Source: a virus | Lineage: Duplodnaviria; Caudoviricetes | IMG/VR virus record: IMGVR_UViG_3300032320_001415 | Location: 1 to 40,722 of that record | Strand: one strand, 5' to 3' | DNA length: 40,722 bases | Shown here: positions 1 through 40,722 of the stretch, one piece after another | Position numbering within the stretch: the stretch's first letter is position 1 | Layout of the letters: each line of letters starts with the position of its first letter | Program-made: the position numbers and the translations under genes | Notes under the pieces: generated by a model | Databases searched by the model: none | The model's input: only the letters and a program-made list of their open reading frames with translations | Told to the model about the DNA's origin: nothing

Positions 1-43
1 ACAGAAACGCAGAAACGAGCCTCTTTTTCTGCTTATATCAAGG

Positions 44-532
44 GTGCGAAACAGGACTCGGCAGGCCATAAGAAGTTCCTCCGCCAGGAGATCGCGGCGA
101 ACGTTGGAGCTAGTTGGCTGCACATGCCAGCAGTTGGCAGATCACATATCAAGCCTGTTCGTTGACGGCATGTGCTGGGAAAACATGCCCATGTGGCACA
201 TAGATCACATAGTTCCCATTTGTGCTTTTGATCTTTTGGACCAAGAGCAGCACGCTGCTGCGTTCCACTACACGAACCTCCAGCCGCTGTGGAAAAAAGA
301 AAACCTGCGCAAGAGCCGCAAGTTGCCTGGGCAAGTGCTCTTTGGGTTTGCGTACGCCGCTAAGATCGCCGATGCGGCATCGTCGAAACCTAAGAAGCGG
401 CGCAAAGATGGCGGGCAACACAGCGACGATCAACGTGCTGTCTTTTCGCGCGGATTGGGATTCGCACATGCCGATTGCTGCACTGTGCGTCCGCTACACC
501 ATCAGCAAGGACCAGGTCATCCGGTTGCGTGA
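44..532 (+). CDS. HNH-type endonuclease (WHIDH..FHYTNLQPLW family), probably 5'-truncated by the window edge
   Basis: Motifs GC..L..HI...F..GM.WEN, WHIDHIVP, FHYTNLQPLW..ENL.K; paralogous to 30850..31584. Confidence 0.75.
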   Translation: MRNRTRQAIRSSSARRSRRTLELVGCTCQQLADHISSLFVDGMCWENMPMWHIDHIVPICAFDLLDQEQHAAAFHYTNLQPLWKKENLRKSRKLPGQVLFGFAYAAKIADAASSKPKKRRKDGGQHSDDQRAVFSRGLGFAHADCCTVRPLHHQQGPGHPVA

Positions 533-770
533 CCTATGGGAGCTGCCGCTGCGGAACAATCGCAGGCTGCGGTACAAGCCTGCCCGCGGCGAGACGCGCG
601 ACCCGACGCCGTCCGAGATCGAGCAACGCTGCAAGGAAGTGCAGGCGCGATGGGATGATCGCACCAGGCAGGAGCGGTCGGTCATCAAGCCTCGGCCGGT
701 GACGCTCAAGCGAATCGAAATGACCGACGAGGCTCGCCAAGCGTTCGACGAGCTGCCGGTGGAAGAATGA
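408..770 (+). CDS. Hypothetical protein, possible N-terminal HTH
   Basis: ATG at 408 in ORF 222..770 (MAGNTATINV...); ATGA overlap with the next gene. Confidence 0.65.
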   Translation: MAGNTATINVLSFRADWDSHMPIAALCVRYTISKDQVIRLRDLWELPLRNNRRLRYKPARGETRDPTPSEIEQRCKEVQARWDDRTRQERSVIKPRPVTLKRIEMTDEARQAFDELPVEE

Positions 771-1054
771 GTCGCCAGCACGACTACATCGAGCGCCGGA
801 TCGTCATCGAGTACGGGCGTCGGTACGTGTACCTGACGATGGCAGACGCGACCGCGAAGCTCGTGCCGGGCCGGGAGGAGGTCTTCACGCAGCCGTTCCT
901 GCTGGAGCGGCGGGACGCCCACGACGAGGCGGATGACTGCTGGCAGGCGTGCTACCAGCACATCAGCGATGCCGTCGTGTTCCCGATGCCCCTGCAAGGG
1001 GACGGGGGGCAGGGGGCAGAATCGACGGAGGACGATTCGCCGCCCTCTGGATGA
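767..1054 (+). CDS. Hypothetical protein
   Basis: Translationally coupled (ATGA) ORF, 95 aa. Confidence 0.6.
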   Translation: MSRQHDYIERRIVIEYGRRYVYLTMADATAKLVPGREEVFTQPFLLERRDAHDEADDCWQACYQHISDAVVFPMPLQGDGGQGAESTEDDSPPSG

Positions 1055-1061
1055 CGCTGCC

Positions 1062-1421
1062 GTGGACGCCGCCGACAACCTCCAGACAGTCGCCGCCAGG
1101 GCCAATGCGTTCCTGGCGGCTGCTCGCGAGCAAGCCGCGGACGGCCTGACATGGGCCGAGTTCGGCCGGCTGCTCGTGCAGTTGCTGCACCTGCTCGTCG
1201 CCGGGCTCGACGCCGTGACGACGCTGTCGGGGCCAGAGAAGAAGGCGGTCGTGCTGACTGCCGCCGCCGCCCTGTTCGATTCGTTCGCGGACAAGTGTGT
1301 GCCGATCACCGTCTGGCCGGCGTGGCTGCTCATTCGGCCGGCGACTCGCGTGCTCATCCTGTCGCTCGCCGCTGGTGCTATTGAAGCATTGCTCGCTATC
1401 ACGAGGAGAGATCCCGCATGA
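1062..1421 (+). CDS. Putative membrane protein
   Basis: 3' part of ORF 933..1421 with hydrophobic helices; start uncertain (GTG 1062). Confidence 0.6.
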   Translation: MDAADNLQTVAARANAFLAAAREQAADGLTWAEFGRLLVQLLHLLVAGLDAVTTLSGPEKKAVVLTAAAALFDSFADKCVPITVWPAWLLIRPATRVLILSLAAGAIEALLAITRRDPA

Positions 1422-1687
1422 TGACGCTGCTCATCGTCGCCGCCGCTGTGGCCTGGCTTATGTGGCCGACCGGCAAGGCGACGCCATCACAGGCGATGCC
1501 GCTGCCGTCTGACCTGTTCCGAGTGCCGCCGCCTGCGGCACCGGCCACGCCGGATGCCAGGGCTGCGATCGACAGCCTGCTTGCCGTGCGTGACCGGCTG
1601 TCTGCTGGCGGCCCGCTCGACGAGGAGAGCGGTGCCGCGGTCGACCGTCTCTGGCTGGAGCTGCTCCACGGGAGCGCCAAGCGATGA
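1418..1687 (+). CDS. Membrane-anchored hypothetical protein
   Basis: N-terminal TM segment, Pro-rich linker, ATGA coupling at both ends. Confidence 0.7.
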   Translation: MMTLLIVAAAVAWLMWPTGKATPSQAMPLPSDLFRVPPPAAPATPDARAAIDSLLAVRDRLSAGGPLDEESGAAVDRLWLELLHGSAKR

Positions 1688-2139
1688 GCCGAGAGAAGGG
1701 AATCGTATTCGCCGCCCTGCTTGCCGTGGCGGCACTGGCTGCCGTTGTCGAGTTCTCGCAGCGTCCAGGCGAGGACGTTCGTCCCGAGCCCGGCCTTTCG
1801 CTGCGGGGAAAGTTCGTCGGCCCGGCGGCGGCCGATGACGCTGCCGCGTTCGCCGGGCTGTGCCGCGGCATCGCCGACGCCTTGCAGGCCGACGGCCAGA
1901 AGTCCACGCCACGAATCACCACGGGCGTTCAGCTTGAGGACGTTCGCGTCGCAGCCGCTGAAGGGCGATTCCTGCCGCGGACGCTGACCCGCGAGCAGCC
2001 TCACGCTACCGCCGCCGCCGGCCGGTATCTCGATGAGGTGGCCGGCACATCTGGCGGGCCGCTCGACACGACGACTCGTGCCAGATGGGTCGCGGCGTAC
2101 CGCACGCTCGCCGATGCCGCCGAGGAGGCTGTCCGATGA
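1684..2139 (+). CDS. Membrane-anchored or exported hypothetical protein
   Basis: N-terminal hydrophobic segment GIVFAALLAVAALAAVV; coupled to neighbours. Confidence 0.7.
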   Translation: MSREKGIVFAALLAVAALAAVVEFSQRPGEDVRPEPGLSLRGKFVGPAAADDAAAFAGLCRGIADALQADGQKSTPRITTGVQLEDVRVAAAEGRFLPRTLTREQPHATAAAGRYLDEVAGTSGGPLDTTTRARWVAAYRTLADAAEEAVR

Positions 2140-2381
2140 CGCTGCTCGATCATGTGTGGGAGGTCGTCGACAACGCTCTGATGCTGTGCTGCTGCATTGC
2201 CGTGCTCGTCGTGGCCGCGTCTGCCATCGCGTGCCCGGTCTACCTGCATCTCATCCACGCGGAGCTTGTCCAGATTCGCGAGCAGTCCGCCTCGTGCAAG
2301 TGCAGCGACGACCGCGGCCCTGGCCCCGTGCTGCCGCGAGTGCTGCCACGCCTCCGCAATCTCGGGGAGGCAGACGATTGA
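2136..2381 (+). CDS. Small membrane protein
   Basis: ATG 2136 after GAGGAGG; one TM segment. Confidence 0.6.
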   Translation: MTLLDHVWEVVDNALMLCCCIAVLVVAASAIACPVYLHLIHAELVQIREQSASCKCSDDRGPGPVLPRVLPRLRNLGEADD

Positions 2382-3445
2382 GCCATCGACGCAGCGTCTG
2401 GACGATGTCGGCTATTGCGTTCGTCGTGTTTGCGGCGATCGCCGGGGCGATCATCGATCACTACACACATCGCCTGCTGAAGCGTGTTGACAGCGGCTTT
2501 GGCTACCAGCCGAATCCCGAGGGCGTCCGTCTGTTCCTCGGAGAGCTAGCCCAGCCCACGTTTGCCGAGGCTGGTGCCGACGCGATGAAGAACGCGACCG
2601 GCCGCGACACGTTCCTCTATCGTGCGGTCGACATTGCTCACCAGCGGAAGTACGGCACGCCGTGGCGGTCGTGGGACCAGGGCTCTGCGGGTACGTGCGT
2701 GTCGTTCGCGTTTGCGTTGGGGGAATACACGGCGGAAGCGGTCGACCATGTTGCGGGGAAGGTGAAGGAGCCGCCGGCGGCATGTGCGACCGAGCCGGTG
2801 TACGGCGGATCGAGGACGGCCGCCAGAATCCCGCCGATGGAGCGAAACAACGGAGGCGACGGCAGCTACGGAGGTGCCGCGGCCCGCTGGCTCACCGGGA
2901 AGTGCACCGACACGACGCTCGGCGGCGTCCTCTATCGCCAGCAGTACGGTTCGTTTGACCTGTCGAAATACTCCATTACGCTCTCTCGCGATTGGGGACG
3001 CAACGGCGTGCCGCTCGAGTTGGCTCGTGAGGCCAACAAGCGAAAAGCAAGGTGCGTGCAGGTGCAGACCTGGCAGGAACTCTGTGCCGCGATTGAGCGT
3101 GGCACGCCTGTGGCCATCTGCTCGCAGGTGGGCTACGGCCCGACGCCGCGAGTGCGTGACTCTGACGGCGCACTCTCCCGCGGCTCGTCGTGGTCCCACG
3201 CGATGCTCGTGTGGGGCGTAAGGCACAAGCACAACGGCTCGCCCGACGATATGGGGCTCATTCAAAACAGTTGGAACACCAACTGGGTTTCGGGACCGAA
3301 GTGGCCCGACGATCAGCCTGACGGCTCGTTCTGGTCGCGGCGGCGAGACGTCGAGGCGGCACTGCAACAGGGCGACTCGTGGGCGATCGGCACGAGCTAC
3401 GAGTGGCGTGATTTGCAAAATGCCGATTGGGGGCTCGCACTATGA
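2378..3445 (+). CDS. Membrane-anchored papain-like (C1 family) cysteine peptidase
   Basis: WDQGSAGTCVSFA (oxyanion Q, catalytic C), HAMLVWG (H), IQNSW (N); N-terminal TM; TTG start overlaps previous stop. Confidence 0.85.
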   Translation: MSHRRSVWTMSAIAFVVFAAIAGAIIDHYTHRLLKRVDSGFGYQPNPEGVRLFLGELAQPTFAEAGADAMKNATGRDTFLYRAVDIAHQRKYGTPWRSWDQGSAGTCVSFAFALGEYTAEAVDHVAGKVKEPPAACATEPVYGGSRTAARIPPMERNNGGDGSYGGAAARWLTGKCTDTTLGGVLYRQQYGSFDLSKYSITLSRDWGRNGVPLELAREANKRKARCVQVQTWQELCAAIERGTPVAICSQVGYGPTPRVRDSDGALSRGSSWSHAMLVWGVRHKHNGSPDDMGLIQNSWNTNWVSGPKWPDDQPDGSFWSRRRDVEAALQQGDSWAIGTSYEWRDLQNADWGLAL

Positions 3446-3669
3446 CGCTGATCGTCTGGGCAGTCACGGGCGTGATCGCCGGCAGCATCGCGAAGGCACT
3501 CCTGCCGCTGCAGTGGCCCGGCGGGTGGGTGCCGTGTGCCGCTCTTGGCTGCCTCGGCAGCGTCGTCGGCGGCCTGCCGTTTGGCCAGGGGCCGGCGGGC
3601 ATGGTCGGCTCGGTCATCGGGGCTTGCGTCGTCCTGTATCTCTACACCGCATGGAGTCAGCAGCCGTGA
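3442..3669 (+). CDS. GlsB/YeaQ/YmgE-like small membrane protein
   Basis: MTLIVWAVTGVIAGSIAKALLP...G.LGSVVGG...SVIGACVVLYLY pattern. Confidence 0.75.
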   Translation: MTLIVWAVTGVIAGSIAKALLPLQWPGGWVPCAALGCLGSVVGGLPFGQGPAGMVGSVIGACVVLYLYTAWSQQP

Positions 3670-3947
3670 ACGCCACGCAGAAGAAGCTCGCCGTCGCGGC
3701 CGTCGTCCTCGTTGGCGTGACGTGGTGGTTCGCGACCGCACCTGACTCTCCGATTCGCCCAGAGCCACCGCGGCCCGACCGGCCGGTGCTCAAGTTCGTC
3801 GCGAAAATCGGCAAGCTCGCGGCACGCATCGGACTCACCGCCCTGGTCTTCATGGAGCCTGCACCGGCAGACGCCGACGAGACACAGATGGCTCACGCCG
3901 TCCTCGGCATCGACGGCCACGTGCAGCTGCGAAACGAGAGGTGGTAG
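3666..3947 (+). CDS. Membrane-anchored hypothetical protein
   Basis: GTG 3666 overlapping previous stop; KKLAVAAVVLVGVTWWF TM segment. Confidence 0.65.
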   Translation: MNATQKKLAVAAVVLVGVTWWFATAPDSPIRPEPPRPDRPVLKFVAKIGKLAARIGLTALVFMEPAPADADETQMAHAVLGIDGHVQLRNERW

Positions 3948-4241
3948 ATGCACGCCCTGTGGCACTGGCTGCTCTATGTGCTGACGTGGTCATCCGCCGA
4001 TCCCGGCGTGATTGACGCGGAGCGTGCCCGCACGGCCGGCAGCGTCAACGTCGCCTACGCTGGCCTCGCACTGGAGCCGACAAAGCCGCAGGACGTTCCG
4101 GCTGCCATCGAGCCTCCGAAGCTATGCGAGCAGTGCAGCGGCACGGGCCGCATCTACCGCCCCGATGGTGGATGGGTGAAGTGCTCCTGCGGTGCGTGCT
4201 CGGCTGATCGCTGCCAGCCGAAAGGCAAGGCGACGCGATGA
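3948..4241 (+). CDS. Hypothetical protein with DnaJ-like CxxCxGxG zinc motif
   Basis: CEQCSGTG...KCSC; N-terminal hydrophobic stretch. Confidence 0.65.
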   Translation: MHALWHWLLYVLTWSSADPGVIDAERARTAGSVNVAYAGLALEPTKPQDVPAAIEPPKLCEQCSGTGRIYRPDGGWVKCSCGACSADRCQPKGKATR

Positions 4242-4666
4242 CTCGACCGCGTGCAGGATATGTCGGATTCACGCGGACGCCGACCTCGACGGCGGCGTCT
4301 GGAATCTGGACGCTACGAGAGGCGGAGGCGAGCAAGCGTCAGGCAGCGTGGCCAGACACGATTCTCCCCGTTGCGGCTACGCCAGCATTTTCAGTGAGCG
4401 GCGCTGGTACTGCCGCCGCAAACGGCACGTACTGCGAGAGCGGCACTCTCAACGGGCGACCGCGATATACCAAGGGCAGCTACACAATAGAGTATACGTC
4501 CGATTGGATGATCGACGGCGAGGGCAACGGGCCGAACTGGCTGATCCGGTTTGGCAGCACTGATTTGTATTACGCATCCGTGACAGCCGCGACCCCGCCG
4601 CTCAGTGGCTGGGGAGTCTATTTGGGCGGCTCGCCCGCACCAACGCTGTCCTCCACCACCTGCTAG
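4238..4666 (+). CDS. Putative virion appendage protein
   Basis: Coupled ORF; N-terminal ASGIWTL..WP motif followed by a G/T/S/Y-rich beta domain. Confidence 0.55.
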   Translation: MTRPRAGYVGFTRTPTSTAASGIWTLREAEASKRQAAWPDTILPVAATPAFSVSGAGTAAANGTYCESGTLNGRPRYTKGSYTIEYTSDWMIDGEGNGPNWLIRFGSTDLYYASVTAATPPLSGWGVYLGGSPAPTLSSTTC

Positions 4667-4689
4667 ACAGTATCGGAGAGGAGATAGAG

Positions 4690-5013
4690 ATGTCGTCCTA
4701 CGATCAGCTGCCGGGGCAGCTCAACCTCTCCGTGCGTGGCGGCGACCGCCTCTCGGCCGAGATCGACTTCAATCCGATTTCGCTCACGGGTTTCACGATG
4801 GCGGCGACAATCTCGTCCCTCGTCGGCGGCAACACGCTCGCCTCAATGACGACGACGCTGACGGACGCAGCAGCCGGAAAGGTGAATGTCTCACTGACGG
4901 GCACGCAGACCGTCGACCTGCCGCGTGGGACGTACAGATGGGATCTGACGGCGACCGACGCCGCCAGCGTGCGGCGTAGCTACCTCACAGGCTTCGTCGA
5001 GGTCACTCGCTGA
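4690..5013 (+). CDS. Ig-like fibre-adaptor protein; paralog of 25144..25524
   Basis: RBS GAGGAG; shares Y.QLP..L, AG.VNVSL...QT, YRW and R.YL.G.V motifs with 25144..25524. Confidence 0.7.
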   Translation: MSSYDQLPGQLNLSVRGGDRLSAEIDFNPISLTGFTMAATISSLVGGNTLASMTTTLTDAAAGKVNVSLTGTQTVDLPRGTYRWDLTATDAASVRRSYLTGFVEVTR

Positions 5014-6125
5014 TGGGCATCACCGTCTCGACAAGCCCGCAGCAGGTCACGGCCTCGGTCAGCGAGGACAAGATCACGGCGGCCGTGAGTTCGCAAGCGG
5101 TCACCGCGACCGTGCAGGGTGGCTTCGGTGCCAGCGGTGCTGCAGGCTCTGCGGGCGCGTCAGGCTCGAGCGGCGTTGTCACGGTGTCGGCACCGCTCAC
5201 CAACAGCGGCACGAGCTCTGCGGCGGCGCTGGCTCTGTCTCTAGGTTCTGGCCTGGGCGTTTCGGCTGGCTCGCTCGTCGTGTCTGCCGTGCCGCTGTCG
5301 TCGCTCGCTCAAGGCGGTGCGACTGCCGGCCAGGTCGTGCGGTGGAACGGCACGGCGTGGGCAGTCGGCAACGTGACAGCTGGCAGCACGGCGTGGGATG
5401 ACATCATCGGCAAGCCGACTTTCGCGACGGTCGCCACGACGGGCAGCTACGCCGACCTGACGAACAAGCCGACCATCCCGGCCGCGTACTCGCTTCCGGT
5501 GGCGACGAGCAGCGTCCTCGGTGGCGTGAAGCAAGGAAGCAACGTCACTATCGGCGGTGACGGCACGATCAGCGTATCGGCACCTGTGACATCGCTGCCG
5601 TACTCGTCTATCACAGGCACGCCGTCTCTGGCAACCGTGGCAACGAGCGGCAGCTACGCCGACCTCACTGGGAAGCCGACGCTCGGCACGCTGGCATCGC
5701 AGGATGGCACATTCAGCGGCACGTCGAGCGGCACGAACACGGGCGACCAGACGATCACGCTCACCGGAGACGTCACAGGCAGCGGCACTGGTTCGTTCGC
5801 GGCCACGCTCTCGAGCACGGGCGTCTCGGCTGGCACCTACACGAGCGTGACGGTTGACGCGAAAGGTCGCGTGACGGCGGGCTCGTCGCCAGCAATCGCC
5901 TACTCCTCACTCTCGGGAGTGCCGTCCACGTTTGCTCCGTCGTCTCACAAAACATCGCACGCGACGGGGGGCAGTGATGCACTGACAGCAGCCGACATCG
6001 GTGCGGCGGCGACAAGCCATTCCCACGCTGCCAGCGATATCACGAGCGGCACGCTGGCTGATGCCCGGCTGTCCGAGAAAGCGACCGCGGCAATCAACTC
6101 GTATCTGTGGCAGACATTCCGATAG
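5013..6125 (+). CDS. Fibre-like protein (Ser/Thr/Gly-rich, repeats)
   Basis: ATVATxGSYADLTxKPT twice; LPVATSSVLGGVK; LTGDVTGSG; AGTYTSVTVDAKGRVT; HSH motif. Confidence 0.8.
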   Translation: MGITVSTSPQQVTASVSEDKITAAVSSQAVTATVQGGFGASGAAGSAGASGSSGVVTVSAPLTNSGTSSAAALALSLGSGLGVSAGSLVVSAVPLSSLAQGGATAGQVVRWNGTAWAVGNVTAGSTAWDDIIGKPTFATVATTGSYADLTNKPTIPAAYSLPVATSSVLGGVKQGSNVTIGGDGTISVSAPVTSLPYSSITGTPSLATVATSGSYADLTGKPTLGTLASQDGTFSGTSSGTNTGDQTITLTGDVTGSGTGSFAATLSSTGVSAGTYTSVTVDAKGRVTAGSSPAIAYSSLSGVPSTFAPSSHKTSHATGGSDALTAADIGAAATSHSHAASDITSGTLADARLSEKATAAINSYLWQTFR

Positions 6126-6134
6126 GAGTTTTCA

Positions 6135-6518
6135 ATGGCAACGTCCCCAGCCTTCGCAGTCACGCCGCGCATCGCGAGCGTCAACATCGCCACGGCGAAC
6201 ACCAACCGCGACGGCACCGGCACGGTGGCAACGCTGATCACTGGGGCGGCCACAGGGACACGCATCGCCGAATTGGTCGTCAAGGCTCGCGTCACCACCA
6301 CGGCTGGTCAGGTGCGGGTGTTCCTGCATGACGGTTCGTCCTTTTTTGCGCTAGACGAGATCGCCGTGGCGGCTGCGACCGTCTCGGCAAGTGTGCAGTC
6401 GACTCGAGTCAGCGTCGTCTACAACAACCTCATCCTGCCGTCTGCGTCATGGTCGATTCGCGTCAGCACTCACAACGCAGAAAGCATCGACGTTACTGCC
6501 CTTGGTGCGGACCTTTGA
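6135..6518 (+). CDS. Beta-rich virion protein of fibre module 1
   Basis: RBS AGGAG; same position and similar size and character as 27089..27463. Confidence 0.7.
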   Translation: MATSPAFAVTPRIASVNIATANTNRDGTGTVATLITGAATGTRIAELVVKARVTTTAGQVRVFLHDGSSFFALDEIAVAAATVSASVQSTRVSVVYNNLILPSASWSIRVSTHNAESIDVTALGADL

Positions 6519-7681
6519 ACGCGGGCATCTATCCGCCGTCGTCGCAGTCTGTCGCAGCACCTCTGGCGATTGGCGGTGCCGCCGCTCGCCCGGTGCAGAT
6601 GCCCGGCGGCATCGACAACTCGCTGGATTGGCGCAAGACAAGCTGGGCGTCCATGCAGGACTCCGTGCAGTCGCAGGCACGCGCGAGAAACTGGCGATAC
6701 GGCACCGTCCGCACTGCTGCTACAGTCACCGCAGTGACGACCAACTACGTCGGCAGCGTGCTGGGGCTCGGAGGACTCGCGCTTGCGTGCCCATTTGTGG
6801 CCACGAGCGCGTTGGTGTTCGACAGCAACAACAACCGCACGTACAACGTGGGTTCGTTCGGGGGATCATCCAATTTCACTGGCGGCGTGCTGATGCCGGA
6901 TGGCAGTATTTTCATCGCACCGCGAGCGTCGACGACGGCCCGCATCGTTGACCTTTCGACCAATACGGTCACCACGCCCAACTGCACGTTCCCTGGCAAT
7001 CAGGTCTACATCGCGTCCTGCCTGTTCGATGGCGGGCGAAAGATTTATCTCGCACCGTATCTGAACACCACCACCGCAGGTGTGTACGACATCCAGCGGC
7101 AGACTCTTTCAGTCCCGGCCGGGACGTTTTCGACGGTCAGCGGCCAAGGGGCTGTCTCATCCGGGGCACTGCTGCTACCTGACGGCAGGGTATTTGTCGC
7201 GCCGCTCGGCAGCACCGCCTGCATCTACGACCCTGTTGCAGACTCGCTGTTTACGTCTTCCCGCTCGCTGGGGAGCGTGAGCAGTTTTTTCGGGGCAGTC
7301 CTGCTGCCAAGCGGCGACGAGATTGCGCTGATCCCGCAGGGCGCGACGGCACTGGTCATCTACAACTGGCGGCGGGATACGGTTCGCACAATCCCCGGTA
7401 CATGCACGGGACACATCGGCGGGCAGCTCGCGCCAGATGGGACTGTGTTTCTCATCCCTGGCACGTCTACCGTCGCGCGTGTGTATGACCCCGTCACCGA
7501 CACGCTGCGAAATCTGCCGGACACATTCTCCGGTAACTTTCCCGCCGCGGGCGCTCACGGACTCCCAGACGGTCGCCTCGTCATGCTGGCGCGGTCGGAT
7601 TCGTCCGTGTTCACCTACGGCACTCTCGGAACGCCGGTCGACGCCAACATCCAGCTATCGGCTTTCTACAACCACAGGTGA
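6515..7681 (+). CDS. Beta-propeller (kelch-like repeat) protein, candidate receptor-binding protein
   Basis: Repeated G..L.PDG.VF..P......YDP units; TTG start overlapping previous stop. Confidence 0.75.
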   Translation: MNAGIYPPSSQSVAAPLAIGGAAARPVQMPGGIDNSLDWRKTSWASMQDSVQSQARARNWRYGTVRTAATVTAVTTNYVGSVLGLGGLALACPFVATSALVFDSNNNRTYNVGSFGGSSNFTGGVLMPDGSIFIAPRASTTARIVDLSTNTVTTPNCTFPGNQVYIASCLFDGGRKIYLAPYLNTTTAGVYDIQRQTLSVPAGTFSTVSGQGAVSSGALLLPDGRVFVAPLGSTACIYDPVADSLFTSSRSLGSVSSFFGAVLLPSGDEIALIPQGATALVIYNWRRDTVRTIPGTCTGHIGGQLAPDGTVFLIPGTSTVARVYDPVTDTLRNLPDTFSGNFPAAGAHGLPDGRLVMLARSDSSVFTYGTLGTPVDANIQLSAFYNHR

Positions 7682-7684
7682 ACG

Positions 7685-8185
7685 ATGATTACATACTGCG
7701 ACGGGGACCGCGAGGCAGTCATCACGGGACTCTCGGAGGCAAGCTGGACGGTCAGCGTGTACGAGTCGTTCTCCGACTATCGAAACTGCCAGACGCCGAC
7801 GGAGACGCGGACATTCCCCGGCACTCCGAATCGCCGGGCAATGCTCTCGGCCTGGCCCGGCTGGACGCCGCGTGTTCGCGACGATGGCAACTGGTCGCTG
7901 CTGCCAGACTCCACGGACGACCTGCCAGAGCTGCCGGCCGTGCCGACGAGCGTCACGGCCCGGCAGATACGCCTGTGGCTGGTTAGGCACGGCGTGAGCC
8001 TCGCCGCCGTGGACGCCGCCATCGACGCGATACCTGACGCACAGGTCCGTGAGGAAGCAAGAGTCGAGTGGGACTACGCGCCTTACGTCGATCGGGCGCA
8101 CCCGATGCTCGTGCCGCTCGCCGCTGCCCTCGGGCTCGACGAGGCCCAGGTCGACGAGGCGTTCCGCCAGGCTGCGACGATCTAG
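7685..8185 (+). CDS. Tail-fibre-associated (chaperone-like) protein
   Basis: C-terminal SVTARQIRLWL...EWDYA...R.HP...LGL....D..F domain typical of genes downstream of fibres. Confidence 0.7.
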   Translation: MITYCDGDREAVITGLSEASWTVSVYESFSDYRNCQTPTETRTFPGTPNRRAMLSAWPGWTPRVRDDGNWSLLPDSTDDLPELPAVPTSVTARQIRLWLVRHGVSLAAVDAAIDAIPDAQVREEARVEWDYAPYVDRAHPMLVPLAAALGLDEAQVDEAFRQAATI

Positions 8186-8193
8186 GGTGAGCC

Positions 8194-8508
8194 ATGCCAC
8201 AGCGAATCGAGTTCATCAAGGCCGCTCGTGCGAATCACCAGATCCGCAGGCGCGACAACGGGCCGAATGCCCACAAGCGAGGCTACTGCTCGCCGCAGCA
8301 CAAGGCGTGGCGGATGGCTGTGCTCGAGCGTGACAACTGGCAATGCCGCGCCTGCGGTCGTGTGTGTGCCAAGCGACGCGAGGCCCACGCTGACCATGTG
8401 CTGTCGGTGGTGAGCCGACCGGACCTCCGCTACGACGTAGCGAATGGGCAATGCCTCTGTGCGTCGTGCCACAGCAAGAAGACAGTGCAAGAGATGCACG
8501 CAGGTTGA
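8194..8508 (+). CDS. Packaging-associated HNH endonuclease (HK97 gp74-like position)
   Basis: RDNWQCRACG...ADHV...NGQCLCASCHSKKT immediately upstream of TerS. Confidence 0.9.
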   Translation: MPQRIEFIKAARANHQIRRRDNGPNAHKRGYCSPQHKAWRMAVLERDNWQCRACGRVCAKRREAHADHVLSVVSRPDLRYDVANGQCLCASCHSKKTVQEMHAG

Positions 8509-8649
8509 CAGGCTGCCTAGATTTTGAGCAGGCACGGCATAGGGGGGTGCCCGCCGAGTCTGCCAACGAGGTAAACGGCAGGTACTGGCTCACGCGTGTG
8601 TCCGCAGAATGCACGCGCGTTTTTCAACTCCCAAATCGGGTGCCCACAA
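8509..8649. other. Probable cos/packaging-initiation region
   Basis: Non-coding gap between HNH and P27-type TerS with GGGGGG and CGCGCG tracts; position typical of cos phages; exact site not determined. Confidence 0.4.
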
Positions 8650-9120
8650 ATGCCGCGAGGCCGCAGGCCCAAAACGGCCGCACAGAAGCTGCTGGAGGGT
8701 AATCCCGGCAAGCGGAAGATCCGGCCCGACCTGCCGGCTGACTCGGGCGCTCCTCCGATGCCCGAGCGGCTGATGGTCGAGCCAGTGGCGGTAGCCAAGT
8801 GGCAGGAACTGGTGCCGATCCTGCTGGAAATTGGAACGCTGACGACATCGGACGGCGAGGCGCTCGCGACTTTGTGCGAAGTCTATGCTGCGGCTCAGGC
8901 GTGCCTGCTTGAATTGCGGGCATCCGGCCCAGTTATCAGGACTGACCTCGGCGGCGTGAAACCGAATCCGGCTGGCTCCCTCTACCGCGGTCTTGTTTCG
9001 ATGCAGGCTTCGCTGATGGGAGAGTTTGGTCTGACCCCGACGTCGAGGGCGAGACTTGGTGGCAAAGAAAACAAGCCCGCGGACGAGGTCGAAGAATTCT
9101 TCCGCGTCCACGGCGCGTGA
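8650..9120 (+). CDS. terS: Terminase small subunit (P27 family)
   Basis: GRRPK...GNPGKR, NPA, EFGLTPTSRARL. Confidence 0.92.
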   Translation: MPRGRRPKTAAQKLLEGNPGKRKIRPDLPADSGAPPMPERLMVEPVAVAKWQELVPILLEIGTLTTSDGEALATLCEVYAAAQACLLELRASGPVIRTDLGGVKPNPAGSLYRGLVSMQASLMGEFGLTPTSRARLGGKENKPADEVEEFFRVHGA

Positions 9121-10675
9121 CCTCTGCACCGCCGGCCAGGCGAAGTACGACCGCGTCGTGTCGTTCTTCGAGAAGCTCTTGCGGCACAGCAAGGGCCAGA
9201 CTGCCGGGCAGGCGTTCAAGCTGCTGGAGTGGCAGCACAAAGTGCTACGCGAGCTGTTCGGCCGAGTCACTCCCGATGGAGTGCGGCAGCGGCGTATCGG
9301 GTACATCGAACTGCCAAAGAAGCAAGGCAAAAGCACGACGCTCGCTGGGCTGGCGTTGTATCTGACCGGGTTCGACTCAGAGCCAGGTGCCGAGGTTTAC
9401 GGTGCCGCGTGTGACCGCGAGCAGGCAGGCATCATCTACCGCGAAGCTGCCAGCATGGTCCGTGCTTCGCCTGGTTTGTCAAAGCACTTTGAGGTGATCG
9501 ACTCGCGAAAGACTATCGTCCACCGGGCGAGCAACTCGTTCTACCGCGTCCTGTCCGCTGATGCGTTCCGTGCCGAGGGACTGAATATCCATGCCCTGCT
9601 TTTCGACGAGCTTCACGCCCAACGCGACCGCCGTCTCTGGGATGCCCTGCGGTACGGCGGTGCCGCCCGTCGGCAGCCGCTCATTCTGTCGATCACGACC
9701 GCAGGCTATGACCGTCGGTCAATCTGCTGGGAGCAGCATCAGTACGCCGAGAAGTGCATCGCTGATCCGAAGTTCGACCCGGCCTTCTACGGCTGCATCT
9801 TCGCGGCTCCGCAGGAGTGCGGCGTCGATGGGACGTGGAAGGAAGAAAAGACGTGGCGGGCCGCCAATCCGAGCCTCGGCGAGACGATCACGCTTGAGTC
9901 GTTCAAGGCCGACGCCCGCGAAGCAGAGCAGTCGCCGACGAAGCTCAACTCGTTCCTCCGCTACCGGCTCAACGTCTGGACGACGCAGGATACGCGGTGG
10001 ATTTCACCGTCTGCGTGGGGAGCGTGTGCCAGCCCGCTGCGACCGTTCGGCGACCGTCCCGTCTACGCCGGGCTCGACCTTGCCAGCACGTATGACCTTT
10101 CGGCGCTTGTGCTCTTCTGCCCTGACCCTGCGGACAACTCGTGCGACGTGCTGCCGTTCTTTTGGATACCAGAGGCGAACGCCGTCGAGCGTGCCCAGCG
10201 TGACAAGGTGGACTACCTCGGCTGGATTCGTGACGGGCATATCCGCGTGACCGACGGCAACGTCACCGACTACACGGTGATGCACCGGGACATCACGGAA
10301 ATCTGCCGGCAATACAACGTCCGTGGCGTGGCTGTAGACATGAAGTTCAACGCCCAGATGCTCGCCAACTTGCTGCAAGGGGACGGGCTCGCCGTGGCAG
10401 GATGGCCACAGGGCGGTCCCGGTATGTCCGCTCCCGCGAGGACGCTCGAGAACCTGATCCTGCAAGGTCGCCTGCGGCACGCCGGGCATCCGGTGCTGAC
10501 CTGGAACGCTGGCAACGCAGCCATCCACGAAGACAGGCGAGGCAACATTTTCCCGAGCAAGCAGGCCAGCACGGAGCGAATTGACGGCATCGTGGCGCTG
10601 TGCCAAGGGCTCGGAATGTGGATGAGGTCGGAGCAGAGCAACGCCAACGCCGCCCCGGAAATCTTCTTCATATGA
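9056..10675 (+). CDS. terL: Terminase large subunit
   Basis: Walker A PKKQGKST, Walker B LLFDELH, ITTAG, GLDLA nuclease motif, RIDGIVA; true start uncertain. Confidence 0.95.
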   Translation: MVAKKTSPRTRSKNSSASTARDLCTAGQAKYDRVVSFFEKLLRHSKGQTAGQAFKLLEWQHKVLRELFGRVTPDGVRQRRIGYIELPKKQGKSTTLAGLALYLTGFDSEPGAEVYGAACDREQAGIIYREAASMVRASPGLSKHFEVIDSRKTIVHRASNSFYRVLSADAFRAEGLNIHALLFDELHAQRDRRLWDALRYGGAARRQPLILSITTAGYDRRSICWEQHQYAEKCIADPKFDPAFYGCIFAAPQECGVDGTWKEEKTWRAANPSLGETITLESFKADAREAEQSPTKLNSFLRYRLNVWTTQDTRWISPSAWGACASPLRPFGDRPVYAGLDLASTYDLSALVLFCPDPADNSCDVLPFFWIPEANAVERAQRDKVDYLGWIRDGHIRVTDGNVTDYTVMHRDITEICRQYNVRGVAVDMKFNAQMLANLLQGDGLAVAGWPQGGPGMSAPARTLENLILQGRLRHAGHPVLTWNAGNAAIHEDRRGNIFPSKQASTERIDGIVALCQGLGMWMRSEQSNANAAPEIFFI

Positions 10676-12795
10676 TCGCCCCCAGCGAACACCGCATCCT
10701 CTGGCTCCCCGGCGAAAAGCGCTCGTGGGATGACGATGGCGGCGGTCGTTCGCAGGCCGGCGTGCGAATCACGCCAGAGAATGCGACCTCGGTCGCGGCG
10801 GTGTTTTCGTGCCTGCGGATTTTGGCCGAGACGGTGGCTGGCCTTCCGCTCCACCTGCTCGAGCGGACGCCTGGCGGCGGCAAGCGACTCGCCCGCGAGC
10901 TGCCGCTGTATCGCAAGCTGCACTCCCAGCCAAACGCATGGCAGACGAGCTTCGAATGGCGTGAGCAGATGGTGATGCACGTCGGCCTGTGGGGCGACGC
11001 CGAGAGTGAACTTGTGCCAGGGCAGTCAGGAGCGATCGACCAGATCGTGCCGCTGCACCCGAGCCGGATGAAGACCGAGACCCTTGAGAACGGCCGGCTG
11101 CGGTACACGTACCGCGAGGCGAAGGGCAAGCAGACGATCTACACCGACGAGCAGATCCTGCACGTCCGCGGCCCAAGCGACGACGGCGTGCATGGCATCT
11201 CGGTGGTGGAGGAGTGCCGCGACGCGATTGCCCTGGCTCGTGCGTGCGAAATCCACGGGGCGAGATTCTTCGGTGCCGGTGCACGGCCGGGATTCATTCT
11301 CTCGACGGACAACCAACTCAACGCCGATGCTCGTCGCGAGCTTGCAGAGAACTGGAACCGCAAGCACCGCGGCTCGTACAACGCTCACGAGACGGCCGTC
11401 CTCACGGGCGGGCTGAAGCCATACGAGGTGCCATACGCCAGCAACACCGACTCGCAGTATCTGGAGCTGCGGGAGTACCAGCTGCGCGAGATCGCCAGGC
11501 TGTTCCGCATCCCTGGCTATCTGCTGGGGATTGAGCCGGGTACGCCGCAGGCCGAGATTCAATTCGTCACGCACACGATCATGCCGTGGCTGCGACGTCT
11601 CGAGTCGGCATTCATGCGTGACCTCATCGTCGACGACGAGCGGTATCTGGTCGAGTTCGACGTGCGGGGGCTCTTGCGTGGCGATGCCGCCAGCCGGTCG
11701 GCGTACTACCGTGCGATGTGGGACATCGGCGTCGTGTCGACCAACGACATCAGGGCGAGCGAGAATCTTGACCCGGTCGATGGCGGCGACGAGCGGTATC
11801 GGCCGCTGAACATGGGGACGCTTGGGGCACCGCCGTCTGTTGGCGACGTGCTCGCCCAGCAGCAGCCCGGCAGCGGCATCGACGGCCAGGCGGTTGAGGG
11901 CGGCATCGCTGCGGCAGAGCAAGGCCAGCCAGCGACTCCCCAGGTCGCAGACGTGTCGCTCAACGGTGCACAGATCACGGGGCTGCTCTCGATCCTGCAG
12001 GCTGTCGCCACAGGTGTCCTCACTCGGGCCGGTGCCGGTGCGACGATTGCGGCAGCCTTCCCGTCGATCAGCCAGCCGCAGATCGACGCGATTCTCGCGG
12101 GCGTGCCGGATCAGCCTGTGCAGCCTGCGGCACCTGTCCCCGCCCCGGCTGCTGTGCCGACGCGCTCGCTGGCCGAGCTGCGGGCGATGACCGTCAGCAT
12201 CGACTTCGATCGAACATTCGCCGCAGATCCGCAGCTGTGGGGCGAGTTCGCCCGCAAGGCGGTCGCGGACGGTAATCGTGTGGTGATGATTTCTCGCAGG
12301 CCAGAGTCAGATCGAGAGGAGGTGATCTCATCTCTCGGCGACTACGCCGAGTCGTTCTCCGACGTGCTGCTCGTGGGTGGTGACACGCTCAAGGCTGACG
12401 CCGCCCAGGCGGCTGGGATCAGCGTGGACGTGTGGGTGGATGACTCGCCGCAGTTCATCCGGGGCGAGCAGCGTGCCCAGCCGGGCACCGTGTCGGAAGG
12501 TGACTTCGTGTCGTGGGATTCTTCGGGCGGCCGTGCTCGCGGGCGGATTGACCATGTGATGGATTACGGCACGCTCGACATCCCAGGCACTGACTTCAAG
12601 ATTGACGCTACGAAAGAAGATCCTGCCGCCCTCATCACGCTCTACGAAGAAGTTACTGGCGGTTGGCAGGCGACCGAGACGCAAGTCGGGCACAAGGTGG
12701 CGACGCTCACGAAGATCGAGCCGCTGCCCGAGCCGCCGCCGGTCGAGGAGAACGCCTACGGCAAGCCCAAGCGGAAGGGGCGGAAGCGTGGCTAG
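10672..12795 (+). CDS. HK97-family portal protein with C-terminal HAD-like and Tudor/SH3-like domains
   Basis: Portal motifs AVFSCLRILAETVAGLP, EIARLFRIP, FDVRGLLRGD; then SIDFDRT...ISRR...WVDD (from ~12187) and EGDFVSWDSSGGRARGRI (from ~12490). Confidence 0.9.
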   Translation: MIAPSEHRILWLPGEKRSWDDDGGGRSQAGVRITPENATSVAAVFSCLRILAETVAGLPLHLLERTPGGGKRLARELPLYRKLHSQPNAWQTSFEWREQMVMHVGLWGDAESELVPGQSGAIDQIVPLHPSRMKTETLENGRLRYTYREAKGKQTIYTDEQILHVRGPSDDGVHGISVVEECRDAIALARACEIHGARFFGAGARPGFILSTDNQLNADARRELAENWNRKHRGSYNAHETAVLTGGLKPYEVPYASNTDSQYLELREYQLREIARLFRIPGYLLGIEPGTPQAEIQFVTHTIMPWLRRLESAFMRDLIVDDERYLVEFDVRGLLRGDAASRSAYYRAMWDIGVVSTNDIRASENLDPVDGGDERYRPLNMGTLGAPPSVGDVLAQQQPGSGIDGQAVEGGIAAAEQGQPATPQVADVSLNGAQITGLLSILQAVATGVLTRAGAGATIAAAFPSISQPQIDAILAGVPDQPVQPAAPVPAPAAVPTRSLAELRAMTVSIDFDRTFAADPQLWGEFARKAVADGNRVVMISRRPESDREEVISSLGDYAESFSDVLLVGGDTLKADAAQAAGISVDVWVDDSPQFIRGEQRAQPGTVSEGDFVSWDSSGGRARGRIDHVMDYGTLDIPGTDFKIDATKEDPAALITLYEEVTGGWQATETQVGHKVATLTKIEPLPEPPPVEENAYGKPKRKGRKRG

Positions 12796-13063
12796 GTACG
12801 ACCACATCGACTTCAAGCCGCCCGCGGGCGTGCGTGAAGAGGCGGCGAAGGGGCTGGCATGGCGAAGCGAATACGGCCGCGGCGGCACGGCAGTCGGCGT
12901 GGCTCGCGGACGCGATCTCTCCAACGGCGTGAAAATCAGCCCCGAGACCGCTCGGCGCATGAAGGCGTATTTTGACCGGCACGAGATCGACAAGCAAGGA
13001 AAGGGCTATCGCCCAGGCGAGGACGGCTTTCCATCAGCCGGCCGCATCGCCTGGGCGCTTTAG
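12788..13063 (+). CDS. Head-module domain (PP..VREEA.KGL...RMKAYF.RH...AGRIAWAL) in frame with the protease, interrupted by one TAG
   Basis: GTG 12788; ends RIAWAL* and the same frame resumes with LWGGDPG. Confidence 0.7.
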   Translation: MARYDHIDFKPPAGVREEAAKGLAWRSEYGRGGTAVGVARGRDLSNGVKISPETARRMKAYFDRHEIDKQGKGYRPGEDGFPSAGRIAWAL

Positions 13064-13144
13064 CTTTGGGGCGGCGACCCCGGTCAAGATTGGGCGAACA
13101 AGTTGGTGAAACAAATGGACGCAGCTGACCAGGAGGGCCGCAGC

Positions 13145-13798
13145 ATGAACATCGAGCGTCGAACACTTGCGATCGACGAGGTGGAGTCTTCCGTTCCACT
13201 GCTTGCTATTGAAAGCCGCAGCGAGGATGGCGGCGACAGGGAGTGGATCGTCGGCTATGCGGCGAAGTTCGGGGTGAACTCGCTCGACCTCGGCGACTTC
13301 GTTGAACGAATTGACCCTGGTGCTTTCGACATCGTGGCAGAGCGGCGTGGCCGCAAGAAGCCGCTCGAGACTCGCGCCCTGTGGAACCACGACGCGAACT
13401 ATCCGCTCGCTCGGTATCCCGGCACGCTCAAGCTCAACGTAGACGAGGTCGGGCTGCGGTATGAGTTCCCTGTGCCCGACACTTCCTACGGGCGTGATCT
13501 GGCCGCGAACATCAGATCAGGCATCGTGCGTGGCTCGTCATTCAGCTTCACGGTTCCGAGCGGTGGAGATGCGTGGACGACTGAGAACGGCCGAAGCCTC
13601 AGAGTCATCAGCCGTATCGACTCGCTCCTAGATGTTTCGCCAACTACGTTTCCTGCCTACCCAGATACGGATGTGAAGGTAGCCCAGCGGTCTTTCGACG
13701 CCTTCCGCAGCCAGCGTGACGCCGACTCGTCTCGGCTCTTGGCGGTGCAGGCACGGGCCGCAGACCTCCGCGAGTACCTCCGCAGGCATGGCCGCTAG
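13145..13798 (+). CDS. HK97-type prohead protease
   Basis: GYAAKF, FVERIDPGAF, ALWNHD, GSSFSF, DVSPTTFPAY. Confidence 0.93.
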   Translation: MNIERRTLAIDEVESSVPLLAIESRSEDGGDREWIVGYAAKFGVNSLDLGDFVERIDPGAFDIVAERRGRKKPLETRALWNHDANYPLARYPGTLKLNVDEVGLRYEFPVPDTSYGRDLAANIRSGIVRGSSFSFTVPSGGDAWTTENGRSLRVISRIDSLLDVSPTTFPAYPDTDVKVAQRSFDAFRSQRDADSSRLLAVQARAADLREYLRRHGR

Positions 13799-13958
13799 AA
13801 CGAACGACCCATGCAGTTGCCGCCGCGGCAGGCTGGAAATCGCCAGTAGCCAGCGGCACGGCGACTATCAGGTGCGGTACCTGCGGTGCCGCGCCTGCGG
13901 CTGCACGGATAAGCACGTGCTCCACGCGGTCGAGGTCCGTCGGCTGAAGGGTGGCTGA
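13788..13958 (+). CDS. Small zinc-finger protein (Ogr/Delta-like)
   Basis: CSC...RYLRCRACG, 56 aa, between protease and capsid. Confidence 0.55.
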   Translation: MAARTNDPCSCRRGRLEIASSQRHGDYQVRYLRCRACGCTDKHVLHAVEVRRLKGG

Positions 13959-14064
13959 TTCGTTTACTCTCGACGCCCTTTCACTGCAAGGGTCGCGGGG
14001 TCTCTCCTTAGTTTTGAGTGTGCGGGCGGCAAGCGTCGCCCATCCCGTACACAGGAGTCTTCGC

Positions 14065-15423
14065 ATGGACAAGCTCAAGAAGCTGCTCGACGAACTCGCC
14101 GCGGTGGTTGCCGAGATGGAAGCGACTTCGGAGATGCCCTCCGAAGGTGACGCTCCCGCGATGAGTGCCGAGCAGGAGGCGTCCCTCCGCTCGCTCGAGA
14201 CCCGCGCCGCTGGCCTCCGCGAGCAGATCGAGCTGCTGCAGCGGATCGAGGCGAAGCAAGTCGAACTGCGTGCCGTTCTGGAGCGTGCCGCTCCCGCCAA
14301 GACGGTCGAGAAGACCGAAGCCCCCGAGACCAAGGAGTCCGCCGTGGAAGCCAGACACTACGCCGTCCCCCGTGCGACCGGCAAGCTCAAGGGCTTCGTC
14401 GGCCCCAACGCCGAAGAGCGTGCCTACCGTGCCGGAATGCACCTCAAGGGCTTTGTGCTCGGTGACGAGGAGGCTCGTCGGTGGTGCCGCGATCACGGCG
14501 TCGAGAGCCGTGCCCAGGCCGGCGGCATCAACTCGCTCGGCGGCGTGCTCGTGAGCGAGGAGCTGTCGAGCGAGATCATCCGGCTCGTCGAGGAGTTTGG
14601 CGTGGTGCCGTCGGAGTTCCGCCGCGTCTCGATGAACACGGACAGCATTCTGGTCGCCCGTCGCACCGGCGGCCTGTCGGCTCGGCCGATTGGCGAGAAC
14701 GCTGCTCCGACGACCAGCGACGTGACGTTCGACAACGTCAACCTCGTGGCGAAGCTGTGGGGCATCGACAACCGCGTGCCCAACAGCCTGCTCGAAGACT
14801 CCGTCGTGGACCTGGCCGACGCGATGGCAGTCGAGGTGGCACAGTCGTTCGCGGAAGCCTTCGACAACGCGGGCCTCATCGGTGACGGCGGAAGCACGTA
14901 TCACGGAACGACGGGCGTGGCGACTGCCATCAACGATGGCACGCACACCGCGGGCGTGGTGACGGCGACCAGCCGCACGACGTTCGACGCCCTGACGCTG
15001 ACCGACTTCACGAACCTCGTGGCTCGGCTTCCGCTGTTCGCTCGGCGGTCGGCGAAGTTCTACATCAGCCCGGCCGGGTACGGCTCGTCGATGCTGCGGC
15101 TCATGGTTGCCAACGCCGGCAACAATGCCTCGGACATCGCTGGCGGTGCGAACCTCCAGTTCCTCGGATTCCCGGTGGTGCTCTGCCACCCGCTTCAGTC
15201 GGCCCTCACCGGCACGACCGGCACGGTGGCTTGCCTCTTCGGTGATATGAGCCAGGCGGCGACCTACGGCGAGCGGCGTGCGGTCACGATCAAGACCGAC
15301 GGCAGCCGCTTCATCGAGTTCGACCAGACGCTGACCTTCGCGACTGCTCGCGTGGCGATCGTCGCCCACGACCTCGGCTCCACCACCAAGGCCGGCCCGG
15401 TGGTCGCCCTCAAGTTCGGCTGA
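14065..15423 (+). CDS. Major capsid protein, HK97 fold, with N-terminal coiled-coil scaffold domain
   Basis: RBS AGGAG; helical N-terminus; GGVLV.EE...II, LLEDS, LGFPV, LFGD. Confidence 0.93.
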   Translation: MDKLKKLLDELAAVVAEMEATSEMPSEGDAPAMSAEQEASLRSLETRAAGLREQIELLQRIEAKQVELRAVLERAAPAKTVEKTEAPETKESAVEARHYAVPRATGKLKGFVGPNAEERAYRAGMHLKGFVLGDEEARRWCRDHGVESRAQAGGINSLGGVLVSEELSSEIIRLVEEFGVVPSEFRRVSMNTDSILVARRTGGLSARPIGENAAPTTSDVTFDNVNLVAKLWGIDNRVPNSLLEDSVVDLADAMAVEVAQSFAEAFDNAGLIGDGGSTYHGTTGVATAINDGTHTAGVVTATSRTTFDALTLTDFTNLVARLPLFARRSAKFYISPAGYGSSMLRLMVANAGNNASDIAGGANLQFLGFPVVLCHPLQSALTGTTGTVACLFGDMSQAATYGERRAVTIKTDGSRFIEFDQTLTFATARVAIVAHDLGSTTKAGPVVALKFG

Positions 15424-15451
15424 GAACACCCCTCCTAGGAGAATCTGATCC

Positions 15452-15892
15452 ATGATTCATCTTTCTGCTACCAAGTCCGCGGCGGCCGGCAAGGGCGCTG
15501 TCTACACGTCCTCGCAGACCGCGACCCTGACGCTCGATACGGTCGGCTACGACTACGCCTCCATCGACGTGATCGCCGGCCCTGCGGCGTCGACGTCGAG
15601 CGTGTTCCAGACGCTGACGCTGACGGAGTCGGATGCCAGCACCGGCACGTACTCCACCGTCTCGGGTTTCGCGGTCGACCTCAAGCCGGCGGCCTACGCC
15701 GGCCAGACCGTGACGGACACGATGACCGTCTCGCGGCTGGACATCGACCTCCGCGGCAAGAAGCGCTACCTCCAGGTCAAGGCCAGCCCCAACACCGACA
15801 CGGTGATCGTGGTGGCCGCTCGCCTGGGCTTGGGCGAGGCTGGCCCGGTCGACGCGACCGGCAAGGGCGTGAAGGTCTCGGTCGAGTCCTGA
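15452..15892 (+). CDS. Putative capsid decoration protein
   Basis: Directly after MCP with RBS AGGAG; beta-rich, ending KRYLQV. Confidence 0.6.
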   Translation: MIHLSATKSAAAGKGAVYTSSQTATLTLDTVGYDYASIDVIAGPAASTSSVFQTLTLTESDASTGTYSTVSGFAVDLKPAAYAGQTVTDTMTVSRLDIDLRGKKRYLQVKASPNTDTVIVVAARLGLGEAGPVDATGKGVKVSVES

Positions 15893-15916
15893 TCGCTTGA
15901 CACTATCGTCATTCTG

Positions 15917-15958
15917 GACGGCTGGCAGGGAGCAATCCCCGCCAGCCGTCTCCTTTTT
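15917..15958 (+). terminator. Rho-independent terminator after capsid genes
   Basis: GACGGCTGGC-AGGGA-gcaa-TCCCC-GCCAGCCGTC stem-loop followed by TCCTTTTT. Confidence 0.8.
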
Positions 15959-15972
15959 CACGAGGTACCAGA

Positions 15973-16710
15973 ATGATCGTCAAGGTGGGGAACACAGAGG
16001 CAGACATTTCCGTCGAGGCGGTGCTGTCGATGCCGCGGTTGAGCTTTACCGCCAACCACTTCGCATGGGCTCAGGCACTCATGCCGCTCGGCATTCGGCC
16101 GACGATGGGCACTGGTGCGTTCTGGTCGCAGGTGAATAGCAGGATCTTTGAGCAGTTCATCGACAAGTGCCAGTTCATACTCTGCATAGATTACGACACA
16201 TTCTTCTGTAGGGCCGACGTTGAGCACCTCTTCACGATGGCGCTCACGTTCCAGTGCGACGCACTGACCGGGCTGCAGACCAAGCGTGAAGACGGCCGGC
16301 CGATGCTCACGCTCAAGGGCACGCTCGACAATCCTCCCGCGACCGGCAGCACGACGGTGCCCGCCAGTTGGTTCGGAGAGCCCGTGCAGGAGGTGGACTC
16401 CGCACATTTCGGCCTGACGGTGCTGTCGACGGCGGCGCTGAAGCGGTGCAAGAAGCCGTGGTTCTGGTCGCGTCCCTCCGAGGACGGCACCTGGAACGAC
16501 GGTCGCCTCGATGACGACATCTACTTCTGGAGAAATTGGCGCGAGAGCGGGAACCGCGTGTTCGTGACGCCGCGAGTGATTCTCGGCCACGGCGAATACG
16601 TCGTGACGTGGCCCGGCAAGGATCTCAGCTCGCCTGTGTTCCAGTGGACGACGGAGTTCACGAGCAAGCTGAAAGCCCCCGACACTGCATGGAGCGTGCC
16701 CCAATCGTGA
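15973..16710 (+). CDS. GT-A fold glycosyltransferase-like protein
   Basis: ILCIDYDT DxD motif, AHFGLT, KPWF, DDIYFW, ILGH. Confidence 0.7.
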   Translation: MIVKVGNTEADISVEAVLSMPRLSFTANHFAWAQALMPLGIRPTMGTGAFWSQVNSRIFEQFIDKCQFILCIDYDTFFCRADVEHLFTMALTFQCDALTGLQTKREDGRPMLTLKGTLDNPPATGSTTVPASWFGEPVQEVDSAHFGLTVLSTAALKRCKKPWFWSRPSEDGTWNDGRLDDDIYFWRNWRESGNRVFVTPRVILGHGEYVVTWPGKDLSSPVFQWTTEFTSKLKAPDTAWSVPQS

Positions 16711-16961
16711 AAATCAAGTTTCTGAAGAACTATTCGACTTACCGGCCGGGCGACGTTGTCGATTGCGACGAGGCAGTGGCTCGTCGGCTCATCGCCGATG
16801 GCACCGCCGTAGCGGATCGGCAGGCCGACCTGATTGAGACGGCGGCACTTGAGCCTGGCGGCGAGTCTGCGGACCTGACTCCGCGGCGGCGGGGGCGACC
16901 TCCCAAGGAGCGACACGTTGAGCTACCGCAGCATCAGGACGGTCACGCAGCCGATAGTTGA
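16707..16961 (+). CDS. Small head-associated protein
   Basis: KIKFLK....PGDVV......RRLIADG motif; basic C-terminal RRRGRP. Confidence 0.65.
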   Translation: MKIKFLKNYSTYRPGDVVDCDEAVARRLIADGTAVADRQADLIETAALEPGGESADLTPRRRGRPPKERHVELPQHQDGHAADS

Positions 16962-17517
16962 GCCTGTCTCGCTAGCCGAGGCGAAGGTTCACTGCCGGGT
17001 CGACTCCACGACCGACGACGCCTACATCGCGTCGCTGGTCACAGCGGCCCGCGAGTGGGTCGAGGCGTACATGGACGAGTCGCTCGTCCACCAGCAGCTG
17101 ACCATGAAGATGGACGGGTTTCCCGTCGAGATCGAGCTGCCGCGTCCGCCGATGGCAACTGCCGGCACGACGACTGCCGTCACGGTCACGTACACGCTCG
17201 ACGAGACAGGCACGACGGCAACGCTGTCCTCGACGCAGTACCGCGTGGACCGCGACAGCACGCCGGGCGTGATCCGCACCAACTACGGTGGGGCGTGGCC
17301 TGGGCACATCATGGATTACAACGCCGTCACCGTGACGTGGTGGGCTGGGCGCGGCTCGTCTGGAAACGAAGTTCCGCAGGGCGTCCGCAACGCCATCCTG
17401 ATGCTTGTCGGGCACTGGTACGAGCGTCGGCTGGCGGCTGATGCCGGGGCGTTGAATGAGATCCCATTCGGTGCGAAGGCGCTGCTGGACGCTCAACGCT
17501 GGGGATCGTACAGATGA
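16918..17517 (+). CDS. Head-tail connector (HK97 gp6-like)
   Basis: EPVSLAEAKVHCRVD...DD..I; AILMLVGHWYERR. Confidence 0.9.
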   Translation: MSYRSIRTVTQPIVEPVSLAEAKVHCRVDSTTDDAYIASLVTAAREWVEAYMDESLVHQQLTMKMDGFPVEIELPRPPMATAGTTTAVTVTYTLDETGTTATLSSTQYRVDRDSTPGVIRTNYGGAWPGHIMDYNAVTVTWWAGRGSSGNEVPQGVRNAILMLVGHWYERRLAADAGALNEIPFGAKALLDAQRWGSYR

Positions 17518-17831
17518 TTGACCCTGGCAAGCTCCGCGAGCGGGTCACGGTGCAGGTCGCCAGTGGCACGACCAATGCCCTCGGCGAGACGGTGCTGACG
17601 TGGTCCGACTCGTCCGCCGTCTGGGCGAGCGTGGAGGGCGTGTCGGCACGCGAGCAGATCACGGCAGGGCAGAGCCAGACGGCGATCAGCCATCGCGTGC
17701 GGCTGCGGTATCTGCCCGGCCTGACGCAGTCGCATCGCTTCTCGTGGCGGTCCCGCACGCTGGAGATTGTCAGCCTGCTCGAGCACGGCAACCGCAGTGA
17801 GCACGAGGCCATCTGCCAGGAGAACACCTAG
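17514..17831 (+). CDS. Head-tail adaptor/closure protein (SPP1 gp16-like)
   Basis: GKLRERVTVQ, VWASVE, RLRY. Confidence 0.9.
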   Translation: MIDPGKLRERVTVQVASGTTNALGETVLTWSDSSAVWASVEGVSAREQITAGQSQTAISHRVRLRYLPGLTQSHRFSWRSRTLEIVSLLEHGNRSEHEAICQENT

Positions 17832-18635
17832 ATGGCGACAGCCGGCATCGTCATCTCGGCCGACTTTCCCGACCTCAAGCGGGTCGGGGACGCTATCCGC
17901 GGGCTAGGCGACACGAACTTCACTGCACAATCGCTGAAGGAAGCACTGGAAAAAGCCATCTACCCGGCGTATCTGCGGCTGCGTGAGCTGTCACCTGTCG
18001 GGCCTACCGGCAATCTGAAGGCCGCGGCCTCGCACTTGGTGAAGGCGTACCCGCGTGATGGTGCCGCCGTCGGCCTGATTGGCTATCGCCGGGCCAACAG
18101 GCAGGACTCTCGCAGCGCCGCCGGCGGCAAGGTCCGTGTCTCTAGTGCGTCTGTCGGTGACCGTGCGAACCACCAGTGGCTCGTCGAGTACGGCACGCGG
18201 CAGCGTGTGGTCGGCAAGTTTTCAAACAAGCCTTACCAGCGGAAAAGCCCGGCGGTGCCGTTCGTGCGAACCCGCATGGGCCGGCAAGAGACGGTTCGCG
18301 GCAAGGGCGTCGTCCACGAGGTCAAGAAGGGGCAGAACGCCTACATCGCGTCGAGCTTCAAGAGCCTCGGGCCATTCGACCTGATTCGCCAGCGAAACGG
18401 CCGCGTCGAGACTGACCCGCCCTATCCGGGGGCTTTTTTCCGCAAGTCGAAAACGCCCATCGTGATCGCACCGACGCCCGTCGGCGGTCGTGCAGGACGC
18501 CCGCCGGTTCGCACTGCTTTTGAGCAGTCGCAGAGCCAGGTGGCGTCGATCTTGCAGCAGGAGCTGCGAATCAGCCTGGAGCGAGCACTGAGCACGCTCA
18601 CGTTCCGCGGCGAAGGCACCCTCTCTGGAGTCTGA
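17832..18635 (+). CDS. HK97 gp10-like neck protein with insertions
   Basis: PVGPTGNLK, WLVEYGT; canonical position. Confidence 0.7.
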   Translation: MATAGIVISADFPDLKRVGDAIRGLGDTNFTAQSLKEALEKAIYPAYLRLRELSPVGPTGNLKAAASHLVKAYPRDGAAVGLIGYRRANRQDSRSAAGGKVRVSSASVGDRANHQWLVEYGTRQRVVGKFSNKPYQRKSPAVPFVRTRMGRQETVRGKGVVHEVKKGQNAYIASSFKSLGPFDLIRQRNGRVETDPPYPGAFFRKSKTPIVIAPTPVGGRAGRPPVRTAFEQSQSQVASILQQELRISLERALSTLTFRGEGTLSGV

Positions 18636-18637
18636 CG

Positions 18638-19054
18638 ATGCCGCTGAAATCACCAGAGGCTGCCGTTCGCAGCCGTCTCGTCGCGACAGCCGGGGTCACC
18701 GCCCTCATCGGTACCCGCATCTATCCCGTCATTGCACCGGCCACGGCGGCCCTGCCGTTCGTGACGTGGCGTCGTGTGGCGGTCGAGCGAGCACAGTCCC
18801 TCAAGGGACCGATCGGCACGCCGACAGTAAGCCTCTCGGTCGACATCTTCGCAGAGACCTACGAATCCGCGAGAGATATTGCAGACCAGTGCAGGCAATC
18901 TCTGGATGGCTGGGGGGGCACATTGGAAAATGTGACTGTGGCGCGTGTGTCGCTCGAAAACGAGAGCGACGGATTCGCCCAGTTGGCCGGCGGCGACCTC
19001 CCGCCGGTTTACACAGTGCAACAAATCTACGGCATCCTCTGGCAGGAGAGTTGA
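18638..19054 (+). CDS. Tail completion/terminator protein (DUF3168-like)
   Basis: TRIYPVIAP...LPFVTW; VDIFAETY; position before tail tube. Confidence 0.8.
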   Translation: MPLKSPEAAVRSRLVATAGVTALIGTRIYPVIAPATAALPFVTWRRVAVERAQSLKGPIGTPTVSLSVDIFAETYESARDIADQCRQSLDGWGGTLENVTVARVSLENESDGFAQLAGGDLPPVYTVQQIYGILWQES

Positions 19055-19056
19055 AC

Positions 19057-19440
19057 ATGGCAGTCACGCCTCATGACGGTGCGGGTACAGTGTTCACGTT
19101 CGGCAGCACGGCCTTCACCGTCACCAGCATCGTCTACAACCTGGCCGATCCGGCGACCGATCAGACGATCGACGTCTCCCACCTCGGCCTGACTGCTGGC
19201 AACGCAATCCTGACGCAGACCAAGCCTCTCCTGGGCTCAGCGACTGACACGGGCCGCGAGATCGTGATTGAGTACCTGGGCAAGAGCGTCGTGGCCGACG
19301 CCTCCAGTGCGGCTCTGGTAATCACTCATGCGGGCGTCTCTTTTCTTTCCGCGAACGCCACGGTTGCCAGCTCGTCTGTCACGTTCGCTACGAACGACGT
19401 TGTCAAGGGCCAGGCGACTTTCAAGGTTGCTCGCTCGTAG
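19057..19440 (+). CDS. Tail tube protein
   Basis: IDVSHL motif; beta-rich; position after tail terminator. Confidence 0.65.
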   Translation: MAVTPHDGAGTVFTFGSTAFTVTSIVYNLADPATDQTIDVSHLGLTAGNAILTQTKPLLGSATDTGREIVIEYLGKSVVADASSAALVITHAGVSFLSANATVASSSVTFATNDVVKGQATFKVARS

Positions 19441-19462
19441 TCCGTGACGGAGGCATCCCGTC

Positions 19463-19795
19463 ATGGCTGTCTATGCTGCCGGCGTGACCGTGACGTGGAA
19501 CAGCGTTGCGTTCACTGAGGTCACTGACTTCAAGGTCACGCTCGGCGGCAATCTGCCGATCTCGCGTGAAGCTCCAGCCGGCAGTGCGTTCGCGCTTGAC
19601 CTGGGCACTATAGAGATAGCGTGCCTCGGGACGCACAACTGTAGCGTTGCCAATTACGGCAAGCGTGCCACGTTTGAAGTCTCGGGGCCAGGCGTCGTGT
19701 TCACTCACAAGGCGTTCTTCGAGCGACTCGTCGTCGAGAAGAAGCTCAATGATGTGCAACGACACACGGTGACGCTGCGATTGGCACCCATCTAG
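19463..19795 (+). CDS. Second tail-tube-like protein
   Basis: Similar N-terminus (MAV..G.T.T) and size to the preceding gene. Confidence 0.5.
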   Translation: MAVYAAGVTVTWNSVAFTEVTDFKVTLGGNLPISREAPAGSAFALDLGTIEIACLGTHNCSVANYGKRATFEVSGPGVVFTHKAFFERLVVEKKLNDVQRHTVTLRLAPI

Positions 19796-19804
19796 GAGAC
19801 GAGC

Positions 19805-20149
19805 ATGGCACTGACGGCAGAGCAGATCCTGGCAAGCGACGACCTCGGGCTCAAGAAGGTCACCGTCCGCGAGTGGGGCGGCGACGTCTACATCCGCGTG
19901 ATGAGCGTCGGCGAGCGTGATTCCTACGAGCGGCTGTGGATGGGCAAGAGAGACACTGGTGTGGAGAACTTCCGCACCGAGTATCTCGCTCGCGTGCTCT
20001 GCACCGAGAAGGGCGAGCTGCTCTTCACCCGCGAGCAGGTCGCGTCACTGGCTAACAAGAGTGGAGCCGTCATGGGCAGACTCTTCGACGAGGCGCTCCA
20101 ACACAACAACATGACGGAGGCGGACGTCGAGCAGCTGGGGAAAACCTGA
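19805..20149 (+). CDS. Tail assembly chaperone (gpG-like)
   Basis: LTAEQIL..DD, EWGGDVYIRVM...ERD; ends at slippery GGGGAAAAC. Confidence 0.85.
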   Translation: MALTAEQILASDDLGLKKVTVREWGGDVYIRVMSVGERDSYERLWMGKRDTGVENFRTEYLARVLCTEKGELLFTREQVASLANKSGAVMGRLFDEALQHNNMTEADVEQLGKT

Positions 20150-20454
20150 GTGTCTCGCCGACGCGGAGGTTCATCTTCGCTTTGGCGGGGCACTTGAAGA
20201 TGACGGTCGGCGAACTGTGCGTGCGGATGGATTCTCGCGAGTTGTCCGAGTGGATGGCTTACACGCGGTACTTCCAGGCGTTGCCAGATCCGTGGAGACA
20301 GACAGGGCTCGAGGTGAGTGCGATCCTGGCACCGTATTCGGCACGGGGGCAGGCACCGTCCGCAGAGGACTTCAACCCGATTGAGCATCCGCCGCAGCAT
20401 GAGGATCAGATGCTCGCACAGATCAAGATGCTACAGTCGGCGCTAGGTGGCTGA
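20137..20454 (+). CDS. -1 frameshift extension of the tail chaperone (gpGT-like)
   Basis: The -1 frame is open from GGGGAAAAC (20137-20145): NLSVSPTRRFIFALAGHLKMTVGEL...ELSEWMAY. Confidence 0.75.
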   Translation, partial: GENLSVSPTRRFIFALAGHLKMTVGELCVRMDSRELSEWMAYTRYFQALPDPWRQTGLEVSAILAPYSARGQAPSAEDFNPIEHPPQHEDQMLAQIKMLQSALGG

Positions 20455-20456
20455 AC

Positions 20457-23400
20457 ATGGCGAACATTCTCGGACTCGCGCTCAAGGTTAGCGGCGACGC
20501 CAGCGGGCTGGCGAAGTCACTCACGCCTGTCGATCGTGCGCTCGACAATCTCGGCAAGCAGGCCGAGAAGGCCACGGCTGTGTTTCAGCCGTTCGCCGAC
20601 AAGACGGCGGCTGCGGGCAAGGCTCAGGAGGAGTTCGCGGCGAAATTCGAAACGCTCGCAGGCCAGCTTCGCGAAAATGTCATCGCGCCTCAGGAGTACG
20701 CGGCTGCATTCGGGCAGTTGACCGAAGAGGCGAATGCTGCCGCAAAAGCATTTGAAGAGGGTCTTCGCATCACCGAGCAGGTGCGGACGGCCGAGGAGCG
20801 ACGCGCAGACGAGCTAGAGAAGATTGAAAACCTTCTTGCGCAGGGGGCAATCTCTGAGGAGACGGCTGGGCGAGCTAGGGACAGAATCACCGGAGCGAGC
20901 GAGGCGGCGGCAGCTGCGGAGCAGGAGTTTGCTAGGGCTAAGGAGCAAGCTGCCCGCATAATTGAGGCAAACCTCTCATCTACCGAGCGAGCCCAAAAGC
21001 AATACGATGCCGCCGTCGCAGCAGCTCAAGAGCTTGAGCAGCGCGGCCTGCTCACGAAGGAACAATTGAACGCGGAGATCCAACGCCAGGCCGGGCTCTT
21101 CGCCAAGGCTGCTGTGGCCTCGGCACAGTACGGCGGCGAAGTGGACAAGGCCGGGGATTCCGGCCTCAAGTTCAACGAACTCTCTGGCATTCTCGGCCTG
21201 CTACCAGGGCAGATCGGCGGCGTCGCTTCGCGGCTCAGTGCGTTCGCCTCGGCGGGCGATGGCATCCAGAAGCTCTTTGCGGGTGGCGTGACGAACGCGA
21301 TGACGGGCCTGGCCGGCTCACTGACGAGCCTCGCCAACCCGTTCACGCTGGCGGCTGCGGGAATCGCCGGGCTTGGCACGGCAGCATCGGCCGTGGTGTC
21401 TGGGCTGTCAAACCTTGAAGACCGCGTTGAGAAGCTAGGGAACACAGCAGACAAGCTCGGCGTTTCGTTTGAGTTTATCCAGACGCTTGAAGAAGCAGCA
21501 AACCGCAGCGGCACAAGCATCGACGCGGTGAGTGCTGCGTTTGGTCGGCTTCAAAAGAGTGTTCTCGGCGTAGACGAGGAGAGCAAAGCAGCACAAAAAG
21601 CACTGCAAGAAATCGGAGTGACGTCCGAGGAGTTGGCGGCACTGAATCCAGAGGAGCAATACCGGCTGATTGGCGAGCAGCTGCGGTCAATAGAAGACCC
21701 CGCCAAACGCACAGCGACAGCCGTGGCACTGTTCGGGAAAGCTGGATCGGAACTGATTCCTTTCTTCAACAACATCGCCGGTGCGGCGACTGACGTAGAG
21801 CGATTCAACGCTCGCCTGAGCAGTATCGACCGCGCAAGAATCGACGGGCTCGGCGCGTCTTTTGACGCGGTTCGCGTGTCGCTTTCTGGCGTTGGCAACG
21901 AACTACTCACTCCGTTCATCGGGATCACGCAAAGCCTGAGCGACGGCCTGGCTTCAGCGATTGCGACGTTCAGCAGAAACATCGGTGCGCTCCTCGACAT
22001 ATTCTCGCCGCTCACCAGTGCTGTCGGTTTGGCGGGCAATGTGTTCCTTCAGTTTGGATCGACGCTTGGCAATCTGATCGGCACTGTGCTAGAGCCTTTC
22101 GCTGCCACCGGCCGAATCATGAGTTCCGCCATTGACCTCATTAGCCAGGCAGTGACCGGAATTGCCGGCCGCGTGAACGATGCCATCATTGGCTTTCGCG
22201 AGTTCTTCAAGTTTGAAGGAGTCGCCGCCCAGTTTTCGCAGGCATTCAATGCCATCGGCGAGTCTTTTTCCCGCATCGGCGTGATCATTGCTCGGTTTGC
22301 GGAGGTGGCTGGGGAAGCAATCGGTCGCGTAGCAACAGTCATCGGAAATGGAGTGTCGCAGTTTCTCGAGTTCACAGGGCTTGGCAGCGTACTGTCAGCG
22401 TTTGCTGACGGAGTCGTGGCTGCGTTTAACGGATTGTGGGATGGCATCAAGCTCGTTGTTGGCCAAGTGGGCGGGTTCATCGAGCAGGTACTTCAGTTTG
22501 CTGAAGATTGGCTGGGCATCGTCCCGGAGATTGAGCGGCCCGTTCAAGCCACTGTTGAAGTCAACGGTGGCGGGGCTATTGAGGAACTGCTCGCGACAAG
22601 CAAAGACTTCAAAAAAACGCTTGATGACATTACGGGCAGTGTCGGGAATGCCATCGACGAATCATCGAAGTTCGGACAGGCTGGCTTCGACGCAGCCTTT
22701 CGCTACCAAGAGTCGATCGACGATTTGAAGGAGAAGCTCGACGCCGGCCTATTCAATGAAGAAACATTCCGCCGTGAGGCCGAGAGGGCTGGCGATGCGT
22801 TCAAGGCCGAGCTTGCCCGCATTGAGGAAGACGCAAAGCTCGACATTCAAATCTCTGAAGAGACACAGAATACGCTCGACGAACTGCAGCAGAAGATCAA
22901 CAAGGTGGCAGACGATTCAACGAAGTTCGGTCAAGCTGGATTTGATGCTGCCGCTCAGTTTCAGCAGAAGCTGCGTGACCTTGGGCAGCAGTTTGAAGAC
23001 GGTCGCATCAACGCCACAACGCTTGCGGATGAAACAACCAAGGCGACTAAGGAATACGACAAGCAGATCGAAGGCTTCAAGAAGATCGAGGAGTTGCAGC
23101 AGTCAATCGTCAAGGCTGACCAAGACCGTGTAAATGCGCTTCTCGCCCAGAACAACACGACCACGGAGCTGGAGAAGAATCAGGCGGCGGTGCAGCGAGA
23201 GCAGTTGCGGCTTGAAGAAGAAATTCGCAAGCAGCGAGAGGCCGGAAACGTAATCGCAGCGGACGCCGCCGCATCGCGGCTCGCCCAGGTTGACCAAGAG
23301 GCCGCTAAACTCGCCGACCTCCAGAAAGCTGCCGGCCAAGGCTTCGGCGACGGGTTCACGAAAGCCTTTGACGCCACGAGCAAGAGCGTCTCGGACCTCA

Positions 23401-24227
23401 TAGCAAAGACGCAGGATTTCGGGCGCGTTGGTGCCATTGCTGCAGAAGGGCTTCGCGATGGCGTTGCGGCAGCACAGTCGCAAGCCCGGAACGGCATCCT
23501 GACCAAAGAGTCATACGACCGAGAAGTCGCGCGGCAGCAGGACATCTTCAACCAGCGGTTGCAAGGTGCGCAGCGTGTCGAGCAGTACCTGCAGTCACAG
23601 CTGGACGAGCGTCAGCGAACCGAGTTGCAGTACGCAACGCAATTGGAGGCACGGAAAACAGAAGCGATTCAGAACGTCAAGGCTATTGAGGACCGTATCA
23701 AGGCAGAGGAGGCAGAAGTCGAGAGTGCCCGCGAAAAGGGAGACCTCAGATCCGCCAAGGCCGGCACGCAGCGAATAAGGCAGTTGAGGCAGGCGGCGGC
23801 CATCGAAAAGCAAATCTCGTCAGCGCGATCTCCGCAGCAGAACGGCCAGTTCGGCGGCGGCGGCGGCCTGCGGAACGCGGCTGGTTTTGGCCGGAACATC
23901 ACCAACGCCGAGGCAGAGCAGCAGCAGCAGGTCGCCCGATCACAGCGGCAGGCGCTGCAGTCCGTGAACAACGCACTCGCCTCCGTCGCCCTCGCGAATG
24001 CAGAGATGGCACGCCGTGCGGAATTGTCCCGTCCTGTGCAGGGGACTGTGCAGACCGCCGACATACGCACGGCAGAGGGAGCGGCGCTCGTGCTCGGGCT
24101 CGGCGCGACGGCTCAAGACCCGAGGCTCATCGAGGCGCGACTGCAGACCAAGCAGCTGGGGCTCATTCGGCAGGCGATCGTCGGCGCGACCGCCGGATAC
24201 CGAAACACACCCGCAGAGATTTTCTGA
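20457..24227 (+). CDS. Tape measure protein
   Basis: 1256 aa, helical and Ala-rich, directly after the chaperones; internal KFGQAGFDAA repeat. Confidence 0.92.
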   Translation: MANILGLALKVSGDASGLAKSLTPVDRALDNLGKQAEKATAVFQPFADKTAAAGKAQEEFAAKFETLAGQLRENVIAPQEYAAAFGQLTEEANAAAKAFEEGLRITEQVRTAEERRADELEKIENLLAQGAISEETAGRARDRITGASEAAAAAEQEFARAKEQAARIIEANLSSTERAQKQYDAAVAAAQELEQRGLLTKEQLNAEIQRQAGLFAKAAVASAQYGGEVDKAGDSGLKFNELSGILGLLPGQIGGVASRLSAFASAGDGIQKLFAGGVTNAMTGLAGSLTSLANPFTLAAAGIAGLGTAASAVVSGLSNLEDRVEKLGNTADKLGVSFEFIQTLEEAANRSGTSIDAVSAAFGRLQKSVLGVDEESKAAQKALQEIGVTSEELAALNPEEQYRLIGEQLRSIEDPAKRTATAVALFGKAGSELIPFFNNIAGAATDVERFNARLSSIDRARIDGLGASFDAVRVSLSGVGNELLTPFIGITQSLSDGLASAIATFSRNIGALLDIFSPLTSAVGLAGNVFLQFGSTLGNLIGTVLEPFAATGRIMSSAIDLISQAVTGIAGRVNDAIIGFREFFKFEGVAAQFSQAFNAIGESFSRIGVIIARFAEVAGEAIGRVATVIGNGVSQFLEFTGLGSVLSAFADGVVAAFNGLWDGIKLVVGQVGGFIEQVLQFAEDWLGIVPEIERPVQATVEVNGGGAIEELLATSKDFKKTLDDITGSVGNAIDESSKFGQAGFDAAFRYQESIDDLKEKLDAGLFNEETFRREAERAGDAFKAELARIEEDAKLDIQISEETQNTLDELQQKINKVADDSTKFGQAGFDAAAQFQQKLRDLGQQFEDGRINATTLADETTKATKEYDKQIEGFKKIEELQQSIVKADQDRVNALLAQNNTTTELEKNQAAVQREQLRLEEEIRKQREAGNVIAADAAASRLAQVDQEAAKLADLQKAAGQGFGDGFTKAFDATSKSVSDLIAKTQDFGRVGAIAAEGLRDGVAAAQSQARNGILTKESYDREVARQQDIFNQRLQGAQRVEQYLQSQLDERQRTELQYATQLEARKTEAIQNVKAIEDRIKAEEAEVESAREKGDLRSAKAGTQRIRQLRQAAAIEKQISSARSPQQNGQFGGGGGLRNAAGFGRNITNAEAEQQQQVARSQRQALQSVNNALASVALANAEMARRAELSRPVQGTVQTADIRTAEGAALVLGLGATAQDPRLIEARLQTKQLGLIRQAIVGATAGYRNTPAEIF

Positions 24228-25099
24228 TGTCAGTCGTGAGCTTTCGCGAACTTGGTCGCACCATCGAGGGCGCTATCGGCGAGTCCACCGTGGCGAAGCG
24301 CCGCTTCGTCGTGATCCTTGACGACGAGGCGACCGTCAGCCCCACGGCAAACCTCGACGTTGTCGCTGCCGTGGGAGGCGGGCTGTGGGGTGCGGAGCAC
24401 CCGGAGTTCAACTTTTTGAAGCTCCGCAAGATCGTGATGAACGAGACGTTCGGCGACAACCCGTATCACGTCGAGGTCACGCTTGAGTATGCAGTCCTCA
24501 CGACCAATCAAGCACGCTCCCCGCTCGATCGAATCCCAGAGTGGTCGTTCGAGCCCGTCTCGGGCGAGCAGGTGCCGGCGTTGTTTTATTACGACGGCGA
24601 CACGCAGCGACCGCTCACGAACTCTGCCTACGACTACTTCGAGGGGCTGACCGTTGAGGAGTCGCTGACCAGGGTGACCATCAAGCAGAATTTCCTACTC
24701 AGGCCGTCGGCGATCATCAACTCATTTGGATACGTCAACAGCGACGGCTTCTCCGGGGCTTCTCCCTACCAGTGCAAGCACGAGGGCTCCAAGGTCGAGC
24801 GAACAGAGGAGCTGTGGGGGAACGTCGTGTTCCCGTATTGGAAGGTCGAGTCTCAGATCCTCTTCCGCCCGACCGGCTGGAATCTGCTCCTGCCAGATGT
24901 CGGTTGGAACTACATCGCGAGCGGCCAGAAGCGGCGGGCGATGGTGTTCGACTTTCAGAATGGCGAGTGGGTGCCGAGCCCCAACCCTGTCGGCCTGAAC
25001 GGCGAAGGCGGGCAGACGGGCGGCGCACCCGCCGTACTCAATCGTCGGGTCATGCCAGAGGCGTCGTTTTCGTCCTTGTTTGGCTCGCCGCCCGCCTAA
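24227..25099 (+). CDS. Putative tail tip/baseplate protein
   Basis: Coupled directly after tape measure. Confidence 0.6.
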   Translation: MSVVSFRELGRTIEGAIGESTVAKRRFVVILDDEATVSPTANLDVVAAVGGGLWGAEHPEFNFLKLRKIVMNETFGDNPYHVEVTLEYAVLTTNQARSPLDRIPEWSFEPVSGEQVPALFYYDGDTQRPLTNSAYDYFEGLTVEESLTRVTIKQNFLLRPSAIINSFGYVNSDGFSGASPYQCKHEGSKVERTEELWGNVVFPYWKVESQILFRPTGWNLLLPDVGWNYIASGQKRRAMVFDFQNGEWVPSPNPVGLNGEGGQTGGAPAVLNRRVMPEASFSSLFGSPPA

Positions 25100-25143
25100 A
25101 CGTCTTCTGCAAGATGAGCCCCCGTGAGGCGTAAAACAGAATC

Positions 25144-25524
25144 ATGGCAGACACGAACTACGAACAGTTGCCGGCCGAATTGGGTCTCCGCTTCATCAAG
25201 GGGGACGAGTTCGGCATGGTCATTTCGATGGACGGAACGAACCTCACGGGCCACGCATACGACAGTCGCATCTACTCACTCACGAGCGTCGCTGCTGGGG
25301 GCGGGCTCGGAGCGGGCGTGACCGTGGCTGCCGGCGGCACGGTGGTGGCATTCACGATCACGCCGGTCAACCTCACGGCCGGCCAGGTCAACGTCTCGCT
25401 CTCCGAGGTGCAGACGGACCAGCTGGCAGCGACGGGCCGGTATCGCTGGTGGTTCAAGACCATAACGCCTGGCAACGTGACGCGGACCTATCTGGCAGGT
25501 GACGTGAGCGTGAGGGTTCCCTGA
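25144..25524 (+). CDS. Ig-like fibre-adaptor protein; paralog of 4690..5013
   Basis: YEQLPAEL, AGQVNVSL..QT, YRW, RTYLAG. Confidence 0.7.
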   Translation: MADTNYEQLPAELGLRFIKGDEFGMVISMDGTNLTGHAYDSRIYSLTSVAAGGGLGAGVTVAAGGTVVAFTITPVNLTAGQVNVSLSEVQTDQLAATGRYRWWFKTITPGNVTRTYLAGDVSVRVP

Positions 25525-27080
25525 TGGCCATCAACGTCTCGATTCTTGGCGAGACGGGCGTCAGTGTCTCCGTCAGCGGCAACACTGGTATCTCCGTGGT
25601 CGCCAGCGGCGGCATCGGACCCGCTGGATTCCTGACCGTGCCAGGCACGGCGACGAATGCGTTCGGGACTTTCCAGCTCGTGCCCGGCCCTGGCATCACG
25701 GTCAGCACGACGAGCGGACAGTTCACCATTGCGAGCTACGACACGGCGGTCGTGGCGGGTTTCTCCCCGGTGCAGTCCGTGGCCGGGAGAGTCGGGGCGA
25801 TTGTCCTCCAGGCGAGCGACGTCACGGCTGGCACGTTCGCAATTGCTCGCATCCCGACGATCTCGTACACGGCCCTGAGCAGCGTTCCGACGACGTTTGC
25901 ACCGTCTGCTCACACGCACAGCACGACGGACGTGGTGGCATTCACGGCGGCTGCGTCTGCCGCAGCACCCGTGCAGGCGGTGCAGTCGAGGACGGGGGCC
26001 GTCGTCATCACACGGGCAGACCTCACTGCTGCCGCGGAGGTGCACACGCACTCGACCAGCGACATCGTGGGGCTGACAGCGTCGTTCTCTCAGACAGGTC
26101 ACACGCACGCGGCAAGCGTGATTCAGAGCGGGACACTCGACATCGCACGCATCCCGACCATCGGGTACACGGCCCTGTCTGGCGTGCCATCGTCGTTTTC
26201 CCCCTCGGCACATACGCACTCCACGACCGACATCGTGTCGTTCACTGCGGCGGCATCGGCTGCTGCCCCTGTGCAGGCCGTGGCGGGCCGCACGGGGGCA
26301 ATCAGCCTGGCCGCGGCCGACGTCTCGGGTCTGGCGAGCGTGGCCACCAGCGGCTCCTACACGAGTCTAGGCAACGTGCCGGTGACGTTCGCACCGGCCA
26401 CACACACGCACTCCACCAGCGACATCTCCGGGTATGCCGGGCTGCCGCCACAGGCAGGCTACGCAGGGCCGCTGGTGACGGACGGCACGAGTGCGACGTG
26501 GACGAGTCGCTATTCCATCGTGAGTCCCGTGCTCGTGCAGGGTGCGGGCATGGCGTTCACCCGCGACACATCCGCCGGCTCCATCACGATTGCCTTCGCC
26601 GGCGGCACGTCCGGCCTGGCGGTTGGCTCGGCAACGCCGCAGCCGCTCGGCACGGCAGCGGCCGGTTCGTCTGCGAACGCCAGCCGCGAGGATCACGTCC
26701 ACAAGCTGCCGACGGTCGGGGACATCACCGCCGCTGCCGCGGTCCACAGCCATGCCGCAGGTGACATTCAGAGCGGCACGCTCGACTTCGCACGTCTGCC
26801 GTCTATCTCCTACACATCGCTGGCAAACGTGCCGGTGTCGTTCGTGCCGGCAACGCATACGCATGATGCTGCCAATATAACCACTGGCACGATCAGCGCT
26901 GCGAGGCTTCCCAGCTACGTCGCCAGCGTAAACGGGCTCACAGGCACGCTGACTATTGCAGCTGGTAGTAATGTGACGGTGAGCACCGCCGGCTCGACGA
27001 TCACGATTGCGTCGGGTGGTGGAAGCGGTGGCTCGGCCGCCCCGGCTGCACGCTCTCTGCATTTTGTCTTCCGTACTTGA
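25524..27080 (+). CDS. Tail fibre protein with HxH repeats
   Basis: Many HTH/HSH motifs; VQSVAGRVGAI-type repeats; duplicated ARIPTI.YTAL...SAHTHSTTD unit. Confidence 0.8.
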   Translation: MAINVSILGETGVSVSVSGNTGISVVASGGIGPAGFLTVPGTATNAFGTFQLVPGPGITVSTTSGQFTIASYDTAVVAGFSPVQSVAGRVGAIVLQASDVTAGTFAIARIPTISYTALSSVPTTFAPSAHTHSTTDVVAFTAAASAAAPVQAVQSRTGAVVITRADLTAAAEVHTHSTSDIVGLTASFSQTGHTHAASVIQSGTLDIARIPTIGYTALSGVPSSFSPSAHTHSTTDIVSFTAAASAAAPVQAVAGRTGAISLAAADVSGLASVATSGSYTSLGNVPVTFAPATHTHSTSDISGYAGLPPQAGYAGPLVTDGTSATWTSRYSIVSPVLVQGAGMAFTRDTSAGSITIAFAGGTSGLAVGSATPQPLGTAAAGSSANASREDHVHKLPTVGDITAAAAVHSHAAGDIQSGTLDFARLPSISYTSLANVPVSFVPATHTHDAANITTGTISAARLPSYVASVNGLTGTLTIAAGSNVTVSTAGSTITIASGGGSGGSAAPAARSLHFVFRT

Positions 27081-27088
27081 GGTGAACG

Positions 27089-27463
27089 ATGGCCGCTCCG
27101 AATGTTGCCGGGACTGCGACCGAGGTGTATCTGCGGACAGTGACGCTGCCCATCGGCACCGCCACCGGGTCGAGCGCAACGCTGGTGCTGGCCAACGGGT
27201 CCGCTAGTTCTGCCGTCCTCGAGATCAACTCGCTCACAGTGAACAACATCGACGGAGTGAACTCTGCCGACGTGAGCGTGCTGCGATTCGTCGGCACGAA
27301 CTCCACGCAGCTGTATACGACGATCTCGGTGCCGGCCGACGCCTCCCTCCGCGTGGTCGACGGCACGGCGAAGCTGGTGCTGCCCGAGGATCACACGATT
27401 CGCGTCTTCGCCAACGCTACCGGCGACCTGACGGTCGATGTGGCATACGTCGAGTACAAGTGA
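27089..27463 (+). CDS. Beta-rich virion protein of fibre module 2
   Basis: RBS GAGGTG; MAAPNV, NIDG, TISVPADASL motifs. Confidence 0.7.
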   Translation: MAAPNVAGTATEVYLRTVTLPIGTATGSSATLVLANGSASSAVLEINSLTVNNIDGVNSADVSVLRFVGTNSTQLYTTISVPADASLRVVDGTAKLVLPEDHTIRVFANATGDLTVDVAYVEYK

Positions 27464-27466
27464 CGC

Positions 27467-27928
27467 ATGGATCGAGTCTCATTCACGCCGCGCTCCGCAC
27501 AGCGCATCGCCCGCGTTGTCAGGGCTGTCGAGAACGCACGGCCGCCCGGCGTCGCGCTTGAGTTTCGCGCGCAGATCATCGAAGCGGATAAAAAGGTTTT
27601 TCGCGTCGCCACCTATACGGGTGCGTGGCCGATCGGCTCGGCGAAGACAGTCACGTTCAAGAATCAAACGAACACTCCAAATACTGTCAGCGCGACGAAT
27701 CTGTTTTTCCCCGTCACGTCGACTGCGGCAGGCAGCAGGGACTGCGCCGTCGCGAAGGACGGCACGGCGTGGTTTTTGATTGACGTCGTTCAGCAGACGA
27801 CGGCCGTGATTGTTCTCACGGGCGTGAGCCTCGGGACGGCTGGGCTGCAATTCACCCGAGCGTCCATCACTGTCGCCAGCACGGCGACGGAGAGCGTGTC
27901 GACCATTACTACGACGGCCTGCACATGA
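27467..27928 (+). CDS. Putative tail protein
   Basis: SAQRIARVVRAVE, GAW, KDGTAWFL; coupled to next gene. Confidence 0.6.
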   Translation: MDRVSFTPRSAQRIARVVRAVENARPPGVALEFRAQIIEADKKVFRVATYTGAWPIGSAKTVTFKNQTNTPNTVSATNLFFPVTSTAAGSRDCAVAKDGTAWFLIDVVQQTTAVIVLTGVSLGTAGLQFTRASITVASTATESVSTITTTACT

Positions 27929-28869
27929 CGCCAATCGCGACCAAGAACAACGCGATAATCCTTAAGGACGGCAAACTCGCCGAGAACTGCGGGTGCTGCA
28001 ATTGGTGCAAGGGTGCGCAGACCATTGAGGTGAGCATTTCCTCGCAGGACACAACGTCTAATTACAAGCAGGAGTTGCCAGAGCGGTTCGCGGCCGATTC
28101 CTCCTGCTGCCTGCAATCAAGCGACGAGCTTTTTACGTCCTATGTTTTTGCAGGCCAGCGGATGTCTGGAACATTTTCGCTGACAAAACTGGCGTCTCTA
28201 ACGCAATCACGGTTTTTTGGATCAGTTGATGCAGGCACGTGGTACTACTCGTTTTCGGATGATGACATAGCTTTTGAGATTGTGCTGTACCCCGTGAGCG
28301 GCACCATATCCGTCGCGGCAAATGGATGGCAGGCGTGGCACTACCAGCTGAACGAAAACAGTTGGTGTCAGCAACCAAATTCAACGCCGCCGTTCGACTG
28401 CCGATCTCCGACTTCTCACACTGCTAGGTATTATGGGGTCGGCGAACGGCAGGCAGCAATAAACGACAACTATACGCTGTCGTGCCCAAGCAGCTTCATT
28501 CAGCAATGCAGTAACGGAATCCCTAATCCGTGCTTTCACGGCCCGCAATCTGCCCAGACTCCGTCGGGAATATCTCGTAGGGGTCAGGCGCTTGCCGGGG
28601 CAACGGCATCGCTAGGTGCGTCTGCGTCGGCGGCACTGAACTGCAGCCAATCGTCAGGCAATTCGTTTGCGGTTGGGCAGTCTGCGACTGCTAGAGCGGC
28701 TGTTAAGACAGATTATTTGTGCGGAGTGCAAAACGAGAACTACTTGCCATTTGACCCGGTGTTGCAAGACGGTGCCCCACTTGTGTTCATCAGGTCAGGT
28801 GCATTCGGGCCGCCAAATTTTGGGGACTTGGCAAATGTATTCACAATTGACTCTGTGACTTACACATGA
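27925..28869 (+). CDS. Cys-rich variable protein, possible receptor-binding protein
   Basis: N-terminal KDGKLAENCGCC; visibly more AT-rich than its neighbours. Confidence 0.6.
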   Translation: MTPIATKNNAIILKDGKLAENCGCCNWCKGAQTIEVSISSQDTTSNYKQELPERFAADSSCCLQSSDELFTSYVFAGQRMSGTFSLTKLASLTQSRFFGSVDAGTWYYSFSDDDIAFEIVLYPVSGTISVAANGWQAWHYQLNENSWCQQPNSTPPFDCRSPTSHTARYYGVGERQAAINDNYTLSCPSSFIQQCSNGIPNPCFHGPQSAQTPSGISRRGQALAGATASLGASASAALNCSQSSGNSFAVGQSATARAAVKTDYLCGVQNENYLPFDPVLQDGAPLVFIRSGAFGPPNFGDLANVFTIDSVTYT

Positions 28870-29285
28870 CCTTAGAGTGTGATGTTTCCCCACTGACGCT
28901 GTCGTGTGTCAGGTGTGGCGCAAAGGTAAGCGCGCCGCGTGTTCGCAGGAACTGCGCTGCAGCCAGCAGTCAATCTGCCGAGCAGAAAAGCATCCACACT
29001 CGTGCCTCACTTCCGTTGCCTCCTCCGCCCGCCCACGGCCCCGGCACCGAGCTTTCCAAGCTGCTGAAGCGGCTCGGCATCGAGCCGACGCCGACCTGCG
29101 CCTGCCGAGCCAAGGCGGCAGAGATGGACGCCTGGGGCTGCGACGAAGCAAGCAAGCCGGAACGTATCGACGAGGTCGTGGCGGTCATGCGCGCAGAGGC
29201 ACAGGCACGCGGCCTGCCGTTCCTCGCCGCCGCCGGGCGGCTCCTCGTGCGTCGGGCTATCCATAACGCCCGCCGTCGTGCTTGA
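28866..29285 (+). CDS. Cys-containing hypothetical protein
   Basis: CVRCG; GPGTEL..LL..LGI...CAC; ATGA coupling. Confidence 0.65.
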   Translation: MTLECDVSPLTLSCVRCGAKVSAPRVRRNCAAASSQSAEQKSIHTRASLPLPPPPAHGPGTELSKLLKRLGIEPTPTCACRAKAAEMDAWGCDEASKPERIDEVVAVMRAEAQARGLPFLAAAGRLLVRRAIHNARRRA

Positions 29286-29324
29286 CGCGCCTGTCACGCT
29301 GTAGGCGTCACAGGAGCGACGCCC

Positions 29325-29546
29325 ATGCCACGGCCACGGAAGCAGCCCAAGCCTGACGCCGTCATCCTGCCCCCGGAGCTTGACGACGATGACGAAGAAG
29401 GCGGCAGTGTCATCCCCGACGATGACGGCTGGATCACCCTCAAGCAGAGCAGCGGAGATTCTGGCGCTGGCACAGGCGTCGGGCCAGACGAGGTGGCTCA
29501 CCGCCCTGTCGCCAAGCGAAAAAGAACTCCTCGTAGAGATTCGTGA
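29325..29546 (+). CDS. Small acidic/basic hypothetical protein
   Basis: RBS AGGAG then ATG 29325. Confidence 0.5.
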   Translation: MPRPRKQPKPDAVILPPELDDDDEEGGSVIPDDDGWITLKQSSGDSGAGTGVGPDEVAHRPVAKRKRTPRRDS

Positions 29547-29685
29547 CCGCTGGCGTGCGACTCGCGAGATGACGGGCGTGTCGGCCGCATCGCTGGCGAA
29601 GACGCTGATCGCCCAAATGCCAGAGACAAGATTTCCGCGGGTGAAAGGATTGGCGGAATGGCTCCTCCACGCCGACGCGCTGTAG
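29380..29685 (+). CDS. Hypothetical protein (start uncertain, probably ~29460)
   Basis: Globular-looking helical C-terminal part immediately before the phosphoesterase. Confidence 0.45.
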   Translation: MTTMTKKAAVSSPTMTAGSPSSRAAEILALAQASGQTRWLTALSPSEKELLVEIRDRWRATREMTGVSAASLAKTLIAQMPETRFPRVKGLAEWLLHADAL

Positions 29686-30872
29686 AGATTCTCGCGGCTG
29701 CGTCCGCTGGTTCCTCGCCGAAGCCAGCACCGGATGCCGAGCAGGTCACGCAGCGGCGTGATGGCGACGTGCTCGAGGCACGGTCCACGAGCCGTCGAAT
29801 CAAGACGGTCGAGGATCTGCTGCGGCACATCGAGGCAGACCTTGAGCGCTACGAGGTCGCCGCCAGTGAGGCAACGAAATGGGAGTGTGCGACTGCTGGA
29901 GATGACGGCGAGCCGATCGTCACCGAGTTGCATCGTGTGTTCGTGCGTCTCAAGCCACGCGGCGGCCCGACGACGAAAGAGATCGTCGAGGCGATGATTG
30001 CCGGTGCGGCTGGCGGCATCCGCCGGCCCTTGACCAAAGCTGTCAAAGCAAAGAAATCAGACACGCATGCCGTTCTCGTCGTTGCCGACACGCACGTCGG
30101 CAAGTACGCATGGGCCGCGGGCACCGGCCACGATGACTACGACATCGCCATTGCAGCGGCACGGATCGCGGAGGCATCCGGCCACCTGCTTGACGTATGT
30201 CATTCCTACAAGCCCGCCCGCATCCTCGTCGCGTATATCGGCGACTTGTTCCACGCGGACACGCCTGGGCTGACGACAACAGGCGGCACGGCACTTGCGG
30301 GCAGCACTGATGGCCGGCTGCAGAAGATGATCAACGAGGGAACTGATGCCCTGTTGCAGATCGTGGAGAAGTCGGCCGCCATCGCACCAACTGATGCACT
30401 TGTCGTGAACGGAAACCACGACGAGACGCTGTCGTGGGCGTATCAACGCATCATGCGTGAGCGTTTCCGCAACGACCGGCGAGTCACCGTATCGGGTGCG
30501 TTCACGGGCAGGCAGTATGCGAAGGTGGGTCTCAACCTACTGGGCTTCGCACACGGGCATCGTGCAAAGAAGAAGCTGCCGCAGCTGATGGCACTTGAGC
30601 AGGCCGCGGCGTGGAGCACCTGCCCGTATCGCGAATGGCACACGGGCCACCTGCACCACCAGGCCGCCGAGTGGAGCCGCCCCATTGAGACGATTGATGG
30701 AGTGCTCGTGCGTATCGCCCCCTCGCTTTCTGCGCCAGATGACTACCACACGACGAATGGCTGGGTTGGGCAGAGAGAGGCAATGGAATGTTTTTTCTAC
30801 AACCAAGAAGGCGGGCTGCACGCCATGCACGTAGCAGGCCCGATAAGGAATGCCGAAGCAAGAAACGGATGA
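29658..30872 (+). CDS. Calcineurin-like metallophosphoesterase
   Basis: DTHVG, IGDLFH, GNHD, HGH, GHLH motifs. Confidence 0.9.
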   Translation: MAPPRRRAVEILAAASAGSSPKPAPDAEQVTQRRDGDVLEARSTSRRIKTVEDLLRHIEADLERYEVAASEATKWECATAGDDGEPIVTELHRVFVRLKPRGGPTTKEIVEAMIAGAAGGIRRPLTKAVKAKKSDTHAVLVVADTHVGKYAWAAGTGHDDYDIAIAAARIAEASGHLLDVCHSYKPARILVAYIGDLFHADTPGLTTTGGTALAGSTDGRLQKMINEGTDALLQIVEKSAAIAPTDALVVNGNHDETLSWAYQRIMRERFRNDRRVTVSGAFTGRQYAKVGLNLLGFAHGHRAKKKLPQLMALEQAAAWSTCPYREWHTGHLHHQAAEWSRPIETIDGVLVRIAPSLSAPDDYHTTNGWVGQREAMECFFYNQEGGLHAMHVAGPIRNAEARNG

Positions 30873-31584
30873 ACAGCGAGATCGAAGGCTTGCCTACTCG
30901 CGTGCTTACAAAGAATCTCCTGAGCAAAAAGAGAGGAGGCGTGAGCGAGATAGGATTCGCCAATCGAGAAAGCGTTCCTTGATGACTACAGAAGAAAAGA
31001 GAAAACACGCAGCGTGGCAATCTGAATACCAGAAAAAAAGAAGGGCGTTGCAATCTCCAGAAGAACGAAGTGCGCACAGAAGGCGGGTTTATCATAAATA
31101 CAAAAGCGATGCCTACCGTGCAGTGTCTGCTGACTACATGCGGCGCAGGCGAAGGCAAAACCCAAGTGCGGCAATAGCTGAACGTCTGCGTGCCCGCATA
31201 AAAGCTGCCACTAGGGCCGGCGGCGCAGCAAAGGCGTCTGGTATTGGTGCGACTACTGGATGCAGTTCTGCCGAGCTAAGTCAGTGGATAGAGAAGCAGT
31301 TCCTTCCAGGCATGACATGGGACAATCGGAGCGAGTGGCACATAGACCACATTATCCCATGCAGCGCGTTCAACATGACGGACGTGTCCCAGCAGCAGGT
31401 TGCGTTTCACTTCACAAACCTGCGGCCTCTATGGGCGAGAGACAACCTATTGAAGCGAGGTAAGGTGCCGGCGTATCAGCTGCGGTTTCTGTGGACATTG
31501 TGTGACATCGCGCTGGCCAGAAAACGGCTTGGGCTGCTTGCGTCGCCATCCGTACAGAGGCTGGACCGCTCCGCTATGACATAA
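30850..31584 (+). CDS. HNH-type endonuclease with basic N-terminus; paralog of 44..532
   Basis: GCS..EL..WIEKQF.PGMTWDN..WHIDHIIP...FHFTNLRPLW..DNL.K; more AT-rich than flanks. Confidence 0.8.
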   Translation: MPKQETDEQRDRRLAYSRAYKESPEQKERRRERDRIRQSRKRSLMTTEEKRKHAAWQSEYQKKRRALQSPEERSAHRRRVYHKYKSDAYRAVSADYMRRRRRQNPSAAIAERLRARIKAATRAGGAAKASGIGATTGCSSAELSQWIEKQFLPGMTWDNRSEWHIDHIIPCSAFNMTDVSQQQVAFHFTNLRPLWARDNLLKRGKVPAYQLRFLWTLCDIALARKRLGLLASPSVQRLDRSAMT

Positions 31585-31614
31585 GCATTCACCGGAAACC
31601 ACGAAAGGGACACG

Positions 31615-32106
31615 ATGACCATCACGCTCGACGAATCCGTATCCGCAGTCCGCTCTGCCGTCGAAGCTCGCCTGGCGGCCACGCCAGCCGATGATCCGAA
31701 GCTGACGGGCTATCGCCTGCCGGGCGACGGCATCCTCAACGCCAGCCCCGAGACCTACGCGGAGTGGACGCCGCCAGCGTTTGCGTCTGCACGTGCCGAC
31801 GTGCATCCGACGTCGCAGCAGTTCTTCGACCTCTGCGATGCCATCAAGGAAATGCACCGGAGGAAGTCTGCCGACTACGGGTGTCCGAGCGGCACGGACC
31901 CGCTCGCCAACATCCGCAACGGCGCGAAGTTCGTCGGGATTCCGGCGTGGAAGGGCGCGATGGTGCGGTTGAGCGACAAGGTCACGCGGCTCGCCGCGTA
32001 CAACGCCACCGGCCGGCTGGAGAACGAATCGCTCGAGGACAACCTTTTCGACCTGGCGTCCTACGCGCTGCTGGCTTTGCTCTTGCACCGCGAGGAACAG
32101 CATTGA
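31615..32106 (+). CDS. DUF1599/nucleotide-modification-associated (MazG-like fold) protein
   Basis: K..DYG, VRLSDKVTRL, ESLEDNLFDLASYA. Confidence 0.7.
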   Translation: MTITLDESVSAVRSAVEARLAATPADDPKLTGYRLPGDGILNASPETYAEWTPPAFASARADVHPTSQQFFDLCDAIKEMHRRKSADYGCPSGTDPLANIRNGAKFVGIPAWKGAMVRLSDKVTRLAAYNATGRLENESLEDNLFDLASYALLALLLHREEQH

Positions 32107-32300
32107 CCGACCTAGAGGCTCGCGTATCCGCTCTCGAGCAGAACGTGCTGGCGATCGCCAGGGCGGTGAGCGAGATTGCGACGACGCATACGCTATTCGC
32201 GACGGCGGCCGTAGCTCACCTGCAAGGCATCTCCGCGGAGGTCAAGGCGATGCGGGCCGACCTCGACGATGACGACGACGAGTGGAAGGATTTCTCGTGA
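32103..32300 (+). CDS. Small coiled-coil hypothetical protein
   Basis: TTG start overlapping previous stop; LEARVSALE. Confidence 0.5.
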   Translation: MTDLEARVSALEQNVLAIARAVSEIATTHTLFATAAVAHLQGISAEVKAMRADLDDDDDEWKDFS

Positions 32301-32521
32301 GCGTGACTCTGAGCGACGACGAGGTGCAGTCGATGGAGCACGCTGCTCGTCGATTCTGCGGTGCGTTTACGGGCACGAGCGGCACTCTCGCGGGCATGGT
32401 GCTGCGATGCCTGGCCGAGAGGAAGCGGCTGCTCGCGGAGGTGAATCACCTGACGGTAGAGCTTGCCAGACGTGAAGAGATTCGCAGGCCGCTGCCAGCG
32501 TTGGCAAGCGTGCCTGACTGA
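32297..32521 (+). CDS. Small hypothetical protein
   Basis: GTGA coupling; GAFTGTSGTLA. Confidence 0.55.
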   Translation: MSVTLSDDEVQSMEHAARRFCGAFTGTSGTLAGMVLRCLAERKRLLAEVNHLTVELARREEIRRPLPALASVPD

Positions 32522-32585
32522 GCCGGGCGGGCGCGGCGGCCGGGGTGTCTCCTTTCCACCCTGGTCGCCCCCGCCGGCTCGGTCA
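32515..32585. terminator. Long GC-rich hairpin between convergent genes
   Basis: TGACTGAGCCGG/CCGGCTCGGTCA outer stem, GGCGGCCGGGGTG/CACCCTGGTCGCC inner stem, loop TCTCCTTTC. Confidence 0.6.
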
Positions 32586-32595
32586 CGCCGCTGCT

Positions 32596-32946
32596 TCACA
32601 AGTCCCGCTCGTAGCCAGCGAAATCACCTCCTCCTAGCAGGTCGCTGTCTGCCTCAACAAGCACAGCCTCCTTGGCGCACGTGACCATCCCAATCACGCG
32701 ACTGATAAATCCTGGCACGACCTCGTCATCGCCCCAATCGCCGCGCTCGTCTTCGCGGACTGCACGCGACTGCATCGCCCATGCGACTACAGGCGTCCGG
32801 CTGCCGTCCTCATAGGTCGCCCAGTAGCCTGTGGCGGGAATGATCTGCACTTCTTCAAAATTAGTCCCAAGGCTCCAGCCAGCAGGGACGATCTTGCCAG
32901 CCATAGTCGGTGCCTTGACTTTCGCGGACTTTTTCTTCTTCGCCAT
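32596..32946 (-). CDS. Hypothetical protein downstream of integrase
   Basis: RBS AAGGAGAG on the minus strand; IIPATGYWA...PVVAWA. Confidence 0.7.
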   Translation of the reverse strand: MAKKKKSAKVKAPTMAGKIVPAGWSLGTNFEEVQIIPATGYWATYEDGSRTPVVAWAMQSRAVREDERGDWGDDEVVPGFISRVIGMVTCAKEAVLVEADSDLLGGGDFAGYERDL

Positions 32947-32987
32947 CGGTTCTCTCCTTTTCGTGGATGGGGCAGTCTAGCAATGAT

Positions 32988-33917
32988 TCACGCCGCCGGG
33001 TTTTCCGGCGGTTTGTCGGAGAGGTCGAGCGTGGGCAGGGACTCCACGCTGGTCCGTTCCGGCGGGCAGATTGCCGGATCTACATAGAGGTCTGCGAGCC
33101 TCGGGTTGCTGTGATCCAGCAGGGCGGTCGCTGCGGCCTTTCCGTGCCGCAGAGCGGTGTAGCTGGCTGCCGCACGCCGAAGCCCGTGAAAGCCCCTGTA
33201 GGTGACGGCAGCCTTGTTGCAGAGCATTTTGAGCGACGTCCAGATGGAGTCGCGTGACATCCTGTCCCAGTGCCACACAAGGTCATCCGGCTGCCCCTTT
33301 CGCGTCCGCAACATCTTCGCCAAGTCAGGCGTGATCTCACGCACGATGTCGCGGGTGTGTCCCTTGCGGGTATCCGCCAAGAAGACGATGCGGCAGTTGT
33401 CGAGGTCGACTTCGGACCACCTGACCGACAGCAGGGCGGAAATCCGCTCGGCTGTGCAGTACGCCGTGTAGATCAGCGTTGGCCACCACCAGGCTGCCGG
33501 TTGCCCGCCGACATACCGCGGGCGGCGGCGAGCGGTCACGATGAGCTTGGCGACGTCCTCGGCTGTATAGGCCCGTGGAATGCGTTGTGGCACACGCATA
33601 CGGGCAAGGGCCGGGAACTCTGCCGCCAGCTTCTTGCGGGCTGCGAAATTCCACAACGCCACCAGCTGCGTCCGGTCCTTCAGCACGCTGGCTGGCTTGG
33701 GAATCCGTCCCCTGTGCGGCGTCTTTGCCCGCCATCGCAGGAACTTGCTGACCACCATGTCGTCGAGGTCAGTGGCCGTGGGAACCTTGGCAACGTCTCC
33801 CGACTCAATCCGCAAGAAATCACGGAACCTGTCGAGCGTGCAGGTGTATAGCTCAATCGTCCGGTCGGACAGGTTATTGAGCACGGCGTATCGGTCGAGA
33901 ATCTCGTACAGCGTCAT
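32988..33917 (-). CDS. int: Tyrosine integrase/recombinase
   Basis: ERISALL.VRWSEVD (R), K, FHGLRR (HxxR), LDHS, LY catalytic Tyr; ATG 33917. Confidence 0.9.
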   Translation of the reverse strand: MTLYEILDRYAVLNNLSDRTIELYTCTLDRFRDFLRIESGDVAKVPTATDLDDMVVSKFLRWRAKTPHRGRIPKPASVLKDRTQLVALWNFAARKKLAAEFPALARMRVPQRIPRAYTAEDVAKLIVTARRRPRYVGGQPAAWWWPTLIYTAYCTAERISALLSVRWSEVDLDNCRIVFLADTRKGHTRDIVREITPDLAKMLRTRKGQPDDLVWHWDRMSRDSIWTSLKMLCNKAAVTYRGFHGLRRAAASYTALRHGKAAATALLDHSNPRLADLYVDPAICPPERTSVESLPTLDLSDKPPENPAA

Positions 33918-34107
33918 CGGAGCACCTCGTCGCGGGTGCATCCATGCGACCAATCCGACGCCGACCTACGACGTCAGATTCCATGCCGATGCCACCACAG
34001 ACAGGCATACTATACACCCGTACAACTCCCATGCCCTCCGCTGATACCTGGCTCGGCTGCCCCCATCCTACGCGGGGCGCTGGGGCGGTTTCCAGCAATG
34101 GGTGCGT

Positions 34108-34135
34108 TTGATTTGCAAAGCCCCGTTGATACGAT
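34108..34135 (+). promoter_or_regulatory. Sigma70-like promoter, probably giving a leaderless mRNA
   Basis: TTGATT-N16-TACGAT ending 6 nt before ATG 34142; no clear SD. Confidence 0.5.
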
Positions 34136-34141
34136 TGGGGA

Positions 34142-34456
34142 ATGATCGCTGTGGCCAAAGATTTCGACGCCCAAAAAGAGCTGATGACCGTCCAGCAGGT
34201 AATGGACGCCATAGGTGCTCGAGCCCCGTCCACGGTGACGCGGCTCATTGGTGCAAAGCGGCTGCGGGCCACCAAGATTGGCTCAATGGGCTGGCTCGTC
34301 TACCGCGACAGCGTCACTGAGTTTCTTGCGGCAGAGCAGAAAGCTGGCCCTACTGTTGGTTTCCCGAGAGGCGGGGTTCGATCCAAAGAGCCGGAACGCA
34401 AGCCGCCCAAGGCAGCCAAGGCGTCAAAGCCTGCCAAGAAGCCTCGTCGGGGCTGA
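34142..34456 (+). CDS. MerR/Xis-like HTH DNA-binding protein
   Basis: LMTVQQV...IG...STVTRLI...LRATKIG...WLV; divergent from integrase. Confidence 0.8.
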   Translation: MIAVAKDFDAQKELMTVQQVMDAIGARAPSTVTRLIGAKRLRATKIGSMGWLVYRDSVTEFLAAEQKAGPTVGFPRGGVRSKEPERKPPKAAKASKPAKKPRRG

Positions 34457-34497
34457 GAATTTTTGAGAATTTGAGTTTTTCCCGGCATTTGCCCCTA

Positions 34498-34526
34498 TTG
34501 AATATGCAAAGACTTGCCGATATGAT
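34498..34526 (+). promoter_or_regulatory. Sigma70-like early promoter
   Basis: TTGAAT-N17-TATGAT in an AT-rich intergenic region. Confidence 0.7.
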
Positions 34527-34577
34527 TAGGGCGTGCGAGCAAGTGAGACTCGCGGACGACGAACCGGAGACGAAACG

Positions 34578-34961
34578 ATGCTGACCAAGACCACAACGAG
34601 CGTCCAGACGATCGACAGGAATCACGTCAACATCGGAGGGCACGAGGTTGCCTGCACGTGGGACGCGAACGGCGCTCACATTTCAATCGACAGCCTGCAG
34701 TCAATCAAAGACGCTGGCCACGCCAACTGGATTTGTGATGAGATGTGCGAAATCGCTTGGCACGCTGAGTCTCTGATGGATCAGGCATACACGAAGGCGT
34801 ATGACATCGTGATCTACGAGGGATGCAACAACGATCAGATCCATGTCCTCGATTCTATTCGCGTGGACAACGACGCCGCCGCGAACGCCTATGCAGATGA
34901 TCACTATGCCGATCACGAGTGGTACATCCTTGATGCAGAAGGCAACAACATCAACGGCTAA
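34578..34961 (+). CDS. Early hypothetical acidic protein
   Basis: RBS GGAG, ATG 34578. Confidence 0.65.
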   Translation: MLTKTTTSVQTIDRNHVNIGGHEVACTWDANGAHISIDSLQSIKDAGHANWICDEMCEIAWHAESLMDQAYTKAYDIVIYEGCNNDQIHVLDSIRVDNDAAANAYADDHYADHEWYILDAEGNNING

Positions 34962-35051
34962 ATCGCACAAGGGTGGGGCCACCCGGCCCGCCGCAAGCTG
35001 CGAACCGGGTGGCGATTCACACACAGGATTCTCTGGCCAAGGAGGGCCGCC

Positions 35052-35195
35052 ATGAAACGCCACATAGACCGACTCATTCAAGCGTTGGTCTTCATCCGCC
35101 TCGGCCAGGACATTGGAGCCGACACGCCAGCCGCACGATCAATACACGGATTTATTGAATTGCTGGTTAGTCTGCCAGCAGCGTGGTTTCGGTGA
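35052..35195 (+). CDS. 47-aa protein absent from the ORF track
   Basis: RBS AAGGAGG; MKRHIDRLIQALVFIRLGQDIGADTPAARSIHGFIELLVSLPAAWFR*. Confidence 0.6.
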   Translation: MKRHIDRLIQALVFIRLGQDIGADTPAARSIHGFIELLVSLPAAWFR

Positions 35196-35217
35196 AATGC
35201 AATGCAAGGAGGCTGGC

Positions 35218-35892
35218 ATGGAACACGAACTCTTTAGGATTGGAAATCTGTACTGCGGCGTCTGGTGCCGCTCAACCAAGTACAGCTCCTACGACAACGT
35301 ATACGCGGTCAACCTTGGAAAGCACGGCGATGAGTTCCTTATGCGAGTCCATAAGGTGGTTGGGACGCTCGCGAATGGCAACTCATTTGCCGGATTTCTG
35401 ATCGACTCTTTGAACGTCGCAGGCGCTGCAACCACGCTGTCAGACGCCTACAACGAGTGCCAAGGAGATTTGCCGCGACTTCGAGACTGGGTTGTCGTGA
35501 CTGCTGAATCTGCCGAGGATGCGCTCGCTCACTGCGACGTCGCTGACGTGCGTCACGACATCCTAAATCCACGCCCAGAGTCTTTTTGTGGCGTCTACTT
35601 TGCGAGCAACGGCAACGGCTGCGTCAAGGTCGGCCAGACCACATACCCGCTCAGGACACGCATAGCTCAAATTCAGGCTGGTTCTCCGCATCGGCTCTAC
35701 GTCTGCGCCACGATCACAACCGGCGACCGAAGGGTAATCGAGAAACAGATTCACAAGTCTCTCGCTGGCCTGCGACTGCATGGCGAATGGTTCACCATGA
35801 CAGATGACGAAGCCATTGCCATTGCCAAGCAGTACGGCGGTCATCAAGTGCAGCAAGGCAGCAATGAAAGAACGACTTTCTCTTCCTGTTGA
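35218..35892 (+). CDS. GIY-YIG (T5orf172-like) nuclease-domain protein
   Basis: VYF...VKVGQT...R...Q.GSP...E..IH...GEWF; RBS AGGAGG. Confidence 0.85.
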   Translation: MEHELFRIGNLYCGVWCRSTKYSSYDNVYAVNLGKHGDEFLMRVHKVVGTLANGNSFAGFLIDSLNVAGAATTLSDAYNECQGDLPRLRDWVVVTAESAEDALAHCDVADVRHDILNPRPESFCGVYFASNGNGCVKVGQTTYPLRTRIAQIQAGSPHRLYVCATITTGDRRVIEKQIHKSLAGLRLHGEWFTMTDDEAIAIAKQYGGHQVQQGSNERTTFSSC

Positions 35893-36023
35893 CAAATGCA
35901 AAAAGGTTTGCCAACGTATGCAAAGCATAGTGCGTATCCGGGTCGACTGGTGAACACAACAACCACTCCCGCAACCTGCGTTTCGCCGCAGGAAAACAGC
36001 ATCGAAAATCCTTTTTGCGACGC

Positions 36024-36051
36024 TTGACCATCACCTGTACGGGCGTATAGT
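36024..36051 (+). promoter_or_regulatory. Sigma70-like promoter for the recombination/replication operon
   Basis: TTGACC-N16-TATAGT upstream of RBS AAGGAG. Confidence 0.65.
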
Positions 36052-36081
36052 TGCGCCCTGCACACGAAGGAGATCACCCAC

Positions 36082-36306
36082 ATGGATTCGCACAGATCGG
36101 AATACCTCGCCGCCGTCGAGGGAATGGCCGAGCACACGATGCCGTCGGCCATGCACCGCACCTACGCCGTCGGCGACTACGTCAGCGGCGTCAGCTGCGG
36201 CAAACCCTGGTCGGGGCGCATCGATTGGTTTTTCGACAACGGCGACGCCTGCGTCGACGTCGGCGGGGCGTGGCTGTCGGTGCCCGTGAGAGACATCACG
36301 TTTTGA
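36082..36306 (+). CDS. Small SH3-like hypothetical protein
   Basis: RBS AAGGAG; VGDYVSG...WSGRI. Confidence 0.65.
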   Translation: MDSHRSEYLAAVEGMAEHTMPSAMHRTYAVGDYVSGVSCGKPWSGRIDWFFDNGDACVDVGGAWLSVPVRDITF

Positions 36307-36443
36307 GAGGACCGCCTGCCGTCGGAGACGGCTTGCGGAAGGAGTGCGGTGGAACCGCAGCAGCAGGGACGCAGCAACACCCGGCGAGCAGGACGCGGAG
36401 CCGGGATTTCATCAACGGACGGAAACGCAGAAAGGACGCGGAC

Positions 36444-37328
36444 ATGACGGTACAGATCAGAAAGGCGAAGCGGTCGGCAACAAAGCTGCGGCTGCTTCTC
36501 ACGGGACCGAGCGGCAGCGGAAAGACCTGGGGAGCCCTGCAAATCGCCAAGGGGCTCGGCGGCAAGACTGTGGTCATCGACACGGAGGAAGGCAGTAGCG
36601 ATCTCTACGACACGCTGCACGACTTCGACGTCATCGACCTCAAGCCTCCGTTCACGCCAGAGCGGTACATCGAGGCGATCACTGGGGCCGAAGACGCTGG
36701 CTACGACGTCATCGTCGTCGACAGCGTCACGCACTGCTGGAGTGGCCCTGGCGGATGCTTGGAGTTGCTGGAAGAGATCGCAAAGGCTCAGTTCCGCGGC
36801 AACACGTGGTCGGCGTTCTCGGTCATCACGCCTCGGTGGCGGGCATTTGTCGACAAGCTGTTGCGGTCGCCCGCCCACATCATCTGCTCGGGCCGGTCAA
36901 AGACCGAGACGGCCCAGGTGGACGACCACGGCAAGAAGAAGGTCGCCAAGCTCGGCATGAAGCTCGAGGCCCGCGACGGCCTGGAGTTTGAATTCACGTG
37001 CGTGCTCGACCTCATTCACGACGGGCACTACGCGACGGTGAGCAAGGACCGCACGGGCCTGTTCGCCGGCGATCCCAAGCCCATCACGCCAGAGACCGGC
37101 AAGCGTATCGCGGAGTGGCTGGCCGGCGGCAAGCCCGTCGAGGATCAGGCGGTGATCGACGGTGCTCGCAAGGCGATCAGCGACGCAGCCAGCGTCGAGA
37201 CGCTCGACAGATTGAACCAGCGGATAGCCCAGCGGTTGACCGAGGGGCGGATCTCGCAGGCGACGGCTGAATCGCTGGCGGCAGCGATCGCGGACAAGAG
37301 GAACGGACTGACCATCACCACAGCTTGA
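36444..37328 (+). CDS. AAA_24/Sak4-like recombination ATPase
   Basis: GPSGSGKT, VIDTE, VVDSVTH, EFEFT, KDRT. Confidence 0.88.
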   Translation: MTVQIRKAKRSATKLRLLLTGPSGSGKTWGALQIAKGLGGKTVVIDTEEGSSDLYDTLHDFDVIDLKPPFTPERYIEAITGAEDAGYDVIVVDSVTHCWSGPGGCLELLEEIAKAQFRGNTWSAFSVITPRWRAFVDKLLRSPAHIICSGRSKTETAQVDDHGKKKVAKLGMKLEARDGLEFEFTCVLDLIHDGHYATVSKDRTGLFAGDPKPITPETGKRIAEWLAGGKPVEDQAVIDGARKAISDAASVETLDRLNQRIAQRLTEGRISQATAESLAAAIADKRNGLTITTA

Positions 37329-37339
37329 AAGGATGCAGC

Positions 37340-37831
37340 ATGGATTGGGACATGAACATCGACGAGGACTTCCCGCAGGACGTCCACAAGCAGATGCCCG
37401 AGGAGCGTGAGATCGTGCCGGTCGGCACGCATCTGGCGACGATCAAGCGTGCCGAGGAAGGGCCGAATCAGTGGAAGACGAGCGACACGAATCCCGACGG
37501 CATCTGCCTCAAGGTGCGGCTGGCCATCGGCAACCACAAGTTCATCTTCCACGACCTGCCCAAGCACGTGCCGTGGCTGGCGAAGCAGCTCGCAGACGCT
37601 CTCGGCATCCAGCCGCAGGGCAACACGCTGCGTCTCGTGCCGGCTGACGTCGAGGGCCGCGAGGTCCGCGTCGAGGTTGAGCACTACACGAGCAAGGCGG
37701 GCCGCGTGTCGGCGGTCGTGAAGCGGTACTTGCCGGCTGCCTCCGCATCGTCGGTGCCGCCGAAGACGAAGCCACAGCCTCGCGTTCGCGAGGAGCTGAA
37801 GGTGGCTGGCTCCGATGACATCCCCTTTTGA
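37340..37831 (+). CDS. Phage single-stranded DNA-binding protein-like
   Basis: Follows the Sak4-like gene; acidic C-terminal tail DDIPF. Confidence 0.7.
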   Translation: MDWDMNIDEDFPQDVHKQMPEEREIVPVGTHLATIKRAEEGPNQWKTSDTNPDGICLKVRLAIGNHKFIFHDLPKHVPWLAKQLADALGIQPQGNTLRLVPADVEGREVRVEVEHYTSKAGRVSAVVKRYLPAASASSVPPKTKPQPRVREELKVAGSDDIPF

Positions 37832-37854
37832 AAGGCGAGATAGGTAGGTGCCAG

Positions 37855-38082
37855 ATGCGTGAAGAACCAGTGAACATCGATGCGAACGTGATCGCCGAGT
37901 ACCTCGAGCGGCAGGCCAGGCCCAACATGGCGGCGTTCATCCGTGCGCTGGACTCACGGTCGCGTGATGCGTACCGCCGAGAAGAGTCGCTGAAGGAAAA
38001 GATCGCCGCCCTGGCGAAGCGGCTGCACGAGTACGAGCCGCCACCGAATCGGCAGCCTGACGTTGCCTGGACAGGAGACTGA
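37855..38082 (+). CDS. Small hypothetical protein
   Basis: RBS-like AGGTG; helical sequence. Confidence 0.55.
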   Translation: MREEPVNIDANVIAEYLERQARPNMAAFIRALDSRSRDAYRREESLKEKIAALAKRLHEYEPPPNRQPDVAWTGD

Positions 38083-38236
38083 CATTCGCCGAGGCACGCC
38101 ATTGCCCGAGCGGCTGCATCACGGGCCGCATTGGTCGCCAAGGGAATGGTGGCGAGTAACCGCCCAGCCGCAACCCGACTCCACGGGTGATGCGACCGCG
38201 CCGGGCGTAACCCGGCAAATACACACGGAGGTGAAT

Positions 38237-38551
38237 GTGGCACTCACGACAACGCAGGACGCGATGGATTCGCTGCCGCTCTTTGCTGCGGCAAGGCGAA
38301 CAGATCCGCAGACGTCGCACCAGGCGGCACGCTCGGCGCGATCGTTCGCGGGCGAGCATCACCAGGCGATCCTCGAGGCGCTGGCGCACGGACCTGCGGG
38401 AGCCAGCGGCATCGCGGCGCGGTGCGGGCTGCTGGCGCATCAGGTCAACAAGCGGATCGGCGAGCTTGCACGGGCTGGCAGGATCGTTGAGACGGGCAGG
38501 ACGGTGCGTAGTGCCAGTGGACGGGGCGAGAGGGAGTGGAGGTGTGCGTGA
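38237..38551 (+). CDS. Winged-helix DNA-binding protein
   Basis: ARRTDPQTSHQAA; ILEAL...IA...KRIGEL...G.I..TG...SGR..W. Confidence 0.7.
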   Translation: MALTTTQDAMDSLPLFAAARRTDPQTSHQAARSARSFAGEHHQAILEALAHGPAGASGIAARCGLLAHQVNKRIGELARAGRIVETGRTVRSASGRGEREWRCA

Positions 38552-38955
38552 GACCGCATGAAATCGAGTACTCGCGATACATCGCGAGCCACCGCTGGGC
38601 TTGCAAGCGCGACGCCCGAAAGGAAATCGACGGCCATAGGTGCCAGACGTGTATGCACGACGGCACGCTGTGGAGGCTTGAGGTTCACCACAAGACATAT
38701 GAACGATTCACGGACGAGGACGTTGATCGCGACTTGATCACCCTCTGCGTCCAGTGTCACGAAGCCGTGACGTGTGTAATCCGGTCCCGTCGGTATGACG
38801 GACAGCCGGTGCAAGTGTGTTTTGTTTCGGATGGTTCCATTTCACGAAAGGATGTGTCATATGGCATGGACGACATTGACCTACAAGATCACAGGCGACG
38901 CCCCGCTGATCATGCACAACGGGGATCTCGCAAACCCGTTGAGCAAGGCCGCTAA
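38548..38955 (+). CDS. HNH endonuclease
   Basis: Y..YI.S..W; RCQTC; LEVHHKTY; DLITLCVQCH. Confidence 0.85.
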   Translation: MRPHEIEYSRYIASHRWACKRDARKEIDGHRCQTCMHDGTLWRLEVHHKTYERFTDEDVDRDLITLCVQCHEAVTCVIRSRRYDGQPVQVCFVSDGSISRKDVSYGMDDIDLQDHRRRPADHAQRGSRKPVEQGR

Positions 38956-39487
38956 GGCGCTGAAGCAGGTGACTTCCAAGAAGAAAAAGACGGATGCCGA
39001 TTTCGAGCGAATGGCTGAGATTGAGTTCAAGGCCGGACTTTACATCGACGAAGATCGCGGCCCTGTGATCCCTGGCGAGAACATTGAGGCCACGCTCTAC
39101 AACGCTGCCAAGATCACGAAGGAAGGCAAGATCGCCAAGTCGGCCTGTTTCGTTCCGAATGCGGCGGTGCTCCAGTACGACGGCCCGCGCGACGCAGACG
39201 GGCTGTGGAACGAAGAGCGGTTCCGCAACTGCGTCGGCGTGAAGGTTGGCATGAGCCGCGTGATGCGGACTCGTCCGATCTTTCAGGATTGGTCTGCGAT
39301 CTTGGAGGTCGAGTTTGAGGACTCGGTCGTGAACGAAGAGCAGGTCGATCGCTGGGTGCATGCGGCCGGCACGCAGGTCGGTCTCTGCGATTGGCGGCCC
39401 AGGTGCGGACGGTTCACCGCCGAGAAGGTGGCCAACACGACGCCGAAGAAGCGGAAGGCGGCACCGGAGGCTATCGGCGCGGAGTGA
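38861..39487 (+). CDS. Stand-alone Cas7/RAMP-like RNA-binding protein
   Basis: RAMP-like layout: ITGDAPLIMH (beta1), PVIPGENI, RTRPIF..W, Gly-rich loop AG..VGLCDWRP..GRF; RBS AAAGGA. Confidence 0.75.
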   Translation: MAWTTLTYKITGDAPLIMHNGDLANPLSKAAKALKQVTSKKKKTDADFERMAEIEFKAGLYIDEDRGPVIPGENIEATLYNAAKITKEGKIAKSACFVPNAAVLQYDGPRDADGLWNEERFRNCVGVKVGMSRVMRTRPIFQDWSAILEVEFEDSVVNEEQVDRWVHAAGTQVGLCDWRPRCGRFTAEKVANTTPKKRKAAPEAIGAE

Positions 39488-40430
39488 TCATAACGAACTG
39501 AGGCGTGGTCGCGTCTGGTCAGTTGAGTTCTGTTCGGGTCGGGCACGGCGGGTTGGTGCTGGGCCGTGCATGTCAACCAACCACTCTCGTGATAGGCACG
39601 GAAGCATCTTCGACGGTGCGGAGTGGGGTCGGTTTAGGTCCGGTCTGGCGAGTTGTGTCAGGGTCTGTCCAGTTGAGTCTGTGCCGGTCAAGGCAACCTC
39701 TCTCATGGTCGGCATGATGCGTCTTCGATGGCGCGGAGAGGGATGCACTTAGTTAATGCTGGTTCATGTCGGTCAAGGGATGTTCGGTCCTGTTCCGGTG
39801 GGTTCTTTTTTGGCAAGTTGGCAATGTCAGGCAAATCATGGGAACCACCTGCACGGTCGGCGTGGTCGCGGCTTCGATGCTGCGAGGTGGGATGTGCTGC
39901 GGTTCGTTCAGGAACGGCACGGCAGTGCAAGGTGTGATTTTTTCCGCTACGGCGAGTCGTGGAACCACCATCGTGTTGGCACGGAGGCCGATCGACGCGG
40001 CCGTGGTGGGATGAACTAAGGCTCGTTTGGCTGAGGCTGTGCAATGCTCGGCAGTGTTAGTTGCGGCAGTAAAGGTCTGGTTATGGATGGTCTTAACTTG
40101 GCAAACAAACCACACCCGTGCAGGCACGGTTCCCGATCGACGCGGGAGGTGTGGGATGGATCGTGTTTCGGCAGCACATGTTTCGTCAGGCCGAGCCGTG
40201 TCATGTTCCGGCAGGACTTGGAACCAAGCTCGTGCAGGCACGGGGCCGGATCAACGCCGGCGGCTTGGGATCGCGGCTAGCTGGTGTTTGTTACGGCACT
40301 GCAAGGCGGTGCGTGGCATGGCTTGGTCGGGTTTGAACCGCCATCACGGTCGGCGTGGTGAGGCTTCGACGCCTCGTGGCGGGATGCGCACATGGATGGA
40401 GCGGCTGGTTGCCGTGCCATGCGAGGATTT
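39488..40430 (+). ncRNA. Non-coding guide-like array: seven structured tRNA-like repeats alternating with 5-nt-periodic GGY+NN tracts
   Basis: Repeats start at 39579, 39695, 39843, 39963, 40108, 40222 and 40336 with co-varying stems; pentamer period in between; no credible ORF. Confidence 0.8.
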
Positions 40431-40433
40431 CAA

Positions 40434-40722
40434 ATGAGTTCTTGGTTGAAAATGCGACATGACCTTGCAGACGATCCAGCGGTAATCCGACTGGCATCGC
40501 TTTGCGGGCTTGAGGAGGATGCCGTCATCGGCAAGCTCTTCCGGCTCTGGTCGTGGGCTGATCGTCACACGCGAGACGGGAATGTCGAAGGTGTCGATCT
40601 GGCCTGGGTTGATCGTTTGGCTCGGCGTGATGGGTACGGTGCCGCCCTTGTCAGGGTGGGCTGGCTTGTCGAAACAGGCGAGGGGCTGAGTTTCCCGCGT
40701 TTCGACAGGCATTGCAGCGACA
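40434..40722 (+). CDS. Phage replication initiator/organizer N-terminus (runs off window; not in ORF track)
   Basis: RBS GAGGA; MSSWLKMRHDLADDPAVIRLA...VIGKLFRLWSWAD...VGWL...FPRFDRH. Confidence 0.75.
   Translation, partial: MSSWLKMRHDLADDPAVIRLASLCGLEEDAVIGKLFRLWSWADRHTRDGNVEGVDLAWVDRLARRDGYGAALVRVGWLVETGEGLSFPRFDRHCSD

Follow-up and report, generated by a model that had tools for sequence, protein, structure and literature searches.

VIPR, published in 2026, is a class of phage RNA-guided silencing systems. Its guides consist of 9 to 16 GGY/NN pentamers followed by a structured 3′ tail, and their NN dinucleotides base-pair with DNA, passing over one target base each time (10.64898/2026.04.26.720920). 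In type II VIPR, represented by coliphage SUSP1 and a Pseudomonas fulva prophage (10.64898/2026.04.26.720920 and the available text of 10.64898/2026.04.26.720927), GGY is found in all guides. According to the available parts of a later report, the guides that SUSP1 directs against F5 satellites aim at the recombinase of this integrated parasite, where they read those positions of a catalytic motif that determine its codons; these parts hold neither a slot-level analysis nor an acquisition mechanism (10.64898/2026.10.15.759431). In the hammerhead-interspersed arrays of types I and V, a folded RNA stands between the guides (Fig. S19 legend, 10.64898/2026.04.26.720920). Finally, the accessible passages of a language-model study describe noncanonical arrays with period 5, Vipr-like folds, and triplets that are non-GGY or degenerate at one position, naming GAC, CAC, WGT, and TGH and giving no targets or repeat classes (10.64898/2026.10.21.760802).

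The window, by which we mean the whole stretch of 40,722 nt that was analyzed, carries at 39502-40433 an array that we read as a VIPR guide array because the gene upstream of it encodes a Vipr homologue. It is very probably a phage VIPR guide array, and its predicted role is the silencing of satellite-like elements integrated in a host that likely belongs to the Pirellulales. Like type II VIPR, with which it has a homologous Vipr in common, it lies downstream of genes and has tracts of 12 to 17 pentamers in which NN is free, one conserved and structured segment (about 45 nt) for each guide, and a one-base skip that falls on the wobble position, on either strand, with no self target. Unlike type II VIPR, it has a G(G/T)Y scaffold with 36% GGY, a three-way junction in ordered paralogous repeat classes where SUSP1 has a pseudoknot, seven to eight guides, a candidate HNH-domain accessory in the phage, and a likely planctomycete host. 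As in the SUSP1-F5 case, as far as the available text of that report goes, an integrase motif is among the predicted targets, and guides against rival phages have a lower self-match; in contrast to that case, several element families are matched here and are split by slot, the array position before a given repeat class (A to E1, F to E2), with SSB-like, primase, DnaB, and rep genes among the predicted targets. The folded RNA between guides recalls the hammerhead-interspersed arrays but has no Rfam hammerhead match, and the periodicity, Vipr-like fold, and relaxed triplet recall the noncanonical arrays, whose named triplets differ from the G(G/T)Y found here, although Fig. S10 of that study may include it. 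Class 1 CRISPR systems have the RAMP fold (Cas7/Csm3) and the alternation of conserved repeats with variable guides in common with this locus. Unlike in CRISPR-Cas, however, the code is gapped, the tracts are periodic scaffolds whose target matches need the skip instead of being contiguous, the repeats are diverged and ordered (average column identity of 72%, versus near identity), and the guides are apparently replaced in place and not added at one end.

An earlier note on this DNA had proposed that the triplet is a protein-bound scaffold and that the NN positions carry the information. This corresponds to the published VIPR code (10.64898/2026.04.26.720920 and the available text of 10.64898/2026.04.26.720927), in which one target base is skipped. 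Since VIPR, its code, and its use against satellites have already been published, that proposal was right but not new, and the categorical novelty that it implied falls away. The relaxed scaffold, the ordered junction repeats, the likely planctomycete host, and the coupling of slots to targets are absent from the VIPR texts found, of which figures or supplements may hold some. The locus extends the VIPR-satellite conflict to likely planctomycete phages.

The vipr cassette and its period-5 tracts

The cassette is flanked by a winged-helix gene and, downstream, by a replication initiator. Relatives without this VIPR have the two genes as well, so that the winged-helix gene is probably not part of the system. 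The features, all on the plus strand, are as follows.

38237..38551, +, winged-helix gene, cassette flank (Pfam DprA_WH, E=2.6e-4, below the cut-off)
38548..38955, +, HNH-domain gene, candidate VIPR accessory (vap) (Pfam HNH, E=4e-5)
38861..39487, +, vipr gene, 208 aa, RAMP/Cas7-like (phmmer, phrog_4652, and structure model)
39502..39576, +, guide tract 1, 15 units; predicted target E1 integrase HDLRRTGG motif, 24/30
39581..39626, +, three-way-junction repeat, class A
39627..39696, +, guide tract 2, 14 units; no target found
39697..39741, +, three-way-junction repeat, class B
39752..39839, +, guide tract 3, 13+4 units; weak predicted target E3 primase-helicase gene, 20/26
39845..39890, +, three-way-junction repeat, class C
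39896..39960, +, guide tract 4, 13 units; no convincing target
39965..40009, +, three-way-junction repeat, class D
40020..40104, +, guide tract 5, 17 units; no target found
40110..40154, +, three-way-junction repeat, class E
40160..40219, +, guide tract 6, 12 units; predicted target E2 SSB-like (DUF669) gene, antisense
40224..40268, +, three-way-junction repeat, class F
40275..40334, +, guide tract 7, 12 units; no target found
40338..40382, +, three-way-junction repeat, class G
40383..40433, +, likely decayed terminal tract, non-periodic here and intact in relatives
40434..40722, +, replication-initiator gene, downstream flank, cut by the contig end (phrog_2509, E=1e-36)

The product of 38861-39487 matched SUSP1 Vipr (PDB 36pp) in phmmer with an E value of 4.6e-32 and the phrog_4652 profile with an E value of 4e-57. 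Its predicted model had a pLDDT of 90, and the best fold matches were to Csm3/Cas7 (Foldseek against the RAMP fold, E=2.5e-5, TM about 0.5). When contact residues were numbered on the alignment of the window Vipr with PDB 36pp and set against the available text of 10.64898/2026.04.26.720927, residues H17, K33, E71, K82, R138, D177, W178, and R179 were identical to the SUSP1 residues that contact the two guanines and the DNA strands, R39 was replaced by K, and three residues of the Y3 (pyrimidine) pocket, M72, C173, and position 175, were altered. Residues H19, K35, R138, W178, and R179 were invariant across 47 Vipr homologues. Judged from this alignment, the window Vipr is a small stand-alone RAMP protein with a G-loop and a thumb, in which the predicted triplet- and DNA-strand-holding residues are mostly kept. 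The vipr 3′ end lies 15 bases from the first pentamer, and a scan of species genomes recovered no Vipr relative.

An HNH-domain gene lies immediately 5′ of vipr in all 10 close loci and in the distant locus L011 (46% identity), and is absent from that position in L012. In the window, its 3′ end overlaps the start of vipr by about 95 nt (38861-38955) in a different frame, and the alignment of relatives runs through the overlap. By linkage, the HNH protein is a candidate accessory with a putative role in target cutting or guide installing. None of the cassette genes was recognized by Pfam or PHROG profiles as a reverse transcriptase, a Cas1-like protein, or a polymerase, and no cas gene was found among the scanned proteins. 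The contig also carries portal, capsid, tape measure, and integrase genes and comes from a tailed phage that is likely temperate. Promoter and terminator scans gave hits at chance level only. Similar endonuclease VII-like matches were found at the contig start (44-529) and at 30850-31581 and may represent a gene duplicate.

The period of 5 reported earlier was real. Both pentamer parses that had been quoted agreed with the sequence letter for letter, and across 39502-40335 the match at lag 5 was 0.363 versus 0.271 in shuffles (z=6.0; 0 of 1000 dinucleotide shuffles as high), with z values of 4.3 to 4.7 at lags 10, 15, and 20 and of about 0 at lag 3. When the whole contig was scored for lags 5 and 10 combined, the top four 800-nt windows all overlapped the array. 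A phase test without a scaffold model gave z values of 6.0, 9.4, 2.6, 6.7, 7.5, 6.0, and 4.4 for tracts 1 to 7, matched or exceeded by 0, 0, 36, 0, 0, 0, and 1 of 2000 shuffles, respectively, and periods of 3, 4, 6, and 7 reached significance in no tract. The weakest tract, tract 3, is the one with the phase slip, which was located at 39817-39819, where the tract is one NN short compared with its L002 orthologue. The stretch 40383-40433 showed no significant period of 5, since 602 of 2000 shuffles scored as high. At 38083-38160 there is a weak pentamer-like stretch, which the tract finder did not call.

Entropy modulo 5 over 97 units was 0.90, 1.53, 1.24, 1.99, and 1.97 bits at positions 1 to 5, so that NN is near 2 bits; the scaffold values lean low because the parse used a scaffold weight matrix. 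The consensus of the triplet is G(G/T)Y and not the GGY-like triplet first described: 100 units of the window scaffold contain 36 GGY, 32 GTY, and 13 TGY, and GGY makes up 39.6% of 1484 units in the clade. A change in the G-loop (G176C) was considered as the cause of the GTY scaffold and rejected, relatives with the same loop carrying 53 to 95% G at position 2. The NN series had been said to differ in every tract; guides 1 and 2 have part of theirs in common. This is an offset dinucleotide run within 39502-39576 and 39627-39696, which spells part of an integrase HxLR region in both. Among related arrays, 104 tracts between repeats fell into 85 families. NN differed at 10 to 11% and the scaffold at 8 to 12% in 19 orthologous tract pairs, and one orthologous pair had the same NN at 21 of 22 bases with the same scaffold at 1 of 11 triplets; together, these comparisons indicate that NN carries selected information. 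Throughout the clade, the scaffold pyrimidine was more often C before A (289 versus 86) and T before C (180 versus 79), and a leading T of the scaffold was preceded by a purine in 123 of 144 cases.

By analogy with the published SUSP1 system, Vipr would coat each guide with one subunit per pentamer and hold the triplet, as its structures suggest, NN would pair with DNA so that every third DNA base is skipped, and the complex would bind the gene that the guide matches, be it on a satellite-like element or in a rival phage, and block its transcription, as was shown for SUSP1 (10.64898/2026.10.15.759431). The cassette would most likely be transcribed with the replication operon, and the transcript would be cut into guides of a tract plus a junction, with the three-way junction acting as the 3′ cap and processing mark of each guide. 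Guides would be replaced whole inside a fixed frame of repeats, and a slot would most likely keep its target, a spent guide being replaced and selection keeping one guide per rival. Among the points that count against this reading are the low share of GGY, although SUSP1 reads G1 and G2 base-specifically, the altered residues of the Y3 pocket, and the four window guides without a target in 176 genomes. The window Vipr is predicted to tolerate U at scaffold position 2, a property useful for guide design.

Predicted targets and the one-base skip

In relatives, the last tract is conserved and, when read with a one-base skip, corresponds to the opening codons of the rep (replication-initiator) gene of rival phages. 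A 15-base terminal-guide pattern fell on a rep gene start in 64 of its 114 viral matches, and 65 matches extended by three further bases as the guides predicted. The terminal guide of L028 matched the rep start of L007 at 22/24, against 15/24 in its own locus. In L005 (4025-4140), the terminal guide matched the rep start downstream of it at 16/20 and that of a rival at 19/20, and may weakly regulate its own phage. Because the rep gene start was present in two genome records, labelled Planctomycetia and Pirellulales, their host family of 176 genomes was chosen for the target search. The host is likely a planctomycete (Pirellulales), a prediction that draws on these two records with the rep gene of a relative and on target matches, not on the window phage itself.

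When 97 guide segments were compared with the element regions that had been fetched, 20 reached at least 18/20 with a skip of one base, compared with 0, 2, and 1 with skips of 0, 2, and 3, and 5 of 291 shuffled guides reached 18/20 or better with the one-base skip. The sites of 13 of these 20 matches lie outside every search pattern. Of 24 chosen pairs, 17 had the skipped base at the third codon position of the longest frame, where 8 would be expected. The skipped base is not copied into the scaffold, which bears no clear trace of it. Mismatches between guide and target peaked at the ends, at 0.59 in the last unit versus 0.02 to 0.16 at ranks 6 to 10.

The guide 1 pattern gave 12 matches in 11 genomes of the host family, against 0 for its reversed control. 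The best match (24/30, and 21/22 over units 4 to 14) fell on the HDLRRTGG motif of a tRNA-Lys-linked tyrosine integrase in element E1, which in genome G184 also has a rep gene and a small-terminase gene; elsewhere, HDLRRT, a common integrase motif, was matched at 22 to 23 of 30. The guide 6 pattern was found in four genomes (control, 0), where the guide matched, antisense, an SSB-like (DUF669) gene of element E2 at 21/24 in three and 20/24 in the fourth. E2 is tRNA-linked and has primase and DnaB genes. Guide 3 matched the primase-helicase gene of E3 weakly, at 20/26, and its L002 orthologue did so at 29/34; relative to the 80% match cut-off of the discovery paper, guide 3 (77%) falls below and guide 1 lies barely at 80%. 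One of two guide 3 matches (L261/L270) stands among housekeeping genes and is probably due to chance. The targets thus found sit in tRNA-adjacent integrase elements that have primase, helicase, replication-initiator, or small-terminase genes. In further integrated elements of the host family (L298, L307, and L279), guides from several slots matched excisionase-like, SSB-like, and other genes at up to 31/40.

Guides 2, 4, 5, and 7 gave nothing convincing in the 176 genomes: guide 2 had 4 matches versus 2 for its control, guide 4 had 1 with a stop in frame, guide 5 had 0 versus 4, and guide 7 had 0. No self target in the window exceeded 19/28, and no targets were found within the window or the first 12 loci. 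Contigs of related phages, about 1 Mb in all, gave no match above background for any window guide, and a match of guide 2 at the two-mismatch level fell in a noncoding frame. Exact gapped scans of viral contigs gave 12, 0, and 8 matches for guides 3, 6, and 1, none extending past the pattern, and a merged pattern of guides 1 and 2 hit four integrases, again with no extension; all of these were taken as matches by chance or to the motif only. Two early guesses, that guide 4 spells a Walker A motif and that a winged-helix gene is read by guide 1, proved unsupported. The E1 integrase and one E2 frame had no relatives in viral contigs, and no solo guides were found in the target elements.

Slot-target coupling and the replacement of guides

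When 101 guides were scored against the elements, eight exceeded the 99% null on E1, and all eight stood before a class A repeat, a slot held by 19 of the 101. Another eight exceeded it on E2, all before a class F repeat (10 of 101), while other skips gave 0 to 2 matches. On five further E1 integrases obtained by protein search, 8 of 19 class A guides matched versus 2 of 82 others. With the seed family removed, the coupling gave P values of 2.5e-4 for the new E1 homologues and 3e-7 for E2 in Fisher tests that take related guides as independent. The coupling was seen for two slots, A and F, and is not general, since E3, E4, and the L298 element were each matched from three or more slots; within slot A, 11 of the 19 guides had no E1 match.

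Slot A guides matched seven separate E1 sites on both strands, and slot F guides matched at least five separate E2 sites over more than 2 kb, all antisense. Guides of the same slot were no more alike than guides of different slots (scaffold, 18.9 versus 18.7 of 27; NN, 8.4 versus 8.2 of 18) and are therefore not mutated copies of one ancestor. Collectively, the finding that unrelated guides in two array positions match the same element family suggests that guides are replaced in place. For the origin of a guide sequence, no mechanism is given in the available text of the VIPR papers found, and with a gapped code, a guide cannot be made by pasting in a piece of the target. Because this clade combines a fixed repeat frame, swapped guides, and identified targets, templated and untemplated writing of guides predict different and testable outcomes here.

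One account, to which we give about even odds, needs no writer: in-register slippage and recombination between pentamers would alter guides, and a slot whose guide has been escaped would drift until it matches the uncovered rival again and is kept by selection, so that slot and target stay linked. Lengths shift in steps of 5, decayed guides are present (the slip in tract 3, and tract 8), and orthologous guides differ mostly at the ends, where target mismatch is also highest. Against this, no intermediates were identified, and a chance match of at least 20/24 has, by our own arithmetic, a probability of about 3e-9 per site, so that a dozen independent jumps, some with a switch of strand, would each need a long climb.

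Primed rewriting templated by the target is the less probable of the two, and we put it forward tentatively. A bound Vipr-guide complex, perhaps with the HNH protein, would fill the slot with a copy of another site in the same element, from which each third base is omitted and to which the scaffold triplets are added. The separate sites matched from one slot (seven on both strands of E1, at least five on E2) would be expected of such copying, as would guides that are unrelated within a slot while repeats of the same class are nearly identical between phages, and the HNH gene travels with vipr. However, the cassette lacks the polymerizing and Cas1-like genes sought above, the scaffold keeps no clear trace of the skipped base, the remaining slots are uncoupled, and some guides of the same slot are offset versions of each other (L003/L002 and L004/L002), which fits gradual sliding. 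The full adaptation step that this would imply, in which rewriting in place is primed by the bound element, each slot remembers one rival, the HNH protein is the installing nuclease, and the junction is an undescribed processing RNA, is similarly doubtful; if true, it would be the gapped-code counterpart of primed CRISPR acquisition. Untemplated turnover with selection thus ranks ahead of templated rewriting, and the present data do not separate them.

The three-way-junction repeat

The window tracts are separated by seven cores of 45 to 46 nt, each of which can fold into a three-way junction with stems of 6, 4, and 5 pairs. The structural pattern recovered 96 copies, with 61 distinct cores in 18 arrays, and only two places elsewhere in the window; a profile using sequence only recovered 100 copies in 19 arrays. 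The commonest loop class has 34 cores, in which 99.4% of cells are paired, a value that leans high because the cores had been picked for pairing, and 10 of the 15 pairs change on both sides, a covariation that beat all 500 shuffles and all slid controls. From phage to phage, the paralogous classes follow one another as A-B-C-D-E-F-G, with some of them lost and a few additional ones present. The junction is thus a structurally conserved segment that caps each tract. Rearranged arrays speak for either side as the one to which the repeat belongs: the guide of L032 goes with its 3′ repeat and that of L004_2987 with its 5′ neighbour. In addition, eight arrays (L003-L007, L026, L028, and L029) finish in a tract with no repeat behind it. 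The L007/L009 array is interrupted after repeat C, where about 300 nt containing an open frame are inserted ahead of the following tract.

The junction also occurs alone. A lone copy without a tract stands before the ribosome-binding site of rep in 10 of 64 rep loci of relatives, making it an unclassified phage RNA fold that is found before replication genes as well as in arrays. Such copies were located at L196:7657-7708, L201:4091-4142, L204:13142-13193, L215:4338-4389, and L231:12885-12936 and in L117 and L165. The fold was present in 2 of 151 host-family genomes, in one of them on a phage contig; one such copy is L287 (G108:C178:492-544).

These lone copies raise the possibility, which we consider rather unlikely, that the junction is an autonomous processing element recruited from the rep leader, either a new self-cleaving ribozyme or a signal for a host RNase, and plays a hammerhead-like part. 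In two of the lone copies, the junction contains an additional hairpin and retains both loops. The sizes of the loops covary, being 4+7 or 5+6 in 59 of 61 cores, and many arrays have tracts at both ends. However, Rfam gave no match for the repeat and no ribozyme family at E values up to 1 or up to 5, the junction strands are short and variable, the 61 cores showed no covariation for a loop-loop pair of the kind a pseudoknot would need, and the lone copies may be remnants of deleted cassettes. The core motifs of the hammerhead are absent from the junction cores.

The earlier note had also held that a period of 5 is incompatible with codon structure and that the tracts are no simple satellite, and both statements were borne out. 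Distances between neighbouring repeats are flat modulo 3 (29/25/23 for 77 distances in 18 arrays), so no reading frame is kept across arrays, and 54 of the 77 fall into two classes modulo 5. A simple satellite or coding repeat without guide function is accordingly very improbable: chance open frames of 113 to 162 codons overlap the array and four guides have no target, but tblastn matches of these frames to relatives are fragmented, and such a repeat does not account for the flat spacing, an NN entropy of about 2 bits, skip-specific targets, and a Vipr neighbour.

Arrays of other kinds were seen in related loci. In L229, L082, and L173, the site between the winged-helix and rep genes holds GGC-only tracts of 26 to 32 or more units without junction repeats; L229, the one of the three that was checked for it, has a second, distant Vipr there (3619-4182, minus strand; phrog_4652, E=8e-9; PDB 36pp, E=0.0015). 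Two forms of VIPR thus appear to compete for the same genomic slot. In L051 (4034-4776) and L050, a Vipr with 41% identity is followed by a second gene and then by a GGA/NN array with a different repeat, in which 48 of 59 scaffold units are GGA.

Follow-up and report, generated by a model that had tools for sequence, protein, structure and literature searches.

A phage VIPR array whose first guide tract decodes to the catalytic box of tyrosine integrases

What is the first tract of the pentamer array carried by this phage directed against, and does the array belong to a known system? The window, that is, the whole stretch of 40,722 nucleotides analysed here, is a complete-looking 40.7 kb virus record, which places the locus in a viral genome. 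A first-pass annotation had read the tract as a gapped NNx code aimed at a conserved integrase motif of rival temperate phages or mobile elements, and had considered it insensitive to synonymous escape; taken overall, that interpretation is partly supported by our analysis. The locus is, with near certainty, a VIPR system, the CRISPR-like gene silencer described in 2026 (bioRxiv 10.64898/2026.04.26.720920), and, judging from its sequence, tract 1 probably directs Vipr against the integrases of rival prophages, satellites or islands (a probability of about 0.7).

The gene immediately upstream of the array, vipr (38861..39487, plus strand), codes for a 208-aa protein with a predicted RAMP fold, which gave no match in a Pfam search. 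Its residues 6-190 align with the Vipr of Escherichia phage SUSP1 (PDB 36pp, E 4.6e-32), and in this alignment H17, K33, K82, G87 and K88 of SUSP1 are kept as H19, K35, K84, G89 and K90, while R138, D177, W178 and R179 are kept at the same numbers; these are the residues tied to GGY binding and strand clamping (bioRxiv 10.64898/2026.04.26.720927). The predicted structure (pLDDT 89.6) has type III Csm complexes or their subunits as its top Foldseek matches, and the protein has the build of a minimal RAMP with G-loop and thumb. Two genes that may be vap-type accessory genes adjoin it: an HNH endonuclease gene (38536..38955, plus strand; PF01844, E 4e-5), which overlaps the start of vipr and whose own start codon is uncertain, and a winged-helix/HTH-like gene further upstream (38237..38551, plus strand; phrog_1123, with a DprA_WH match at E 2.6e-4 that falls short of the cut-off). 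The locus is flanked by an AAA_24 gene (36051-37831) and by the beginning of a gene for replication initiation (40434-40722), in what is by position the early replication region, and a search of the locus for a sigma-70 promoter or a terminator found none that was convincing. IMG/VR contains 12 related vipr loci, in 10 of which Vipr is 85-97% identical to the one in the window. No host could be assigned from cluster names, Atlas taxa, tRNA scans or searches of phages and plasmids; it may be a planctomycete.

Downstream of vipr, all on the plus strand, we recognized seven clear pentamer tracts with a 50-nt repeat after each. Tract 1 (39492..39576) is followed by tract 2 (39627..39694) and by tracts 3-7 at about 39752-39842, 39901-39962, 40020-40107, 40160-40221 and 40275-40335; repeat 1 (39579..39629) is followed by repeats 2-7 at 39695-39744, 39843-39893, 39963-40012, 40108-40157, 40222-40271 and 40336-40385. 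A possible tract 8 (40383..40432), degenerate and with a pyrimidine at position 3 in only 7 of its 11 units, is not followed by a repeat. The array holds seven or eight tracts of 12-18 units. The tracts are tandem GGY/NN pentamers with hypervariable NN and a relaxed scaffold, and each clear tract is followed by a conserved structured element. This repeat is predicted to fold into a three-way junction, with double-sided changes in 11 of the 14 predicted pairs (24 of 43 repeats from the window and its relatives). It found no match at threshold in Rfam, where the only hit was a sub-threshold snoRNA match (E 0.19), and the idea of a hammerhead-interspersed array was rejected, as a CUGANGA or GAAA core is absent from the array and no Rfam ribozyme matched it. 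The element of repeat 1 may be the 3′ tail of guide 1 or a separator. By eye, four relatives (L003-L006) have a pentamer tract at the position of tract 8; in them this final tract lacks a following repeat, which suggests that the element may separate tracts or mark a site of processing and not act as a tail.

In relatives with 85-97% identical Vipr the repeats are kept and the tracts are mostly different. Each array position retains its own repeat variant across phages (the window and L001-L008) while the intervening tracts turn over. Tract 3 is partly common to L002.3 and L003.2, and tract 6 to L006.7, so some guides persist across phages. The first tract of L003 (3632-3731) starts like that of the window and decodes to (D/E)(D/E)V(D/E)L(D/E)(D/E)G, which resembles an integrase 'DVDL..G' with a run of only 6 that lies within the shuffle range. 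Several other arrays differ in layout: in L007 and L009 an ORF of about 100 codons appears to be inserted mid-array between two guide units (about 4300-4630), and in the more distant L011 (3570-3900; Vipr 46% identity) and L012 (3560-3950; 37% identity) pentamer tracts are separated by short hairpins and by a repeated A/T-rich spacer, respectively.

Tract 1 tiles as 17 pentamers, each of three scaffold bases followed by NN. A pyrimidine occupies scaffold position 3 in all 17, a regularity reached by none of 100,000 base shuffles in any phase; 7 of the 17 scaffold triplets are strict GGY, the others being GTY, TGC, CGT, AAC or ACT. Read as codon positions 1 and 2, NN units 1-11 decode to (E/D)DVRLHDLRRT. 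The NN series given in the first-pass annotation was exact as written, apart from a 17th unit, AA, which runs into the repeat, and its decode, (D/E)(D/E)VRL(H/Q)(D/E)LRRTGG(W/C)R(I/M), was likewise correct. The gapped code that it proposed turns out to be the published one-nucleotide-skip rule of VIPR (bioRxiv 10.64898/2026.04.26.720920). Contigs from three further runs (X2, X3 and X4) carry tract 1 with identical NN bases, the listed difference being confined to scaffold base 39572. Tract 1 is a genuine guide tract of a known system.

To what does this guide correspond in sequenced genomes? We scanned with units 1-11, allowing at most two mismatches, and used the reversed pattern as a control. 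In the class of a Phenylobacterium genome, 15 matches were found in 8 of 151 genomes, six of them in a single genome, against one control match; each of the 15 lies in frame within a PF00589 gene, in most cases one that also has an arm-binding domain. A second set, 121 genomes from the phylum of G007, gave four matches against no control match, two of them integrases and two chance-like. Taking both sets together (272 genomes), 17 of the 19 matches fall in frame within PF00589 integrases, as against one control match. The ORFs of these 17 (the two chance-like matches left out) all score over the PF00589 cut-off and have the in-frame HxxR box that is the predicted target; most of the genomic matches read HDLRH, not HDLRR. 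In IMG/VR the 9-unit pattern of the first-pass annotation gave three matches, two of them in frame in integrases, with 12 and 10 of 16 units matched, and one antisense to another gene. The in-frame enrichment over controls that had been predicted is therefore found in genomes and is weak in IMG/VR, where two of three matches stand against none for four control patterns. Candidate targets of other tracts were rejected in the same collection: units 5-13 of tract 2 gave six matches, all off-frame in one tail-gene family, and tract 3 gave two, off-frame in one locus. Units 1-9 of tract 2 and one shuffle of tract 1, the latter as a control, gave no match in IMG/VR.

We also searched 1.84 billion representatives with a profile of the box, seeded with two matching proteins. 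All 11 units are compatible in at least 16 of the best 150 proteins, many of the representatives being fragments, and the compatible ones mostly read EDVRLHDLRRT(V/L)GSWL. At the top of this search stood P0383, a 4223-aa repeat protein with 17 LKDHRRTLG stretches, which by appearance is no integrase. On a panel of 149 integrase proteins the longest compatible run of tract 1 is 11 units, whereas no run exceeded 8 in 3000 shuffles or 7 in the 47 other tracts examined, a test that is partly circular because the panel was picked with the motif known. As none of these 47 tracts has a run above 7 on the panel, the guide is not one that the clade shares. Units 13-15 fit a second subfamily, HDLRRT(C/H/A)GCR, for which all 34 IMG/VR matches are in frame; this pattern was chosen after the fact, and its genes reach only 26 of 32 bases.

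Two viral contigs with matching integrases deserve description. L095 (18.8 kb), which has the best viral match, carries two integrases, a tRNA-Arg, an excisionase-like HTH gene, a small terminase, a major head gene and a tail chaperone; the integrase lies within about 7 kb of those phage-type genes, and the element looks satellite-like. In L097 (203-6988) an arm-type integrase with EDVRLHDLRRTVGSW is followed by a small terminase, a large terminase and a portal gene within about 1.6 kb, and TTA and AGA codons lower its match to the guide to 10 of 16 units.

Match counts of this kind establish that the motif exists and is common, and do not by themselves show that the guide aims at it. For that reason we estimated the look-elsewhere effect. 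Under the NN frequencies of the remaining 47 tracts, the probability that a random tract would fit this 11-mer is 3.4e-12; over 96 trials (8 tracts in 2 orientations, with 6 windows each) and a library assumed to hold 4.4e6 to 1e8 conserved 11-mers, the expectation is E = 0.0014 to 0.03.

Beyond unit 11 the correspondence weakens. None of 141 box proteins has Gly at unit 12, and units 12-16 are fully matched by no integrase in the collections searched. Units 2-13 (12 units) gave no match in metagenomes, where a related pattern gave 17, of which 5 are integrases and 12 chance-like; 15 units with at most three mismatches gave none in 401 genomes. Units 3-13 (11 units) had three matches in GTDB, all off-frame or antisense in unrelated genes (TonB-receptor-like, molybdopterin-binding-like and flavin-transferase-like, as named by reading their translations), and at these 22 bases the composition of tract 1 yields many more chance matches than uniform bases would. 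At best, integrase genes agree with the guide in 27 of 32 bases (L071 and L095), which is 84% of NN under the one-nucleotide-skip rule as against a published threshold of 80%. An off-frame chance match, L063, reaches the same value (27/32, 13/16 units), so the published threshold is passed and is undiscriminating in collections this large. The poorly matched units of tract 1 adjoin the repeat, which may be a tail or a separator, as noted above; SUSP1 filaments appear to engage first at the repeat end (10.64898/2026.04.26.720927).

The phage has a tyrosine integrase of its own (32988..33953, minus strand; PF00589), whose box reads FHGLRRA and which is not a target: it matches tract 1 in only 17 of the 32 read bases. 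The 9-unit pattern has no match in the window with up to three mismatches, and over 274 kb of the window and its relatives the best match of tract 1 is 22 of 32 bases, within the range of shuffles (20-23). The array thus shows no self-targeting, which bears out the earlier proposal that the guide is aimed at some other element. The further claim, that this target is a conserved motif of rival elements, holds as far as the aim is non-self; it is weakened by the mismatch of units 12-16 and by the lack of a specific target element. As a separate candidate, self or sibling targeting by the whole set of 48 tracts over the same 274 kb was rejected, since only L007.3 (19/24) beat its 8 shuffles, by 2; this set excludes 13 parser hits (coding DNA or untailed) and the tracts of L009 and L010, which duplicate those of L007.

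How far would such a guide resist synonymous change? In 63 IMG/VR loci that encode RLHDLRRT (units 4-11), modal identity is 0.90 at the first codon position, 1.00 at the second and 0.56 at the third, so skipping position 3 removes most of the synonymous variation. Arg or Leu, however, make up 5 of the 11 motif units, and their codons also vary at position 1: L097 and L098 each lose two units in this way. The description of the code as insensitive to synonymous escape was therefore overstated, and 'largely insensitive' is the wording that we would retain.

Tract 2 bears on this point. Six of its units equal units 2-7 of tract 1 in 11 of 12 NN bases, while the scaffold agrees in only 8 of 18 (background 9.2); sharing of 11 of 12 NN bases was reached in 7 of 1000 array shuffles. 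In the seven other tract pairs with at least 11 NN bases in common, 12-17 of the 18 scaffold bases agree as well, and these pairs look orthologous. NN identity in the absence of scaffold identity points to selection on the NN bases. The single NN difference turns the Arg unit CG into AG, the other class of arginine codons, and after the six units tract 2 leaves the integrase box. Tract 2 itself varies between runs: an NN change at 39656 is found in X2, X3 and X4, and a contig of X2 has a variant that differs in two scaffold bases and two NN bases (39655 and 39670).

Several other explanations have to be weighed against the one that we prefer. The most serious is that the vrRNA is real and its integrase decode coincidental, the true target being unsampled and an Arg/Leu-rich, GC-rich series happening to resemble a very common motif. 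The match was, after all, found after the fact, no target rises above the chance ceiling of the large collections, the GC-rich composition raises the number of chance matches (the three in GTDB), and the four patterns derived from other tracts or from a shuffle have no in-frame target of their own. We nevertheless regard coincidence as unlikely, given that eleven contiguous units fall on a catalytic box at an estimated E of 0.001-0.03, that tract 2 repeats the core of the motif on another scaffold, and that recombinases are a published class of target (10.64898/2026.10.15.759431).

Guide 1 may instead have once been aimed at one specific integrase, its repeat-proximal end having since decayed or recombined, so that it would now be inactive and tract 2 an old duplicate. 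The mismatch of units 12-16, the fast turnover of tracts between close relatives, the first tract of L003, which has the same first units and scaffold and then differs, and the resemblance of tract 2 to tract 1 minus six central units would all suit such a history. The constancy of the NN bases of tract 1 in three other runs (possibly one recent lineage) and the selection on NN implied by the comparison of tracts 1 and 2 speak against it, and we hold it to be improbable. Lower still, as a very slim chance, we rate a host-directed or decoy guide that binds the integrases of many resident islands and alters their expression or titrates Vipr, rather than acting on one rival virus. The matches are indeed mostly to chromosomal arm-type integrases, up to six per genome, the exact pattern occurs in few IMG/VR phages (two of three matches), and guides to multicopy REP sites have been published; those decoys are solo vrRNAs on satellites without vipr (10.64898/2026.10.15.759431), whereas tract 1 heads a complete vipr array.

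We thus favour a guide against the integrases of competing elements. Units 1-11 would pair with the first two positions of each codon across the HxxR box of arm-type tyrosine integrases. By analogy with the published SUSP1 and P. fulva work, the tract would be transcribed, each pentamer would be coated by one Vipr subunit, and NN would pair with the target while every third target base is skipped. Transcription of the integrase gene would then be blocked, and a resident satellite, prophage or island could neither excise nor integrate during infection, with the phage's own integrase spared; units 12-16 would be drifting, or would match an integrase outside the collections searched. A more ambitious version, which we offer tentatively and consider doubtful, is that guide 1 is a broad family guide on the catalytic-box consensus of thousands of arm-type integrases, with mismatch tolerance in its last five units, and that guide 2 is a back-up for the AGR class of arginine codons (as opposed to CGN) that closes first-position synonymous escape. 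By comparing tracts 1 and 2, one can ask directly whether VIPR arrays evolve so as to cover codons with six-fold degeneracy.

Prophages and islands integrate most commonly by means of tyrosine integrases, and the present case would extend recombinase targeting by VIPR from one E. coli serine-recombinase satellite to the catalytic box of these enzymes. Were an 11-unit match sufficient for repression, a single short guide could immobilise many elements that are unrelated to one another. The surprise is limited by the fact that the system, its code and its wobble logic are already in print: the one-base-skip rule, wobble alignment and action against rival phages are established (10.64898/2026.04.26.720920, 10.64898/2026.04.26.720927, 10.64898/2026.10.15.759431, 10.64898/2026.10.21.760802), as is wobble-aligned targeting of a recombinase active site, and the mechanism proposed in the first-pass annotation is to that extent known. 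The words 'integrase' and 'recombinase' are absent from the main text of the first VIPR paper (10.64898/2026.04.26.720920), and a search of the literature from 2026 for VIPR together with tyrosine recombinases found no relevant paper, while the supplements of the preprints (target tables in Data S3) may list such targets.

Compared with the systems described so far, the locus is closest to the type II VIPR of SUSP1 and of a P. fulva prophage (10.64898/2026.04.26.720920, 10.64898/2026.04.26.720927), with which it shares a homologous Vipr, an array of pentamer tracts that lies downstream of vipr, structured elements that follow the tracts, carriage by a phage and the lack of a self target. It differs from them in its looser scaffold (7 of 17 triplets strict GGY), its 7-8 tracts of 12-18 units, its HNH and winged-helix genes upstream, and a predicted three-way-junction repeat where SUSP1 has a pseudoknot tail. 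The conserved structured RNA between tracts recalls the vrRNA arrays of VIPR types I and V that are interspersed with hammerheads (legend of fig. S19, 10.64898/2026.04.26.720920); it differs in having neither a hammerhead core nor an Rfam ribozyme match. On the side of the target, the box (E/D)DVRLHDLR(R/H)T of arm-type tyrosine integrases (PF00589 with PF13356) matches units 1-11, and after the Thr these proteins continue as V/L-G-S-W-L, F-A-S or C-G-C-R-L, none as G-G-(C/W)-R-(I/M). The nearest functional parallel is vrRNA4 of SUSP1 (10.64898/2026.10.15.759431), which, like tract 1, is a wobble-register guide on the active-site codons of a recombinase of a competing element, in that case the F5 satellite. 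There, within one satellite family, the footprint covers six units beside the catalytic serine, and it was tested experimentally; that of tract 1, as recognized by sequence alone, would cover 11 units of the HxxR box in tyrosine integrases from at least two phyla.

Follow-up and report, generated by a model that had tools for sequence, protein, structure and literature searches.

The window analysed here, 40,722 bases long, spans an entire virus record with a completeness rating of 100%; a Pfam scan of it identifies terminase, portal, protease, capsid and tape-measure genes. Apart from the possible source run, its three best-matching runs are lake-water metagenomes, with contigs that lie on the stretch; no RNA run was present among the matching runs listed. 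In a search for the host, all terminase matches in cultured phages fell below 60% identity, and an Atlas search returned viral capsid clusters only.

The features of interest lie on the plus strand near the end of the window. A small winged-helix/HTH gene (38237..38551) upstream of the module matches Pfam DprA_WH (E 2.6e-4) and HTH_20, both under the curated cut-off, and tblastn against the close loci finds its homologues in the closest relatives only. The intergenic stretch 5' of this gene (38236 back to 38083) can form several hairpins; its fold z-score of -1.53 is not significant alone. There follows an HNH-domain gene (38548..38955; Pfam HNH, E 4.2e-5, and PHROG HNH families), whose start codon at 38548 is inferred, the ORF tool having placed the start at 38536. 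Its frame overlaps the first 95 nt (38861-38955) of vipr (38861..39487), which encodes a 208-residue RAMP protein. Overlaps of 86-164 nt between the two genes recur among the relatives compared, and an HNH homologue is located directly upstream of vipr in many loci. The guide array begins at 39488 and runs into a worn tract (40383..40433), the position at which a last guide, with no element after it, survives in several relatives; the array's downstream border is a replication initiation gene (40434..40722; phrog_2509, E 1.5e-36) that is cut by the record end. The array contains one promoter-like site, which is within chance (shuffle mean 0.4), and no plus-strand terminator was found in it. 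The array is presumably transcribed together with the HNH-vipr operon.

The RAMP protein is related to Vipr of Escherichia phage SUSP1 (PDB 36pp; phmmer E 4.6e-32 over residues 6-190), and its predicted structure (pLDDT 89.6) has a fold that matches CRISPR RAMP chains such as Csm3. VIPR, first described in 2026, is a CRISPR-related DNA-silencing system in which guides direct Vipr to DNA through dinucleotides that pair, with a one-base skip (10.64898/2026.04.26.720920). Described arrays have a pseudoknot tail, guides that overlap by 1 nt (staggered), hammerhead ribozymes, or a single guide. The SUSP1 guide retains its structured tail (10.64898/2026.04.26.720920), a point against the explanation favoured below. 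The window resembles the SUSP1 system in its Vipr homologue, adjacent accessory gene, phage location and pentamer guide array. HNH domains are named among the Vap proteins and described guides lack a self-match (10.64898/2026.04.26.720920); by its domain and position, the HNH gene at 38548..38955 is likely to be a vap accessory gene. Gordonia phage Trine (L244) also has a vipr gene, and the short intergenic stretches inspected there contain no pentamer tract.

Seven guides follow vipr, each a tract of pentamers made up of a fixed triplet and a variable dinucleotide, the dinucleotides being near uniform. Guide 1 (39488..39580) has 16 pentamers, guide 2 (39627..39696) 14, guide 4 (39891..39964) 14, guide 5 (40010..40109) 17, and guide 7 (40269..40337) 13. 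Guide 3 (39742..39844) contains 19 units with a register slip and has 11 units in common with the same-slot guide of the related locus L002, and guide 6 (40155..40223) contains 13 pentamers, sharing 10 units with L006 and nine with a longer guide of L087. Guides 1-7 contain 79 in-phase G[GT]Y/TGY triplets, compared with a mean of 30.7 and a maximum of 42 in 2000 shuffles. The array therefore consists of tandem GGY/NN or related pentamers, as in VIPR, with a relaxed consensus: 80 of 104 triplets are G[GT]Y or TGY, and strict GGY accounts for only 35 of 104, a difference from described VIPR arrays. The preliminary description had placed the array in a CRISPR frame, which gives way to a VIPR system with pentamer guides on the evidence of the vipr homologue and the in-phase triplets. 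A CRISPR array was rejected since the repeated units are 64% alike, the spacers are pentamer tracts, and the Pfam and PHROG scans (28 proteins each, a subset of the ORFs) found no cas family. A ribozyme-interspersed VIPR array was likewise set aside, as no ribozyme family matched in 37800-40722 up to E 10.

Possible targets were sought by applying the 1-nt skip rule. Three scans of viral contigs gave no exact match, either for guide 1 (22 and 20 fixed letters) or for a guide of L087. In 401 genomes from the phylum to which L180 belongs, chosen as a guess at the host, guide matches numbered five and control matches seven. Against 1.14 Mb of fetched DNA, guides of the close clade reached best scores of at most 82%, with a control for guide 1 only: its best match covers 25 of 32 letters, and none of 30 shuffles exceeded 23. 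Guide 1 decodes to a string that reads like an H-x-x-R motif, and we take both this string and the best-matched gene to belong to the tyrosine recombinase family. The L087 guide at 2000-2118 decodes to a Walker A motif, presumably of the ParA type. Guide 6 of the window (40155-40223) looks like a shortened form of that L087 guide. As decoded, the guide 1 and L087 strings would both fit silencing of competing mobile elements. Self-targeting is not apparent, the best own-genome scores of eight tracts lying within the shuffled range.

Each of guides 1-7 is followed by a short structured element: A (39581..39626), B (39697..39741), C (39845..39890), D (39965..40009), E (40110..40154), F (40224..40268) and G (40338..40382), all on the plus strand. 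By the common plan, a closing stem encloses two hairpins: the first has 4 bp and a loop of 4-5 nt whose last letters are GG, the second has 5 bp and a 6-7 nt loop, and a link of 2-3 nt lies between them. The existence of these seven units, and all of the stem pairs quoted for them in the preliminary description, were confirmed, with standard pairs in 112 of 112 stem cells. A 7-bp outer stem and a 5-bp third stem, claimed for every unit, are found in six of them (A, B, D, E, F and G; the 7-nt loop of D begins with A). Unit C has a G·G at position 7 and a T stem one pair longer, giving 6+6, so that the total helix is still 12 bp. The GATG said usually to follow the units is present after five of the seven, with GGTC after unit 1 and GATC after unit 6. 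More broadly, AA precedes 61 of 69 units and GAT follows most, and an A-1/G73 apposition ends the helix in 60 of 69.

The units were put to several checks. A loose descriptor run on both strands of the window gives 11 matches, which are the seven units and four scattered sites, three with a mismatch and one with a 3-bp small stem. A covariance model, proposed earlier as a check, recovers six of the seven units and nothing else in the window. In a set of 18 units drawn from the window and relatives, 97.6% of the 288 cells are paired and two-sided changes occur at 10 of the 16 pairs; the covariation score was reached by none of 500 shuffles, with kinship uncorrected. Folded singly, the three-way structure is the minimum-energy structure for six of seven units and ties in the seventh, with z-scores of -1.75 to -2.49. 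Folding of the whole array as one 946-nt RNA at equilibrium gives a different outcome: units 1 and 2 hold (P >0.9), unit 5 has P 0.49, and the other four are near 0. Short folding spans or blocked guides rescue some units, and units 4, 6, 7 or 3 are weak in some settings. This loss of most units in the whole-array fold counts against the explanation favoured below.

To determine how widely such elements occur, pentamer tracts near vipr were collected from the window and the 242 best-matching loci (the best ≤80 Vipr relatives per search). A coaxial helix capped by a T loop follows 121 of 727 tracts, compared with 1 of 3635 in a shuffled-segment control; most of the VIPR loci fetched therefore lack a mini-tRNA element, 606 of the 727 tracts being without one. 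All 51 flanked matches in fetched loci below 60% identity share the strand of vipr. Elements with a D hairpin occur only in the window's clade (≥69% identity), where the covariance model gives 62 matches in 44 sources, all in arrays of that clade. Two other Vipr clades have a form that combines an open loop of about 11 nt with a T loop of the canonical 7 nt. One of these clades is actinobacterial; in the other, a small tetraloop hairpin often follows the element. The cultured phages MakoManhole (Gordonia) and LittleE (Mycobacterium smegmatis) carry the open-loop form, as read by eye.

The position of the elements bears on their role. In relatives of the window, often no element follows the last guide, which passes directly into a hairpin or the next gene, and in MakoManhole and L188 an element stands before the first guide; the elements thus act as separators. 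The punctuation role first proposed for the units is accordingly supported, with pentamer guides as the items separated. Separators of this mini-tRNA kind are a further difference from described VIPR arrays, and our verdict is that the seven units are separators in a phage VIPR array, a new array architecture of a known system. The term "tRNA" occurs nowhere in the main and supplementary text of 10.64898/2026.04.26.720920, and term searches do not find it in two follow-up preprints, nor "tRNA-like" in a further preprint that maps VIPR arrays. In literature whose coverage excludes most subscription journals, no account of tRNA-like separators in VIPR arrays or of an A18·G55 pair was found. Other separators were seen in passing. 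At ~1735-1765 of L022 a long hairpin closes the last guide; its loop resembles a T loop, and it may be a minihelix version of the element. Alphaproteobacterial and other loci (L024 3640-3720, L049, L036 3620-3670) have other structured separators between guides, those of L024 and L036 giving no Rfam match at gathering score.

The preliminary description interpreted the units as tRNA mimics without an anticodon arm, and this interpretation is supported: the window units have an acceptor stem stacked on a T arm of about 12 bp in all (7+5 or 6+6), and elbow covariation among relatives matches that of real tRNAs. In tRNA, D-loop G18 and G19 contact T-loop U55 and C56 (PMC10424219). Among 43 distinct open-loop elements from distant VIPR loci, 30 have G18·U55, 13 have A18·G55 and none is mixed, and C56 and A58 are invariant (43/43); rows from L173 and L199 (2 of 45), whose T loop lacks an initial U, are left out of this count. 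The Fisher P of 2.7e-11 for the 18·55 switch ignores kinship, and the rule that picks position 18 ignores the T loop and was written after the data had been seen. A 12-bp count was imposed by the scanner in the 18·55 scan; the distant elements have 11, 12 or 13 bp in 12, 14 and 17 of the 43 cases. As a control, viral tRNAs were chosen by G55 with position 18 left free; A18 is present in 71 of 77 distinct sequences. The A18·G55 state is found in each of the three Vipr clades, and both states coexist in L149, L170 and L007, so it is not a single inherited event. No two-sided change of G19·C56 was seen in any element.

Within the window's own clade, 48 of 52 distinct units have G18 G19/U55 C56, one has A18·G55, one has U56, and two are mixed (A18·U55 and U18·U55). 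T loops start with U in 33 of the 52 and with A in 18, and many are 6 nt long. The elbow signal in this clade is weak, and with two mixed units against one switched unit, support for the elbow there is by analogy. In the mascRNA crystal structure, a small D hairpin joined without a linker and bearing GG at its loop end forms the elbow (PMC11693755). Taken together, tRNA mimicry by the elements is well supported by these sequence comparisons, and we consider the elbow fold very probably real. The units are not tRNA genes: a cloverleaf with an anticodon arm is absent and only 2-3 nt lie between the D and T hairpins. ARAGORN reports no tRNA or tmRNA gene in the window and four calls in 34 related loci, two overlapping an element plus guide (L170, L219) and two in a guide tract. 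Rfam gives no tRNA match and nothing significant in 37800-40722, and no match at gathering score in 20 related loci.

A structured separator could also act without tRNA enzymes, with the elbow ending the Vipr filament and blocking exonucleases while general RNases make the cuts. An elbow also stabilises RNA, many of the fetched VIPR loci use plain hairpins or other separators, and the loops of the window's clade depart from the tRNA consensus. A plain stop, however, does not need an 11-13 bp helix, invariant C56 and A58 or a tRNA-type 18·55 switch, nor does it need the conserved single-stranded AA and GAT flanks, and we regard this explanation as improbable.

Cutting of the elements by host RNase P and/or RNase Z, as the preliminary description had proposed for the release of single guides, is judged likely; cutting by both enzymes is less likely than not. 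Bacterial RNase P prefers G+1/U-1. Window units begin with C after AA, which counts against RNase P. Of the 26 short open-loop elements (11-12 bp, mostly actinobacterial), 22 start with G and 19 have R-C-G-C immediately after them, which is closer to an RNase P substrate. On the 3' side, base 74 is A in 63 of 69 units and C in one, CCA follows none, and of 60 cases scored, 46 have the next guide's register beginning at base 73. In B. subtilis, precursors lacking CCA are taken by RNase Z, which long 5' extensions slow; B. subtilis RNase P cuts CCA-less precursors too, acting before RNase Z if the 5' extension is long (PMC1874595). An RNase P-then-RNase Z order would fit the window units because their 5' extension is a whole guide.

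The same end sequences can be read in another way, in which the element stays on the preceding guide as a structured 3' tail, like the SUSP1 pseudoknot, and only its 3' side is cut, by RNase Z or by another endonuclease with trimming; the tail would then fix the start of the Vipr filament. SUSP1-clade vrRNAs end in a conserved structured tail (10.64898/2026.04.26.720920), and cryo-EM intermediates resolve from the 3' pseudoknot. The near absence of C at base 74, the start of the next guide's register at base 73 and the poor RNase P start offered by C+1 also agree with a retained tail. Yet in several arrays the final guide has no element after it, some arrays open with an element that no guide precedes, the element also occurs without guides, and the slowing of B. 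subtilis RNase Z by long 5' extensions (PMC1874595) would hinder a 3' cut alone. A retained tail is an unlikely account of the elements, if less so than a purely physical stop.

Comparison between phages shows what is conserved. The claim that the units keep structure and not sequence is correct within the array, where mean identity is 0.64, but not between phages: 57 units of 11 relatives average 93% identity (0.93) to the best window unit, and the order A to G is kept, with slots lost or doubled in some relatives. Nor is divergence between repeats a requirement, since L013 and L014 carry near-identical copies; the idea that divergence conceals the array from CRISPR finders is biologically meaningless. 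A stronger pattern emerges between phages, where the unit of a slot is conserved while the guides change. Only 13 of 2487 between-phage guide pairs share ≥7 units, and 12 of these 13 have the same downstream element, as do 329 pairs overall; shared descent alone would also give such co-sharing. At places where the window has guides, contigs from the three lake-water runs have different sequence linking one element to another. Stem changes within slots keep pairing in 33 of 38 cases. Such conservation from phage to phage could let the unit of a slot act as a recombination address for guide swapping. In L007 a protein gene (4297-4694) is inserted in the array after slot C, and guides resume behind it.

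The element is also found outside VIPR arrays. A pattern scan gave at least 119 loci, of which at least 14 fold as the element, at least four at vipr and at least 10 elsewhere (L384, L421, L423, L429, L462, L463, L465, L488, L490 and L491; six of these 10 have only 300-base flanks). Among the solo loci listed, the element ends a conserved structured intergenic RNA of ~135 nt without pentamers, which lies after an SSB-like gene in most loci, the downstream gene varying. A 12-mer at the 5' end of this RNA can pair with the 3' strand of the element, and the competing 12-bp helix is favoured by 8.6-14.6 kcal/mol in six of six solo loci folded, like a two-state switch. Rfam gave no match in six solo loci. 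One of four solo records searched also carries, ~1 kb from the element, a distantly related vipr-like gene that has a pentamer tract of its own. In L493 (1386-3522) and L384, from phages with the solo element, a distant vipr-like gene (25% identity) is accompanied by another gene and by a long pentamer tract that lacks mini-tRNAs. Since the element ends an RNA outside VIPR, it is a portable module, and a reader supplied by the host is favoured over a role as a handle for Vipr alone.

The solo RNAs could instead mean that the element began as a phage regulatory switch or protein-binding motif and, once copied into the array, acts there mainly as a recombination address. The competing helix of the solo copies and the conservation of slots during guide turnover are consistent with such an origin. 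It leaves unexplained, however, why two other Vipr clades have tRNA-type elements whose T loops are canonical, and a recombination address needs no structure, yet stem changes within slots largely preserve pairing; we consider this origin highly improbable. A bolder version of the tRNA-enzyme explanation, that the element is a portable mini-tRNA mark for host RNase P/Z, used in three Vipr clades, made switchable in the solo RNA and doubling as an address for guide swaps, is a speculative possibility and would give VIPR a means of renewing its guides without Cas1-Cas2.

Overall, the explanation that we favour as probable is that mini-tRNAs separate the VIPR guides and that host tRNA enzymes are likely to cut at their ends. 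Each unit would fold into a tRNA elbow, RNase P would cut at its 5' foot and RNase Z then after base 73, an order modelled on mascRNA and plant t-elements. Vipr would coat each freed guide of 13-19 pentamers, the complex would silence the DNA of competing mobile elements by the 1-nt skip rule, and guides would be exchanged by recombination at the elements.

Comparable RNAs are known from other settings. mascRNA and menRNA (of MALAT1 and MEN-beta) are small tRNA mimics within longer RNAs whose D hairpin joins the acceptor stem without a linker and has two G at the loop end (PMC11693755, PMC4919922). They are cut out by RNase P and then RNase Z, a step only predicted for the window units, and they are vertebrate, single-copy RNAs with a short equivalent of the anticodon arm and a canonical 7-nt T loop, whereas the window units belong to a bacterial virus, number seven and have no anticodon arm. 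Plant mitochondrial t-elements mimic the acceptor/T arm, lack the anticodon arm and flag the ends of transcripts to RNase P and/or RNase Z; these are mRNA ends in organelles with protein-only RNase P, unlike the punctuation of a guide array (PMC5499578). The P4 CI RNA and P1/P7 C4 RNA are phage regulatory RNAs matured by host RNase P (PMC5499578). In engineered tRNA-gRNA arrays for multiplex CRISPR, tRNA-shaped spacers release several guides from one transcript; those arrays are man-made and use whole tRNAs, and the window array would be a natural counterpart with minimal mimics.

What is new here is the elbow covariation with a tRNA control, the slot-specific conservation, the use of a solo copy in another RNA and the presence of the element in cultured carrier phages. 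The element, at 45 nt, would represent a natural tRNA mimic of very small size whose elbow has evolutionary support, and would provide a compact spacer for multi-guide constructs in bacteria. The VIPR texts consulted mention hammerhead ribozymes and staggered layouts; for other arrays they give no processing enzyme, and they describe no route of guide renewal. A tRNA-mimic separator would supply an answer on processing for a wide set of loci, and the slot-specific separators suggest one on guide renewal.
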